DNA from: the human T2T-CHM13v2.0 reference genome, Homo sapiens
Assembly: GCF_009914755.1 (NCBI RefSeq)
Contig: NC_060936.1
Strand: one strand, 5' to 3'
Length of the DNA stretch: 64,000 bases
In this document: positions 1-64,000 of the stretch, piece by piece
Position numbering within the stretch: position 1 is the stretch's first letter
Layout of the letters: each line of letters starts with the position of its first letter
The notes under the pieces: model-generated
Seen by the model: the letters and a program-made list of their open reading frames with translations, nothing else
Database searches by the model: none
Told to the model about the DNA's origin: nothing
Program-made: the position numbers and the translations under genes

Positions 1-150
1 GCACATGCCACCACACCTGGCTAATTTTTGTATTTTAGTAGAGACGGAGTTTTGCCATGTTAGCCAGGCTGGTTTTGAACGGGCCTCAAACGATCCACCC
101 ACCTCAGCCTCTCAAAGTGTTGAGATTACAGGTGTGAGCCACCATGCCCA
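1..150 (-). mobile_element. Alu (left arm and linker; cut by the window edge)
   Basis: GCTAATTTTTGTATTTTAGTAGAGACGGAGTTTTGCCATGTTAGCCAGGCTGG...CAAAGTGTTGAGATTACAGGTGTGAGCCACC is the reverse complement of the Alu 5' arm. Confidence 0.95.
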
Positions 151-159
151 TTCTCGCTC

Positions 160-1550
160 CTTATGTTATTTATCTATTATATTGTCATTAAAGTTCTTAG
201 CACATTAATTACAGATTTTAAAACTTTTTTATTAGATAATTTCAACATTCCTGCTATATCTAACTCTGATTCTGATGCTTCCTCCATCTCTTTAAACTGC
301 ATTGAGTGGGGGTTGGCTTTTAGTGTGCATTGTAACCTTTTGTCGAAAGGTGGACATGACATACTAGGTGAAAGGAACTCTGGTAAATAAGCCTTTAGTA
401 ATATGTTGATAACATGTGTTGGGAGGGGAAGTGTATTCATCTGTTCTCACACTGCTAATAAAGACATACCCAAGACAGGGTAATTTTTAAAGGAAAGAGG
501 TTTAATGGGCTCACAGTTCCACATGGCTGAGGAGGCCTTACAATCATGACAGAAGGCAAAGGAAAGACAAAGTCATGTCTTACATGGCGGCAGGCAAGGG
601 AGCTTGTGCAGGGGAACTCCCATTTATAAAACCATCAGATCTTGAGAGATCATTCACTACCATGAGAATAGTATGAGAGAAACTGTCTTCATGATTCAAT
701 TATCTCCACCTCACCCAGCCCTTGACACGTGGGGATTATTATAATTCAAGGTGAGATTTGGGTGGGGACACAGCCAAACCATATTAGGAAGCATTCTATA
801 GTCCTATGATAAGGTGTCAGTCTTTTGGTAAGGCTGTGCCCCTGGACTGTGAACTTCATCAGTACTTCACAGTTTTTACCCTGCTAGATGGGATATGATG
901 GCTAGAGGAAGCCCGACTTGGATATTTCCCTTCTCCCATGTGTAAAGCTAAAGGGAGTTGAAGTTGAGTATTTCCTTTCCCTATGTGGAAGGCTACAGCT
1001 GGCTGGAGCTGGGTATTTCCCTTCCCAAAGGGAGGTTTAGGCTCTGAAAAAAAAACCCCAGCAGAGTAGGCTGTGGTAAAATAGTTTCTCTTGAGGACAA
1101 GATTTGCTAAAAACAGAATGCTCAAGTGTATTTCAAAATGGTTCTTTTTCCCCTCCTCCTATTAGATGTGTGAGAGGATTTTTCTCCAATATACACTGTA
1201 AGGACGTGGCAGAGTTCCTGCAAGTAAAATTCACAAAATCATGGAGGCCTCCTTATGACTGGGTCTTCTGGAGTTCTTAACTCAGACTTGTTCACACTCA
1301 GCCTCCAGTAATTCATGAAATACAATTCAAGTTTTCATACCCTGGCACTGGTTCCCTCAGAGATTTCTGCCTCATGGGTTTCTTCTACTCCAGTAAATTG
1401 TGATGATAGGTGTTTACCTGTCTGTCTCTCCAATTTGGAAAGTGGCATTTTTCTGTGGCCTCACTTCCCTGATAGATCTAAGAAATGGTTGTTGATTTTT
1501 CCGTTTGTTTAGCTTTTACTTGTCAGAATGAAGCTGGAATAGAGACCAGA
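160..1550 (-). mobile_element. Old L1M (L1MD-like) 5' region, interrupted by a THE1 LTR
   Basis: GGGAGGGGAAG|CATTCTATAGTCCTATGAT...CCCCTGGACTGTGAACTTCA resembles the L1MDa-type 5' region. It contains ~45-bp degenerate tandem units at 920-1030. Subfamily is from memory. Confidence 0.6.
432..786 (-). mobile_element. THE1 (THE1B/C-like) MaLR solo LTR
   Basis: TGTATTCATCTGTTCTCACACTGCTAATAAAGACATACCC...GAGATTTGGGTGGGGACACAGCCAAACCATAT; 5-bp TSD GGAAG at 427-431 and 787-791. Confidence 0.92.
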
Positions 1551-1559
1551 AGTTTCCTA

Positions 1560-2960
1560 TTTTACCTGTATCTTTAAAGGATATTTTCACTGGCTGTAAA
1601 AGTCTAGGTTGGCTGTTCTTTTCTTTCAGTACTTTAAAGATGTTATCGCACTGTCTTCTGATCTCCCAGGTTTTAAATGAGCAACATGCCATTGTTCAAA
1701 TCCTTGCTCCTTTGTATGTATGAAATGTAACCTTTAAAGAAAAAAAAAGTACTTATAAGATTAAAAGAAAATCTTTGGTTTCCTGCATTTTTAGTATTAT
1801 TTGTTTAAATTTGATTTTTTAAAATTTATCTGGTTTGTGGATCTGCTGAACTTAAATATGTACATTTTTATCTTTCACAAATTTGGAAAACTCCAAGCCA
1901 TTATTTTTCAAATATATTTTTTTATCATCCCATTCTCTTTCTCCTCTCCTTCTGGAACTCCTATTGCATGTACATTAGACCTTTTTATACTGTCACGTTT
2001 TTTTTTTTCTGTCTGTTCTTCAGATTTGATCAAATTACCTGTCTTCAAGTTATTTTGTCATCTACGTTCTGCCATTGAGCACATTCAGTGAATTTTTTTA
2101 TTCTTAGGGAAACTACTTTTTAAATTCTAACCTTTCCATTTAGTTAATTTTAAAGATTCTTTTCTGTGATGGCAAATTATCTTAATTCATTTCAAGTATG
2201 TTCTTCTTTCTTCATAAAACCTACTTGTAATAACTGCATTAAAATATTTGATTATTCCAACATCTGGGTTATCTAGGAAAACTGTTTATTTTTTTCTCTT
2301 GATAACTGTCCACATTTTCCTGGTTTTATGCTGAATAATTTTGAATTGTATCCTGGACATTGCAAATGTCATGTTGTGTAGACTCTAAGTTCTGTTATAA
2401 TACTCTGGAGAATGTTGATTTTTCTTTAGCAGGCAATCAACATGGCTAGGTTCAGATCACAAAGTCTGTCTCACTTTCTTTGTGTGGTGGTTAAAATCTC
2501 AGTTCAGTTCCAAAAACACTTAGTCCACTTGTTTGAGCTTGTCTCTCGCATCCATGAATAATAAGTGAGGCTGAAACATCTGCAGGTTTTACATAGAATC
2601 AGGGGATTCTCTTTTCTGGTTCTCTCTTCTCTGAGATTCTCTCCTCTCTCCAGCCCCCAGAATCTTCTTTGTTGGTTTCTCTGGTTGGAAGACGAGCTTC
2701 CTATCGAAGTTTTAATTATGCATCCACTGCTGATGCGCTGCTCTGTGACTGGGGCTCACCCCTGGGGCAAAGCATAAGGGAAAAAAAAATGCAAAAGATA
2801 CCTTGTACATTTACTTTTGACTCTTTGTCTCCTACTTTTGTTTATTTTTTTACAGTCCTCAGGTAGTTTCTTTTTGTTTTTGTCAAGATCCTTTTGTTGT
2901 AATTAGTTGGAAATCTGGTTTCTAGTGGGCTCTTGCCATTATGCTGGACACAGAAAATTC
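1560..2960 (-). mobile_element. Degenerate L1ME-like ORF1/5' fragment
   Basis: GATATTTTCACTGG...TTTTCTTTCAGTACTTTAAAGATGTT...CACTGTCTTCTG and CCTTCTGGAACTCCTATT are typical antisense old-L1 motifs. Confidence 0.55.
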
Positions 2961-5900
2961 TTCCTTAATGTTTAAGTCACTGTTTCTCAAACTATGGATC
3001 ATGATCATTTGTGGGTCATGAAATTAGTTCTGTGAATTGTTGATTCACATTTTAAGAATTCAGTACATTAGAGACTAGTCTAGATTATATCTTATTGCAT
3101 CATGTTGTAAGAAATGTAAATTATTTTATAAAATATAAAACACTTGTTTACTTGTTTTTTGTTTAACAACTATTTGTTGAATACCTACTCTGTTAAAGAC
3201 TGTTAGGTTGTGGGAAATATAGCAGTGAAAATAATATACGAACATGCACACTTTTTAAAAAATGAGTTGGAAGATAAAAAATGTACAACATATAGTGTGT
3301 TGGAAAAATAAGAGAAAAAAAGTACCCCAAACCTGTCTAATCTCATGAGGAGGGATTCTGTGGGGAATATTGGGATGCAACAGTAAAGAAAAGTGTTACC
3401 TCCCAAAATTCTTCACTCTACTGACATCCACATGGGGATAGTTGTACTATACAAAAATAAACAGAAATCTAAGTTTTCTAGGCAGTGATTGGCAGCAATG
3501 TAAATGGTAGGCCAAATTAGAACAAGAGCAAACAGAAAAATAGCTACAGTGAGGGTTGTCTCCAGAGTTTCCATAAAGAAACCTCTTTTTTTTTTAAACA
3601 AGCCTCTTTTCCCCCAAAATGTGCTGAAGGCTGATGGTTTTACACTGTTTGTGAAAATGAAGATGGAGAAGGTTTTTGTCATAGCATAGAATGGAAAGTT
3701 AGAATCACTATTGTTAAAAATTCTACTACCCCACAGTCAGGAATTCTCTACTGAGCACATTTATTTTTAGGATGCAGGCTCCTGAAATAGCATCTGGCCT
3801 ATCTTTTCCTGCTCTCCCTTCTCTTTTCTGCTACTCCCTATCCTCACAATCCTGTTTATTTCTACAAGACAGTGTCAGTTTTCCTTTCTTTGACTTCTTG
3901 CCCCAGAGTTAATGGTACATCAACATGAGAACCCCTTCTATAGCCACCTATCATTCTATTCTCCCTTAGCAACAAAACCTATTTGTTCCTTTATATTTGG
4001 GGACAGGTAAAATTTGTGGTCTTGGTCTGCCTTTGGGAGTCCTCCTATAACTCCTGCATTTGGGAAAGGAGTAGAGCTAAGTCCTATGTCCTCATATCCC
4101 GGTAGCCCCCAGTAGTGGAGGTAGCAGTTATGAGGGCATGTTTTTCTCTCTTCAAATGCTTCTGACTACTAATTGGACAGCTAATATCTAAGTAGATCAA
4201 AGAATTATACACAGTCATACACGAAAATATATATAGTGACACATGCTTTTTTCCTATGCTATATTTTGTTACTGACTTGCTTGTTTTTAAGAGAAATGCT
4301 ACTCATTTAGTTCTGATATGCCATTAATACTGAGATGGGAGCTACAGCACAGCTTCCCATTCCATGCATCTGGCTGAGATCAACAACTAAACAGTTCTCT
4401 GCGACACTCTACCCCCATCTTCAAAATCTTTCCCAACCCAGGCCTAAGATAGCCAAAATCAGTATTGATACAGGAAAGGAATTCTGTGTGTCCTCTCTAC
4501 TTTTGGTTAATAGATAAAACTTTCCCAGAAAGCTATGTTTTTGCCAATTTTTACAAATAAATTTGCATTGCCAGATGATAATAGCTGAGTAATAAAGCAA
4601 TAGAACATCAAGGCACTCTTCTATAGCAATGTCCATTCTAACTCTTTAAAGGTGTTCTAGGCACCATTTTAAACTACAGAGAAAATTAACTGAACATATG
4701 TAACTAAAGAAAAGGTACATTTGGACAAAAACAAATATTATTTTTAAAGAGCAAATATTTCTTTCTAGTGTGCTTATTTTTAAAATGCAGATCTGGAAGC
4801 AATTTAGGAAATCTACTGCATGTAAATTATAATTAACTTTGGATAGAAATGATTTGTTTTCTTTGAAAGAGGTAGATAAACTCAAGGGCAAGGAGGTCGG
4901 GTTCAAATCTTAATCCCAAAGTTAAGTGAGGCAGAAACAGACCCTGTATGTGATGCCTACTATAAATATGTGCGAGGCTGTTTAAATTGCTGACCACAGT
5001 ACAACATTGCTATTTTGCAGTAACAGAATCTTACACATTTATTTATGGTTTTGACTACACCGAGATTTTTCTGAGTATGATCATTTAAATTCAATCTGCC
5101 CATTATATAAAAATTAAAGTAAATTAGAATTTTACACCACAAGCCCAAGCCTGATAAATGCAGTTTCATATTCAATCAAAGTTTGTTCAAATATGAGTGT
5201 TACTGAAAGCTCTTAAATAAAATAATATCACTTATGGGGTAAAATGGATGGATAAAAGCAGAAATTAAAATTCTGATTAAAAGAGAAATGGTGGTATTCT
5301 GGAATGTCTACACTACTCACACTTCTTGAAGGGATCTTCTGCAGGTCACAACTTCTGCTGAGTGAATAATGGACCCTATGTTTCTACCTCTCTAGGCTAT
5401 AGATGGCTAAAGGGGTTCATTTTGAACCATGAGTAAGATAAGTAATCATGGGAAATTTTTAAGAGAGAGAGAATGAGAGAAAGAACAGAAGCATAGAGAA
5501 AAGCAGAGATGACTGAGGAGTATCTAAAATAGAAAGAGTAGTCCTATCTCTCTGTACCTCAGGGAATCTGAGGTCATTGAATTTTTCCTGGGGACACTCC
5601 TCAAGGATAAAGTTTCAAAAATTATGTCTGTGCAAAAGCAGACCTCTGCTTGCCAGTGGACCAGGTTCAAGGCATTTGTTGTCATTGGGGACTAGAATGG
5701 GCACATCAGACTAGGTGTCAAGTGCTACAAGAAGATAGACAAGGTAGCTGGTCAGAAGGAGGGACATATGTCAAAAGTTACTCTTTTCTCCTGTTCTTGA
5801 TTCTAATCACCTGTGTCCCCTAACACATTGCTTCATCAGATATGCAGATATGCATCTCCCCACTCAATATTTTCATTCAGCCTAAATATCTCCCTTCTTA

Positions 5901-6103
5901 ACTCCCTCAACACTTCATCTTCTTGCAACTAAAAAAACAAGACCTTTTTTTTTTCTTTCCCTTCTCAGTTAAGCATTTTGAAAGCCTACAGGTGTATGTA
6001 TAGTTTCACACCTCAATTGTCCCTCTGCCTACTGCAATGTGGCTTCTAATCTCATTCCATCATGTTCCTTTCAAGGGTACCCATGAAAGAAAGGAACCCT
6101 TGA

Positions 6104-6518
<415 letters not shown>

Positions 6519-6744
6519 CTCCACTCTGCTTCTTTATCAGATAAGCTGACCTATATGAACTACATCAATAACTTTTTCCTCTGACATCCAGTTGGGTTTT
6601 GTCAATGGGAGGCACCATAAGAGGCCAGAGTATGGAAGGTATTCACCCAGCTCCCTTCCTGCCATCCCGTGGTTTGGCTGCAACTATATTTTTCTATTCA
6701 TGACCACAACCACCTATGTCAGGAGGTTCTTGGCTCTTCTACAG

Positions 6745-6787
<43 letters not shown>
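6745..6787. repeat. (CT)n microsatellite
   Basis: Direct read: about 20 CT units with one TT interruption. Confidence 0.95.
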
Positions 6788-7149
6788 ATTCTCTCCTTAA
6801 TCACCCCACTTGAGGGAGCCAGCTATTTCCTGGTAGAACCCTGCCAGGAATCAGTTCCAGTCCTTATCTTGTCTTTCAATAACATTTGATACTGTTAAAC
6901 ATCTCCTTCTTGCTATTCTTCAGTTTCTCAGATTCTTCACTTTTTGATTGACCATTCTCATCTACTTTATCAGTTCTTTCTCTGTCACTTTTTTTTTACA
7001 TTGGTGTTTCCCAGAGCCTGGGTCATATTTTCTTCGTGTTTTCATTAGGGTATCTCAATTTAGTCCCCTAGCTTTAATGTTCGCCAAAAGCATAATTCTT
7101 GGGATCTAGTAGGTACTCAACAAATGTTCGCTATACAAGTGAGTGAATA

Positions 7150-8080
7150 TGTATGCTGATGACTACCAAAGCTTAATCTCTACCACATGTCTTCCCTGAT
7201 CTGCCTATATGTATTTCTTACTTTCCACTAAACAGCTCTACTTGGATGCCTCACAAGCATCTCAAACACAATGTGTTCAAAACTGGATGAATTATCTTTA
7301 TCCCCAAATCTTGATTCTTGTAGTCCTATATTATTTAATACCAACTCTATCCACCCAGTAAACACTTCAGAAATCTAGGAGTCATACTAAACAACCACCT
7401 AATTCCACACATTGCTCACTAAATCTTGCCAAGTCTATCATGTGCATTTCTCTGTTGTCCATACCTTGCTCTCCATTTGCTACTCTTGTCATTAAGGCCC
7501 TCTTGGTCTCTCATCTGACTAGTACAATGTCTTCTTACCTGGGCTCTGTGGCTCTTGCTTTATCCTTCCTAAGGTACTCTTCAAATAGTCTTCGGGGTGA
7601 TCTTTATAAACCACTTCTCTACTTAAAATAATTTAGTGGATCTCATTTGCATGACGTTCTTGATAGGCTCCCTACCTAACTTTCAAGCTTTTCATCTTTT
7701 ACTTGCAACATGTACTTCATACTAAAAATCTGACATTACTGAGAATAAACCTTACTATTTCCTCTGTTAGAATTTGCTTTCCAACTTAACTTTTCAAGCT
7801 TCTTTACATCATCCAAGACTTAACCTAAAAGTGATCTCCTCACTGTTGCCTTTTCTTATTTTTTAACTTTCCCGCCATTCTATTCTTAGATGGTACTTTG
7901 TAAATATTTAAATTATACTTCTAAATGAATTGCATTGTAATTAGTTACCTACTTATCTGCCTCATCCAAGAGACTGTAAAACCTTTGAGGATATGTATAT
8001 CTTATGTTTACTTAGTTTGGTACCTTTAATGCCTAGCACCATGTCTGGTGTATAGTGGAATTCAATAAATAATTATTAGA
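7150..8080 (+). mobile_element. L2 3' fragment
   Basis: CTTGGATGCCTCACAAGCATCTCAAAC...ATGCCTAGCACCATGTCTGGTGTATAGTGGAATTCAATAAAT are L2 3'-end motifs. Confidence 0.65.
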
Positions 8081-8106
8081 TGAGTTTATCTTTTAATTCT
8101 TGTTAT

Positions 8107-8550
8107 TGTTATTCAGGATTAAATTGTGTACTCCTACCCCAAATTTATAGACTGAAGTTTGATTCTCCAGCACCTCAAATGTGAATTATTTGGAAATTGA
8201 GTCTTTACAAAAATAATCAAGTTAAAATGGGGTCATTGGGGTATGACCTAATCCAACATGACTGGTGTCCTCATAAAAAGAGGAAATTTGGGCACAGAGA
8301 GGCATGCATAGAGGGAAGATGATGTGAAGAAATACAGAAATAAGACAGTCATCTACAAGCCAAAGAGAGAGGTTTGGAATAAATCCTTCCCTCACAGCCC
8401 TCATAAGGAACCAAACCGGCCAACATCTTGATTTTAGACTTCTAGTCTCTATAACTGTAAGACAACACATTTCTGTTGTTTAAGCCACACAGAAATACTT
8501 TGTGATACTTTGTGATACTTTCTATGGCAGCCCTAGCAAAAAAATATACA
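8107..8550 (+). mobile_element. MLT1B-like MaLR LTR
   Basis: CCTAATCCAACATGACTGGTGTCCTCATAAAAAGAGGAAATTTGG...CATCTACAAGCCAAAGAGAG...TTTCTGTTGTTTAAGCCAC...ATGGCAGCCCTAGCAAA..ATACA. Confidence 0.88.
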
Positions 8551-9524
8551 TTGCAATTTAGCAATAATTTTTTACATTAAAATAAATTTGTCATTTTTAT
8601 TAAATCTTTAGTTAAATCACTCACCTGGACTCTGGGCAACTTGCAATAGGTCTAGTGTTGGCAATATTTTACCATTAAATTTCTTTCTCCTAATATCTTT
8701 CCAGTTTAGTGAGTCAAAATACAACTGCCAATGTACTCTTGTCATATTCCATTAATACTTTCAGTGGACCTTGAAAATATCTCATTAAATTAAAAATTAC
8801 AATTATGCTACTTGGGGTTTATTTTGCATTTTCTCTGGCTCCACTAATTTGTATTTTTTTACCACATATTACTTTCCTCTTAAATATTTCCTCTCTACTT
8901 AAGTTAGCCAATTAATGACCCCTATAAACTTTTTCTGTCTGAATTTTTAAACCTTATCATTCATTCATTTCTCAGACATTGATTGAGAACCTATAGAGTT
9001 TGACAAATTGTCCTAAGTACTGAGGGTGGTAAAGGATGGGGCCATCAAATAGTCTCTGATCACAAAAGGCATGTAATCTAGAATAAAGGATAAAATGAGT
9101 ATAGGTCTTGAAATTATGACACACATGTCCAAAGATGTTTGTCACCAAATACCTGCATGTAATTTATCAGTGACCTCACAGCTAAAATGGGTGGAATAAT
9201 ACAAGCATCATGGGATATTTTGACAACTAAATGAAATAATGTATCACAGAGAGTAGCACTGAGGCCTGGGGAGTGTAGGCTCTGTGTGTTTGTTTAGCCT
9301 TTCTTCCCTACTCTATGATTCATGTTCACACACCAGCCTTGCAATACTCATAATTCAAAACAATACCTCAGCAAAATATTACATACCATGGGCTTTTAAG
9401 CCTGCTTCAAAATCCTCAGATGACAGGGCTTATCCTGTACAGATGGATACCATTTAAGCAGGTTTCAGAGAAAGGGCAAATCATATGTGCTTGAATTAGA
9501 ACACACTGGGTAAAAAAGAAATTA

Positions 9525-10717
9525 ATAATCTGTGCTCTCTAAATAGAACAACAAAGCCTAAATGACAGCTTATCTGTTTATAGCATGATTTACTGAATAT
9601 TTTAAGCCCACCATTGAGAAGTGCTCAGAAAAAATTCCTTTCAAAATAGTACTGCTCATTAACAAATGCACCCAGTTACTTAAGAGCTCTGATGCAGACA
9701 TACAAGAAGATGAATGTTGTTTTCATGCCTGCTAACACAACACCCATTCTGCAGCCCATGGATCAATGAGTCATTTTGACTTTCAAGTCTTACTATTTGA
9801 GAAATACATTTTAAAAGGCTATAGGTGCCATAGATAGTGATTCCTCTGAAGGATCTAGCAAAGTCGATTGAACCTGCTGGAAAGGATTCACCATTCTAGA
9901 TGTCATTTAAAACATTTGTGATTCGTAGGGGAAGGTCAAAATATCAATATAAATAACAGGAATTTGAAAGAAGTTTATTCCAACCTTCATGAATGACTTT
10001 GAGGGATTCAAGACATCAGTGGAAAAAGTAACTGCATATGTGGTAGAAATAGTAAGAGAACTAGAATTAGACGTGGAGCCTGAGGATGTAACCAAATTGC
10101 TGCAATCTCACGATAAAACTTTAACAGATGAAGAGTTGCTTCTTATACATGAGCAAAGAAAGTGGTTTCTGGAGATGGAATCTACTCCTGGTGAAGATAC
10201 TGCAAACACTATTTAAATGACAACAAAGGATTTAGAATATTACATAAAACTGATAAAGCTGTGGCAAGGTCTGGGAGGATTGACTCAAATTCTGAACGTT
10301 CTACTGTGGGTAAAATGCTATCAAACAGGAAAACATGCTACAGAGAAATCTTCTGTAGCAAACTTCATCATTGTCTTATTTTAAGAAATTGCTCCAGTCA
10401 TGCCAGCCTTCAGCAACCACCACCTGATCAGCCAGCAGCCATCAACATCAAGGCAAGACCCTTCACCCACCAAAAGATTACAACCTGCTGAAGACTCCGA
10501 AGATGGTTAACATTTTTTAGCAATAAAATATTTTTAACTAAGGTATATAAATGTTTTGACATAATGTTATTGCACACTTCATAGAATACAGTATAGTGTA
10601 AACATAACTATTATATGTACTGGGAAACCAAAAAATTTGTATGACTGACTTTATTGCGATATTCACTTTATTGCGGTGGTCTGGAACCAAACTTACAATG
10701 TCCCTGAAGTATGCCTG
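9525..10717 (+). mobile_element. Tigger1 DNA transposon, 3' half (decayed transposase)
   Basis: Transposase remnant [49 protein letters not shown] (ORF 9989-10216); ends in the terminal repeat GAAGTATGCCTG followed by TA. Confidence 0.93.
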
Positions 10718-13550
10718 TATGTATCCTTACATACTTAAATAACTTTTCTGGGAGAGAGATTAGACTTCTACAGGTTCTCAGAAGGCTTAACAACAATTGA
10801 TCTGTGGGAACATCATTTCTGTAGGCAGACTGTGGCTTAACATAATGCAATGTCAAGATATGACAAGTAGCACTGGATAAGAAATTGGCTGTCTGATGAG
10901 GTGCCTGGCTTTCTGAAAAGAGAGTTTTCTAACAAAACATGCCAAAATGTAAAGATTGTATTATTAGATATGATCTTGCATTGAAAGATGGTTAGATTAG
11001 AAACTGCTAAAATCTTTCCAATTTCAAGTTCTAGGTTCAGGTTTAATAGTATTATATTTTTAGAAATATGTTTTACATTTAAGCCATAATTAACAAAATA
11101 AGTCAAAGACTTCCAGAAGTAAAATACATATTTTATAAGTTCCATTTAATTTTAGTGACATACTTAAGCAAAATGAAGTATAAATTAGTTTTTTAAAGTT
11201 ATCTGGTTTCTAAAAAGAATGTTTCGTATTTTAAAAAAAAAATCATTTCTGATTCCTTAAAGAATGAAATATATTAATGACTGAGGTTTGTTCAACGGAT
11301 TTGGAGGAAATCCACTCATGATTCATTTAAATCAATTTGGAGGAGGTTGACTAATGTTTTCATACCTTCTGTCTAGACTAGAAGCTTAAAAAGCATACCT
11401 GTGACTCTCCAAGCCTCTGATAAATCATGTCTGTTAAAACAAGAGTATAAAGAATAAAAAACTCATCACCCACAATACCCACAAGTATGAATCTGGAGCC
11501 TGGGGATGCTGAGAGTCGTCATTGTGTTAGGAGCCCAAGTGCTATTTACACATGGTTCCAATAGATCTTCCAAAGAGCTTTTCACCTTTGTGTTAGTGCA
11601 GAATGTATATTCCAGGAGCAGGGTCGACGAGGGGTAATTGTGGGAATGAAAAAAAGTATGAACCATCTGTTAGTATCCGCTCCGTAAAGTCTCACCACTC
11701 TTCTTCATAAATCATTTCCAGGGGCCCTGATTCTTTTTTTCCTTCCCTGCCACTCCACCGGTACTTGAGGTTCTGACACTCTCCTAGTTTAATATTTGAA
11801 AAAGTCTGATGTTAAAGCAGTAATACTGATTTATTCACTGTGCTTTAAGCTAAAATGCAATACAGCTCTTTTAAATTATCTCATTGGGCAGGTATAGCCA
11901 TTTATTGGAAAACTCTCTGTTCCATGTTTGCCAAAATATAGAAATTAATAAAATAATCCTTCAAGTAATTAAACATTTTGGTAGTCGTTTTTAAATTTTG
12001 GCTTTTAGCAGTTAAAAGATTTTATCAAATAAATTGTATTGGCTTTCCCAAGTTTATAACACAAAAGCTGAGCATCTCTGTTTAAAATAGCCCTAAAAAA
12101 CCTGAATCCTACCCACTTCACCTCCCCAGAGACCTGCCTTTAAATCACCCATTAGTTCCAGAGGCAACTCTGTGACTAATAGATGAGAAAGACATGTTAG
12201 TAATACAATACAAAGCAGAAATCAAGAATATAGACAAAGGAAATATTAAGTCCTATTAGGGTATTTTGACAGACATCACAGAAGAATTGGCATTTGCATT
12301 GTACGTTGAAAAATCAGCAGTGTTTTGACAAAAATATAGAAGGAAAAGAGGGGAAGAGTGTAAGTGAAGAAAAAGCAGGAACAAAATTCACAGAAGCTTG
12401 AAAGTAGAAGTGTATTTTCAGAACAAGTCAGAAAAAGTAGACCCTTGGTCTTTGTTTCCTAAAAAGTCATTATTTATCCTTCACTCTAGAGTGATTGGCT
12501 ATGAATGATGTAGCACTGCACAGAGTCACAGAGTAGGTTCACAGGCTGTAGAGAAGGCATTATCTCTGCTCTAAATAAGCTTGCTGGCCAAACAGGAAGA
12601 TGAGACAAGTATATTATATGTAGGCAATGTTAATATAAATGCACAAGACCTTCTTACTGAATTTTAAATCGTTCAGTGGTAAAGTTATATCCCTAATTTG
12701 CTTTGATCATTTCTTTTTTTTTTTTTAGTGTTCCTATTTTTATAGTCACTGAAATTTTCCCAAATTAATAGATCAAAGAGAATAAAGATATTACCAGATC
12801 ACAAACCATTCTGGAGCTTTTCGCCTATACTAGAAAATAAAGGAGTTGGATAAGAAGGCCATGAATGTCCTTTCAAGTTGTAACACGTTTTGATTGTATT
12901 TGCATAAATGTAGTCAGCACATAAGCTCTCTCTCTTTTCCTCTCCTTTCTTCCCTCCTCCATGTTCTCTATCTCTCTTTTTCTCTCTCATACATGTATAA
13001 TAAAAATATATACATTTTTAACAATAAAAAATTACTTAATCCTCAGGTTAGACTGACATTTTTATACACAGGCATTTTGTCTCTAAGTGAATATTCTTAG
13101 AGTATATTTGCATATATAATCTAATAAATATAAAAATATATGGCATGAACATGTGTGTGTTATCATTGTACATATATGCTGAGGTTTTAAAGAGTTGATA
13201 ATATAAAATGGTTAATGCCAAATGTGGGTTGGTACCACTCTTCAACTTGGAAAGTATCAGAGAGTGCTGAGAGAGAGAAAGTTCCAATATGTTACTTATT
13301 TTGGTAGCATTCCTGAGGCTCATCAGAACTCTCCTTGCCTCCAGGCTCTAAGGTCAAAGCAGCAGTTAGGTCAAGTCTAGGGACTTCATGCTAATGGACA
13401 CTGATCACTCCTTAACACTTCCTCAGTCCTCACAGAAGAATGAGATCAATTCTTACCTCCCTAGAAGAAGTTCATCTGTGGTGATCCTGAACCCAGAGTC
13501 CTTGAAGGCTCTGTGGGACTTTCAAGACTGATTTCAGGGAAGCTGAGGAC

Positions 13551-15008
13551 TTTTTTTTTTCCTTTTTCCTTTTTTTTTTTTTTTTTAATTATACTTTAAG
13601 TTCTGGGATACATGTGCAGAATGTGCAGGTTTGTTACATAGGTATACATGTGCCATGGTAGTTTGCTGCACCCGTCAACCTAATGTAGATACATTAGGTA
13701 TTTCTCCTAATGCTATCCCTCCCCTAGCCCCCCAGCCACTGACAGGCCCCGGTGTGTGATGTTCCCGTCCCTGTGTCCATATGTTCTCATTGTTGAACTC
13801 CCACTTATGAGTGAGAACATGCAGTGTTTTGTTTTCTGTTCCTGTGTTAGTTTTCTGAGAATGATGGTTTCCAGCTTCATCCATGTCCCCGCAAAGCACA
13901 TGAGCTCATTCTTTTTTATGGTGTACATGTGCCACATTTTCTTTATCCAGTCTATCATTGGTGGACATTTGGGTTGGTTCCAAGTCTTTGCTGTTGTGAA
14001 TAGTGCTGCAATAAACATACGTGTGCATGTGTCTTTATAACAGCATGATTTATAATCCTTTGGGTATATACCCAGTAATGAGATTGCTGGGTCAAATGGT
14101 ATTTCTGATTCTAGATCCTTGAGGAATTGCCACACTGTCTTCCACAATGGTTGAACTAATTTACACTCCCATGAACAGTGTAAAAGCATTCCTATTTCTC
14201 CACATCCTCTCCAGCATCTGTTGTTTCCTGACTTTTTAATGATCATCATTCTAACTGGCATGAGATGGTATGTATCTCATTGTGGTCTTGATTTGCATTT
14301 CTCTAATGACCAGTGATGATAAGCTTTTTTTTTTTTTTGTATGTTTGTTGGCCACATAAATGTCTTCTTTTAAGAAGTGTCTGTTCATATCCTTGGCCCA
14401 CTTTTTGATGGGGTTGTTTTTTTCTTGTAAATTTGTTTAAGTTCCTTGTAGATTCTGGATATTAGCCCTTTATCAGATGGGTAGATTGCAAAAATTTTCT
14501 CCCACTCTGTAGGTTTCCCATTCACTCTGATGATAGATTTTTTTTTGCTGCACAGAAGCTCTTTAGATTAATTAGATCCCATTTGTCAATTTCGGCTTTT
14601 GTTGCCATTGCTTTTGGTGTTTTAGTCATGAAGTATTTGCCCATGCCTATATCCTGAATGGTATTGCCTAGGTTTTCTTCTAGGGTTTTTATGGTTTTAA
14701 GTCCTACAATTAAGTCTTTAGTCCATCTTGAGTTAATTTTTGTATAAGGTGTAAGGAAGGGGTCCAGTTTCAGTTTTCTGCCTATGGCTAGCCAGTTTTC
14801 CCAACACCATTCATTAAATAGGGTATCCTTTCCCTATTGCTTGTTTTTGCCAGGTTTGTCAAAGATCAGATGGTTGTAGATGTGTGGTGTTATTTCTGAG
14901 GCCTCTGTTCTGTTCCATTGGTCTGTATATCTGTTTTGGTACCAGTACCATATTGTTTTGTTTACTGTAGCCTTATAGTGTAGTTTGAAGTCAGGTTGCA
15001 TGATGCCA
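13551..15008 (-). mobile_element. L1PA (about PA7/8), 5'-truncated, ~1.45 kb
   Basis: Poly(T) followed by the L1 3'UTR; ORF2 C-terminus [26 protein letters not shown] (ORF 13713-14261); 16-bp TSD GAAGCTGAGGACTTTT at 13539-13554 and 15012-15027. Confidence 0.96.
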
Positions 15009-18000
15009 TCAGAAGCTGAGGACTTTTAGGACTAGTATTAACCCAGGCTTCAGATAGACCCTAGAAAACAACTTCCACTTAGAACTCCATCAGTCCTAAT
15101 ACTCACTCTCCTAGTAGACTAGACTCCCTGGACTCAGCAGAAATTTCTGGTACATATTGAACGTTAATGCTGAATGCTTAAAAGGAAGGTAAGAGCTAAA
15201 CTATGCAGAAGTATGTGGAAATGCTGATCTAGCCCATGAATCAGACTATAGAAAGCCCTGAAAGACTGGCAAAGCACAGGGAATCATCAGCTTAATCCAT
15301 ACAAAGAGAATCTCAAATAATTTTGTATTGCACATAAGGATATTTGTCTTCTCTCAAACGTTAATTCATTAAAACTATTTGGATAGTAACAGTAATAAAC
15401 AAATAATTTTTCTAAATTAATAGCAGTTGACTATTATACAATAAGTCCTTACAAAAAGACACAGGTCAATCTGTTTATAGAAAATTTCATAAACTTCAGA
15501 AAAGCCTTATTCTAACATCTACACTTCAGAAAAGAATAAATCACATGGAATTCTTCAACTCAGTAAATGTCAGTAGTCAAAATACTTGTAGACATCTTAA
15601 ATGTTCTGATTTTCTGAGGGTTTTAACAAACTTTGCCTTGTGTTCTGACATCAGCACATTGGTAATAATATATATTCCTGGAGAAATATTTAATTGCACC
15701 AGAGCAAAACAAAGAGAGCCTTTCTAATGAAACGAACCACAAAATAAACATACTTTTTAAATTAAACTGAGAAATTTTGTAGAATGGTTGGATTAAACTA
15801 GCCTTCAATTATATCAGAACTATTAGTTCTGGGATGATTAAATTATAAGTTGTCAACATTTCCTTTTAACTCCCTACATTTAGTAATTAATAATTTGATG
15901 AGAAAATTTTACTTTCAGCTAAGGCTAAAATATGGAATGGATATAAGTTAATTATGAAACTAGCAATAACAACCTCAACTAAGACACAGAGAGCCAAATA
16001 TAATTATGCAGGAATTAAGTTTTTATAGCTTTTTCAAAGGTGTCTATTTCAGATTTGCATTGGTTAATTTTAGGTTGTTAGTTACCTGATATAGGCTGTT
16101 TTCATGTGTCATTCCTATAAAATCAAGTTCAATATAATTTCAGAAATAAAATTTGTATATTTCCTTTAGTAGTTTGTGCATAGAACTCATGAGTTACAGA
16201 GGAAAAATGTATTACCTATACAGTGATTTTAGAAAGAGACATATTAATTTGTTATTTCAAAGTCAAACTGATGAGCTGTATATTTGATGAACAAATTGGC
16301 TCTGAAGCTTTTGTTTAAGAAAATAACACTAACATTTTAAGAAGTCAATTGATATTTGGAACAGATTACTATTATTTTTAAAGCAGACCAATTTTAAACT
16401 TTGAATTACAGAATTATTTTAAATTTGTGGCTTTCTAGGAAATATATATTTTTAATTCTTGTGAATATATGAACAAATTAAATATTCTCCTAGGGAACAA
16501 TTAGAGTATTAACTACAGGTTTTAAACTTGTTTTAATAAGAATTTAGATCAAATATTGAATAACAGAATAATAGAACTATGCCCAAGACAAGGAAAATTA
16601 TTTTTCAACTTCTCTTCTTTAATGGCACCATGATAGAGAATCTTATAGTATTATCAAGTACTGCCTTATAAAAATATTAACTGTCTTATGATAATATTTC
16701 ACTGTCTTACAGTATTATTAAGAGAGCAACTTAAATATCGAAATCTTATGGATTTCAAAATTAATTTTTTTTGACATCCAAGTATGATATGTAGTGAAAT
16801 TTTGTAGTTATGTTTAAAGTAAGGCCACTATAAGTTCTCAAATTATAGAGTTAATTCAGACAATTGAGTAAGCTGCCCCAAATCCTCATTTCCATATATG
16901 GAAATGAGATATAAATGGAGTTTGGGCCCTCTTCCCAAGGTTTCCCCAGTGTTTTTTTGATCATGTAGTTCAACTACTTAGCAATTTGGGGGATTAATTA
17001 AAGATAGTAAAGAAAAAGCTACAGGAAGATATTATAAAATATCCCATGCTAAAAAGATTATGTGGTTTAGGCTTGACAAATGTGAAGTGACATCTGCTGG
17101 GCCCTTTTGTAGAAAGGGATAAAGGAATTGGTTCATCAAGAAAAAAAAGGATTCTTACCAGGAACCAGTGAGAGAAACAACACATCTTCTAAAAAGGAGC
17201 AGGGCTAAGCAAATGATTCACAAGGCTAAGCTCACAGTAGATGAAAGGCCATGATTTTTAATTCATTTTCTGTAGACCACAGATAAGGAATCCTCTAGAT
17301 CAAAGCCTGGCAACACAATGGATACTAGCAAAATGCAACTAGGTCTAAAAACAGCTGTCAAGGGTTTAATGTGCACAAATGAAATACTTTGGCTGTACTG
17401 GATGATCTTTAAAGACTTTCATAGTTCTATTGTTGTATAATATTATACTATAAAATATGAACTAAAAGGACATGTATATCTTCGAGTTGGTACTTTCTAA
17501 TGTGGAAAAAAAAAAGTACCTCACCTAGCAATGAAAAACTGGGTTACGGCAAATGGTTGAGGTATAAGTATTTTAAGTTGAACAAGAATTTTCAATGCTG
17601 TATCATTTTCAGGGAAGATTCCATGAGTTTTAATGTTTAAAGTTGATAATTTTGGGAGAAAATATACACTATTTTATTAATTGGGTCATGAGTTTATTAA
17701 AGGTTATTGACTAAATTTCAAATATCAGGCTCATATCTTCAAAATACTTTCCTCATTGTGTTCTAATTGTCTTCCCATATGTGTAGCAAGTAATTAATAG
17801 GGTCACACAGGAGAGAATAGATTTATAACTTTGTTTGGTGAAGACTCATTTAAGTGATCTTCTATAGTGATGAAAGTGTTGGGTCTATGGGTTCCATTAT
17901 TCCAAGTAGAAGATAAGTAACTTTAAAGAGATAGATCTTTCTTGTTTTGTAAAGACTCACATCACCTCTCTTAGGTATATAGATGTTCAGCTAGGAATGC

Positions 18001-18254
18001 CATTTTTGTTTTGACAAATTTTTTGAAAAACTCTCACTCAAGTGTAGAAAAATTTGGTCACCTGAGAAGATCTGGCCTGCAAGGAGGTCCTGAGGACACC
18101 TTTACAACTAGAGCATTCCTGGACAATATTTTGGAGGAACTGGAGTCTTGGAGTGGGATAGGCTGTACCTTTGGAATTCCTGCATGAAAAGGTTTGAACA
18201 CTGCAACCTGGGGACTGCTGAAGAAGGGTTTTTACAGTGCCTGAGAGGCAGAGT

Positions 18255-18574
18255 AAGAGTTACAAACTCATAAGTCTACAGATGCTAGACAGATGTATTA
18301 CCCGAGGAATGGGCACTGGAGGGCTTGCCTCACCTTAAAGGGACAGTTGCTTCATGGCTCCCATTCATGACATGGATTTTTGCCATGAATAAATGTTTTG
18401 TCTAGAATTGCCAGACTTTCTGATTTTTCAAGACAACAGAGAAATCCAAATTTTCATGCAAAAACTTTTTAAGTGTAGCCAATGAATTTAAGATTTTATT
18501 AAAACACTGTGAGGATTATACAAAACAAATCTAGCAGGGTGGATTCAGCTCAGAGTGGTTTGCATGCAATCTCC
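18255..18574 (-). mobile_element. MER102-like hAT-Charlie element
   Basis: TTGCCAGACTTTCTGATTTTTCAAGA...GAAATCCAAATTTTCATG...AAACACTGTG...CAAAACAAATCT is antisense to the MER102 consensus as I remember it. Confidence 0.65.
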
Positions 18575-19517
18575 AGTATAAAGGACACACAACTAGAATG
18601 TAAGCTCCTGGAGGGAAGGACCTTGTCTTCAATACCCCTGCTAATATCTGATACCATAGCAGGTGTTTAATATGGAGTATCAATTCACATGTAAGTATTT
18701 TTATGTATGACATATTGACACCTCTAAGTTGTTCACTGGTAGGAGACTTGCAGAAGAGTGCTTGGCAGAAGAAAGCCTCTGGTTTCAATTTTCAGAGCCC
18801 ACAGGAGCCTACATTTTGTTTACCTACTTGGGATCTTGGATTCAGGTTCAAGTTCCCTCCCTCAGCCAGAGTTTCCTTCTTACCCCATCTCTGTTCTTAC
18901 CTTATCAACTTCATTCATACTCTCCCCACAGTTGTGGGAGGTGATGGATTATAGGGTTTTTGGATGACAAATTAGGGAGCCTGGAGAGGAGGAAGTCACA
19001 TGCATTGGGTGAATCCCTTCCTTAGCTTTCATCAGATTCTAAATTACAGCTAAAAAATATTTCTCAAATGCTATTCCAGCTAAGTAGTCCATGCTTATAA
19101 GTCTGAGCATCAAGTGTTACTTGACCATCTAGAAAAAGTGGAAAAAGTGAGCAGCAGAAAAAAGTGAGCAGGGAAATACCTGGCCAACATCTTACATGGG
19201 ATCTGTGAACATTCCACTCATATACTGTTATATCCTGTCCAAAGGAGGCTAAGCTTGCACGAACCATAATTAAGAATTTTGTTTTCTGGCTCGCTGGAAG
19301 TGGACTTCACCTTTAATATATGACTATTGATAAAATTCTCAAATACATTTCCCATTAAATAAGAAGTAAGAATGACGGTAAAGATCACTGCTCATTTAAA
19401 AATTTAGCTGCATTGAGAATTTCCTGTTAGAACAGGATGTAATAAAATGAAAAGGAGAAATCCATTAACTCAAGGTATGGTTATGTCTCTTATCATCTCA
19501 GAAGTCTGTTCTTGGCC

Positions 19518-19823
19518 TTTTTTTTTTTTTTTTTTTTTTTTTTTGAGATGGAGTCTTGCTCTGTCATCAGGCTGGAGTGCAGTGGCACGAGCTCAGCTTA
19601 CTGCAACCTCTGACTCCCAGGTTCAAGCAATTCTTCTGCCTCAGCCTCCTGAGTAGCTTGGGGCTACAGGCGCATGCCACCATGCCCAACTAATTTTTGT
19701 ATTTTTAGTAGAGACGGGGTTTCACCATGTTAGCCAGATGGTCTCGATCTCTCGACCTCATGATCCACCTGCCTCAGCCTCCCAAAGTGCTGGGATTACA
19801 GGCTTGAGCCACCGCACCCGGCC
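19518..19823 (-). mobile_element. AluS (Sc-like)
   Basis: Long T tail and complete dimer; GCCTTTT flanks both ends. Confidence 0.95.
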
Positions 19824-20235
19824 CAGCCTTTTTTTTTAACCTATTACACTATGCACTCCCCCTAAGTCATATTCTTCACTATTTTGGCTTCGTCGTTATC
19901 TGTACACTCATGACAACCAAATATTTCAGCCTCCATGCCATAGACCAAACACTTACCAGATCACTCTTCACGCACCACCTATTCACATGGCTCACCTTTG
20001 TTCATTCTTCAGAATACCGTTTATTAACACTTTCTCTGAAGGAAACTTCTCTGACCTTCTAAGACCAGTTGCATTTTGCCCTTTATTTGCTCCTATCAGA
20101 GAATTTATCCCATCATGTGTTTATTTAATCAGTCAATAATTGAGTGCTAGCTGCTTGGGATATAAAAAGAAGTAAATACAGGCAAATTCTGAGCATGTTG
20201 TAGATGCTCAATAAATATTGAGCATATTGATGTTA

Positions 20236-20629
<394 letters not shown>

Positions 20630-20955
20630 TCATCTATAGACCACCTTCTGAGCTCAACCCCAGATCTACTGAATTAGAATTTCTGTCAGTAAAATATGAA
20701 GACACGTATTTTTAGAAGCTCCTCCAAATGGTGTTTAATTACCCTGATATTTGAGAGTCATTTGTCTAAGCCAAGACAATGGCAATGTCAGGCATTTGAT
20801 TTGAATCATGAACTTAGCCAATAGCAGGAAATCCAGATAGAAAACAGGTTCAGTTACCTCACAAAGGTTGAGAAGGATATCACCAGAGTCCCAACTACGT
20901 GTGCTGCAGATTCATGGCAGAGTCCAATATAAAACAGTGAAATGACAAGCTGTGA

Positions 20956-21795
20956 TGAACCATAGAAATGGTCCCTAACTTCATAGACAAATAAAGAAGC
21001 AGAGTAACTTCATTTATGAGGCTGTGCTCTCTGCCACTCTGCAATGCTTATTCAATAGAGCTGTTTTCCTTATGGAAATCTAAAAGTTTTGCCTCCTAGA
21101 ATGCTAACCATTTGATAAATATTATTACACAATTACAAATTACTTCCAGAAACATGGTAATGGTTTGTGATGTCCTAAATGACCTTGTGGCCCTCAGAAA
21201 GATAACTTGATACCTATTCTCCGAGACTGGATATTCTAGAGTCCTAGAACGTTAGTCACTCTTTAAAGGCCAGAGAAGATAGAAGAGTAGGTTAAAATTA
21301 GATCAAATGGCCAGTAGTGTCAGAGGCATTTGAACCAGAGTAACTCCATGTTGAATAGGGATGGGATAAAATGAGTCTGAGACCTACTGGGCTGTATTCC
21401 CACATGGTTAAGGCATTCTAAGTCACAGGATAAGACAGGAGGTCAACACAAGATATAGGTCATAAAAAATCTTGCTGATAAAACAGGCTGCAGTAAAGAA
21501 GCCAGCTGAAACCCACCAAAACCAAGATGGCCATGAGAGTGACCTCTGGTTGTCCTCACTGCCACATTCCCACCAGCACATGACAGTTTACAAATGCCAT
21601 GGCAACGTCATGAAGTTACCCTATATGGTCTAAAAAGGGAGGCATGAATAATCCACCCTTTTTTTTTTTACCTTATTACCAAGAAATAACCATAAAAATG
21701 GGCAACCAGCAGCCCTTGGGGCTGCTTTGTCTATGGAGTAGCCATTCTTTTATTCCTTTACTTTCTTAATAAACTTGCTTTCACTTAAAAAAAAA
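20956..21795 (+). pseudogene. L1-mediated retrocopy of an unidentified RNA 3' end that terminates in a MER41A LTR
   Basis: Perfect 16-bp TSD AAATGACAAGCTGTGA at 20940-20955 and 21793-21808; AATAAA at 21768-21773; A9 tail at 21787-21795; the LTR lacks U5. Confidence 0.88.
21318..21786 (+). mobile_element. MER41A LTR (ERV1), U3-R only
   Basis: Starts TGTCAGAGGCATTTGAACCAGAGTAACTCCAT; contains ACCAAAACCAAGATGGCC and CCATGGCAACGTCA; stops at AATAAACTTGCTTTCACTT. Confidence 0.92.
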
Positions 21796-22586
21796 TGACA
21801 AGCTGTGACTGCACTCATTAACAGTGAATATCTACTGAGGTTATACAATAGTACAGGCTCTAGACTGAATGATTTATATAAACTATGTGCACTTAAACTT
21901 CACAACAACCCCATAACATTACATTTTTATTATCCCCAAATAACAGTTAAGAAAACTGAGGCACAGAATCATTCACTAAACTACCAAAGGACTGTACAAT
22001 TAGCAATGTAGAGTTTATATAAATCCAGGCATTCTTCCTCCAGCTGCAATCAGGGAGAACTTTCCACTTGTACAGTAAGCTCTGCCAGGCAAAGTAAAAA
22101 CCGACAAACTAGGAGACTATCGTGGAACAGTAGAATCTCCTGGCCATGCTTCCATTACTGGACAGTGACCCGTTGAAGCTCAACTTTCAGAACTGAGAAG
22201 GGTGGATGAGCTTGAAAAGTGTCTGGCTTATGGAAACCTCACATGGCTTCCCATAGTGGGCCCTCTTTGGAGACGTCACCCTTTCACTGCCCAACATTGG
22301 TTCTCAATGACCTCAGTGTGGCAGGTATCCAAAAGCTGGCTCCTCCAGGGTCCTTACCACTAAACAGTTCTCTGAAGTAGAAAATCAGCTCCCCACCAAA
22401 GGAAGATTGTTTGCAGCCTTTTGCTGCTGAGGTTCTTCATCCAGCTTAGGTATCAGCAACACAGGCCAAGACCAGCTCTCCTCTGTGAGAAACTCACATA
22501 TTCTTGCCAAGCCAAAAAGTGAGAGTGAGGGCATCATGCTGCTGTGAGCCTCACATCTCTCTCCAATTCTTCCCTCCCCTGTTCAG

Positions 22587-22680
22587 GTAGTGCAGACCCA
22601 AATCAGCAAAACTGCTGATGAGCTGATTTCCTACTGGGGAACAAGCTTCCCACCTCCCTTTGCTGCATCCTTAACCTTGT
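22587..22680 (+). other. Candidate internal exon, 94 nt (host transcript unknown)
   Basis: Long polypyrimidine tract TCTCTCTCCAATTCTTCCCTCCCCTGTTCAG| and consensus donor |GTAAGT at 22681; one open frame, VVQTQISKTADELISYWGTSFPPPFAASLTL, which I do not recognise. Confidence 0.5.
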
Positions 22681-23357
22681 GTAAGTGATTATCTTAAAAC
22701 AACCCTCCTTGATACTGAGGATTACAAACAGCTCCCTCCCTCTCGCCTCTCTGCATGGACACTACTATCTCCAAAAGACTGATGATGACCCTTCTTTCAC
22801 TTGGGTTTGAGGAAGAGGGGGTGAAAGTGGTTGTTGGTGACAGGGTTAGCTATGTAATTAATTAAGATCTGCAGGAAGATAGCTAAATTAATTTCTGGAA
22901 GCTCCTTCAATGTAGAATATACAGAGCTTAGAAACTTTTGTTTCATATCTTAGAAACTTTTGTTTCAGTTTTTCACCTTAGCAGAAATTTGAGGAAAACA
23001 GGAAAAACATCACTTGGCTTTCTGTTACAAGAGTTTATCTTATAAAAAAAAAATACCTCTTCATCTTATCCCATTCTTCATCAATCCATAGGCATCTGGA
23101 ATTTTATGGTGATAAAGTAAACTGTACAGTCAGTATTTTATTCCCATCTGTTTTTTCACTTTATTTCCCAAGTATCAATCCAACTATGATGATAGACATG
23201 TGTTACTGGAGAAAAGTTGAACCAAATCTATTACTGCCATGGAATATCTCTAATTCAGAATATCTCTAATTCTGTGAGTTTAAGTAATTGGCCACTTGCT
23301 TGGATTATCTTCACTCTTACTGAACATCAGGGAGAATAAATGAAACCAAAGATGGAT

Positions 23358-23745
23358 TGTTATGGACATTTAGGTCCCTCTTCAAGGAGGAAGGGCTTAT
23401 TTCCCATCTGCTGGAAATATGGCCTGAAAACAGCCCTCAATTATCAGCCTTCTTTAGCTGGAATGTCATGGCTCCAGAAAATTGCCTCCCCCAAAGTTTC
23501 ATCTCCTTCCAAGATCAGATCATATCCAATAATTAATTTACATGGGGTATAACAGCCAGCCCCAGCCACAACTCAGAATAATTGGAATGACCCTCTTAGA
23601 TCCAGAGCTCCCCATGTGTTGGCTGAGACCTTCACTGGGATCACATCACAGCTCCACTTCTCCCTATGCCCAATCTTGCTTCCATCACGTCCCTTCCAAG
23701 AATACTTCCTAATAAACATTCCACATGGGTTCCTGGGGTACCTGA
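23358..23745. mobile_element. Old ERVL LTR (LTR16/LTR33/LTR41 group)
   Basis: CAGCTCCACTTCTCCCTATGCCCAATCTTGCTTCC...CCTAATAAACAT motifs; family not resolved. Confidence 0.5.
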
Positions 23746-25236
23746 GATATAGGCAGAGGTCAGAATCACAGCATTTCACCAGTTTCATTTTTTTTTTCAT
23801 TTAAATTATGGAGAAAATATTATTTAAGGAAATATTTCATTGTGTAAGATAAGATTACAATTCTAGAAGTTAATTTTAGAGTCTGAAGAATATTTGGTTT
23901 AGATTTAAACAGTCTCAAAGAGAATTATGGAAAGTGGAATAATGATAGTATTCTGTATGATTTCTATAATTTATTGTTTTTATGAAAATATTTGTGCAAT
24001 TTTTAAAAAGAAGATACTACATAGATGTATTCAATCAAATAAATTAGGGGATTATTTACTGGCATGAAAACCAGAAGAGCATCTAATGCTGGCTCAGAAG
24101 AGAGAACCGATATGGTAAAGAGAGTTGCAGCGTTATACTAAGGCCAAGATCCATATACAAAACCCTAGGAAGATCACTATCTGTCTACTCAATGTCTCTT
24201 TTATGAATTTTTTTCCAGTCCAGCTCTTTGGTAGATGGCAGGCTTTATACAGAAGAGGAGTCTGGCACTAAACAAATTCTGTGTTCCTTCAAAAGTTCTC
24301 TACTTTACAACCTTTCTTCTCCAGTGATGGGTTCTACTTTCCTTCTGTTCCAGTGCAGAGTCATGAAATTCAACCTCTATTTTGCCGCAAAGTGGACAAC
24401 TCAATACACCATGCCGTAATGAGCATTTTGAATATAACTGATTTTCAAGTAGATGAACTCTACTTAGTTCCTTTTAAATATTTTTCTCTAATTTTATCAA
24501 ACACACAGTTGGAAAACCTTACAGATATATTGGAATAACTTCTTTTTCTAGCAGCATTTTGCAGAAGTTATCTAGGGAGTAAAACATGCTGTATTAACAC
24601 TTCTCTATCCATCAGAAGTTTTCATTAATTCTGACCAAATAGATCAAATAAAGCTATTTCAGTGGCATGATGAAAGAGTAATTCTAATTAAAGGCATTGG
24701 AATAACAATACATAGGTTGAACCTTCAGAGACTACATTATAAATCTGGCCTTATACCATAGAGCAATTTTGCCCAATATCCCAAGAAAAGGAAGGAATTT
24801 GCCGAGCTTACCTATTTATTTCCAATCATTTGTAATGTTTAAAATAGACTTATAATTGTCCATACTTTTGAATTTATTTTTAATAAGAGTTATAGGAAAA
24901 ACTTTTAATTAAGCGACTGAAATATAATTTTCTGAAATATCTCAAGTATGTTCTTGGATCCTGGAGGTTTACATGGCCTTGATCATGGCATTTTCTTCAG
25001 GCACTGCCTAGAAATACTTTCTCTGAAGGGAATTGAACCCAACTGTCTACTAATTGTGTTTAAATTAATTTATTTATTTTTGGAATCAGTTTTCCACATT
25101 TTAAAAAATTCATAGCTCCCACAAACACATAAATAACTTCATGTAATGTGAAATTTTGGTTGTAATACACATGTTAAGATGCAAAATAGTCTTATCCTTA
25201 AGATTTTGATTTTATCAATTTAATATTAATTTTAAT

Positions 25237-25651
25237 TTTAATGATAATTGTGCACTTTTTAACGAAAATAGTCTTATTAAAATATGTTATGAACATATAT
25301 GATCTTATACTTTGGATTTAGAGCAGTAAAGCCATGGTTTTATTAAAATATGGTGAGTATATTGAACTCACTTGCACTATTTGCATACTTGTAATATTTG
25401 TGGATTACTAATTTCAAAATAAATCAAATAGTTGGTTATGCAACTTAAAAGATAGATAATAACAAAGAAATAACAAAATGGAATCCACAATGGAGTTAAA
25501 TTTACCAAGTGATTTTACTTATATTGGATACACCATCCCTTAAAAGAGAAAAGAACTAACGTGTCAAGTAGAAAACATGCATTTCACTACATAGTAGCTC
25601 TCTGAACATGGGCAACTTATCTAAATTCTAAACTTCAGCTTCTTTAAATAG
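25237..25651 (+). repeat. Left arm (probable donor) of a 415-bp inverted repeat
   Basis: Reverse complement of 27216-27630; manual alignment gives 14 substitutions and no indels. Confidence 0.97.
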
Positions 25652-26572
25652 AGGTGATAATTCACAATGTGATTGTAAGAATAATTGAGGTAACATAAGT
25701 AAAGTGCTTATAGCACATATAAAGTCCCTCGCATATAGGAAGGATACAAAAAATCATAACGATCATTAATATTTGCTATCAACGCATCTGCATTTCTGTT
25801 TCTATCACTAGCTATGAGTCCTGGGCAAGTCATCAAGATCCTCTGACTTACATTTTCCTTGTGAGTAATATAGGGCATTAATAGGACTTGAATGGTCTTC
25901 TGTACAAGCTGTTTTGAGGATTAAATGAGATAGTATATGTGAAGGTGAAATGTCCATCATTATAGTCCTAACTTTTCAGATGAGGAAACTAAAGGCTAAT
26001 AGCTGAAAGCAAACTATTCAAGGTCAGGTTACTAGCAAGTAGCTGAGCCAGGGTTTAAAAACCAAACCTTCAATTCCTGAACCCACGACTCATTTCATCT
26101 TATCACACAGCTGCCTCTAGTAAAGTTTTTAAGAACTTCCTTTGCATGGTCCAGGATTAGTCCCAGGGCATGGGATAGGATTAAGTTTTTAAAAGAAGCA
26201 AAAGAACCTCAGCTGCTAGGGTGAAAGGTCATGGGAGTGGAGAACTATAACACCAACCATACTATTTCTAATAATAGGCCTCCCTGACTACTGAATTCAG
26301 TAGTATTGCTGAAGTCAATCTTTGACTTTTCCTTCATCACCCACAGCTACTTTTGCAAGTCTCACTCTTTCTTCCCTTAAAATATTTCCATTATCCACAA
26401 TTTTCTCCCCATTTTCACTGCTAACACTCCAGCGCAGCCTTTATTGCTGTGTGCCTGGTACAGCAAATAACCTTAGGCTGTTATCTCCTCCCTCTACCAA
26501 TTACCCTCAACAATACTGCTAGATGGCTCTCCCAGAGATATCACTTTTCAGATTTACGATGCCTGGGATTAT

Positions 26573-26778
26573 CCACTGGTGTGCTGGACCTGGCTCTCAC
26601 CAGCTGGAGAAAGTGGATTGTGCACATGTCTTCTCAATCACTGCCTTCAGGGAAGTCATGTTGATAACTTTAAATTGTCCATTGTGGGTGCATTTATACC
26701 ATAGACATCAGCAAACACTATGAATCAGGGCATATTTTCCCCCAGGGGCTTATTGTTAAACATTTAGCAGCACCGATT
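26573..26778 (+). mobile_element. MER63A hAT-Blackjack MITE
   Basis: CACTGGTGTGCTGG...GATTGTGCACAT...GCAAACACTATGAATCAGGGC...TTGTTAAACATTTAGCAGCAC with degenerate terminal inverted repeats. Confidence 0.8.
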
Positions 26779-27005
26779 ACATCTGACATAGTCACTACTT
26801 ACAGGTACTATACACAGCATCTGACACACAGTAGTACTCAATATACATTTGCTCAATAAATTACAGATGTTCGCCCCCTCATAAATCTGTATGTCTTGTC
26901 TGCACAATTCATAGTCCAACTCTACTGCCTAGCTTTCTAGACTTGCCTCATTTGGTCCTCCACTAGGAAGTCAATGTTTTTATTCTTTTATAAGACTGAG
27001 TTCTG

Positions 27006-27699
27006 GGCTGGGCATGGTGGTTCACACCTGTAATTCCAGCATTTTGGGAGGCCGAGGCAGGCGGATCACTTGAGGCCAGGGGTTCAAGACCGCCCTGGCC
27101 AACGTGACGAGACCCTGTCTCTCAGGTGCAGTAGCACATGCCTGTAATCCAGCTACTTGGGAGTCTGAGGCACAAGAATCGCTTGAACCCAGGAGGCAGA
27201 GGTTGCAATGAACCCCTATTTAAAGAAGCTGAAGTTTAGAATTTAGGTAAGTTGCCCATGTTCAGAGAGCTACTATGTAGTGAAATGCATGTTTTCTACT
27301 TGACACATTAGTTCTTTTCTCTTTTAAGGGATGGTGTATCCAATATAAGTAAAATCACTTGGTAAACTTAACTCCATTGTGGATTCCATTGTGTTATTTC
27401 TTTGTTATTATCTATCTTTTAAGTTGCATAACCAACTATTTGATTTATTTTGAAATTAATAATCCACAAATATTACAAGTATGCAAATAGTGCAAGTGAG
27501 TTCAATGTGCTCATCATATTTTAATAAAACCATGGCTTTGCTGCTCTAAAACCAAAGTATAAGATCATATCTGTTCATAACATATTTTAATAAAACTATT
27601 TTCATTAAAAAGTGCACAATTAGCATTAAACCATATTGATGGCACCACCGCACTCCAGCCTGGGTGACAGAGCAAGACTCTCTTTAAAAAAATTAAAAA
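27006..27699 (+). mobile_element. Alu (J or old S) with a deleted linker and a 415-bp insertion in the right arm
   Basis: Alu sequence 27006-27214 resumes at ~27638 (GATGGCACCACCGCACTCCAGCCTGGG); TSD ATAAGACTGA(G/A)TTC at 26990-27003 and 27699-27712. Confidence 0.95.
27216..27630 (-). repeat. Right arm of the 415-bp inverted repeat (copy inside the Alu)
   Basis: CTATTTAAAGAAGCTGAAGTTTAGAATTTAG...AAGTGCACAATTAGCATTAAA is the reverse complement of 25237-25651. Confidence 0.97.
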
Positions 27700-28799
27700 T
27701 AAGACTGAATTCCACTTAAGCTGCTGGGGCCACCACTGGTGCTGGCATGGTCTATGACTAATCCCTCCTCTAGGCCTCAGGTCCTTCTCTTTCTCCCACC
27801 TGGAAAGCTCTCTCCTTCTACTTGTGCAAATCCTGCTAGTTCTTTACAGTCCAGATCAGATTTCACATCTTCCCTGAAAATTCCATCATTCTAAGACATT
27901 CTCATCTCTATATAGTTAGTCCATTTATTTAGCATTTCATTACTTTGTATTGTTTCATTCCCATTAGTTTTATTTCTGTAGCTATATCACGAACTTCTTA
28001 AAAGCAGCGTCCACTTTTTTTTTCTTATTTGTATTTCCACAAGTCAGGTAATATACATTAAGACTGAAGAAGTCCATCTGGCCCAGTTGTTCCCAAACAC
28101 TTTTTCATGGTCTGATCCAAAACATTCTTCTCACATAAATTCTGGACTGTTGTTTTTGAGGCACTTAATGCCCACACACCTCCAACCCTCAAGCTCACAG
28201 TGTTCAGTATAAGGGGAACCTTTGAGCTTCCTAACCACAAGCTGCTCTAGCGAGTCATCCAAACTGCAGCCAAAGGTATGGCACAATCATTGCTTGGACT
28301 TTCAGTTTAGTTTTCCCAGAATATTCCAAATGAAATAAAATAGGTTTTATTTTCTATTTTTTGCCAACACATCTATGTATTGCAAATAGTATTTTCTATG
28401 TTAAACTGTGAAAAAATAATATAGTATAGGAAACAGTTGGATGAATAAACTCTACTTTGTGATATATAATCAAATATAGATTTCCAAATTGATAATTGTT
28501 CAAGGAAATAATTACAGAAGTGGTATAAAATAAGCCTTTATATTATAAATGTATGAATTTTAATAATATTTTTCCTCCGTGAATACATATGTGCATATGT
28601 ATGCATGAATGTCTTATCGTGATAAGGACATCTGTATTCTGCAATTGAGTCCCTCTACCTTTTTTGCTGGTAAAAATGACCTTCGTCTTATTAAGTAATG
28701 GTGATAGTTGAATACAGTTCATTTAATAGCTTTATTTGCAAAACTAAAAAGTTGGCAATTCAATGTTTTTTATTCTACTCCAGCCTCATCAAAACCTTA

Positions 28800-28892
28800 A
28801 ATATGTATATATACATATATCTTATATACATCATATATATATATATATATATTTATGTATCTGTTTATGTGTATGCATACATATATGTATAT
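28800..28892. repeat. (TA)n / TATG low-complexity tract
   Basis: Direct read. Confidence 0.85.
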
Positions 28893-28893
28893 T

Positions 28894-29278
28894 TGCCTTA
28901 GTTCATTTGGCTGCTATAACAAAATTACCACAGACTGAGTAATTTATAAAAATAGAAATTCATTGTTTACAGTTCTAGAGGCTGGGAAGTCCAATATCAA
29001 GGCACTAGCAGACTCAGTGTTTGGTGAGGGCTTGCTCTGCAGTTCAAAGATGGCACCTATTATTGCATTGTCACATGGCAGCAGCAGAGAATGCTATGAT
29101 CTCACGTGGCAGGAGGGGCCAGGAAACTGCTTTTAAATTTCTTTCATCAGGGCACTAATCCCATTCATGAATGTGAAGACCTCATTACTTAATTACTTCC
29201 AAACAGGCCCCACCTCTTAGTGCCACCACAATGGGAATTAGGTTTCAACGTAAATTTTGGAAGAATTAGACCAAAGCA
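28894..29278 (-). mobile_element. MSTD/MLT1A-like MaLR LTR
   Basis: GCTGCTATAACAAAATTACCACAGACTGAGTAATTTATAAA...GAGGCTGGGAAGTCCAATATCAAGGC...GGCCCCACCTCTTA. Confidence 0.85.
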
Positions 29279-29299
29279 ATATGTATAGGTATATATGTC

Positions 29300-29913
29300 T
29301 GTTCAGTAAAGGGTTAACTTGGACTTGGGCTATTCAAATACTGTGCATTCCAACTGTCTTCAAGGCTGGCCTTGACTGGCTCCTAAGAGATAACCCATAA
29401 GGTCTTGGAATATCCTACCTAATAAACATGTCATTTTATACCTGAGCTTTGGGCCATGCCAGAAGTGTTTCTGCTAACAATGTGATGTATGGTGAATGTC
29501 TGTTTTTGTTCACCTGGGACCTAGGGCCATTCTCTATCAGTTTGACCTCTGGGAGGGACTGGAGACTGAGTAGCTAAGGTCAGTCATGACAGCACCTCAT
29601 GCCTACGTGACTGACCCCCAAGACTGACCCCAAAAATGCTGGAGTGAGTTTTCCTGGTTGGCCACACATGCTGTCACACCTTGTTACTGAGAGAATTAAG
29701 CGCTGTCTGCTGTTTCTACAACTTCACTTGAAGAAGATACCTGAAACCATGTGCTTACCTCTAGATTTCTGTGTGTTTTTCCTTTGCTGATTTTAATCTG
29801 TATCTTTTCTGCTGTAATAATCTGCAACCATGGGTATAACAGCTTTCTGAGTTCTGTGAAACCTTCCAGTGAAGCATCAAATCTAAGGATGGTCTTGGGA
29901 ACCCCCAGTACAA
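29300..29913 (+). mobile_element. MER77-like ERVL LTR
   Basis: AAAGGGTTAACT...GACTGGCTCCTAAGAGATAACC...CTTGGAATATCCT...ATGCCTACGTGACTGACCCCCAA...GGTCTTGGGAACCCCCAGTACA. Confidence 0.75.
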
Positions 29914-32284
29914 CATATATGGGTATATGTGATTCACTGGTTGTGAAACTCAAAACCTTGATAACCACTGAGCTCAGTTCATCCTCCCTCATTTCCACCT
30001 CCAGCATACCCCAACTCTACCCTGCCTCACCCACATCCCTATCTCCTGCCTCCTTTTCTCCATTTATAAATGAGGAAACATAGGCCCAGGGAGATTAAGT
30101 AATTTTCAGTATAATGTAATATTTAACATTCTGTAATATAATTACTTAGCCATCACAAAAATCCCAGAGGTTGGAACTAAAATCTTTATTTATAAGTGAG
30201 AACTCCGAAGGCTTGAGTAAGATACTTGTCAGAGGTCATCAGCTAGTTAAGATATGGAGTTGGGATTTAAGTCCAGATATTCTGACTCTAGACCCCAGCT
30301 CCTAACCTCTGTGTTCTAGTGTCTCAATGAATTAAGGAATGAATGAATTAAATCACTGCTATTAACCCTATCAAACCTTCTGTTCACTTTCTTGGGATTA
30401 CTTGCACACATTGTCTACAACGAAGCAGCCATTCATCATTAATGACTTAGACCAAAGAATACTGACTTACATAGCAGAGCCAATGTACTTAGCCGTATAG
30501 GTATGTTGTGCCATTTGCCATGTGTGCTCTATGAGTGACACCTCCTAGAGGTATTCAATGCAGTGGCCTAACACTAAGCCTAATTGCTGAACAATTAGGT
30601 AATCTGAGAAGTAAAAAGCTTAATTCAGGGGGCATACAAGGTTTATAATTGGGACTATTCATCTACCTGCAAAAAAGATTCCCTTTGAAGTACAATGATT
30701 AAATACTTATGTTTGTAGTTTGCTAAGAAATTCAGTATACAAGGATAGATCAGATAACTGTTTCTGCACTTATATTTCTTAATATTTAATTAGGGAGAGA
30801 AGCCAGTGGTTCACTCACAAATCATAATTTGAAGAACTCACTATAAAGACTGAAATTCACCAGGCCATCATTTTCTTTCTTATAACAATGCAGTCAACTC
30901 ATCACCACTTAATGAGAGGCAGAATAACTAGGCAGTTAAGAACACAGATTGGAGAGCTTGAATCCCAGCTTCATTGCCAGAAGTTTTGTGAATTTGGCCA
31001 TGTTACTCAACCTCTCAATGCCTACATTTCTTCGTATGTAAAATGTGAATGATAACAACAGTATCTACTCTGGGTATTAGGAGCTCAAAATGAACTAATG
31101 TTTGCAAATGTTTAGCACAAGTTCAAGCACATGGTAAATGCTGCATAAGTATATATTAAGTAAGTATTGTGCTTGGAGAGAACTTTAAATCTTTTTTTTC
31201 ATTCTCACTGATTTATCATTTCTAACATGTCTTATACATTTAGACGACTTTAGTTAGTTTATGTTGTTTGGTCACATTTAAGAATAAGATGAAAGAAAAA
31301 GAGGAGGGGAAATAATCCATATTAATATCATTGCTTTTCCTTGCCATCAGTAGATTGAAAATCTACTCAGGATGCACAGTTTCTGGTTCTGGGAAAACTG
31401 TTAAACACACTGGAATTATTTCGTATCACAGAAACAAACATACACAAACATTTTATGAACTCTTAACCAACAGGTGAGGAAATTAAAGCCAAGCTTAAAG
31501 TCTCCATGAAAAAGGCTCGAATTACAATACGAATTTGCCCTCAACTAAAATGAATGACTTCAGAAAAAAAACTGGAAATTTCAGGGCCTCCCAAACAAAA
31601 CAAATTCAAAGTTTTGGTTTATCTCATAATTGTCTTTTGCAGTCCAAGCAGACTGACAGAATGAATCAAACTTCTAAGATGTGGTGACATTTAGTTATCC
31701 TACTTAGATAGGTACAAATATTTTTAGAAATTTGCCCAGAGTCTAACAGGAAAAAGTATTGGAACAAAAGAAAGATTTCTATATTGGCTGCATTGTCCTT
31801 ATACTAACTCAATAACGAAAATAAGAATCAAGGAATATAACAATTATGTACCCACCTCTGAAGTGTTTAAAGGAGTAATTGACCTTTCACAGGCTGAGGT
31901 AGTTACATACATTTTACTCCATAATTATTTACTTTGGAAATAACAGAGTAGCTATTTAACTTCCTTTTTCTTTCCTTCTACCCCATTGATGTGAGGCAGA
32001 CCTTTTCTGTAAAAGGAAACAGGATCTTAATAAATCATTGGCAACAATCAAACTTAATCATAATCACCTCTCACCTACAAGAGGTATCAAAAGTTAAAAC
32101 TGCATATTTTATTTCCATCATGACTTTCTCTCTATTTTGAAATTATCTTGTTCAAATGTATCCAAATAACAACCTTCACTAATTTCGCTTGAAGATACTA
32201 GAAAATGCTGTGGCAAACTGTCCAAAATAACTTCCTAGAAATTCTGAGCAAATTGGACTGCTTCAATTTTACAATAACTATTAA

Positions 32285-33887
<1,603 letters not shown>

Positions 33888-35282
33888 TATATAATATATA
33901 TATGTATTTTTTTTTAAGAAATAATAGTAATCTCACATAAGCTCTCCCCAAGAATAGGAAATAGGAAACTCTTCCCACCGGGGTGAAATCTGATGAGAAA
34001 GAATGATGTGAGTAGATTTTTAAAGTAGTTTAGGGGAGTACACACCATAAACTTTAGAAACAAATATAATTTTATAACTGTTCTGATTTTCAACTCTAAT
34101 TAAAGCTCAAAAAATTTGCTTCTTGGTGTAACTAAATTTTTACTAATAGAATAAAGAAATTCATGTATACAGTATTTGTTGAATACCTCTCTTCTCCCTT
34201 CTTTTTAACTTCTCCCCTGACAGTGGCTGTCCCTCATGCATTAACATGTGCAATTGCCTTCCTTCCTCAAAACTCTCCCTTAGCCCTGTCATTTCCTCTG
34301 CCATCTACTCCCTACCTTAGCCATCCAGACTTGAAAAATTAACTAGATTTTTGTCTCTAATTTTTCACTTCCCATTTTTTCTTTTAGCTTCAGCAATCTG
34401 ATTTTGGTAATTCTATTCAAAATGCTTTCAGAAAAGTCACGAATGAACCCCAAATTGCCAAATGCAACGTGAGCTTTTTAGTCTTTGTTTTGCTGGACCT
34501 TTCTACTGCACTTAACACTGTTAATGAGGAACTGCTTCTTGAAACTTTTCTCCATTGACAACTTTAATAATAATATCTCTGGCTTTCTAATCATTATGTT
34601 TCTGCCTCTTTGGGTCCTTCCTCCTTTGATTACTTTGTATCTTTCCTTCAGGGGCCCAAGAGGTATGAAGACTATATGAGTACAGTTTCAAAAAGTAAAC
34701 AGCCTTTCAGAAAAATTTAAATGCAAATTTACTGGTTATATACATGAAGTAGAATTGCATGAATATATTTCTAAATAGGTGCTCTATTCAACTTTTTAAT
34801 ATATGCAATATTTTTATTCAGCAAATTAATTTATGTATTTATAATTGCTCTGCTAAAGCTTTGAAGAAATATTTTATTAAGTTGATTAAATATTGCCTCT
34901 CATTTTCTGTGAATTTATTATGAAAAATGTAAATAGTCTGGAAATAATATTTAATGCTATCTGAAATTCTGATTTAATTAATTTGTCTGAATCTAAGTTA
35001 ATCAGAATTGCAACCAACTCTACATTTCACTGATTAAAACATTTTAAATGCATCATGATAAGTTGTATTACTATCCTTAAAATAAGTAACCATATTCAGA
35101 AGAAAAAATAGCTACACATTTAAACTTCTATCTTGCTCATCTTTGGAAACTTTAGGGATGACCCTTCCTTGCTTTCAAGACAAATCAGAATTTTCAGCAT
35201 TCAGAATATAAGTGACAAGGTTGATAAGACAAGACATATATTACTTTCTACGAAACCTTTAAAAGGCAAACCAGTTACTCAC

Positions 35283-35353
35283 CAGCACAGCTCCATACAC
35301 AACACAGAGACTGAGACAAAGTCTTCCTAGAAGTACTTCACAATTGGCCCTTT
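35283..35353 (-). other. Candidate internal exon, 71 nt
   Basis: Minus strand: TGTTCTTATTTCACTTGTAG| ... GCTG|GTGAGT; both splice sites are near consensus. Confidence 0.5.
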
Positions 35354-38300
35354 CTACAAGTGAAATAAGAACATAATTGTAATCTCTACCTAATAGCCTG
35401 AAGCCTTTCCCTGGTAGTCAGTTTAAACTGAATTAAACTACACATGAATATACAAGTCAACAATTAAAGGGAGATTGCAAAATATGGGCCAAGAGAGTCC
35501 TGACTGAGATGCTAGAAAATTATGACTTGTCTAAGTACCAGAAAGTATTTATATTAACTTGCCCTTTTGCAAGAGAAAAAAAAAGTAGTTGAGAAGTAGT
35601 TTTATCAAACACTTTTTTGAATCAGAAAAGCAAGTGCTATTCACCTCGCTGTAACTGCGAGTACGGTTTAAAGTCTAAATGTGTCCTCAAAATAAGGAAC
35701 ACATGCAAATAATCATCTGTGAACTTAATATATATGATTCTGATAAATTCTCTGAAAGCAGTATCTCAAGCTGGGCAAATTCACAAAATGGTAAAATATA
35801 TGTTGAATTCACCCAAACAAATAATTTCAGCTATTTGTCTACAAATTACAATCTCACATTGGCAGTTGCTCACTCATCTAATAAATTATAGCCTTCTGAT
35901 TAATGATCTAGTCCACAAAATCAGAGAAAACCATAGACCAAAATTTAGGATGTTTATTTTCAATTTTTAAATCTTTCTTAAAACAGTTTTAAAATATTGT
36001 CTAACAAAAAAAAGTCCTTATTCTTTAGTTTGACTTTAATTCTCATACATTCTTTCAGGGAGTAAATATAAATCATTAAAAAATGGAAATTTTCTAAGCA
36101 GGAAAAAATCAATGAAAAGGAACTTGTGTAGTAGATTATTCTACTTGGAAAGGTATAGCTAAGTTTTTTAATACATTTTCATGTTTTAAAGAACATGAAA
36201 TTTTTAAGTTGAAACAGAATCTGCAACTCCTTCATTGTATTTCAGTTTTGGGTAAAATTTCTTCACCAAACATGAGGCTATTCTCACAAAGAATTCTCTT
36301 TTCCTACATAAAATGCCCAGCTGCCCTTTGGGTCACTGTGGGAAAAGGTGTGTGTAAAGCAAATATGTGCATCGGCATGTAACCCAATCCTAAGAAGGAA
36401 CTCATTAATTTCATTTTAGATGAGTCTTCATAAGGTGGAGCATGTCTTCATAAAGTGAAGCATAATGTAAAAATGCTGGAAGGGTCTTCATACTCATAGT
36501 ACAAAGACTGAATAAAGGATACCATAATGGTGCCTAACATATTTGATATAAATTCAAGCATTTGCAAGAGGTGTTTTGATGTCTGTTTCCCATTAATGAC
36601 AGAACAAAGCAGCTACTGCCTATGTCCCCCACCCACCTCAGTTTGCCCCTGTCAATCTTAACTGCAGCAGATTTTTCCCTTAGCTGACATGAAGAGAAGT
36701 GCTCTGCCATATCATATAACCCTAGCTTTTGGGAATGACTTTTTGAAAATCTAGCAGAACCAGAAAAAGGTGAATGAGGCAAGAACAAAAATTGAATCAG
36801 AGTATGATTTTTGCTAACCCTAGCCTTGATTTACTTCCATCCCAGGTTTCTTGTCTGGCCCTTACCACAGCAGAGAGTGGTCTAAATTTGTCTAGGGTTG
36901 CCTTTTATACCCTGTCAACTCTCACACTTTCCTCTTGATCAAACTCTTCAGTCATAGCACCACAACTGCCTTCAAGGCAAATCCCTGTTTCCTATTAAAA
37001 TCTACTTTCTCAGTTCTCAACCTCCAACACCTCTGCTTCTTCCAAAATGTCTGAATTGAAGTAACAACTGTAATGAATTAATCCATTCTAATGAAGATGG
37101 GTGGAGAACCCTAAAACCACTCCCTATTGCCCAAGAAAATTAATACATTTTAACAATAACCTGAAATAGTGAAAGATAATATTTATGGCCTCAAAAAGAA
37201 GACATTTAGAGATTAGATGAAACTTGAATATCCTTCCCTCCTTTTTTCCACTTGTGATATAACTTGTATCTTTTTTGTTGACTCCTCAGATAGGCATGCC
37301 GCCATAAAAAAAGTCAGGTATCAGAGTTTGTGACCCTCTCTGCAACTTACTAGGTGTATTTCCTAGGACAAGTCATTAATCTTCCTAAGTTTTATGCCCA
37401 CCAATTGTAAATAGACTTCATAAAATATCTAACTCATAGAGTCATTACATGAATCACACTGACTTTTCATGAATATGAAAAGCAACAAAAAATTAAAAAT
37501 TCTCCATTTTTTATTTAGTCTTACCACAAATCCCACCACTTTTATTACCTGACCTTAACTTACTAGTCATGATGATACTTTTTTCTAGTTTTAATCAGTG
37601 AGCAGATTCTTTACTGCCACACTTTAAAATTTGTCACAGCTTTAACTATATACAGTTGATAACTTTTTCCTAATGAACCATATGTTATACTTTCTTTATA
37701 ATAAATTACCAAGCAAGAATAACTAAAAGCAAGACCCTGGCATGTGGCCAAGCTGTCATCATCAAAGCTGGGTTTGGCTTGTGTGAAGAGAAGACTGTTG
37801 AATTTCAGATGGTCCAAGAGCAGGAATATATTTTTCATATGCCAAGCAGGCAGCAAAGAAATAAACATGTAGTGATATAACTGTAACCTTTTGGCGTAGC
37901 TGTGGGAAACAAGGAAGAAGTGAAATAAATCCACCAATTCCCAGAAATGCCATCACAAAAAAAAAGGAGGTTAACATTAAAGAAAGGGTCAGAAAGTCAT
38001 GAAGTAGAAAAACAGAATCACTAGGAGTGACAAAATTTCCAAGTAGTCATAGTGGTCCATGGTTAATGTTGACTTGAGCTACTATGGAAAGACTGATGGT
38101 GGCAAGTTGATCTAAACAGCAAGATTTAATGACAAAGTATAATCACAAGTTTTATTTTAAAGCCTCCAAGAATCTTTTTATCTGAATGATAACTTATTTG
38201 GCAATAAGAAAGTAAAATGGCTGAGTATCTCAAAATCACATGGTCCTAGAAAAACCTGAAATAGATTTCTTACAACCATTGTTCTTGTTGCTAAAAAAGA

Positions 38301-38542
38301 CAAACAGAATTTTATCTCTTTGAAATGGCTCACTTCTTTGGAACATAATCTTCACATTAATTTAAACATAGAAATCATGCTGTATGTTGGTTTCCGTCTT
38401 TTTAAAAAGTCTATTGTTAGAAAAATATTATTTCATTCAAATGTAAATATAGATTAAAATTTATTTCTGAAACAAAGTCTCCTTCATCCTTCCTTATTTT
38501 CATGATAAAATCACTCACCTTGAAGGGTCATGAACTCTTTTT

Positions 38543-39050
38543 TAAAAAAAATGTATAAACAATAGAAATGTATTGCTTATAGTTCCTGGAGGCTGGGAAG
38601 TCTAAGATCAAGGTTCCAGAAGATTCAGTGTATGGTGAGGGGCTGTTCCTCATAGATAATGCCATCTATGGGTTCTCTTATGGCAGAAGGGGCAAACAAG
38701 CTCCCTCAGACCTTTGTTACAACAGTACTAATTCATGAGAGTGGAGCCCTCATGCCCTATCACCTCCTAAAGGCCCCACCTCTTAATATCGTTACCCTGG
38801 AGGTTAGTTTCAACGTGTGAATTTGGGAGACACAGACATTCAGATCATAGCAGGCCTCATCATCTGTGATTAGTTCTTATTTTATTATTTTTAATTGGCA
38901 AACAATAATCATATATATTTATGGGATGCAATATGATATTTCAACACATGTATACATTGTAGAATGATCAAACCAGGCCAGTCAGCATATCCAACACCTC
39001 AAATATTTATCATTTCTTTGAAGTGAAAACACTTAAAATCCTCTCATTTA
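38543..39050 (-). mobile_element. 5'-truncated L1MA (~170 bp, 38880-39050) plus a 3'-transduced segment containing an MLT1A/MSTD-like LTR fragment (38552-38853)
   Basis: 14-bp direct repeat CATGAACTCTTTTT at 38529-38542 and 39051-39064 encloses both pieces; the LTR is cut just past its poly(A) signal position (AATACA on minus, 38569-38574). Confidence 0.75.
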
Positions 39051-39933
39051 CATGAACTCTTTTTATAAAATCACTCATAATGACTCATGTCATTGTCTCT
39101 GACATATTATCTTTCTGAAAACATGCTGCAAATAGAGTAATAACACTGGCAACATTGCTTTGACTATGAGGGATCATTTAAGCTATTTTTAAAAGAATAT
39201 AAAGTATGGGTTTGTATTAATTAAAAATGTATATGTGTGGGGGAGTTCTTATAGACTTTGTATAAATATGAACTTGTTTAAATAATGTAAATGGTATTTT
39301 ATGATATAATTTATTCAATACTTTAATATTAAAAATTATTGGTTTCATTTTCTTTTTATTTTAGACTTCGGGTGGAACTTTCTTTCAACTAAGGTCCAAG
39401 GATCTCTTCAGCATTTATTTCTTCTCTTTGAGCTGTGAATAGTGTTATACTTATCACAGAAAATAGTCATGTTCCTTCACGGCAGAATTTCAGATTAATG
39501 GTCCAGGATTCCACTAAAAAACTAATAATTTATTTAAAATAGTGATTTTCTCCCAATAAGTAAAAAGTGCCTTTCTTCAAATCTTGAAAATGAATTTAAA
39601 GATGTTTTAGGAAAAGAATGGAGCTGACCCAGGGGATAGGAAAAAGTAGAACATCTGTGAGAATGACAGTTGACAGTTTTTTTAAAAAAGAACAGGATTG
39701 AGAATGAAGACAATCAATAATTATATCAATAGAATGAATATGTATTATTTAAGAATTCTCAGAATTTTAGAACAATACAAATGTGGCCAGATAAAAAGTT
39801 TGTTATTAGACGTTTGTTCTTTTATAAGGTAAAGATTAAAATAGATATCTAAGGTTAAAAAAAGAAAAATTGCAGATTACAGGTATAGTATGCATTGTTA
39901 AAGAAAATATAGCATATTTGAGATATGTCTTAC

Positions 39934-39993
39934 CTTTATGATATTGATATAAAACACAATTACCGCTAGTCCCCAACAAAGACCATAGGTTCA
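39934..39993 (-). other. Candidate internal exon, 60 nt
   Basis: Minus strand: CTGCATTTTCTTTACAG| ... AAAG|GTAAGA. Confidence 0.4.
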
Positions 39994-40255
39994 CTGTAAA
40001 GAAAATGCAGCAGGATTGGTCAGATGCAGGAATTTCAAAGCCAATTTTTAAGTCTAAGACATTTTAACAGTAGTTGTTATTTCACAATGATGACAGCATA
40101 AGTAACTTGTTTCTCTTCCTATTTTTACAAGTGTTCTCTAAAGTTTTTATATGTTTTTTTCACAATGTGTATGTGTGTGTATATATATGTGTATGTATGT
40201 ATGCATGTATGTATAAGTCTAAAAGTATAGATTTGCCTGTTCATATATGATTAAC

Positions 40256-40839
40256 TTTTTATTTTATTTTGTTTTAATTTTATTATTATTATACTTTAAG
40301 TTTTAGGGTACATGTGCACAATGTGCAGGTTTGTTACATATGTATACATGTGCCATGTTGGTGTGCTGCACCCATTAACTCGTCATTTAGCATTAGGTAT
40401 ATCTCCTAAGGCTATCCCTCCCCCCTCCCCCCACCCCACAACAGTCCCCAGTGTGTGATGTTACCCTTCCTGTGTCCATGTGTTCTCATTGTTCAATTCC
40501 CACCTATGAGTGAGAACATGTGGTGTTTGGTTTTTTGTCCTTGTGATAGTTTGCTGAGAATGATGGTTTCCAGTTTCATCCATGTCCCTACAAAGGACAT
40601 GAACTCATCATTTGTTATGGCTGCATAGTATTCCATGGTGTATATGTGCCACATTTTCTTAATCCAGTCTATCGTTGTTGGACATTTAGGTTGGTTCCAA
40701 GTCTTTGCTATTGTGAATAGTGCCGCTATAAACATACATGTGCATGTGTCTTTATAGCAGCATGATTTATAATCCTTTGGGTGTATACCCAGTAATGGGA
40801 TGGCTGGATCAAATGGTATTTCTAGTTCTAGATCCCTGA
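40256..40839 (-). mobile_element. L1PA (about PA3-5), 5'-truncated, ~580 bp
   Basis: TATACTTTAAGTTTTAGGGTACATGTGCACAATGTGCAGG 3'UTR; ORF2 end MFIAALFTIAKTWNQPKCP...SLIGGN* (ORF 40493-40735). Confidence 0.96.
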
Positions 40840-40955
40840 AAAAATCAGTTTTCTCTCTAAACTTTTTTGAAATCTAAATTTGAGGGCTCACATAGCATTT
40901 TTCTGCAGTTATCAGCTATGCTAGTTTTAAATTTGGAAATGAAAGTACTATGAAA

Positions 40956-41315
40956 TGTCAGAGATTGTATTCTACTTAGAAGCCAGCAAATTAGCCAGCC
41001 ATAGTTTACTGGATGCTTGTGGAAGACATGAGTCTCCTGAATCAGAGACACAGGATAGTTCATTAGTCACAGCAATAGAAGCAAACTATTTATTAGTCAC
41101 AGCAATACAGCAAATTTGCGCTCTATCCCTGAGCCCCAATTCCTGTAAGGTGATAAAGAGAGACCCAGTGAATCGTGCACGTGTAGGAGGTTGCATTATG
41201 GGAGTGGAATTCAGAGTTTAGGGAACTCGAATCTGTTCACAGCAGGCACTAAACCTGCCCAATCTTGCACCAAAAAGAAACATATTCATAATATTGGACA
41301 GTAAAGAAACCTGCT
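40956..41315. mobile_element. ERVL LTR fragment (MER54/MER74 group)
   Basis: TTAGCCAGCCATAGTTTACTGGATGCTTGTGGAAGACATGAGTCTCCTGAATCAGAGACA; family from memory. Confidence 0.55.
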
Positions 41316-41323
41316 GTATATAA

Positions 41324-41340
41324 AGATAGATGATAGATAG

Positions 41341-41376
<36 letters not shown>

Positions 41377-41510
41377 CGAGATAGATGCACATCTGTGTGT
41401 ATCTATCTCTAATATACGTATCTGTGTGTATCTATATCTATGGATATAGATATCTGTGTGTGTATATGTGTATATGTATATGTCTGCATATATATATTTA
41501 TATATATAAA
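41324..41510. repeat. (GATA)n tetranucleotide STR followed by TA/TG low-complexity sequence
   Basis: About 8 uninterrupted GATA units at 41343-41374. Confidence 0.93.
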
Positions 41511-41709
41511 ATACTCATAGGAGTATTATAAACTCATATACATTCCTTAGATATTCTCTAGAAAACACAAGAACTTGAAGGATGGCAAACTATAAAGATG
41601 ATGGTGATCTCTGGAGAATCTGGAGAGGTCCAAAATTGGGAGCAAGTGGGATTTTAGCTTTATCTCTAAAATCCCAAATTGTAATTTAAATAGACTATAT
41701 ATTCATATG

Positions 41710-42194
41710 TGTGGTAGGCTGAAAGTGCCCCAAGCCCAAAGATACAGGTTCTAATCTTAGAACCTAAAAATGTTACTAATACGTCAAAAACTTTGCGGAT
41801 GTGATTAATTTAGATTATTCTAAACTATCAGACTGGGTCCTAAATGTAATCACAACTGTACTTATAACACTGAGGTAAAGGGAGACTTGACACAGACACA
41901 CAAAGGAAAAGGCAACGCAAAGATAGAAAGAAGAGAGAAAAAAGTTGGAAGTTGCTGGTTGGAGCGATGCAGTCACAAGCCAAAGAATGGCAAGAGCCAT
42001 CAGAGGCTGGAAAAGGCAGGCAACAGAATCTTCCCTAGAGCCTCTGGAGGCAGCATAGCCCTGACCACACCTTGATTTCTGCCCAGTGGAACTCATTTCA
42101 GAGCTAGAGCCTCCAGAACTGGAAATACATTTCTGTAGTTTTAAGTCACCCAATTTGTGGTAACTTGCTACAACAGCCACAAGAAACTAATACA
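41710..42194 (+). mobile_element. MLT1C/D MaLR LTR
   Basis: TGTGGTAGGCTGAA...CTTTGCGGATGTGATTAA...CCTAAATGTAATCACAA...CCCTAGAGCCTC...ACAGCCACAAGAAACTAATACA. Confidence 0.88.
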
Positions 42195-44615
42195 GTTTGT
42201 CATTTATGAAATCTTTTTTAAAAAAATACACATAGAGAAAAGACAAAAGCACAAAAACCAAAATGTTAGCAACTATTCGTTCTGGGTCACAGGATGTGGG
42301 TCATTATTCATCTCTTCCCTTTCTGAATTTTTCAAATTTAAAAAAAAGGAAAATGACAACAACAAACAGAACAAGGGGGATGCTAAGGAGATTCACTCTG
42401 AGAAACTGTCAGAAAATCAACATTTACACAAACAGTTTTACTTTAAGGCTAAGTTTCTCAGATAAGGTATTAAATATAGAAAATTGATTTAAATATTATG
42501 TACTCTCTAAGATGGATTAATGTCTGTAAAGCAAATGGCCATTGTTTAAATAAATTTGATTGATATGCAATCCAATGCCTCTGGTATACCTTGAGGAAAA
42601 TCTGTTCTCTGGAATACTCTTGGCATCTCTTAGTTGTTTCCAGGTACCTTGCAATTAGCATTCCACAGACCATAGCTCCGTTTTGACTTTTATATCAAAG
42701 AAGGTCCTTAGTCTCTAATGGAGAACACAAGGCTTAGGCTAGGGTAATGCCACAAAGAAGTGACCTGTAACTGTCCATATTAGCAGTCTTCGAATTGGCT
42801 TATACTTATTCCCAGATATACACCTAAGTGGCACAAAACAAGGATATTTTTCAAGTAATAATTTTCGTAAGAACCCTGAAATGTCCCAAGACGCTGACTG
42901 AGAAAGTATCTTTGCTAAAGAGGTAGGTTTTACTTTCCTATATCCCCTTTCATGATAGTCATTTTCCCCCTTACAAGGAAAGACGTCATTCTCACCCATC
43001 CTGAACCTTACCATGATATATTCCCTTAGGATATACCCTAGTGTTAACTAATAAACATCTGTGCATACAAACTAATTAGAGAAAATAGTTCCATATCCAG
43101 CTCATTAAGATCCAGGTTACCAATAAAAGTTAATTTTTATAGTTACCACCCATTTATCAAATGCATAACATATTCATGTTTTTGTTATTTGTATTTTCTT
43201 GATAATTATAATAATTTAATTCAGACACTTTTTGTACTTATAACTTTATGGTCACAGGTCATAAAAAGTTCAATCTTAATTTGTATACATATTTTTATGA
43301 CAAATAAATATGAAAGAATGCTTATCTTAGCCTAGCCTAAAGTGATCATCTAAAGCTATCACCTTAGTGAGGGATGTAAACTCAGGGCATCAGGAAAAAG
43401 GGAGAAGGAAAAAAGAGGCAGGGAAGAAGGGCAAGCTAATATTAATACAAAGGAGGGCAAGATTTGTGTCCAATACCAAGGACGCACAAACTGAGAAGCG
43501 AAATTATTTCAACAATCTTGACTATATCAAAGAAAAATATATGTGTACTGGCAAAGGGGCTGAATTTTTCCATTACCAAGAGTCATTAGGCCTGAGATTT
43601 TAGACATTCACCTCAATTTTCTATTACTTAAAAGACCAAACCCTCTGCTTTATCTGTCCTGTTTGATGTGTTTACTATTCTAAAAAAAATTATATGAGAG
43701 GAAATATAGATCCAGATTTAATTTTACTGTTGCAAAACCATTTATCCTCCTACTGTCTTTAAAAGAGCAGAAAAATAAAATTTATGGCCTTATAGATGTT
43801 TAATTTAAGGATTTTGGAATACCAACAGTTTCATTAACCCTAATCACTCCATTCAAGTGTATAAACATCTTGAATGATGAAGGGCATTTGCAACAGGAAG
43901 ACAGATGATTACATTACCTTTAGTTTGGACATTTGATCAAAGAGCTTCCTGTCACCTTGGAACAGGAATTTCTATTTAGATTGCCAGTCAGATAGATGCT
44001 CTATCATCTTTTTAATCAAGATAAACAACTCTACTGCCACAGTTACAGTGCAACCAAAAGAAATATAGGAACATACACTTTATAGGTGGCGAAGATGCAG
44101 ATTATAAAACAGTACAATTAGCTGTTTGCTCTTAGTTAAAAGGATCTTCCCTGATTATTTTTAACAAAATTTAAAAACCTCACTAAAATTAATTTCAGGT
44201 ATATTTTGCCTATAACAATATGGTGCCAAGCTATAAGTCACAGTGTCTATTAGATTATAAAGCTTCTCAAATACTCTCTGTATTTATTGAACAATACACT
44301 CCCCACCCTCTTTGGCTTCACTGATTCTTTTTTCTGAAGTGCCACATCTAGGAAATTTTATGTTTAAAATCAAATTATGTGAGTTGTGTCTCTACTTCCT
44401 GGTTAGATTACAATTATTCTTTTAGCTTTTGTATTCCTAGACTGTGGGAGTAACTATAAGAAAGACCCTTTTCTACACTTGGAAGTTGTCTCTAGCTTCA
44501 CAGAAGCTGGACCCAGATTTGAGGAAGGAGTGTCAGGGGATGGAAAGGGATAGAATGAAGCTAGTTTTGGTATTTCTCTAAACGTTTCAAAACTGTAGTG
44601 TCAAGAGATAAGCCA

Positions 44616-44901
44616 CCAGGTGTGGTGGCTCGTGCCTGTAATCCCAGCACTTTGAGGAGGCTGAGGCGGGTGGGTCACGAGGTCAGGAGTTTGAGACCAG
44701 CCTGGCTAACATGGTGAAACCCTGTCTCTACTAAAAGTACAAAAATTAGCTGGGTGTGGTGGTGAGTGCCTGTAATCCCAGCTACTCAGGAGACTGAGGC
44801 AGGAGAAGCTTGAACCCAGGAGGCGGAGGTTGCAGTGAGCCGTGATCACGCCACTGCACTCCAACCTGGGCGACAAGAGTGAGACTGTCTCAAAAAAAAA
44901 A
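44616..44901 (+). mobile_element. AluS (Sg-like)
   Basis: Complete dimer with A10 tail; TSD GAGATAAGCCA at 44605-44615 and 44903-44913. Confidence 0.95.
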
Positions 44902-46129
44902 GGAGATAAGCCAAGAGTCTCTGTTTCCCTACTACACAACCCTTAGCTAATTATTTCTGAGAAAAATTCTGTGGCCTGATTTTTACTGAAGGATTGTTTA
45001 AAAATCCAGACAAGAAGTGTTTTCTTTTTTAGATAAAATGCTTTAAATTGTTGTTTAAATAAATATTGTTACTCTCCAAGTAAAATAAATGTTCAGTTAA
45101 TTCTTATCTTTGAAAGGAATTTAATTATCAAAGACAAAAGCTCCCTCCTTTTGTTGAAAAGCTGAACAATTTTCTATTGTGTTTCCTTTTAAGTAGAGGC
45201 CTTTCAATAATGTTCAACCTTCAATTAAAAAAAACAACAACTGTTGTGGGGTGGAACCATCAGCTCTGGGTACATCATTATTTTTCAGAATGATTGGTGA
45301 TTAACAAATAAATTATATCATCCACTTGCATTTATTAAGTTCCCAAATGAACATAAAGTTATGCTGCATGCTGTATGAGGCAAGTTAAATAGACACAGTC
45401 CCTACCTTCTAAGAGGGAATTAATCCTATTTGTGAGATAACAGCATGATGTAATCCATGCTATCCAATGTAGCATTGAATGAGAGCAGATTTTACTCATA
45501 GGAGTATTATAAACTCATACATATTCCTTAGATATTCTCTAGAAAACACAATTAAGAACTGGAAGAATTATTCCTGTCTTTCGCATAGGTGATCTGATAG
45601 TGACCCTAATTATTTGCTTTCTGTCACTAATCATCCGGTCATCATGAAATATTAAATTTTAGGGAAATTTTTATTTATACGATTAATTAAACTGGTTATA
45701 ATAGAGTTTCCCAAAGGGTAGTAAACTTACGATTACCTAAAAATAATTTTAGGTGTCACATGCATGACATTTTTTACTTTAATAGTAATATATTTATTGT
45801 AATGCATAGGAGAAGACATTAATTTACTACCTTCTTAAATCTGTGATATAACATTTCCTTTTAGATAAATTTATTTATGTTTAAAAAGTGATTAGATTTT
45901 TAAAAAATATATTAAATGGCATGTAGATATGACAAGAGTCATAAAGGCAAAAGGAAAATAATAAAGTTTAGAAAACATTTGGTTAGAATATGAACTTGGC
46001 ATGTAAGTAGTAACAGAGTAGTGCCAAAATGAACTAGCTGGCTTTTCACATAAAATTGTCTTGTTTGACGTGGTAATGACATCTTTTTGCATGGAATTAC
46101 AACAGTTGAAATATTAGGTAAGAGACTAA

Positions 46130-46958
<829 letters not shown>

Positions 46959-46959
46959 G

Positions 46960-51582
<4,623 letters not shown>

Positions 51583-54500
51583 TAGAACAATTTATTTATC
51601 AATTCCTTGTTGTTAGAAATTGTCATGGTTCATATCTTCTAGTACTGTAACTGTGAAGAAACAAGCCACTTCATATATACATCTTTGTATACTTGTCCAA
51701 TTATTTATTTTAAAAATATTTGTGGATCTGAAATTGCTGAGTTAAAGGTTAGGCTTTTCATACATATTTCTAAATGTATGAATTTAGAAATATGTATGAA
51801 ATTCCCCAATTTTGAGTACCAAGCTCTGCCCCAGTTGTAGAGGTGGACAAGATTAACAAGATGGTGATTCTCAGGTAATTTGCCTTCTATTAGGATGGAT
51901 AAATTTTGGATTAATAAATATAGGTATGATCTGTGTTTCAGAGAGGGGAAACACAAGGCATTTTACTTGCCTAGAAGAAGTGCCTCTTTGTTCAGTTCAG
52001 GCAATGCTTTACTAAGAGATGTTTAAACAGATCCTGCAGAGCACAGGTTACAAAGGAAAAACGTGTTTCAGAAAGAGAGAAGACAGTATGATAGATGAAC
52101 CAGGGATAAGACAGAATATGCCATTTGGGGAAATTAAGTAAAGCCCAGTTTGGCTAAAGCCATCTGTATGACAGATAAAAAGTTAATATCCTTACTATAT
52201 GAAGAACTCTTACAAACCATAAGAAAAATTTGAGTATATCAGTGGGAACAGACAATTCACCAAAAAAGAAATATAAATATATAATAATTTTAAAAGTTCA
52301 GTCCCATTATTAAAAAATTCAATTAAAAATGAAAAACATTTTTAAAATTTTTGCCTATGATACTAACAATGTTTTGAAATAATCAGCATCCAAAATGGAT
52401 AAGGGTCATTGTGAACAATAATACATGGTGGCTAAGAGCTTGAATTGAGAGCCAGACTGCCTAGATTCAAAACCTGCCTGTTACTAACACCATAAGACAA
52501 GGAAAGAAAAATTAAAAATTAAACGTTTTTAAAAATCTGCCTGTTTCACTTACCACCGATATGATCTTTGGCAATTTGCATAATCTCTCTATGCCTTAGT
52601 TTCCACATCTACAAAATAAGACTAATGCAACCTTCTAAGTTTACTGTGGAGATGAAATAATATATGTCAAGTGATTACAGCAGCACCTGGAACACAGTGA
52701 GTAACCAGTAAATGCTGTTATTATTATGTGACCTTGCTCAATGGCTTTCCATGCCACCGTATCCACACACTAAATCATTATAGATATTTTGGTTTATTTT
52801 TAATTGTACAATCTGACACTGGTACAATACTGAATTGATTACATAATATATGCTAATATGGAACATGTTCATTGCTGAAGTCTTACATATTAAAATATAT
52901 TTCAATGATAGGATAAATTTCTTGGTTTTTTTTTGAAACATTTTCTTAATATTTCTTATACATTTTTTCTAAATGCACTATAAAATGCCTTTTTAAGTTT
53001 TCAAATTCTAAAGTAAAATATTCCAAAAACAAGACTTGGAATTACATTTAATTATAGATTAATATGGAGAAATTACACCTTACAATTACAAATTACAACA
53101 TTGTAACAATATTGAGGATGTCCCATATCCATGTTTATGTTATTTCCCTTTATTTATTTTACTCTTATATCTGCACACAAAAATAAATACAACCACAGCA
53201 GTATATTTTGTAGTTTTACATATATAGGTCATGCAGAGGATAAAACTTTGTGCATGAATGTATGTGTATGTGTGTGCATGTATATTCATATAGGCCACAC
53301 ATGAGATAAAACACATATTTACATTTTATTTATACATACATGCATACATATATGTATGTATAAAACAAATTATGTGGGAAATTCCAACAAAATTCAATAA
53401 TATTGGAATAAATGCATAAGCATATCACTTTCAAAAACGACTCCATTTTAAAGAAGAAACATATTTATTTCAAAATATGAGTGTGTTTAGCTAAAGATGA
53501 AGCTCGTTACTTTATAGTTAAACTATTTATTAGTAGCCTGTAAATATAAAGTGTCAGGAATTTTTTTAAGTAATAATACTTGCCCGCTTTACTGATGAAA
53601 TTATCATTTATATTCACATACACAAAAACACCCAACTTTCTATTTCCTAACTTAGCTTATGAAAAATTCATAGAAGTTAAAGGATTGTTGTCTTAGATAT
53701 CATGGCATTTGGAATTCTACTTGAAATACTTTGTTTATAATGGATAATAAATATTCATAGGATAAATGGGTACCATCTAACATGATTCTTTACAAGGGAA
53801 AATTTATTCATTAATCATTCCCCTTCCAGGTTAAGTTCATATTATCTCTTGCTAGAAAAAAACAAAAGGGCAGCCTCTGGGTTCCGGCACATAGGCTGAA
53901 ATAGGCTGTACAGGAATCATGAAGAGTTGGGCTGCACTGCCCAACTTCTATTCTGTCATTTAACAAACCCAGTGTTTTGCCCAAAAAAGTCTAGTGAGTC
54001 AAAAGGGGGACTAGGTGAAGTATAAGATAAATCAGTGGCAAAAATCTGCACAAAATACATCTGAACACTGAACCAGATGTGGACTTTCTGTGACGCTAAA
54101 CATTTAGGGACCTCTCCTTTGCATAGACCACCATGGTTGCATGATCATTTTTGTAAGCTCGTAAAGATATTTTGTATTTTTATTCTTAAGCAGGAACCTC
54201 CTCTCTCCCATATTAAATAAATCTCAGGCATCACAAAACCTGAATCCACTCCTGCTCTTCACTCTTCTAACAATCACTTCCTGCCCTTAATTTTTTGAGA
54301 CCTCTCACTAAATAAATATAAAGGGAATACATTCTCTTGGCATTGTTAGAATCTCCATGACTGTTGGATATCTGCATCCCATCGCCCTGGTAACCCAAAG
54401 GAAAGAAGAAGGATGAATAACTTCCAACTCATTTAAACTTAATTAGAAAGAGAAAAGGATAGTTTGAGTGAGGGTGGGGACCGGGGGAGGGACCTAATTT

Positions 54501-55669
54501 TATTGCACAGAATGTTAACGACCAAAAGTTAATATTTGTGTGCTACAAAATATATGTCAACATTATTTTAAATTCCTAGCTATATTTGAGGAGGAGACCA
54601 AGAAAGACCTCTTTGGTGTTATCATCCCCCTTATTCTAAAACACAGCTGCTCTCAGACGCAAAGAAAGGAAAAGAGTGGGCAGTAGATGCCTCACACTGC
54701 CTCTAAAGTTTTATTTTGGTTACAATTTCATAGCAGGTAGATGAGAAAAATGCTAACATTAATGAGGAAATATAACTATTTAATAAATGACATTTGTTTG
54801 AATGTAGCATTAGAGAATTCAATCCTTTCAAGAGCAGAAGTTCTAGGAACACTAAGCTTTCCTTCACAAAGTAAGGTATAAATTGAATAAAGCGGGTTTT
54901 TTTGTGGGGGGAAGAGTAGCACATCTTTCATATCTTGCAAGTGCAGGTGCAAAAAAGGAGAAAGTTGTGAAAAACAAGTGATACAAATAATGATTTAAGA
55001 GACCACTGAAGTTGGAACATTGTTGAATTAATATTTTCTTTAAACTGGCGTGAAATATGTTTCTAGATATTTCTTCCTCATTTTTAAAATTTATTCATAT
55101 TCAATATGAAAATAACCAAGACTTTCAAAAGGTAACATAGTTATATTCAGTATTTATCACAAAGTTTTTGTTCTGCAACATTTGCATGTCTTCCTAATTC
55201 TTTTTGATGCTAGCCCAACCAGCCCCCACCTTCTGTTAAATGATGCTTGTCAGGATTTCTAGTTCATCTCCTTTGTTTCAGTGAAGTGTACTGTTCTTTT
55301 TTCCACACTCAAAGCAATGATATAGGGATATAAAACTACTGAAGTTCTATTTTATTAAGGAGTTTTATTTCAATTTCAGATAATTTTGAACAATTCATAT
55401 TCTTTATACCTGACCTGCTTTGATAAATAGATTATTAGGACATATGGATAATGTGTTATTTTTACTATTTACTTATTTTTCTGTCCCTTATTCCAAGTAT
55501 ATTTAATTTACTAAGTTGACAGGGCACATGGCAAGTTATAAGATATGAGCACATTGTGATTTTTATATTAAAAAATTCCAATGACTACCTTAAGGTATTC
55601 TCCAATGACTTAGTATTTCCATTTTTATTTTCAGAGCATCTTTAACCTAAAGTAACTCTCATATGGTGG

Positions 55670-56150
55670 TACAGACTCCTCATTTCCCCCAGTAGTTCTT
55701 CTCCTTTTCCATAATAAAGAACTCTTGACTTTTTAGTTAGACCCATAGACACCCAGAATAAGAACTACATATCCTAGCTTCCATTGCATCTTCAAGCAGC
55801 ATGTGACTGGATTCTAGCAAGAACATATAAGCAAAACCTTTCTGTAAAAGTAGTTGGCCCACATATTTTCCTCCTTTTTTGGTCAATTTCCCCCAACCCC
55901 CCGCCACCACCCCCCAGCCTTAGAAAATGTGAATGGAGCAGTGAACTAGGACCATGAGTAGACGCTAGGAATGGAAATCTACACATTGCCAAACAAAAAG
56001 GGAGGAGGAATCTCTTTCCCAAGAACTTTGTGGAACAGATATTTCTTATCAGCATTGTACTGCCTATTTTGGAATTTTACTTAAGATGTAAATAAATTAC
56101 TCTCGTTTAACTCACTGGTATTTTGGGTTTCTGGTACTGATAACTGAACA
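55670..56150 (+). mobile_element. Old MLT1-type LTR
   Basis: ACTACATATCCTAGCTTCCATTGC...CATGTGACT...AATAAATTACTCTCGTTTAACTCACTG. Confidence 0.55.
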
Positions 56151-56723
56151 TTGCCATATCCGATATGTGGTATTGTACCAGCTAATTTCCTTGGACATAA
56201 GCGCCAAATACAAAGATCCCTCTCTAGCATGTAGGTCCTATTAAAAGTTTATGTATAGATAAACATTCTTGTACAGTATTTACAAGCTTTATACTGGCAA
56301 TGAATTTATATTTATGTCTGATATCAAATACTGCAAAGCTGAAGTTACTACTACTAGCTACAGAAAAAGCAGCAAACCTTCAAGGAGAAAACTACCTTGG
56401 AACTATACTCAAAAGTTAAACTCTGCACATGACATTCCAATCAGGTATGAGTCTTTAAATTACTTTGTTATCAATTGGCCAATAATTTAATTCCATCATA
56501 ACCTTTGAGGAAATAAACTACATAGATATGTATAAATAAAATAATCAGGTCCAAAAATAATAAAGAAAAGCAAATAATGTGGCTAGTTGAACCATTCATT
56601 CATTTATTTAATGGGCATATGTTAAAATTCTTTGTACTGTTTCTTGTGCCAATTTATTCATACACATATAAATAAAACATGTCCCTCCTAGGGTATTGCA
56701 TTTTTATATTTAAAGAGAAACAG

Positions 56724-58713
56724 GCAGCCCTGCCTCTCCCTCTCCTTCTCCCCCTCCCCTCTCCCCTCTCCCCTCTCCCTTCTTCCCTCTCCCCTCTCCC
56801 TCTCGGTCTCCCTCTCCCTCTCGGTCTCCCTCTCCCTCTCTTTCCACGGTGTCCCTCTGATGCCGAGCCGAAGCTGGACTGTACTGCTGCCATCTTGGCT
56901 CACTGCAACCTCCCTGCCTGATTCTCCTGCCTCAGCCTAACGAGTGCCTGCGATTGCAGGCATGCGCCACCACGCCTGACTGGTTTTCGTACTTTTTTGG
57001 TGGAGACGGGGTTTCGCTTTGTTGGCCGGGCTGGTCTCCAGCTCCTAACCGCGAGTGATCCGCCAGCCTCGGCCTCCTGAGGTGCCGGGATTGCAGATGG
57101 AGTCTGGTTCACTCAGTGCTCAATGGTGCCCAGGCTGGAGTGCAGTGGCGTGATCTCAGCTCCGCTACAACCTCCATCTCCCAGCCGCCTGCCTTGGCCT
57201 CCCAAAGTGTCGAGATTGCAGCCTCTGCCCGGCCGCCATCCCATCTGGGAAGTGAGGAGCGTCTCTGCCTGGCCGCCCATCGTCTGGGACATGAGGAGCC
57301 CCTCTGCCTGGCTGCCCAGTCTGGAAAGTGAGGAGCGTCTCTGCCCAGCCGCCATCCCATCTAGGAAGTGAGGAGCGCCTCTTCCCAGCAGCCATCCCAT
57401 CTGGGAAGTGAGGAGCGTCTCTGCCCAGCCGCCCATCGTCTGAGATGTGGGGAGCGCCTCTGCCCCGCCGCCCCGTCTGGGATGTGAGGAGCGCCTCTGC
57501 CCGGCCGCGACCCCATCTGGGAGGTGAGGAGCGTCTCTGCCCAGCCGCCCCGTCTGAGAAGTGAGGAGCCCCTCCGCCCGGCAACCGCCCTGTCTGAGAA
57601 GTGAGGAGCCCCTCTGCCCGGCAGCCACCCCATCTAGGAAGTGAGAAGCGTCTCCGCCCGGCAGCCGCCCCGTCCGGGAGGGAGGTGGGGGGGTCAGCCC
57701 CCCGTCCGGGAGGGAGGTGGGGGGGTCAGCCCCCCGTCCGGGAGGGAGGTGGGGGGGTCAGCCCCCCGTCCGGGAGGGAGGTGGGGGGGGTCAGCCCCCG
57801 CCCGGCCAGCCACCCCGTCCGGGAGGGAGGTGGGGGGGTCAGCCCCCCGCCCGGCCAGCCGCCCAGTCCGGGAGGTGAGGGGCGCCTCTGCCCAGCCGCC
57901 CCTACTGGGAAGTGAGGACCCCCTCTGCCGGGCCAGCCACCCCGTCCGGGAGGGAGGTGGGGGGGTCAGCCCCCCGCCCGGCCAGCCGCCCCATCCGGGA
58001 GGGAGGTGGGGGGGTCAGCCCACCGCCCGGCCAGCCGCCCTGTCCGGGAGGGAGGTGGGGGGTTCAACCCCCCGCCCGGCCAGCCGCCCCGTCCGGGAGG
58101 TGAGGGGCGCCTCTGCCCGGCCGCCCCTACTGGGAAGTGAGGAGCCCCTCTGCCCGGCCACCACACCGTCTGGGAGGTGTACCCAACAGCTCATTGAGAA
58201 CGGGCGGGGATGACAATGGCGGTTTTGTGGAATAGAAAGCGGGGAAAGGTGGGGAAAAGATTGAGAAATCGGATGGTTGCCGTGTCTGTGTAGAAAGTAG
58301 TAGACATGGGAGACTTTTCATTTTGTTCTGTACTAAGATAAATTCTTCTGCCTTGGGATCCTGTTGATCGGTGACCTTACCCCCAACCCTGTGCTCTCTG
58401 AAACGTGTGCTGTATCCACTCAGGGTTAAATGGATTAAGGGCGGTGCAAGATGTGCTTTGTTAAACAGATGCTTGAAGGCAGCATGCTCGTTAAGAATCA
58501 TCACCACTCCCTAATCTCAAGTACCCAGGGACACAAACACTGCGGAAGGCCGCAGGGTCCTCTGCCTAGGAAAACCAGAGACCTTTGTTCACTTGTTTAT
58601 CTGCCGACCTTCCCTCCACTATTGTCCTACGACCCTGCCAAATCCCCCTCTGCGAGAAACACCCAAGAATGATCAATAAAAAAAATTCAAATTAAAAAGA
58701 AAAAAAAAAAAAA
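56724..58713 (+). mobile_element. Full-length SVA (D-F type)
   Basis: CCCTCT hexamers ~56733-56840, antisense Alu-like region to ~57230, GC-rich VNTR to ~58180, SINE-R, AATAAA at 58675-58680, poly(A); TSD AAAGAGAAACAG at 56712-56723 and 58711-58722; TT/AAA endonuclease-type site. Confidence 0.98.
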
Positions 58714-60510
58714 GAGAAACAGAATTCATAAGCAAAGGATAAATAAGATACTTTTCAGGCAAGCAAATGCTAAGAGAATTTGACTACCAGACCTGCCTTA
58801 CAAGAGGTTCTGAAGGGAGTAATATGGAAAGGAAAGACCAACACGGACCGCCAAAAAAATTCACTTAAATACACAGACCACTGACACTATAAAGCAACCA
58901 TACAAACAAGTTTGCATAATAACCAGCTAACAACATAACAGGATCAAATTCGCATATGTCAATATTAACCTTATATGTAAATAGACTAAATACTCCAGTT
59001 AAAAGGCATAGAGTGGTGAGTTGAATAATGAAGCAAAACCCAACTGTATGCTGTCTTTAAGAGACCCATCTCACATGCAATGATACCCACAGGATGAAAA
59101 TAAATGGATGGAGAAAAATCCATTAAGCAAATGAAAAACAGAAAAAAAAAAAGCAGGCATTGCTATTCTAATTTCAAGCAAAACTGACTTTAAACCAACA
59201 AAAATTTTAAAAGATAAACAAAGAAAGGCATTGCATAATAGTAAAGGGTTCAATTCAACAAGAAGACCTAACTCCCTTAAATATATATGCATTCAACACA
59301 GGAGCACCCAGATTCATAAAGCAAGTTCTTGGAGACCTAGAAAGAGATTTAGATAACCACACAGTAACAGAGGGAGACTTCAACAGCCCACTGACTGTAT
59401 TAGAAAGATCATCAAGGCAGAAAACTAACAAAGATATTTAGGACCTGAACTTGACACTTGACCAAATGGACCTAATAGACATCTACAGAACTCTCTATTC
59501 AAAAACAACAGAATATACATTCTTCTCATCTGCACATGGCAGATGATCTAAAATTGACCACATGCCCAACCATAAAGCAATCCTTATCAAATTCAAAAAA
59601 ACTGAAATCATACCAATCACACTCTTGGACCACAGTACAATAAAAATTGAAATCAATATTAAGAAAATTGCTCAAAATCATACAATCACATGGAAACTAA
59701 ACAACTTGCTCCTGAATTACTTTTGGGTAAGCAATGAAATTAAGGCAGAAATCAAGAAATGGTTTGAAACTAATAAGAACAAAGATACAACATACCAGAA
59801 TTTCTGGAATACAGCTGATGCAGTGTTAAGAGGGAAGTTTATGGTATTAAATGCCCACATCAAAGAGTTAGAAAGATCTTAAATTAGCAACCTAACATCA
59901 CATCTAGAGAAACTAAAGAAACAAGAGCAAACCAACTCCAAAGCTAACAGAAAACAAGAAATAACCAAAACCAGAGCTGAACTGAAAGGAATTGAGCTAT
60001 GAAAAACCATATAAAAGATTAACAAGTTTGGTTTGTTCATTATTTAAAAGAATAAATAAAATACATAGACTGCTCATACTAGACTAATAGAAAAAGAGAG
60101 AAGATCCAAATAAACACAATGAGAAATGACAAAGGGGACATTATCACTGACACCACAGAAATACAAAAAAAAATCTCAGGGACAACTAACATCTCCATGC
60201 ACACAAACTAGAACCCTAGAAGAAATGAATAAATTCCTAGAAACATACAACCTCTCATGATTGAACCAGGAAGAAATTGAATCCCTGAGCAGACCAACAA
60301 TGAGTTCCAAAATTGAATAAGTAATAAAAACCCTACCAACCAGAAAAAGCCCAGGACCAGATGGAGTCATAGCCAAGTTCTATCAGATATATAAAGAAGA
60401 GCTGGTATTATTCCTACTGGAACTATTCCAAAAAATTTAAAATGGACTGCTCTGTAACTCATTCTTTGAGATCAGCATCACCCTGATACTAAAACCTGAC
60501 AGACAGAAAG

Positions 60511-60511
<1 letters not shown>

Positions 60512-60537
<26 letters not shown>
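60512..60537. repeat. (AC)13 microsatellite within L1
   Basis: Direct read. Confidence 0.95.
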
Positions 60538-60541
<4 letters not shown>

Positions 60542-61507
60542 AAAACTTTAAGCCAATATTCTTGATGAACATAGATGCAAAAATCGTCAACAAAACACTA
60601 GCAAACCAAATCCAGCAGCACATCAAAAAGCTAATCCACCATGATCAAGTAGGCTTTTCCCTGGGATGCAAGGTTGGTTCAACATACGCAAATCAATAAA
60701 TGTGATTCATCACATAAACAGAACTACAAACAAAACCATATGATCATCTCAATAGGTACAGAAAAGCTTTTGATAAAATTCAACATCCTTCATGTTAAAA
60801 ACCCTCAACAAACTAGGCATCAAAGGAACATACTTCCAAATAATAAGAGCCAGCTATAAAAAACCCACAGCCAACATCATACTGAATGGACAAAAGCTAG
60901 AAGCATTCCCCTTGACATCCAGAACAAGACAAGGATGCCCAGTCTCACCACCCCTATTTTAACATAGTTCTGCAAGTCCTAGCCAGAGAAATCAGGCAAG
61001 AGAAAGAAATAAAGGGCATCCAAATAGGAAGAGAGGAAGTCAAATATCTCTGTTTGCAGATGACATGATTTTATAGCTATAAAACCCAATACTCTCTGCC
61101 TAAAAGCACATTAAACTGATAAACAACTTTTGCAAAGTTTCAGGATACAAAATTAATGTACAAAAATCAGTAGCATTTCCATACACCAACAACATCCAAG
61201 CTGAGAGCCAAATCAAGAATGCGATCCCAGTTACAATAACCATAAAAAGAATAAAATACCTAAAAATCCATTTAACAAGGGAGGTGTAACATCTCTAAAA
61301 CAAGAATTTCAATACACTGCTCAAAGAAATCAGAGATGGTATAAACAAATGGAAAATATTCTATGCTCATGGATAGGAAGAATCAATGTTGTTAAAATAG
61401 CCATACTGCTCAAAGCAATTTACAGATTCAATACTATTCCTATCTAACTACCAATGACATTCTTCACAGAATTAGAAAAAAACTGTTTTAAAATTCATAT
61501 GGAACCT

Positions 61508-61562
61508 GTCTACAGCCATACCACCCTGAATGTGTTTACTCTTGTCTGATCTTCGAAGCTAA
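61508..61562 (+). pseudogene. 5S rRNA retropseudogene fragment (nt 1-55), tailless
   Basis: GTCTACAGCCATACCACCCTGAATGTGTTTACTCTTGTCTGATCTTCGAAGCTAA versus 5S GTCTACGGCCATACCACCCTGAACGCGCCCGATCTCGTCTGATCTCGGAAGCTAA: 44/55 identical; TSD ATTCATAT(G/A)GAACC at 61493-61506 and 61564-61577. Confidence 0.92.
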
Positions 61563-64000
61563 CATTCATATAGAACCAAAAAAAAAAAAAACAATCCAAA
61601 TAACCAAGGCAATTCTAAGCAAAAAGAACAAAGCTGGAGGTATCACATTACCTGATGTCAAAAACAGACACATAAATCAATAGAACAGAATAGGGAGCCC
61701 AGAAACAATGCTACATACTTACAACCATCTGTTTTTGACAAAGTCGACGAAGACAAACAATGGGGTCTGAAATCCCTGGTCAATAAATAATGCTGGGATA
61801 ACTGGCTAGCCATATGCAGAAGATTGAATCTGGACCCCTTCTTTTCACCATATACAAAAATCAACTCAAGATGGATTAAAGATTTAAATGTAAAACCTAA
61901 AACCATAAGAACCCTGGACGATAGACTAGGAAATATGATTCTGGACATAGACCCTGGCAAAGATTTCATGATGATGACACTAAAAGCAATCACAACAAAA
62001 ACAAAAATTGACAAACGGGGCCTAATTAAGCTAAAGAGCTTCTGCACAGCAAAAGAAAGTATCAACAGAGTAAACAGGCAACCTACAGAAAGGGAGACTC
62101 TATTTGCAAACTATGCATCCAATAAAGGCCTAATATCCAGAATTTATAAGGAACTTAAAACAAGCTAACAAGGAAAAAACACACAGGTGCATGAAAAGGC
62201 AGGCAAAGGACTTGCACAGACACTTTTCAAAATAAGCCATAAATGAGGCCAGTAAATATATGAAAATATGCTCAACATCACTAATTATGGAGAAATGCAA
62301 ATCAAAACCACAGTGAGATGTGGTTTCATCTCATACCAGTCAGAATGGCTGTTATTAAAATGTCAAAAAATGACAGATGCTGAAGAGGTCACAGAGAAAG
62401 GAGAAAGCTTATATGCTGCTCATGGGAATGTAAATTAGTTCAGTCATTGTGGAAAGCGTTTTGGTGATTTCTTCAATAACTTAACATAAAATTACCATTT
62501 GACCCAGCAATCCCATCACTGGGTATATACCCAAAGGAATATAAATTGTTCTACCATAAAGACACATGTATGCATATGTTTGTCACAGCTCTATTCACGT
62601 AGCAAAGACGTGGAATCAACCTAGATGCCCATCAATGGTAGACTGGATAAGGAAAATATGGTACACATACACCATGAAATACTACACAGCCATAAAAAAG
62701 AACTAAATTATGTCCTTTTCAACAACATGGATGAAGCTGGAGGCCATTATCCTAAGTGAACTAATACAGGAACAGAAAACCAAATACTGCATATTTTCAC
62801 TTATAAGTGGGAGCTAAACATTGAGTACACATGGACACAAAGAAGGGAACAACAGACACCGGGACCTACTTGAGGGTGGAGGGTGAGGATCAAAAAACTA
62901 CGTATCAGGTACTATGCTTATTACTTCAGTGACAAAATAATCTGTATACCAAATCCTTGTGACACCCTTGTGATTAAATTATAAATTATAAAGGCTATGA
63001 GTTGAGAAAGACAATATTTCTTCCCTTATACATAATGTTCAAGTTGCTGAATGACTGACCAGGATATTTCACCAGAATTTAGATTGAAACAAAAAAGGCT
63101 GGAAGTTTCAGGGACAGAATTAAGAATTTGGCTATGAGATAGTAAATGTTAAGGCTATGATTAAAGAATATCTAAGCAGGCAAAGATCCAAATCAAGAAT
63201 ATTAACAAAGACAGGTTGGAGTTGGCAAGTTCCTTGGAATCTAATTAGAAATCAGGTAGGTCAGTTATCTGGGAGGACTTAAAGCCATGCTGGAAGACAG
63301 AGGCTGAAAATTAGAGTTTCTGGGCAATGCAAGATCAGAAAATCAAGCCAAAAAGCAACGCTCAGATTCCAAGTAGGTGGCTTTAGTAACAGGCATGGGA
63401 AATCAACAATATAAATGAGGTTTATTATTGAGCTAAAGATTCAGTGAGCCTAGGGCTTTCTATGTGTTTAGCCCAGGGCTGGAATTTGTCTCATAGCAAG
63501 AGACTGGCATGAAATTTCAGATACCTTTCACTTGGATGAAGAACTAAGAGAATGAAGAATAAGGCAATTCTTGATGTAGGGATCCAAACTCTAGGTATAT
63601 TAGACTTTCTTGAGCTAATTTATGAGCATGATAGAGTTTTAGCAAATACAGGATTATAAAATTGTCAAATTAGGATCTCTTAAAATCAATAGTTGGGTCA
63701 ATTTCATGGAGACTCTGATATGACATTTTTACTTTGGTAGAATTAAATGTTGCTGACTAGTCTTGTGTCTTCAAAAGGATAATGCACAATCTAAATTATT
63801 GCTGAAAAGCTGAAATAAGACATTTGGTTTCACATGTGAGAATATGGAGTTTTGCTCTTAGGCACTAGATCTGAGGGGACAAACCCTTCAACCCAAGAGG
63901 TTGAGCTACCTTGGGTCATAACAGCCACTGTGATTGCTGCTATGAGAAAAAAGCAATCAGTATGCAGGAATAGGCAGTATAATTAGTTCTCTACATCAAC

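What the first reader, a model, noticed from the sequence alone, without database searches (positions are those of the whole stretch)
20940..21808. Hidden retrocopy of an unknown transcript that was polyadenylated inside a MER41A LTR
Seen: the apparent MER41A solo LTR stops 13 nt after its own AATAAA (21768-21773), lacks U5 and runs into A9. The 16-mer after the tail (AAATGACAAGCTGTGA) recurs exactly at 20940-20955, 362 bp upstream of the LTR start. The 362 bp (20956-21317) is not a repeat I recognise, and there is no polypurine tract next to the LTR (...GGCCAGTAG|TGTCAG). Established: ERV integrase makes 4-6 bp TSDs, whereas a ~15-bp TSD plus poly(A) marks L1 target-primed reverse transcription. 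Inference: a cellular RNA (lncRNA, 3'UTR or orphan L1 3' transduction) used a MER41A LTR elsewhere as its terminator and was retrocopied here. This is fossil evidence of a germline-expressed, LTR-terminated transcript, and a route for LTR U3 regulatory DNA to spread without retroviral integration.
Basis: partly seen in the sequence, partly recalled or inferred. Interest (0 to 1): 0.78.

Follow-up and report, generated by a model that had tools for sequence, protein, structure and literature searches.

The report
L1-made copy of host–LTR read-through RNA
This is an old L1-made DNA copy of an RNA that ran from ordinary host sequence into a retroviral LTR and was polyadenylated there, and no LTR-bearing source locus for it exists in this assembly.

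Summary
The 16-mer occurs only at 20940-20955 and 21793-21808. The LTR starts at its first base (21318), ends 13 nt after its AATAAA, and runs into A9. It lacks the ~85-bp U5 that 27 of 29 other genomic copies carry. This is one L1-type (target-primed) insertion.

The 362 bp is not ERV-internal sequence. It has no polypurine tract and no similarity to the last 1 kb of two proviral copies. Its only genomic relative is a unique site on chr10 (338 bp, 84% identity). That site lies 14.6 kb downstream of a FAM171-family last coding exon, on the same strand, with no such LTR within 30 kb either side. The predicted LTR-bearing parent is therefore absent from this assembly.

Best reading: a read-in host-to-LTR transcript was retrocopied, and its source insertion or paralog was later lost. 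The rival is a two-RNA chimera.

Context: the same R end followed by poly(A) occurs at 321 genomic places against 1 control hit. Of the 40 exact matches, 24 carry R only, 8 are proviral RNA copies, and only the window copy joins non-ERV sequence to a full U3.

The parts
20940..20955 (+). 5' copy of the 16-bp target-site duplication AAATGACAAGCTGTGA
   Evidence: Exact repeat of 21793-21808 and the only two copies in the window; 0 of 100 shuffles reach 2 matches.
20956..20979 (+). 24 nt of unknown origin at the 5' end of the insert (filler, second template, upstream exon, or parental flank)
   Evidence: Not covered by the chr10 match, which starts at 20980. No match with up to 6 substitutions in 60 kb of chr10 or elsewhere in the window. 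Genome-wide with up to 3 mismatches: 5 other hits against 2 control hits, none on chr10.
20980..21317 (+). 338-nt non-coding host-derived segment; its only relative is chr10:15216311-15216641, minus strand
   Evidence: 84% identity, E 5e-97, and the only non-self hit in the genome. A reciprocal search with 1 kb of chr10 finds only chr12. Flanks of the two loci are unrelated: 134/500, 299/500 and 230/500 shuffles score as high. No Rfam hit. Longest open frame is 51 aa.
21318..21718 (+). Complete U3 of a MER41A-type LTR, from LTR base 1 (TGTCAG...); TATA-like CATAAAA at 21691
   Evidence: 87-89% identical to 29 other copies, whose homology starts within a few bases of 21318. The 3' limit of U3 is inferred from where R-only copies begin. 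TATA-like motif.
21719..21786 (+). R region of the LTR, with AATAAA at 21768-21773 and the cleavage site 13 nt later; the start is approximate (21715-21722)
   Evidence: 24 of 40 poly(A)-tailed copies begin at LTR positions 391-411, median about 402, which corresponds to window 21719-21720. 27 of 29 integrase-type copies continue past 21786 into the full U5.
21787..21795 (+). Poly(A) tail, A9; the last 3 A's could belong to the TSD
   Evidence: Read directly. It replaces the U5 seen in other copies.
21793..21808 (+). 3' copy of the 16-bp target-site duplication

Best explanation
Window 20956-21795 is a single L1-mediated (target-primed reverse transcription) insertion into a site that held one copy of AAATGACAAGCTGTGA. 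The template was a polyadenylated RNA. Its 3' 470 nt were the complete U3 and R of a MER41A-type LTR, cleaved 13 nt after the LTR's own AATAAA. Its upstream part was non-coding host sequence related to a unique chr10p13 site downstream of a FAM171-family gene, in the same orientation. Most likely this was one contiguous read-in transcript: transcription began in host DNA, entered a solo or 5' LTR at LTR base 1, and ended at the LTR poly(A) site. The retrocopy was 5'-truncated or capped with 24 extra nt. The LTR-bearing source does not exist in this assembly, so I infer that the source insertion allele at the chr10 site, or a paralog of that site, was later lost. Shown: the anatomy, the L1-type hallmarks, the non-ERV nature of the 362 bp, its single LTR-free relative, and the absence of a parent. 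Inferred: contiguity of the RNA, loss of the source, and L1 as the enzyme. The retrocopy part alone I put near 0.9. The figure below is for the full statement, including the contiguous read-in and the lost source.
For: An exact 16-bp TSD brackets host part, U3-R and A9. U5 is absent where 27 of 29 other copies have it, and the LTR ends 13 nt after AATAAA. The LTR starts exactly at base 1. A DNA-level LTR/host boundary in the source gives this automatically, whereas a random switch point would hit it in well under 1 in 100 cases. Among the 12 other U3-bearing poly(A)-tailed copies none has its 5' end at U3 base 1 (5' ends at LTR positions 89, 154, 248 and 347; 8 run on into proviral sequence), so there is no sign of a stalling hotspot there. 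The 362 bp is not ERV-internal: no PPT, no BLAST hit to the last 1 kb of the L006 and L012 proviral flanks, and only one genomic relative. The chr10 relative sits in otherwise single-copy DNA, so chr12 is the derived copy. It lies on the gene-sense strand 14,587 bp past the stop of a PF20771 (FAM171A1/A2/B C-terminal) exon, E 1.5e-186. Its divergence (K2P 0.170, p-distance 0.150 with SE 0.020 over 333 sites) is of the same order as LTR-copy divergences (0.115 window to others) and proviral-flank identities of 80-84%. L1-type mobilisation of RNAs ending at this very poly(A) site was common: 321 places against 1 control hit. My crude finder found A-rich-start TSDs of 10-18 nt in 18 of 40 loci.
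Against: No locus in the assembly joins the host part to an LTR. The 28-nt junction string has no second match at up to 3 mismatches. The chr10 site has no such LTR or proviral sequence in 60 kb. The reading therefore needs an unobserved loss. The first 24 nt of the insert do not match chr10, so at least one extra event or a different parent is required. TG is shared between the end of the chr10 homology and the LTR start; this 2-nt microhomology also fits a template switch. The chr10-chr12 distance of 0.170 is somewhat higher than twice the window LTR's own branch (2 x 0.063), about 1.9 SE. That hints chr10 may be a paralog of the source rather than the source itself. The inferred nick site (bottom strand TCATTT/CACTG) is only a loose fit to the L1 endonuclease consensus.
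Confidence: 0.55

Rival explanations
1. Two-RNA chimera. L1 reverse transcriptase began on a poly(A)-tailed MER41 RNA (proviral or LTR read-in), copied R and U3, and at the U3 5' boundary moved to an unrelated chr10-derived RNA. Alternatively the two RNAs were ligated or trans-spliced beforehand. Possibly a third template supplied the first 24 nt. No LTR ever sat at the chr10-type locus.
For: The only relative of the host part has no LTR within 30 kb on either side. The junction string is unique in the genome. There is 2-nt TG microhomology at the junction (alignment). The insert already has a second unexplained joint, the 24 nt at its 5' end. MER41 RNAs ending at this poly(A) site were abundant L1 templates. 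Template switching, RNA ligation and trans-splicing are the accepted routes to same-orientation chimeric insertions (PMC13174262, passages read).
Against: The joint falls exactly at LTR base 1, and I know of no RNA species that starts there. Transcripts initiated in the LTR start at R, about position 400, as the 24 R-only copies show. End-of-template jumps would therefore give R-start junctions. 0 of 12 other U3-bearing tailed copies end at U3 base 1, and 8 of 8 proviral-type copies read through the PPT.
Confidence: 0.25
2. Orphan L1 3' transduction. The RNA began at an L1 upstream of the host segment, read through the L1's own terminator, ended in the LTR, and was 5'-truncated so that no L1 sequence remains. 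This is a sub-case of the read-in model.
For: The architecture is compatible: a 5'-truncated insert, a poly(A) site downstream of unique sequence, and L1-type hallmarks.
Against: None of the 57 sense-strand open frames of 45 aa or more in the 10-kb block L036, which spans the chr10 homolog and about 9.4 kb upstream of it, hits any Pfam family, L1 ORFs included. The 53 plus-strand frames were not scanned. This is a weak test, because old or 3'-UTR-only L1 fragments would be missed and the true source may not be chr10.
Confidence: 0.07
3. HERV-W-style processed pseudogene of proviral RNA. The 362 bp would be internal ERV sequence or a deleted proviral variant.
For: 8 of the 40 exact-match tailed copies are exactly this type: int, PPT, U3-R, then A-tail.
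Against: No PPT before U3. No BLAST similarity to 1 kb of proviral 3' sequence from L006 and L012, while the 8 true cases match it at 77-85%. Only one genomic relative, which lies in unique, LTR-free DNA.
Confidence: 0.03
4. Not an RNA-mediated event. Either an integrase-made solo LTR that later lost U5 by deletion next to a chance A-run, or a DNA-level patch (filler or duplication) with the 16-mer repeat unrelated.
For: None beyond the fact that deletions and A-runs do occur.
Against: The break is at the family's own cleavage site, the one used at 321 places. The exact 16-mer pair is far beyond chance. There is no short repeat flanking the LTR itself and no displaced U5 anywhere in the window.
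Confidence: 0.02

Closest known systems
HERV-W processed pseudogenes (Pavlicek et al. 2002, known to me only through its citation in PMC5016936 and from recall; Grandi et al. 2016 PMC5016936 and Grandi & Tramontano 2017 PMC5537654, passages read)
   Same: A 3' LTR reduced to U3-R, a poly(A) tail, a TSD of L1 length, frequent 5' truncation, and insertion by L1 rather than integrase. MER41 is placed in the same HERVW9 supergroup (PMC4724089 and PMC5753468, passages read).
   Different: Here the sequence upstream of U3 is host DNA, not proviral sequence with a PPT. The template was therefore not viral genomic RNA.
Processed pseudogenes and retrocopies of cellular transcripts that use a transposable-element poly(A) site (LTR-supplied terminators of host genes; recalled, not checked here)
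   Same: A host transcript ends at an LTR AATAAA and is then treated by L1 like any mRNA.
   Different: Normally the parent gene with its LTR is still present. Here only an LTR-free relative survives, and the host part is non-coding and not known to be an annotated exon.
L1 3' transduction and orphan transductions
   Same: Unique downstream DNA is carried to a new site, because transcription ran on to the next usable poly(A) site and the copy was 5'-truncated.
   Different: No L1 was detected upstream of the only known relative (weak test). The terminator is an LTR.
Template-switch or RNA-ligation chimeric retrogenes (U6/L1 type; PMC13174262, passages read)
   Same: Two sequences from unlinked loci lie in the same orientation inside one TSD pair with one poly(A) tail.
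   Different: The joint lies exactly at an LTR boundary rather than at an RNA 5' end or an arbitrary point. The 5' part is not a known abundant small RNA.
SVA
   Same: LTR-derived 3' sequence with its poly(A) signal moved around the genome by L1 (SVA composition as stated in PMC13174262, passage read).
   Different: SVA is a self-sustaining family with many copies. This composite exists once.

Membership tests
L1-mediated retrocopy (TPRT product) | Poly(A) tail directly after a used cleavage site, 10-30 nt past AATAAA | tested here: met
   AATAAA at 21768-21773, 13 nt, then A9. The same end plus A-run occurs at 321 genomic places against 1 control hit.
L1-mediated retrocopy (TPRT product) | Target-site duplication of roughly 7-20 bp bracketing the whole insert | tested here: met
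   Exact 16-mer at 20940-20955 and 21793-21808; 0 of 100 shuffles reach 2 matches.
L1-mediated retrocopy (TPRT product) | Insertion at an L1 endonuclease-type site (TT/AAAA; consensus as quoted in PMC5537654 and PMC13174262) | tested here: inconclusive
   The top strand reads CAGTG/AAATGA, so three T's precede the nick on the bottom strand. This is a loose fit only.
L1-mediated retrocopy (TPRT product) | An identifiable source locus colinear with the whole insert | tested here: not met
   Only 338 of 840 nt have a specific source-like relative (chr10), and that site lacks the LTR.
L1-mediated retrocopy (TPRT product) | Empty site with one TSD copy in species that diverged earlier | not testable with these tools
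   No primate genomes are held.
Integrase-made solo LTR | Complete U3-R-U5 with TG...CA ends | tested here: not met
   U5 (about 85 bp, ending ...cctgtaaca in 27 of 29 other copies) is absent. No U5 elsewhere in the window.
Integrase-made solo LTR | 4-6 bp duplication immediately flanking the LTR | tested here: not met
   The LTR is flanked by ...CCAGTAG and by A9. The only flanking repeat is the 16-mer, 362 bp upstream.
ERV processed pseudogene (HERV-W type) | Proviral internal sequence with polypurine tract directly upstream of U3 | tested here: not met
   No PPT and no similarity to proviral 3' flanks, whereas 8 of 40 tailed copies have both.
ERV processed pseudogene (HERV-W type) | 3' LTR ends at R with a poly(A) tail and an L1-type TSD | tested here: met
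Template-switch chimeric retrogene | Parts from unlinked loci in the same orientation, with no internal poly(A), one TSD pair and one tail | tested here: met
   chr10-like part plus LTR part, with a direct joint at 21317/21318. This describes the structure and does not prove the mechanism.
Template-switch chimeric retrogene | Joint at the 5' end of the first template RNA or at an arbitrary internal point | tested here: not met
   The joint is at LTR base 1. LTR-initiated RNAs start near position 400 (24 of 40 copies). 0 of 12 other U3-bearing copies end at base 1.
MER41A LTR (family label) | Match to the Repbase/Dfam MER41A model | not testable with these tools
Shown here: a high-copy LTR (3653 first-look candidates), 87-89% identical to 29 copies, with PPT-bearing proviral relatives.

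The most novel reading that the evidence does not exclude
The insert is the only surviving record of a MER41A integration that once sat at, or in a lost paralog of, the chr10p13 site downstream of the FAM171-family gene and then vanished from the lineage. That would make it a 'ghost' ERV insertion allele preserved only as an L1 retrocopy of its read-in transcript. It would also prove germline transcription through that site at the time. Beside it, MER41 would be a second HERV group mobilised by L1 on a large scale, mostly as about 70-nt R-only RNAs, although a review abstract calls HERV-W the sole such group.
Probability: 0.35. Interest if true: 0.6.

Novelty: new member of a known kind. Interest (0 to 1): 0.42.

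Why it matters
As a single locus it is a tidy worked example. L1 can move a complete LTR U3, with whatever regulatory sites it carries, together with host sequence and without integrase. A retrocopy can also outlive its source and so record a transcript, and perhaps an ERV insertion, that no longer exists.

The context found on the way may matter more. The R end of this LTR type followed by poly(A) occurs at 321 places, against 1735 places where R runs on into U5. Most sampled cases are R-only copies with L1-type duplications. If this holds up under proper repeat annotation, annotated MER41 fragments are a mixture of integrase and L1 products. It would also mean MER41 LTRs were active promoters and terminators in the germline. 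The statement that HERV-W is the sole HERV group mobilised by L1 (PMC5537654, abstract) would then need qualifying. I found no paper describing this, but the library lacks most subscription journals, and Pavlicek 2002 could not be read.

Tried and rejected
**Flank and origin searches**
- **Flank homology between chr12 and chr10.** A MAFFT alignment hinted at similarity over the TSD. Local alignment against shuffles showed nothing: 134/500, 299/500 and 230/500 shuffles scored as high.
- **Origin of the first 24 nt.** No match in 60 kb of chr10 or in the window with up to 6 substitutions. Genome-wide with up to 3 mismatches there were 5 hits against 2 control hits, none on chr10. Two of them (chr5, chr8) share a 42-bp stretch of unknown nature.
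- **Splice reading.** Under this idea the host part is an exon starting after chr10 ...tttcacag. I rejected it because chr12 keeps 7 of the 9 bases upstream of that AG.

**Searches at the chr10 locus and in the window**
- **LTR at the chr10 locus.** A spliced or read-through LTR terminator there was ruled out: no LTR or proviral match in 60 kb.
- **Upstream L1 at chr10.** No Pfam hit in 57 sense-strand frames.
- **Rfam.** No family in 20800-21900 at E up to 1.
- **Interferon-type motifs.** No TTCNNNGAA or GAAANNGAAA in this LTR copy (motifs recalled from memory).

**Parent identification and other resources**
- **Naming the parent LTR by similarity.** This is impossible: the best copy is 89% identical and the rest are 87-89%.

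Full report
**Observation**

The 16-mer AAATGACAAGCTGTGA occurs at 20940-20955 and 21793-21808. It occurs nowhere else in the 64-kb window, even with two mismatches allowed, and 0 of 100 dinucleotide shuffles gave two matches.

A genome search with 21318-21787 returned 3653 first-look candidates. The 40 that were scored are 87-89% identical. I compared the window with the 29 best other copies:
- LTR homology starts within a few bases of 21318, where the copies read TGTCAG or a close variant.
- After ...AATAAACTTGCTTTCACTT, 27 of the 29 continue with about 85 bp ending ...cctgtaaca, which is U5. L006 is cut there by an Alu and L024 breaks off early in U5.
- The window copy instead has A9 and then the second 16-mer.

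The LTR is therefore a complete U3-R cut 13 nt after its own AATAAA. It sits with 362 bp of upstream sequence inside one 16-bp duplication.

**What the 362 bp is not**

It is not proviral sequence. Copies in proviral context have a polypurine tract (aaaagggaggggRaaa) directly before TGTCAG: L006 and L012, and six more. The window has ...GGCCAGTAG there.

BLAST of the 1 kb upstream of the window LTR against the last 1 kb of the L006 and L012 proviral flanks found nothing. True proviral-type copies match those flanks at 77-85%. The region has no Rfam hit. Its longest open frame is 51 aa and its GC content is 37%.

**What the 362 bp is related to**

The whole-genome search found one other place: chr10:15216311-15216641, minus strand, at 84% identity over positions 25-362. 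A reciprocal search with 1 kb around that place found only the chr12 copy. The chr10 sequence is therefore single-copy DNA, and the chr12 piece is a copy of an internal 338 bp of it, or of a lost close relative.

The flanks of the two loci are unrelated. On the same strand, 14,587 bp upstream, lies a 572-codon open frame that matches Pfam FAM171A1-2-B_C at E 1.5e-186. I take this to be the last coding exon of FAM171A1, but the gene name is recalled and not tested.

The 60 kb around the chr10 site contains no LTR of this family and no proviral sequence. The 28-nt host/LTR junction string has no second match in the genome at up to 3 mismatches.

**Context found on the way**

The last 19 nt of R followed by A8 occur at 321 genomic places at up to 3 mismatches, against 1 hit for the reversed control. 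The same 19 nt followed by the start of U5 occur at 1735 places against 0 control hits. Some of the 321 are segmental duplicates. For example, several chr1 places share one variant, so places are not events.

I examined all 40 exact matches (30 loci, 10 fetched):

| Class | Count | Detail |
|---|---|---|
| R-only | 24 | LTR homology begins at positions 391-411, median about 402 (window ~21719), about 27 nt after a CATAAAA box |
| Begins later in R | 3 | One is interrupted by an Alu |
| Truncated inside U3 | 4 | 5' ends at LTR positions 89, 154, 248, 347 |
| Full U3 preceded by PPT and proviral sequence | 8 | HERV-W-style processed pseudogenes |
| Full U3 preceded by non-ERV sequence | 1 | The window copy |

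My crude finder located 10-18-nt duplications, mostly starting with A-runs, in 18 of the 40 loci. The other 22 had no match under its rules and were not inspected further.

RNAs ending at this LTR's poly(A) site were therefore frequent substrates of an L1-type mechanism. The clustering of 5' ends marks the LTR's transcription start.

**Mechanism**

The TSD length, the tail and the use of the family's own cleavage site make an L1-mediated retrocopy the only serious reading of the insert. I put it near 0.9. The open question is how host sequence came to lie directly before LTR base 1 in the template.

*Contiguous read-in transcript.* A transcript running from host DNA into a solo or 5' LTR explains the exact boundary at no cost. 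It does require that the LTR-bearing source no longer exists. The source could have been an insertion allele at the chr10 site that never fixed, or a paralog that was lost.

*Two-RNA chimera.* Joining by template switch, ligation or trans-splicing (mechanisms as listed in PMC13174262) needs no lost locus. It also fits two observations:
- the TG shared at the joint;
- the unexplained 24 nt at the 5' end.

Its weakness is that the joint must fall exactly at U3 base 1. LTR-initiated RNAs start about 400 nt further in. None of the 12 other U3-bearing tailed copies ends at base 1, and 8 of 8 proviral-type copies read through the PPT.

I weigh these at about 0.55 for read-in (plus about 0.07 for the L1-transduction sub-case) against 0.25 for the chimera.

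**Dating**

Pairwise K2P distances for the LTR are 0.115 (window to 29 others) and 0.104 (among the others). This gives a star-tree branch of 0.063 for the window copy. The 29 were chosen as its best matches, so the figure is biased low.

The chr10-chr12 distance is 0.170 (p-distance 0.150, SE 0.020, 333 sites). The rate used in PMC5016936 is 0.13% per nt per My (passage read). At that rate the estimates are about 48 My for the LTR branch and about 65 My for the pair. The gap is about 1.9 SE. It is compatible with chr10 being the source, but it leans towards chr10 being a paralog of the source.

**Unexplained details**

- The 24 nt at 20956-20979.
- The 16 nt spanning the host/LTR joint (21305-21320) are the best match to the TSD anywhere in the insert, at 11 of 16. 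A match this good occurred within 5 nt of that point in 12 of 2000 shuffles, and anywhere in the insert in 675 of 2000. This is a post hoc observation.
- The chr10 homolog has ATTTCACA at both of its edges.

**Comparison with what is known**

The closest family is the HERV-W processed pseudogene. The window copy shares its 3' anatomy but fails the defining upstream proviral sequence. It is better filed as an ordinary L1 retrocopy of a TE-terminated host transcript, or as a chimeric retrogene.

The review abstract PMC5537654 calls HERV-W the sole HERV group specifically mobilised by L1. My searches found no description of MER41 copies of this kind. Pavlicek et al. 2002 is not held, and the library lacks most subscription journals, so I do not claim priority.

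**Verdict**

As a locus it is a new member of a known kind and of moderate interest. The missing source and the size of the poly(A)-tailed MER41 class are what deserve follow-up.

Noticed in passing
Genome-wide; sampled loci L047-L086 (all 40 exact matches of the window's R end plus A8): The R end of this LTR type followed by poly(A) occurs at 321 places, against 1 control hit, and against 1735 places where R continues into U5. Of the 40 exact matches, 24 are about 70-nt R-only copies starting at a common point about 27 nt after a TATA-like box. Many have 10-18-nt A-rich duplications. 8 are proviral int-PPT-U3-R-poly(A) copies. This looks like large-scale L1 mobilisation of MER41 RNAs, which a review abstract (PMC5537654) reserves for HERV-W.
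   Followed up: partly
L042 (chr5:84804254-84804277, minus strand) and L044 (chr8:136088635-136088658, plus strand): The two best 3-mismatch matches to the insert's first 24 nt share a 42-bp stretch with each other (97.6%) in otherwise unrelated DNA. Nature unknown. The link to the window may be chance, since the search gave 5 hits against 2 control hits.
   Followed up: no
window 21305-21320: The 16 nt spanning the host/LTR joint match the TSD at 11 of 16 positions, the best match anywhere in the insert. 12 of 2000 shuffles do as well within 5 nt of that point. I have no mechanism for this.
   Followed up: partly
L002, minus-strand reading, around positions 1840 and 1490 (chr10 homolog edges): The 8-mer ATTTCACA lies at the start of the chr10 homology and again just after its end. 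The chr12 copy keeps most of the first one, so it is probably not a TSD of an insertion into chr10.
   Followed up: no
window 21655-21680: Inside U3 the window copy has a run of about 11 T's and altered bases where other copies read ...ccccttgtttagcatataatcaag... This is a local replacement or slippage private to this copy.
   Followed up: no
window 20344-20626: This stretch matches sequences inside two unrelated fetched loci (L069, L067) at 78-79% and coincides with the NCBI-masked 20333-20632. It is most likely an Alu, and it lies outside the insert.
   Followed up: no
chr1 places around 120-149 Mb listed: Six listed chr1 poly(A)-tailed R ends (plus one on chr7) carry the same single variant (AATAAG...). 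The chr1 places look like one event copied by segmental duplication, so the 321 places overstate independent insertions.
   Followed up: no

What the first reader, a model, noticed from the sequence alone, without database searches (positions are those of the whole stretch)
25237..27712. 415-bp inverted copy of neighbouring unique DNA pasted inside an Alu, forming a near-perfect long inverted repeat
Seen: the Alu at 27006-27699 (TSD intact) breaks after GGTTGCAATGAACC and resumes at GATGGCACCACCGCACTCC with almost no Alu sequence lost. The intervening 27216-27630 is the reverse complement of 25237-25651, with 14 substitutions in 415 nt (~96.6%), no indels and a 1564-nt spacer. The insert has no poly(A) or TSD of its own. 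The left junction shares ACC microhomology with the donor. The right junction has a CCATATT filler, whose complement AATATGG occurs in the donor near 25347. Established: microhomology-primed local templated insertions arise from polymerase-theta end joining or replication template switching (MMBIR/FoSTeS). Inference: a repair event much younger than the Alu, or one homogenised later by conversion. If transcribed on either strand it would give a ~415-bp non-Alu dsRNA stem (ADAR, Dicer or MDA5 substrate). It could also mediate inversion of the 1.56-kb spacer.
Basis: partly seen in the sequence, partly recalled or inferred. Interest (0 to 1): 0.8.

Follow-up and report, generated by a model that had tools for sequence, protein, structure and literature searches.

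The report
Old inverted duplication pasted into an Alu
A 415-base stretch of unique human DNA was copied backwards into an old Alu element 1.6 kb away millions of years ago, a real but ordinary scar of DNA-break repair with no sign of a present function.

Summary
Window 25237-25655 and 27212-27630 form a 419-nt ungapped inverted repeat with 15 mismatches (96.4%) and a 1556-nt spacer. The right arm plus a 7-nt filler (27631-27637) splits an old Alu. The Alu has lost at most 2 nt and keeps a 13-of-14 target-site duplication. The T2T genome holds only these two copies of the arm, so it is not a dispersed repeat. The differences look neutral (11 transitions, 4 transversions), which argues against an assembly artefact.

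Best reading: a break or stalled fork inside the Alu was repaired by copying the flank 1.56 kb upstream in reverse orientation. Copying was primed on 3 nt of microhomology and sealed with a short filler, roughly 10-30 million years ago.

This is a known class. A survey of 1,019 long-read genomes reports 277-311 polymorphic inverted duplications, median 284 bp, templates within 2 kb, mostly 1-15 bp microhomology (PMC12350158). Classic polymerase-theta insertions are far shorter (3-30 bp). The dsRNA and inversion ideas remain untested. No transcript is annotated here, and the longest perfect match between the arms is 67 nt. Interest is low to moderate.

The parts
25237..25651 (+). Donor arm: unique, AT-rich (28% GC) DNA that served as template
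   Evidence: register alignment; its only other match in the whole genome is the right arm. GC 0.279, 2 CpG.
25652..25655 (+). Donor-side end of the homology: one mismatch (25652), then GGT, the complement of the ACC that ends the Alu 5' part (3-nt microhomology)
   Evidence: The chance of 3 nt or more of junction microhomology is about 0.05 under uniform base use.
25656..26989 (.). Spacer, single-copy apart from an old dispersed repeat at about 26569-26773
   Evidence: only a self hit in the window; dispersed genome hits only for query 3070-3274 (window 26569-26773) and query 1-198 (window 23500-23697, outside this part).
26990..27003 (+). Left target-site duplication of the Alu (ATAAGACTGAGTTC)
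   Evidence: 13 of 14 identical to 27699-27712.
27006..27215 (+). Alu 5' part (left monomer and most of the right monomer; the A-rich linker is missing). It ends in ...GAACC at 27214. Base 27215 is of unclear origin.
   Evidence: alignment with 6 window Alus. Metazoa_SRP match at 27007-27123, 50.1 bits, below the gathering score of 70. Alu hits in the window.
27216..27630 (-). Inserted inverted copy of 25237-25651 (14 mismatches in 415, no indels)
27631..27637 (+). 7-nt filler CCATATT at the return junction
   Evidence: It is not homologous to the sequence next to the donor. Its complement occurs once in the donor at 25347, a weak match (0.05-0.13 expected).
27638..27698 (+). Alu 3' part and A-rich tail, collinear with the 5' part
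   Evidence: the Alu hits of the 27631-27699 query start at query base 8 or later (= 27638); alignment.
27699..27712 (+). Right target-site duplication of the Alu (ATAAGACTGAATTC)

Best explanation
It is a fixed, ancient inverted-duplication insertion and today a neutral relic.

Shown: an old Alu with its target-site duplication already lay at 27006-27698. The 415 nt that now split it are the reverse complement of unique DNA 1.56 kb upstream, and that DNA is still in place. At most 2 nt of Alu were lost. One junction has 3 nt of microhomology (ACC/GGT) and the other has a 7-nt filler.

Inferred mechanism: a double-strand break or collapsed fork arose within the Alu. The + strand 3' end (...GAACC-3') paired with GGT at 25653-25655 on exposed + strand DNA. 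That DNA was either its own resected flank folded back, or the lagging-strand template behind the fork. A processive polymerase copied leftwards to 25237 and then dissociated. The extended end was rejoined to the other Alu end by end joining that added 7 nt.

In the four-point template-switch notation this is a '3-2-1-4' event.

Inferred age: from 3.6-3.7% arm divergence, about 10-30 million years, far younger than the Alu. No current function is indicated.
For: - The repeat is real: 419 nt, 15 mismatches, no indels, spacer 1556 nt.
- Direction of copying is fixed by the Alu. Its two parts are collinear and contiguous against 6 other Alus, with at most 2 nt missing. The TSD matches at 13 of 14 positions. 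So the right arm is the insert.
- The genome holds only two copies: 2 first-look candidates, both scored. The same search method reached 69-71% identity for other old repeats in the 3.5-kb query, so a dispersed family would probably have shown.
- The insert has no poly(A) and no TSD of its own.
- Differences between the arms look like neutral decay: 11 transitions and 4 transversions, and both CpGs of the donor are TpG in the copy.
- K2P distance is 0.037, with a Poisson 95% interval of 2.0-5.9%. The split Alu is 16.7% from a crude consensus of the other 6 Alus and is the most diverged of the 7.
- Literature, passages read:
  - MMBIR-type templated insertions are defined as inverted, near their template, and flanked by microhomology (PMC8421209).
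  - The four-point model lists type 3-2-1-4/1-4-3-2 as creating an inverted repeat, 31% of human-chimp events (PMC5453318).
  - In 1,019 long-read genomes, inverted duplications were the most common non-mobile-element 'inversion' class: 277 events, median 284 bp, template sought within a 2-kb window, mostly 1-15 bp microhomology. The authors read this as a replicative origin (PMC12350158).
Against: - Microhomology is only 3 nt, about 5% by chance. The base right after it (27215) fits neither donor nor Alu.
- The filler's match to the donor is weak (0.05-0.13 expected), so a second template switch is not shown.
- No outgroup with the uninterrupted Alu could be examined. The empty site is inferred from the Alu alignment only.
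- The tract (415 nt) and the distance (1.56 kb) exceed what short-range template-switch studies report. The longest event was 318 bp (PMC9435742), and MMBSearch looks only within 100 bp.
- In an experimental system, short insertions (median 184 bp) at junctions were traced to ssDNA fragments. Their strand pattern was said to exclude MMBIR for those junctions (PMC12807874). Capture of a fragment would give the same product here.
- The sequence cannot tell which polymerase acted, or whether the template was the same molecule, the sister chromatid or the homologue.
Confidence: 0.7

Rival explanations
1. Fragment capture instead of continuous copying. A free 415-nt DNA fragment from the flank was ligated into the Alu break by microhomology-mediated or classical end joining. 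It could be a fill-in or displaced single strand complementary to the resected 3' overhang.
For: PMC12807874 (passages) reports short insertions of 0.1-1 kb (median 184 bp) near breakpoints. The authors suggest they originate as ssDNA complementary to the 3' overhang of resected breaks. Their junctions show >2 bp microhomology or non-templated additions. Here the insert has the sequence of the strand complementary to the + strand 3' overhang, lies 1.56-1.98 kb from the break, and has one microhomology junction and one filler junction.
Against: That evidence comes from fragmented chromosomes in cultured cells and cancers, not from simple germline events. Here there is a single insert rather than a chain. 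The long-read population survey reads the germline class as replicative. The final sequence cannot separate the two routes.
Confidence: 0.2
2. Classic polymerase-theta end joining made the whole 415-nt insertion by snap-back synthesis.
For: The template is inverted and local, there is short microhomology, and a filler lies at the second junction. Pol theta makes inverted-repeat templated insertions from hairpin-primed synthesis (PMC7165422).
Against: The same paper gives 3-30 bp as the characteristic size, templates typically within 30 bp, first synthesis tracts rarely over 10 bp, and observed insertions of 1-157 bp. Here the tract is 415 nt and the template is 1.56 kb away.
Confidence: 0.07
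3. RNA-templated or retrotransposition-linked origin. Either a local antisense transcript was reverse transcribed into the break, or L1 reverse transcriptase jumped templates while the Alu itself was being inserted.
For: Templated sequence insertions without TSD or poly(A) are described as a class in humans (PMC5110952, search listing and abstract start only).
Against: There is no poly(A), no TSD of its own and no A/T-rich nick site at the break. Formation together with the Alu is contradicted by the ages: arms 3.6% apart, Alu about 15-17% from a crude consensus, with no significant sign of conversion. No transcript is annotated here (hub table).
Confidence: 0.04
4. Not one insertion event: an assembly artefact, two members of a dispersed repeat family, a foldback transposon with long terminal inverted repeats, or an inversion formed by staggered breaks.
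For: The window was seen in a single assembly only. Long inverted repeats can be artefacts of library preparation.
Against: - Artefact: such arms would be identical, but 15 neutral-looking differences are present.
- Repeat family: there are only 2 copies in the genome.
- Transposon: the 5' part of the Alu lies inside the unit and the 3' part outside, in perfect continuity.
- Staggered-break inversion: it would require the spacer, and so the Alu 5' part, to be inverted relative to the Alu 3' part. They are collinear and the TSD is intact.
Confidence: 0.02
5. The repeat has a present role. It might be transcribed into a ~415-bp hairpin that feeds ADAR, Dicer or MDA5, or it might act as a substrate that flips the 1.56-kb spacer.
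For: If transcribed, either strand folds with 408 in-register arm-arm pairs in the minimum-energy structure. Template-switch hairpins can seed new miRNA genes (PMC10710096, listing and abstract start only). Some intergenic inverted duplicates are expressed (PMC5398296, passages).
Against: - No gene or transcript is annotated over it (hub table).
- No Rfam family matches the arms. The only hit there is a Streptococcus sRNA family at E 0.98, which is noise.
- The differences look neutral.
- The longest perfect identity is 67 nt. By recall this is well under the roughly 200-300 nt usually cited for efficient homologous exchange in mammals.
- PMC5398296 itself set 1,000 nt as the largest spacer likely to give hairpins.
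Confidence: 0.07

Closest known systems
Inverted duplications in human long-read structural-variant catalogues (SVAN class; PMC12350158)
   Same: The inserted sequence is the reverse complement of reference sequence within 2 kb of the insertion point. The size is in range (their median is 284 bp; here 415). Microhomology is short (they report mostly 1-15 bp; here 3). There is no poly(A) and no TSD.
   Different: Those events are polymorphic and young. This one is old (3.6% arm divergence) and presumably fixed, and it lies inside a datable Alu that shows the empty-site state. I did not see their distribution of template distances or their supplementary tables.
Template-switch mutations under the four-point model (PMC5453318, PMC9435742) and MMBIR templated insertions, MMB-TI (PMC8421209)
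   Same: The geometry is '3-2-1-4': leave, copy a nearby upstream stretch in reverse complement, return to the point of departure. This creates an inverted repeat. The insert is inverted, local and has junction microhomology.
   Different: The scale differs. Those events are typically tens of bases, the longest reported being 318 bp, and MMBSearch looks for templates within 100 bp. Here the tract is 415 nt at 1.56 kb, and the return junction has a 7-nt filler rather than microhomology.
Polymerase-theta templated insertions (TINS; PMC7165422)
   Same: Break repair leaves an inverted copy of flanking DNA. The 7-nt filler is in the TINS size range.
   Different: TINS are 3-30 bp with templates usually within 30 bp. 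The 415-nt arm is more than tenfold longer and 50 times farther away.
[quoted passage not shown]
   Same: Inserts are 0.1-1 kb and derive from the strand complementary to a resected 3' overhang near the break. Junctions show microhomology or added bases.
   Different: They were described for shattered chromosomes and cancer genomes, often as chains. Here there is a single insert in an otherwise intact germline locus.
Fold-back inverted duplications and origin-dependent inverted-repeat amplification (PMC3907307, PMC10766183, PMC10766186; search listings only)
   Same: A 3' end or leading strand switches to the complementary strand nearby, giving inverted copies separated by a single-copy spacer.
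   Different: Those produce kilobase-to-megabase copy-number changes, often with terminal deletions or extrachromosomal intermediates. This is a 415-nt insertion with no loss of flanking DNA.

Membership tests
Local inverted-duplication / templated insertion | The insert is the reverse complement of sequence close by (within about 2 kb), and the template is retained | tested here: met
   415/419 nt, 96.4-96.6% identity, template 1.56 kb upstream and still present.
Local inverted-duplication / templated insertion | The insert interrupts previously continuous sequence (an empty site existed) | tested here: met
   the two Alu parts are contiguous against 6 other Alus, with at most 2 nt missing. 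TSD 13 of 14. This is indirect, because no orthologous empty site was seen.
Local inverted-duplication / templated insertion | Microhomology or short filler at the junctions; no poly(A) and no TSD of the insert | tested here: met
   3-nt ACC/GGT at one junction, 7-nt filler at the other, no A-tract at either end of the insert and no duplicated target. By itself the microhomology is only about 5% unlikely.
Local inverted-duplication / templated insertion | The inserted sequence is not a mobile element or dispersed repeat | tested here: met
   2 of 2 genome candidates are the two arms; no other hit to the arm, although the search reached 69-71% identity elsewhere in the query. Very old or short relatives could still be missed (the tool's own caveat).
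Polymerase-theta templated insertion (TINS) | Insert of about 3-30 bp copied from within about 30 bp of the break | tested here: not met
   The 415-nt tract is 1.56 kb away, against the sizes in PMC7165422. For the 7-nt filler alone the size fits but the template is not shown.
L1-mediated retrotransposition / class 1 templated sequence insertion | Poly(A) tail, target-site duplication, endonuclease-type A/T-rich target | tested here: not met
   none of the three is present at the insert's borders.
DNA transposon with long terminal inverted repeats (foldback type) | The whole unit inserted as one piece with a flanking TSD; multiple genomic copies | tested here: not met
   one Alu runs across the inner border of the right arm; no other copies.
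Alu SINE (the host element) | Dimeric 7SL-derived body, A-rich tail, flanking TSD | tested here: met
   alignment with 6 Alus; left monomer matches Metazoa_SRP at E 6.7e-11, but 50.1 bits is below the gathering score of 70. TSD 13 of 14 and an A-rich tail. The linker between the monomers is deleted. The subfamily was not determined, because no reference consensus was available.

The most novel reading that the evidence does not exclude
The locus might be transcribed, making it one of the rare long (about 415 bp, 96% paired) non-Alu hairpin RNAs of the human genome. Such an RNA could be a hyper-edited ADAR substrate, a source of hairpin-derived small RNAs or an innate-immune dsRNA ligand. Alternatively, the arms might still exchange, so that the 1.56-kb spacer exists in both orientations in human or ape populations.
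Probability: 0.07. Interest if true: 0.5.

Novelty: new member of a known kind. Interest (0 to 1): 0.25.

Why it matters
It matters mainly as a clean, datable example. Because the insert landed in an Alu, the pre-insertion sequence can be read off almost to the base. One can therefore see that a germline repair event copied 415 nt from 1.56 kb away with next to no loss of target DNA. Fossils of this kind inside transposable elements could be mined genome-wide. That would measure how often, how far and how long such inverted copying runs in primate germlines, extending the short-range template-switch catalogues to the hundreds-of-bases scale. For this single locus no effect on genes or phenotype is indicated. 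It lies in a gene-poor interval between ADAMTS20 and PUS7L.

Tried and rejected
A second call sent in the same turn failed on a missing field. I did not try again.
- Third copy or dispersed family: rejected. One search found only the two arms in the genome. One search found none in the window at word size 9. One search gave no further hit to the arm in a 3.5-kb query.
- Partial gene conversion: 9 mismatches fall in the first 124 nt and 6 in the last 295 nt. The max-chi-square permutation test gives p = 0.16, so this is not supported.
- Second template switch as the source of the filler: the 8-mer ACCATATT does occur in the donor strand at 25347, with 0.046 expected. This is suggestive only and is not claimed.
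- Extended complementarity at the priming site beyond ACC/GGT: none in the register alignment.
- RNA genes and ORFs: no Rfam family matches the arms apart from one noise hit at E 0.98. Only one ATG ORF of at least 60 aa overlaps 25000-27800 (26523-26723, 66 aa, in the spacer). I give it no weight.
A crude majority consensus of the six other window Alus was used instead. It mixes subfamilies and includes a few misaligned columns at the junction, so the 16.7% is approximate.
- Primate orthologues, other human assemblies, RNA-seq, editing and small-RNA data: none is reachable with these tools.
- Supplementary tables of PMC12350158 were not opened. They might list template distances or this locus.
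Full report
**1. The observation**

The stretch was read directly. The repeat finder on 24000-29000 reports a single inverted pair: arms 25237-25655 and 27212-27630, 419 nt, 96% complementary, 1556 nt apart. An ungapped register alignment gives 15 mismatches in 419 positions and no indels.

The homology stops abruptly on both sides. Over the whole 64-kb window this is the only inverted pair above 90% identity. The other 10 pairs of at least 80 nt are 76-90% complementary; several (I4, I7-I11) fall on the Alus aligned, and the others lie in other repeated stretches.

**2. The host Alu**

The sequence on either side of the right arm is one Alu.
- 27006-27211 finds 16 other Alu matches in the window. 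The 27631-27699 query finds 6, and these begin at query base 8 or later, that is at 27638.
- Aligned with six other Alus of the window, the element runs up to ...GAGGTTGCAATGAACC and picks up again at GATGGCACCACCGCACTCC. The other Alus read ...GAGCCGAGATCAC ACCACTGCACTCC there, so at most two bases (GA) are missing.
- The left monomer also matches the metazoan SRP RNA model (E 6.7e-11; 50.1 bits, below the gathering score of 70).
- The flanking 14-mers at 26990-27003 and 27699-27712 agree at 13 of 14 positions.
- The Alu lacks its A-rich linker.
- It is the most diverged of the seven Alus, 16.7% from a crude majority consensus of the other six. That figure is approximate: it mixes subfamilies and includes a few misaligned junction columns.

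Because both Alu parts are collinear and share one target-site duplication, the right arm must be the insert and the left arm, or an identical allele of it, the template.

**3. The junctions**

On the + strand the Alu ends in ACC (27212-27214). The same three bases would be produced by copying GGT at 25653-25655, which is 3 nt of microhomology. Under uniform base use, 3 nt or more arises at about 5% of random junctions. Base 27215 fits neither template.

At the far end, copying stops at 25237. Seven bases, CCATATT (27631-27637), follow before the Alu resumes. Their complement occurs in the donor at 25347. With the preceding A it is an 8-mer. The window holds 20 other copies of the 7-mer and 7 of the 8-mer, so 0.13 and 0.046 matches are expected in a 419-nt arm. 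This is suggestive of a second short templated step but is not evidence for it.

The insert has no poly(A) and no duplicated target of its own.

**4. Is it a repeat family or an artefact?**

The held genome is the T2T assembly that contains the window. A search with the left arm found two places only, itself and the right arm (2 candidates, 2 scored).

A 3.5-kb query covering the left flank, the arm and the spacer (23500-27005) gave 41 matches (81 first-look candidates, 40 scored). Apart from the self match and the right arm, the listed matches map to window 26569-26773 or 23500-23697, at 69-88% identity. So the method sees old repeats, and the arm is not one at that sensitivity. The tool warns that counts are lower bounds.

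An assembly or library artefact would give identical arms. Here the 15 differences are 11 transitions and 4 transversions, and both CpGs of the left arm are TpG in the right arm. That is the pattern of long neutral decay.

**5. Age**

The Kimura two-parameter distance between the arms is 0.037. The Poisson 95% interval for the raw proportion is 2.0-5.9%. By recall, this is about the human-orangutan genome distance and below the human-macaque distance. With recalled substitution rates of 0.5-1 x 10^-9 per site per year, T = d/2mu gives roughly 18-37 million years at the point estimate, and about 10 million at the lower bound with the faster rate. I therefore give about 10-30 million years, with wide error.

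The Alu is several times more diverged, so the insertion is much younger than the Alu. The mismatches are denser in the first 124 nt (9) than in the remaining 295 nt (6). A max-chi-square permutation test gives p = 0.16, so later homogenisation by gene conversion is not indicated.

**6. Mechanism**

Shown: a duplicative, inverted copy of nearby unique DNA sits in a formerly continuous Alu with almost no target loss. It has 3 nt of microhomology at the departure junction and a 7-nt filler at the return junction.

Inferred: a + strand 3' end ending in ...ACC paired with GGT on exposed + strand DNA 1.56 kb behind it, was extended for about 415 nt, was released, and was joined to the other side of the break. 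The exposed template could be the end's own resected flank (fold-back) or the lagging-strand template of a stalled fork (template switch). The product is the same either way.

In the four-point notation of Löytynoja and Goldman this is type 3-2-1-4, which creates an inverted repeat (PMC5453318, passages). It also has the stated signature of MMBIR templated insertions: inverted, close to the template, microhomology at junctions (PMC8421209, passages).

Against a pure polymerase-theta origin, templated insertions of that enzyme are given as 3-30 bp, with templates typically within 30 bp and first synthesis tracts rarely over 10 bp (PMC7165422, passages). The 7-nt filler fits that range; the 415-nt tract does not.

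A serious rival is capture of a single-stranded fragment made on the resected overhang. This is proposed for the 0.1-1-kb insertions of the breakage-replication/fusion process, where the authors state that the strand pattern excludes MMBIR for those junctions (PMC12807874, passages). The sequence here cannot separate the two.

**7. Rejected alternatives**

- Retrotransposition: no poly(A), no TSD and no A/T-rich nick site at the break.
- Co-formation with the Alu by reverse-transcriptase template jumping: the ages disagree several-fold.
- A foldback-type transposon: the Alu runs across the inner edge of the right arm, and no other copies exist.
- An inversion made by staggered breaks: this would leave the 5' Alu part inverted relative to the 3' part, which it is not.

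**8.

If the region were transcribed, either strand would fold with 408 in-register arm-arm pairs in the minimum-energy structure. The following count against a present role:
- No gene or transcript is annotated over the locus. The nearest feature is a pseudogene 4.6 kb downstream (hub table).
- No Rfam family matches the arms beyond a noise hit at E 0.98.
- The substitution pattern looks neutral.
- As an inversion substrate the arms now share at most 67 nt of uninterrupted identity. By recall this is below the length usually needed for efficient homologous exchange in mammals.
- With a 1556-nt spacer, hairpin or cruciform extrusion in duplex DNA is unlikely. One catalogue of inverted duplicates capped spacers at 1,000 nt for that reason (PMC5398296, passages).
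- Widely spaced, diverged repeats do become reactive in long single-stranded DNA (PMC10164571, abstract).

These functional ideas are untested rather than refuted.

**9. Comparison with what is known, and novelty**

The closest described class is the 'inverted duplication' insertions of long-read population surveys. In 1,019 genomes, 311 were reclassified from insertions, and 277 were analysed as the most common class among 733 non-mobile-element inversions. Their median length was 284 bp. They were annotated by realigning the insert within a 2-kb window around the breakpoint, and most had 1-15 bp microhomology, which the authors read as a replicative origin (PMC12350158, passages).

The present case meets the defining features of that class: inverted, within 2 kb, template retained, microhomology or filler, no retrotransposition marks, not a dispersed repeat. 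It differs only in being old and in sitting inside a datable Alu. It is larger and farther from its template than the short-range template-switch events catalogued so far, the longest of which is 318 bp (PMC9435742).

I searched the held literature five times and saw nothing about this particular locus. None of those searches used the locus or its coordinates as a term, so this is no claim that it is unpublished.

**Verdict**

It is a new member of a known kind, with no evidence of function. Interest is 0.25.

Noticed in passing
window 26569-26773 (inside the spacer): An old dispersed repeat: dozens of genome-wide matches at 69-88% identity over 56-200 nt. It looks MIR-like by recall, but the family was not tested.
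   Followed up: partly
window 23500-23697: A second old dispersed repeat, with genome matches at 69-79% identity.
   Followed up: no
window 28882-29264 and 29290-29917: Very common dispersed repeats just downstream of the locus: 4667 first-look candidates in the genome, and the scored ones are 68-86% identical. The family was not determined.
   Followed up: no
window 28811-28905: TA/TG-rich simple sequence that gives sub-threshold matches to three miRNA precursor families on both strands (23-30 bits against gathering scores of 81-100). This is a low-complexity effect, not a gene.
   Followed up: partly
window 27130-27140 (within the split Alu): The host Alu has lost the A-rich linker between its two monomers (about 34 alignment columns). 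It is the most diverged of the 7 Alus compared.
   Followed up: partly
window 57221-58179: Tandem arrays with spacings of about 37-49 nt and a 156-nt unit (families D1, D2, D10). They overlap the RefSeq enhancer at 57881-58724 listed in the hub table.
   Followed up: no
window 13556-14863, 40256-40839 and 61734-62888: Three copies of one dispersed element. 13556-14122 and 40256-40839 are direct at 83-90%. 13723-14863 and 61734-62888 are inverted at 76-78%.
   Followed up: no
window 25220-25229: A 10-nt AT palindrome (TTAATATTAA) in AT-rich low-complexity sequence lies 8 nt beyond the point where copying of the donor stopped. This may be coincidental in DNA of 28% GC.
   Followed up: no
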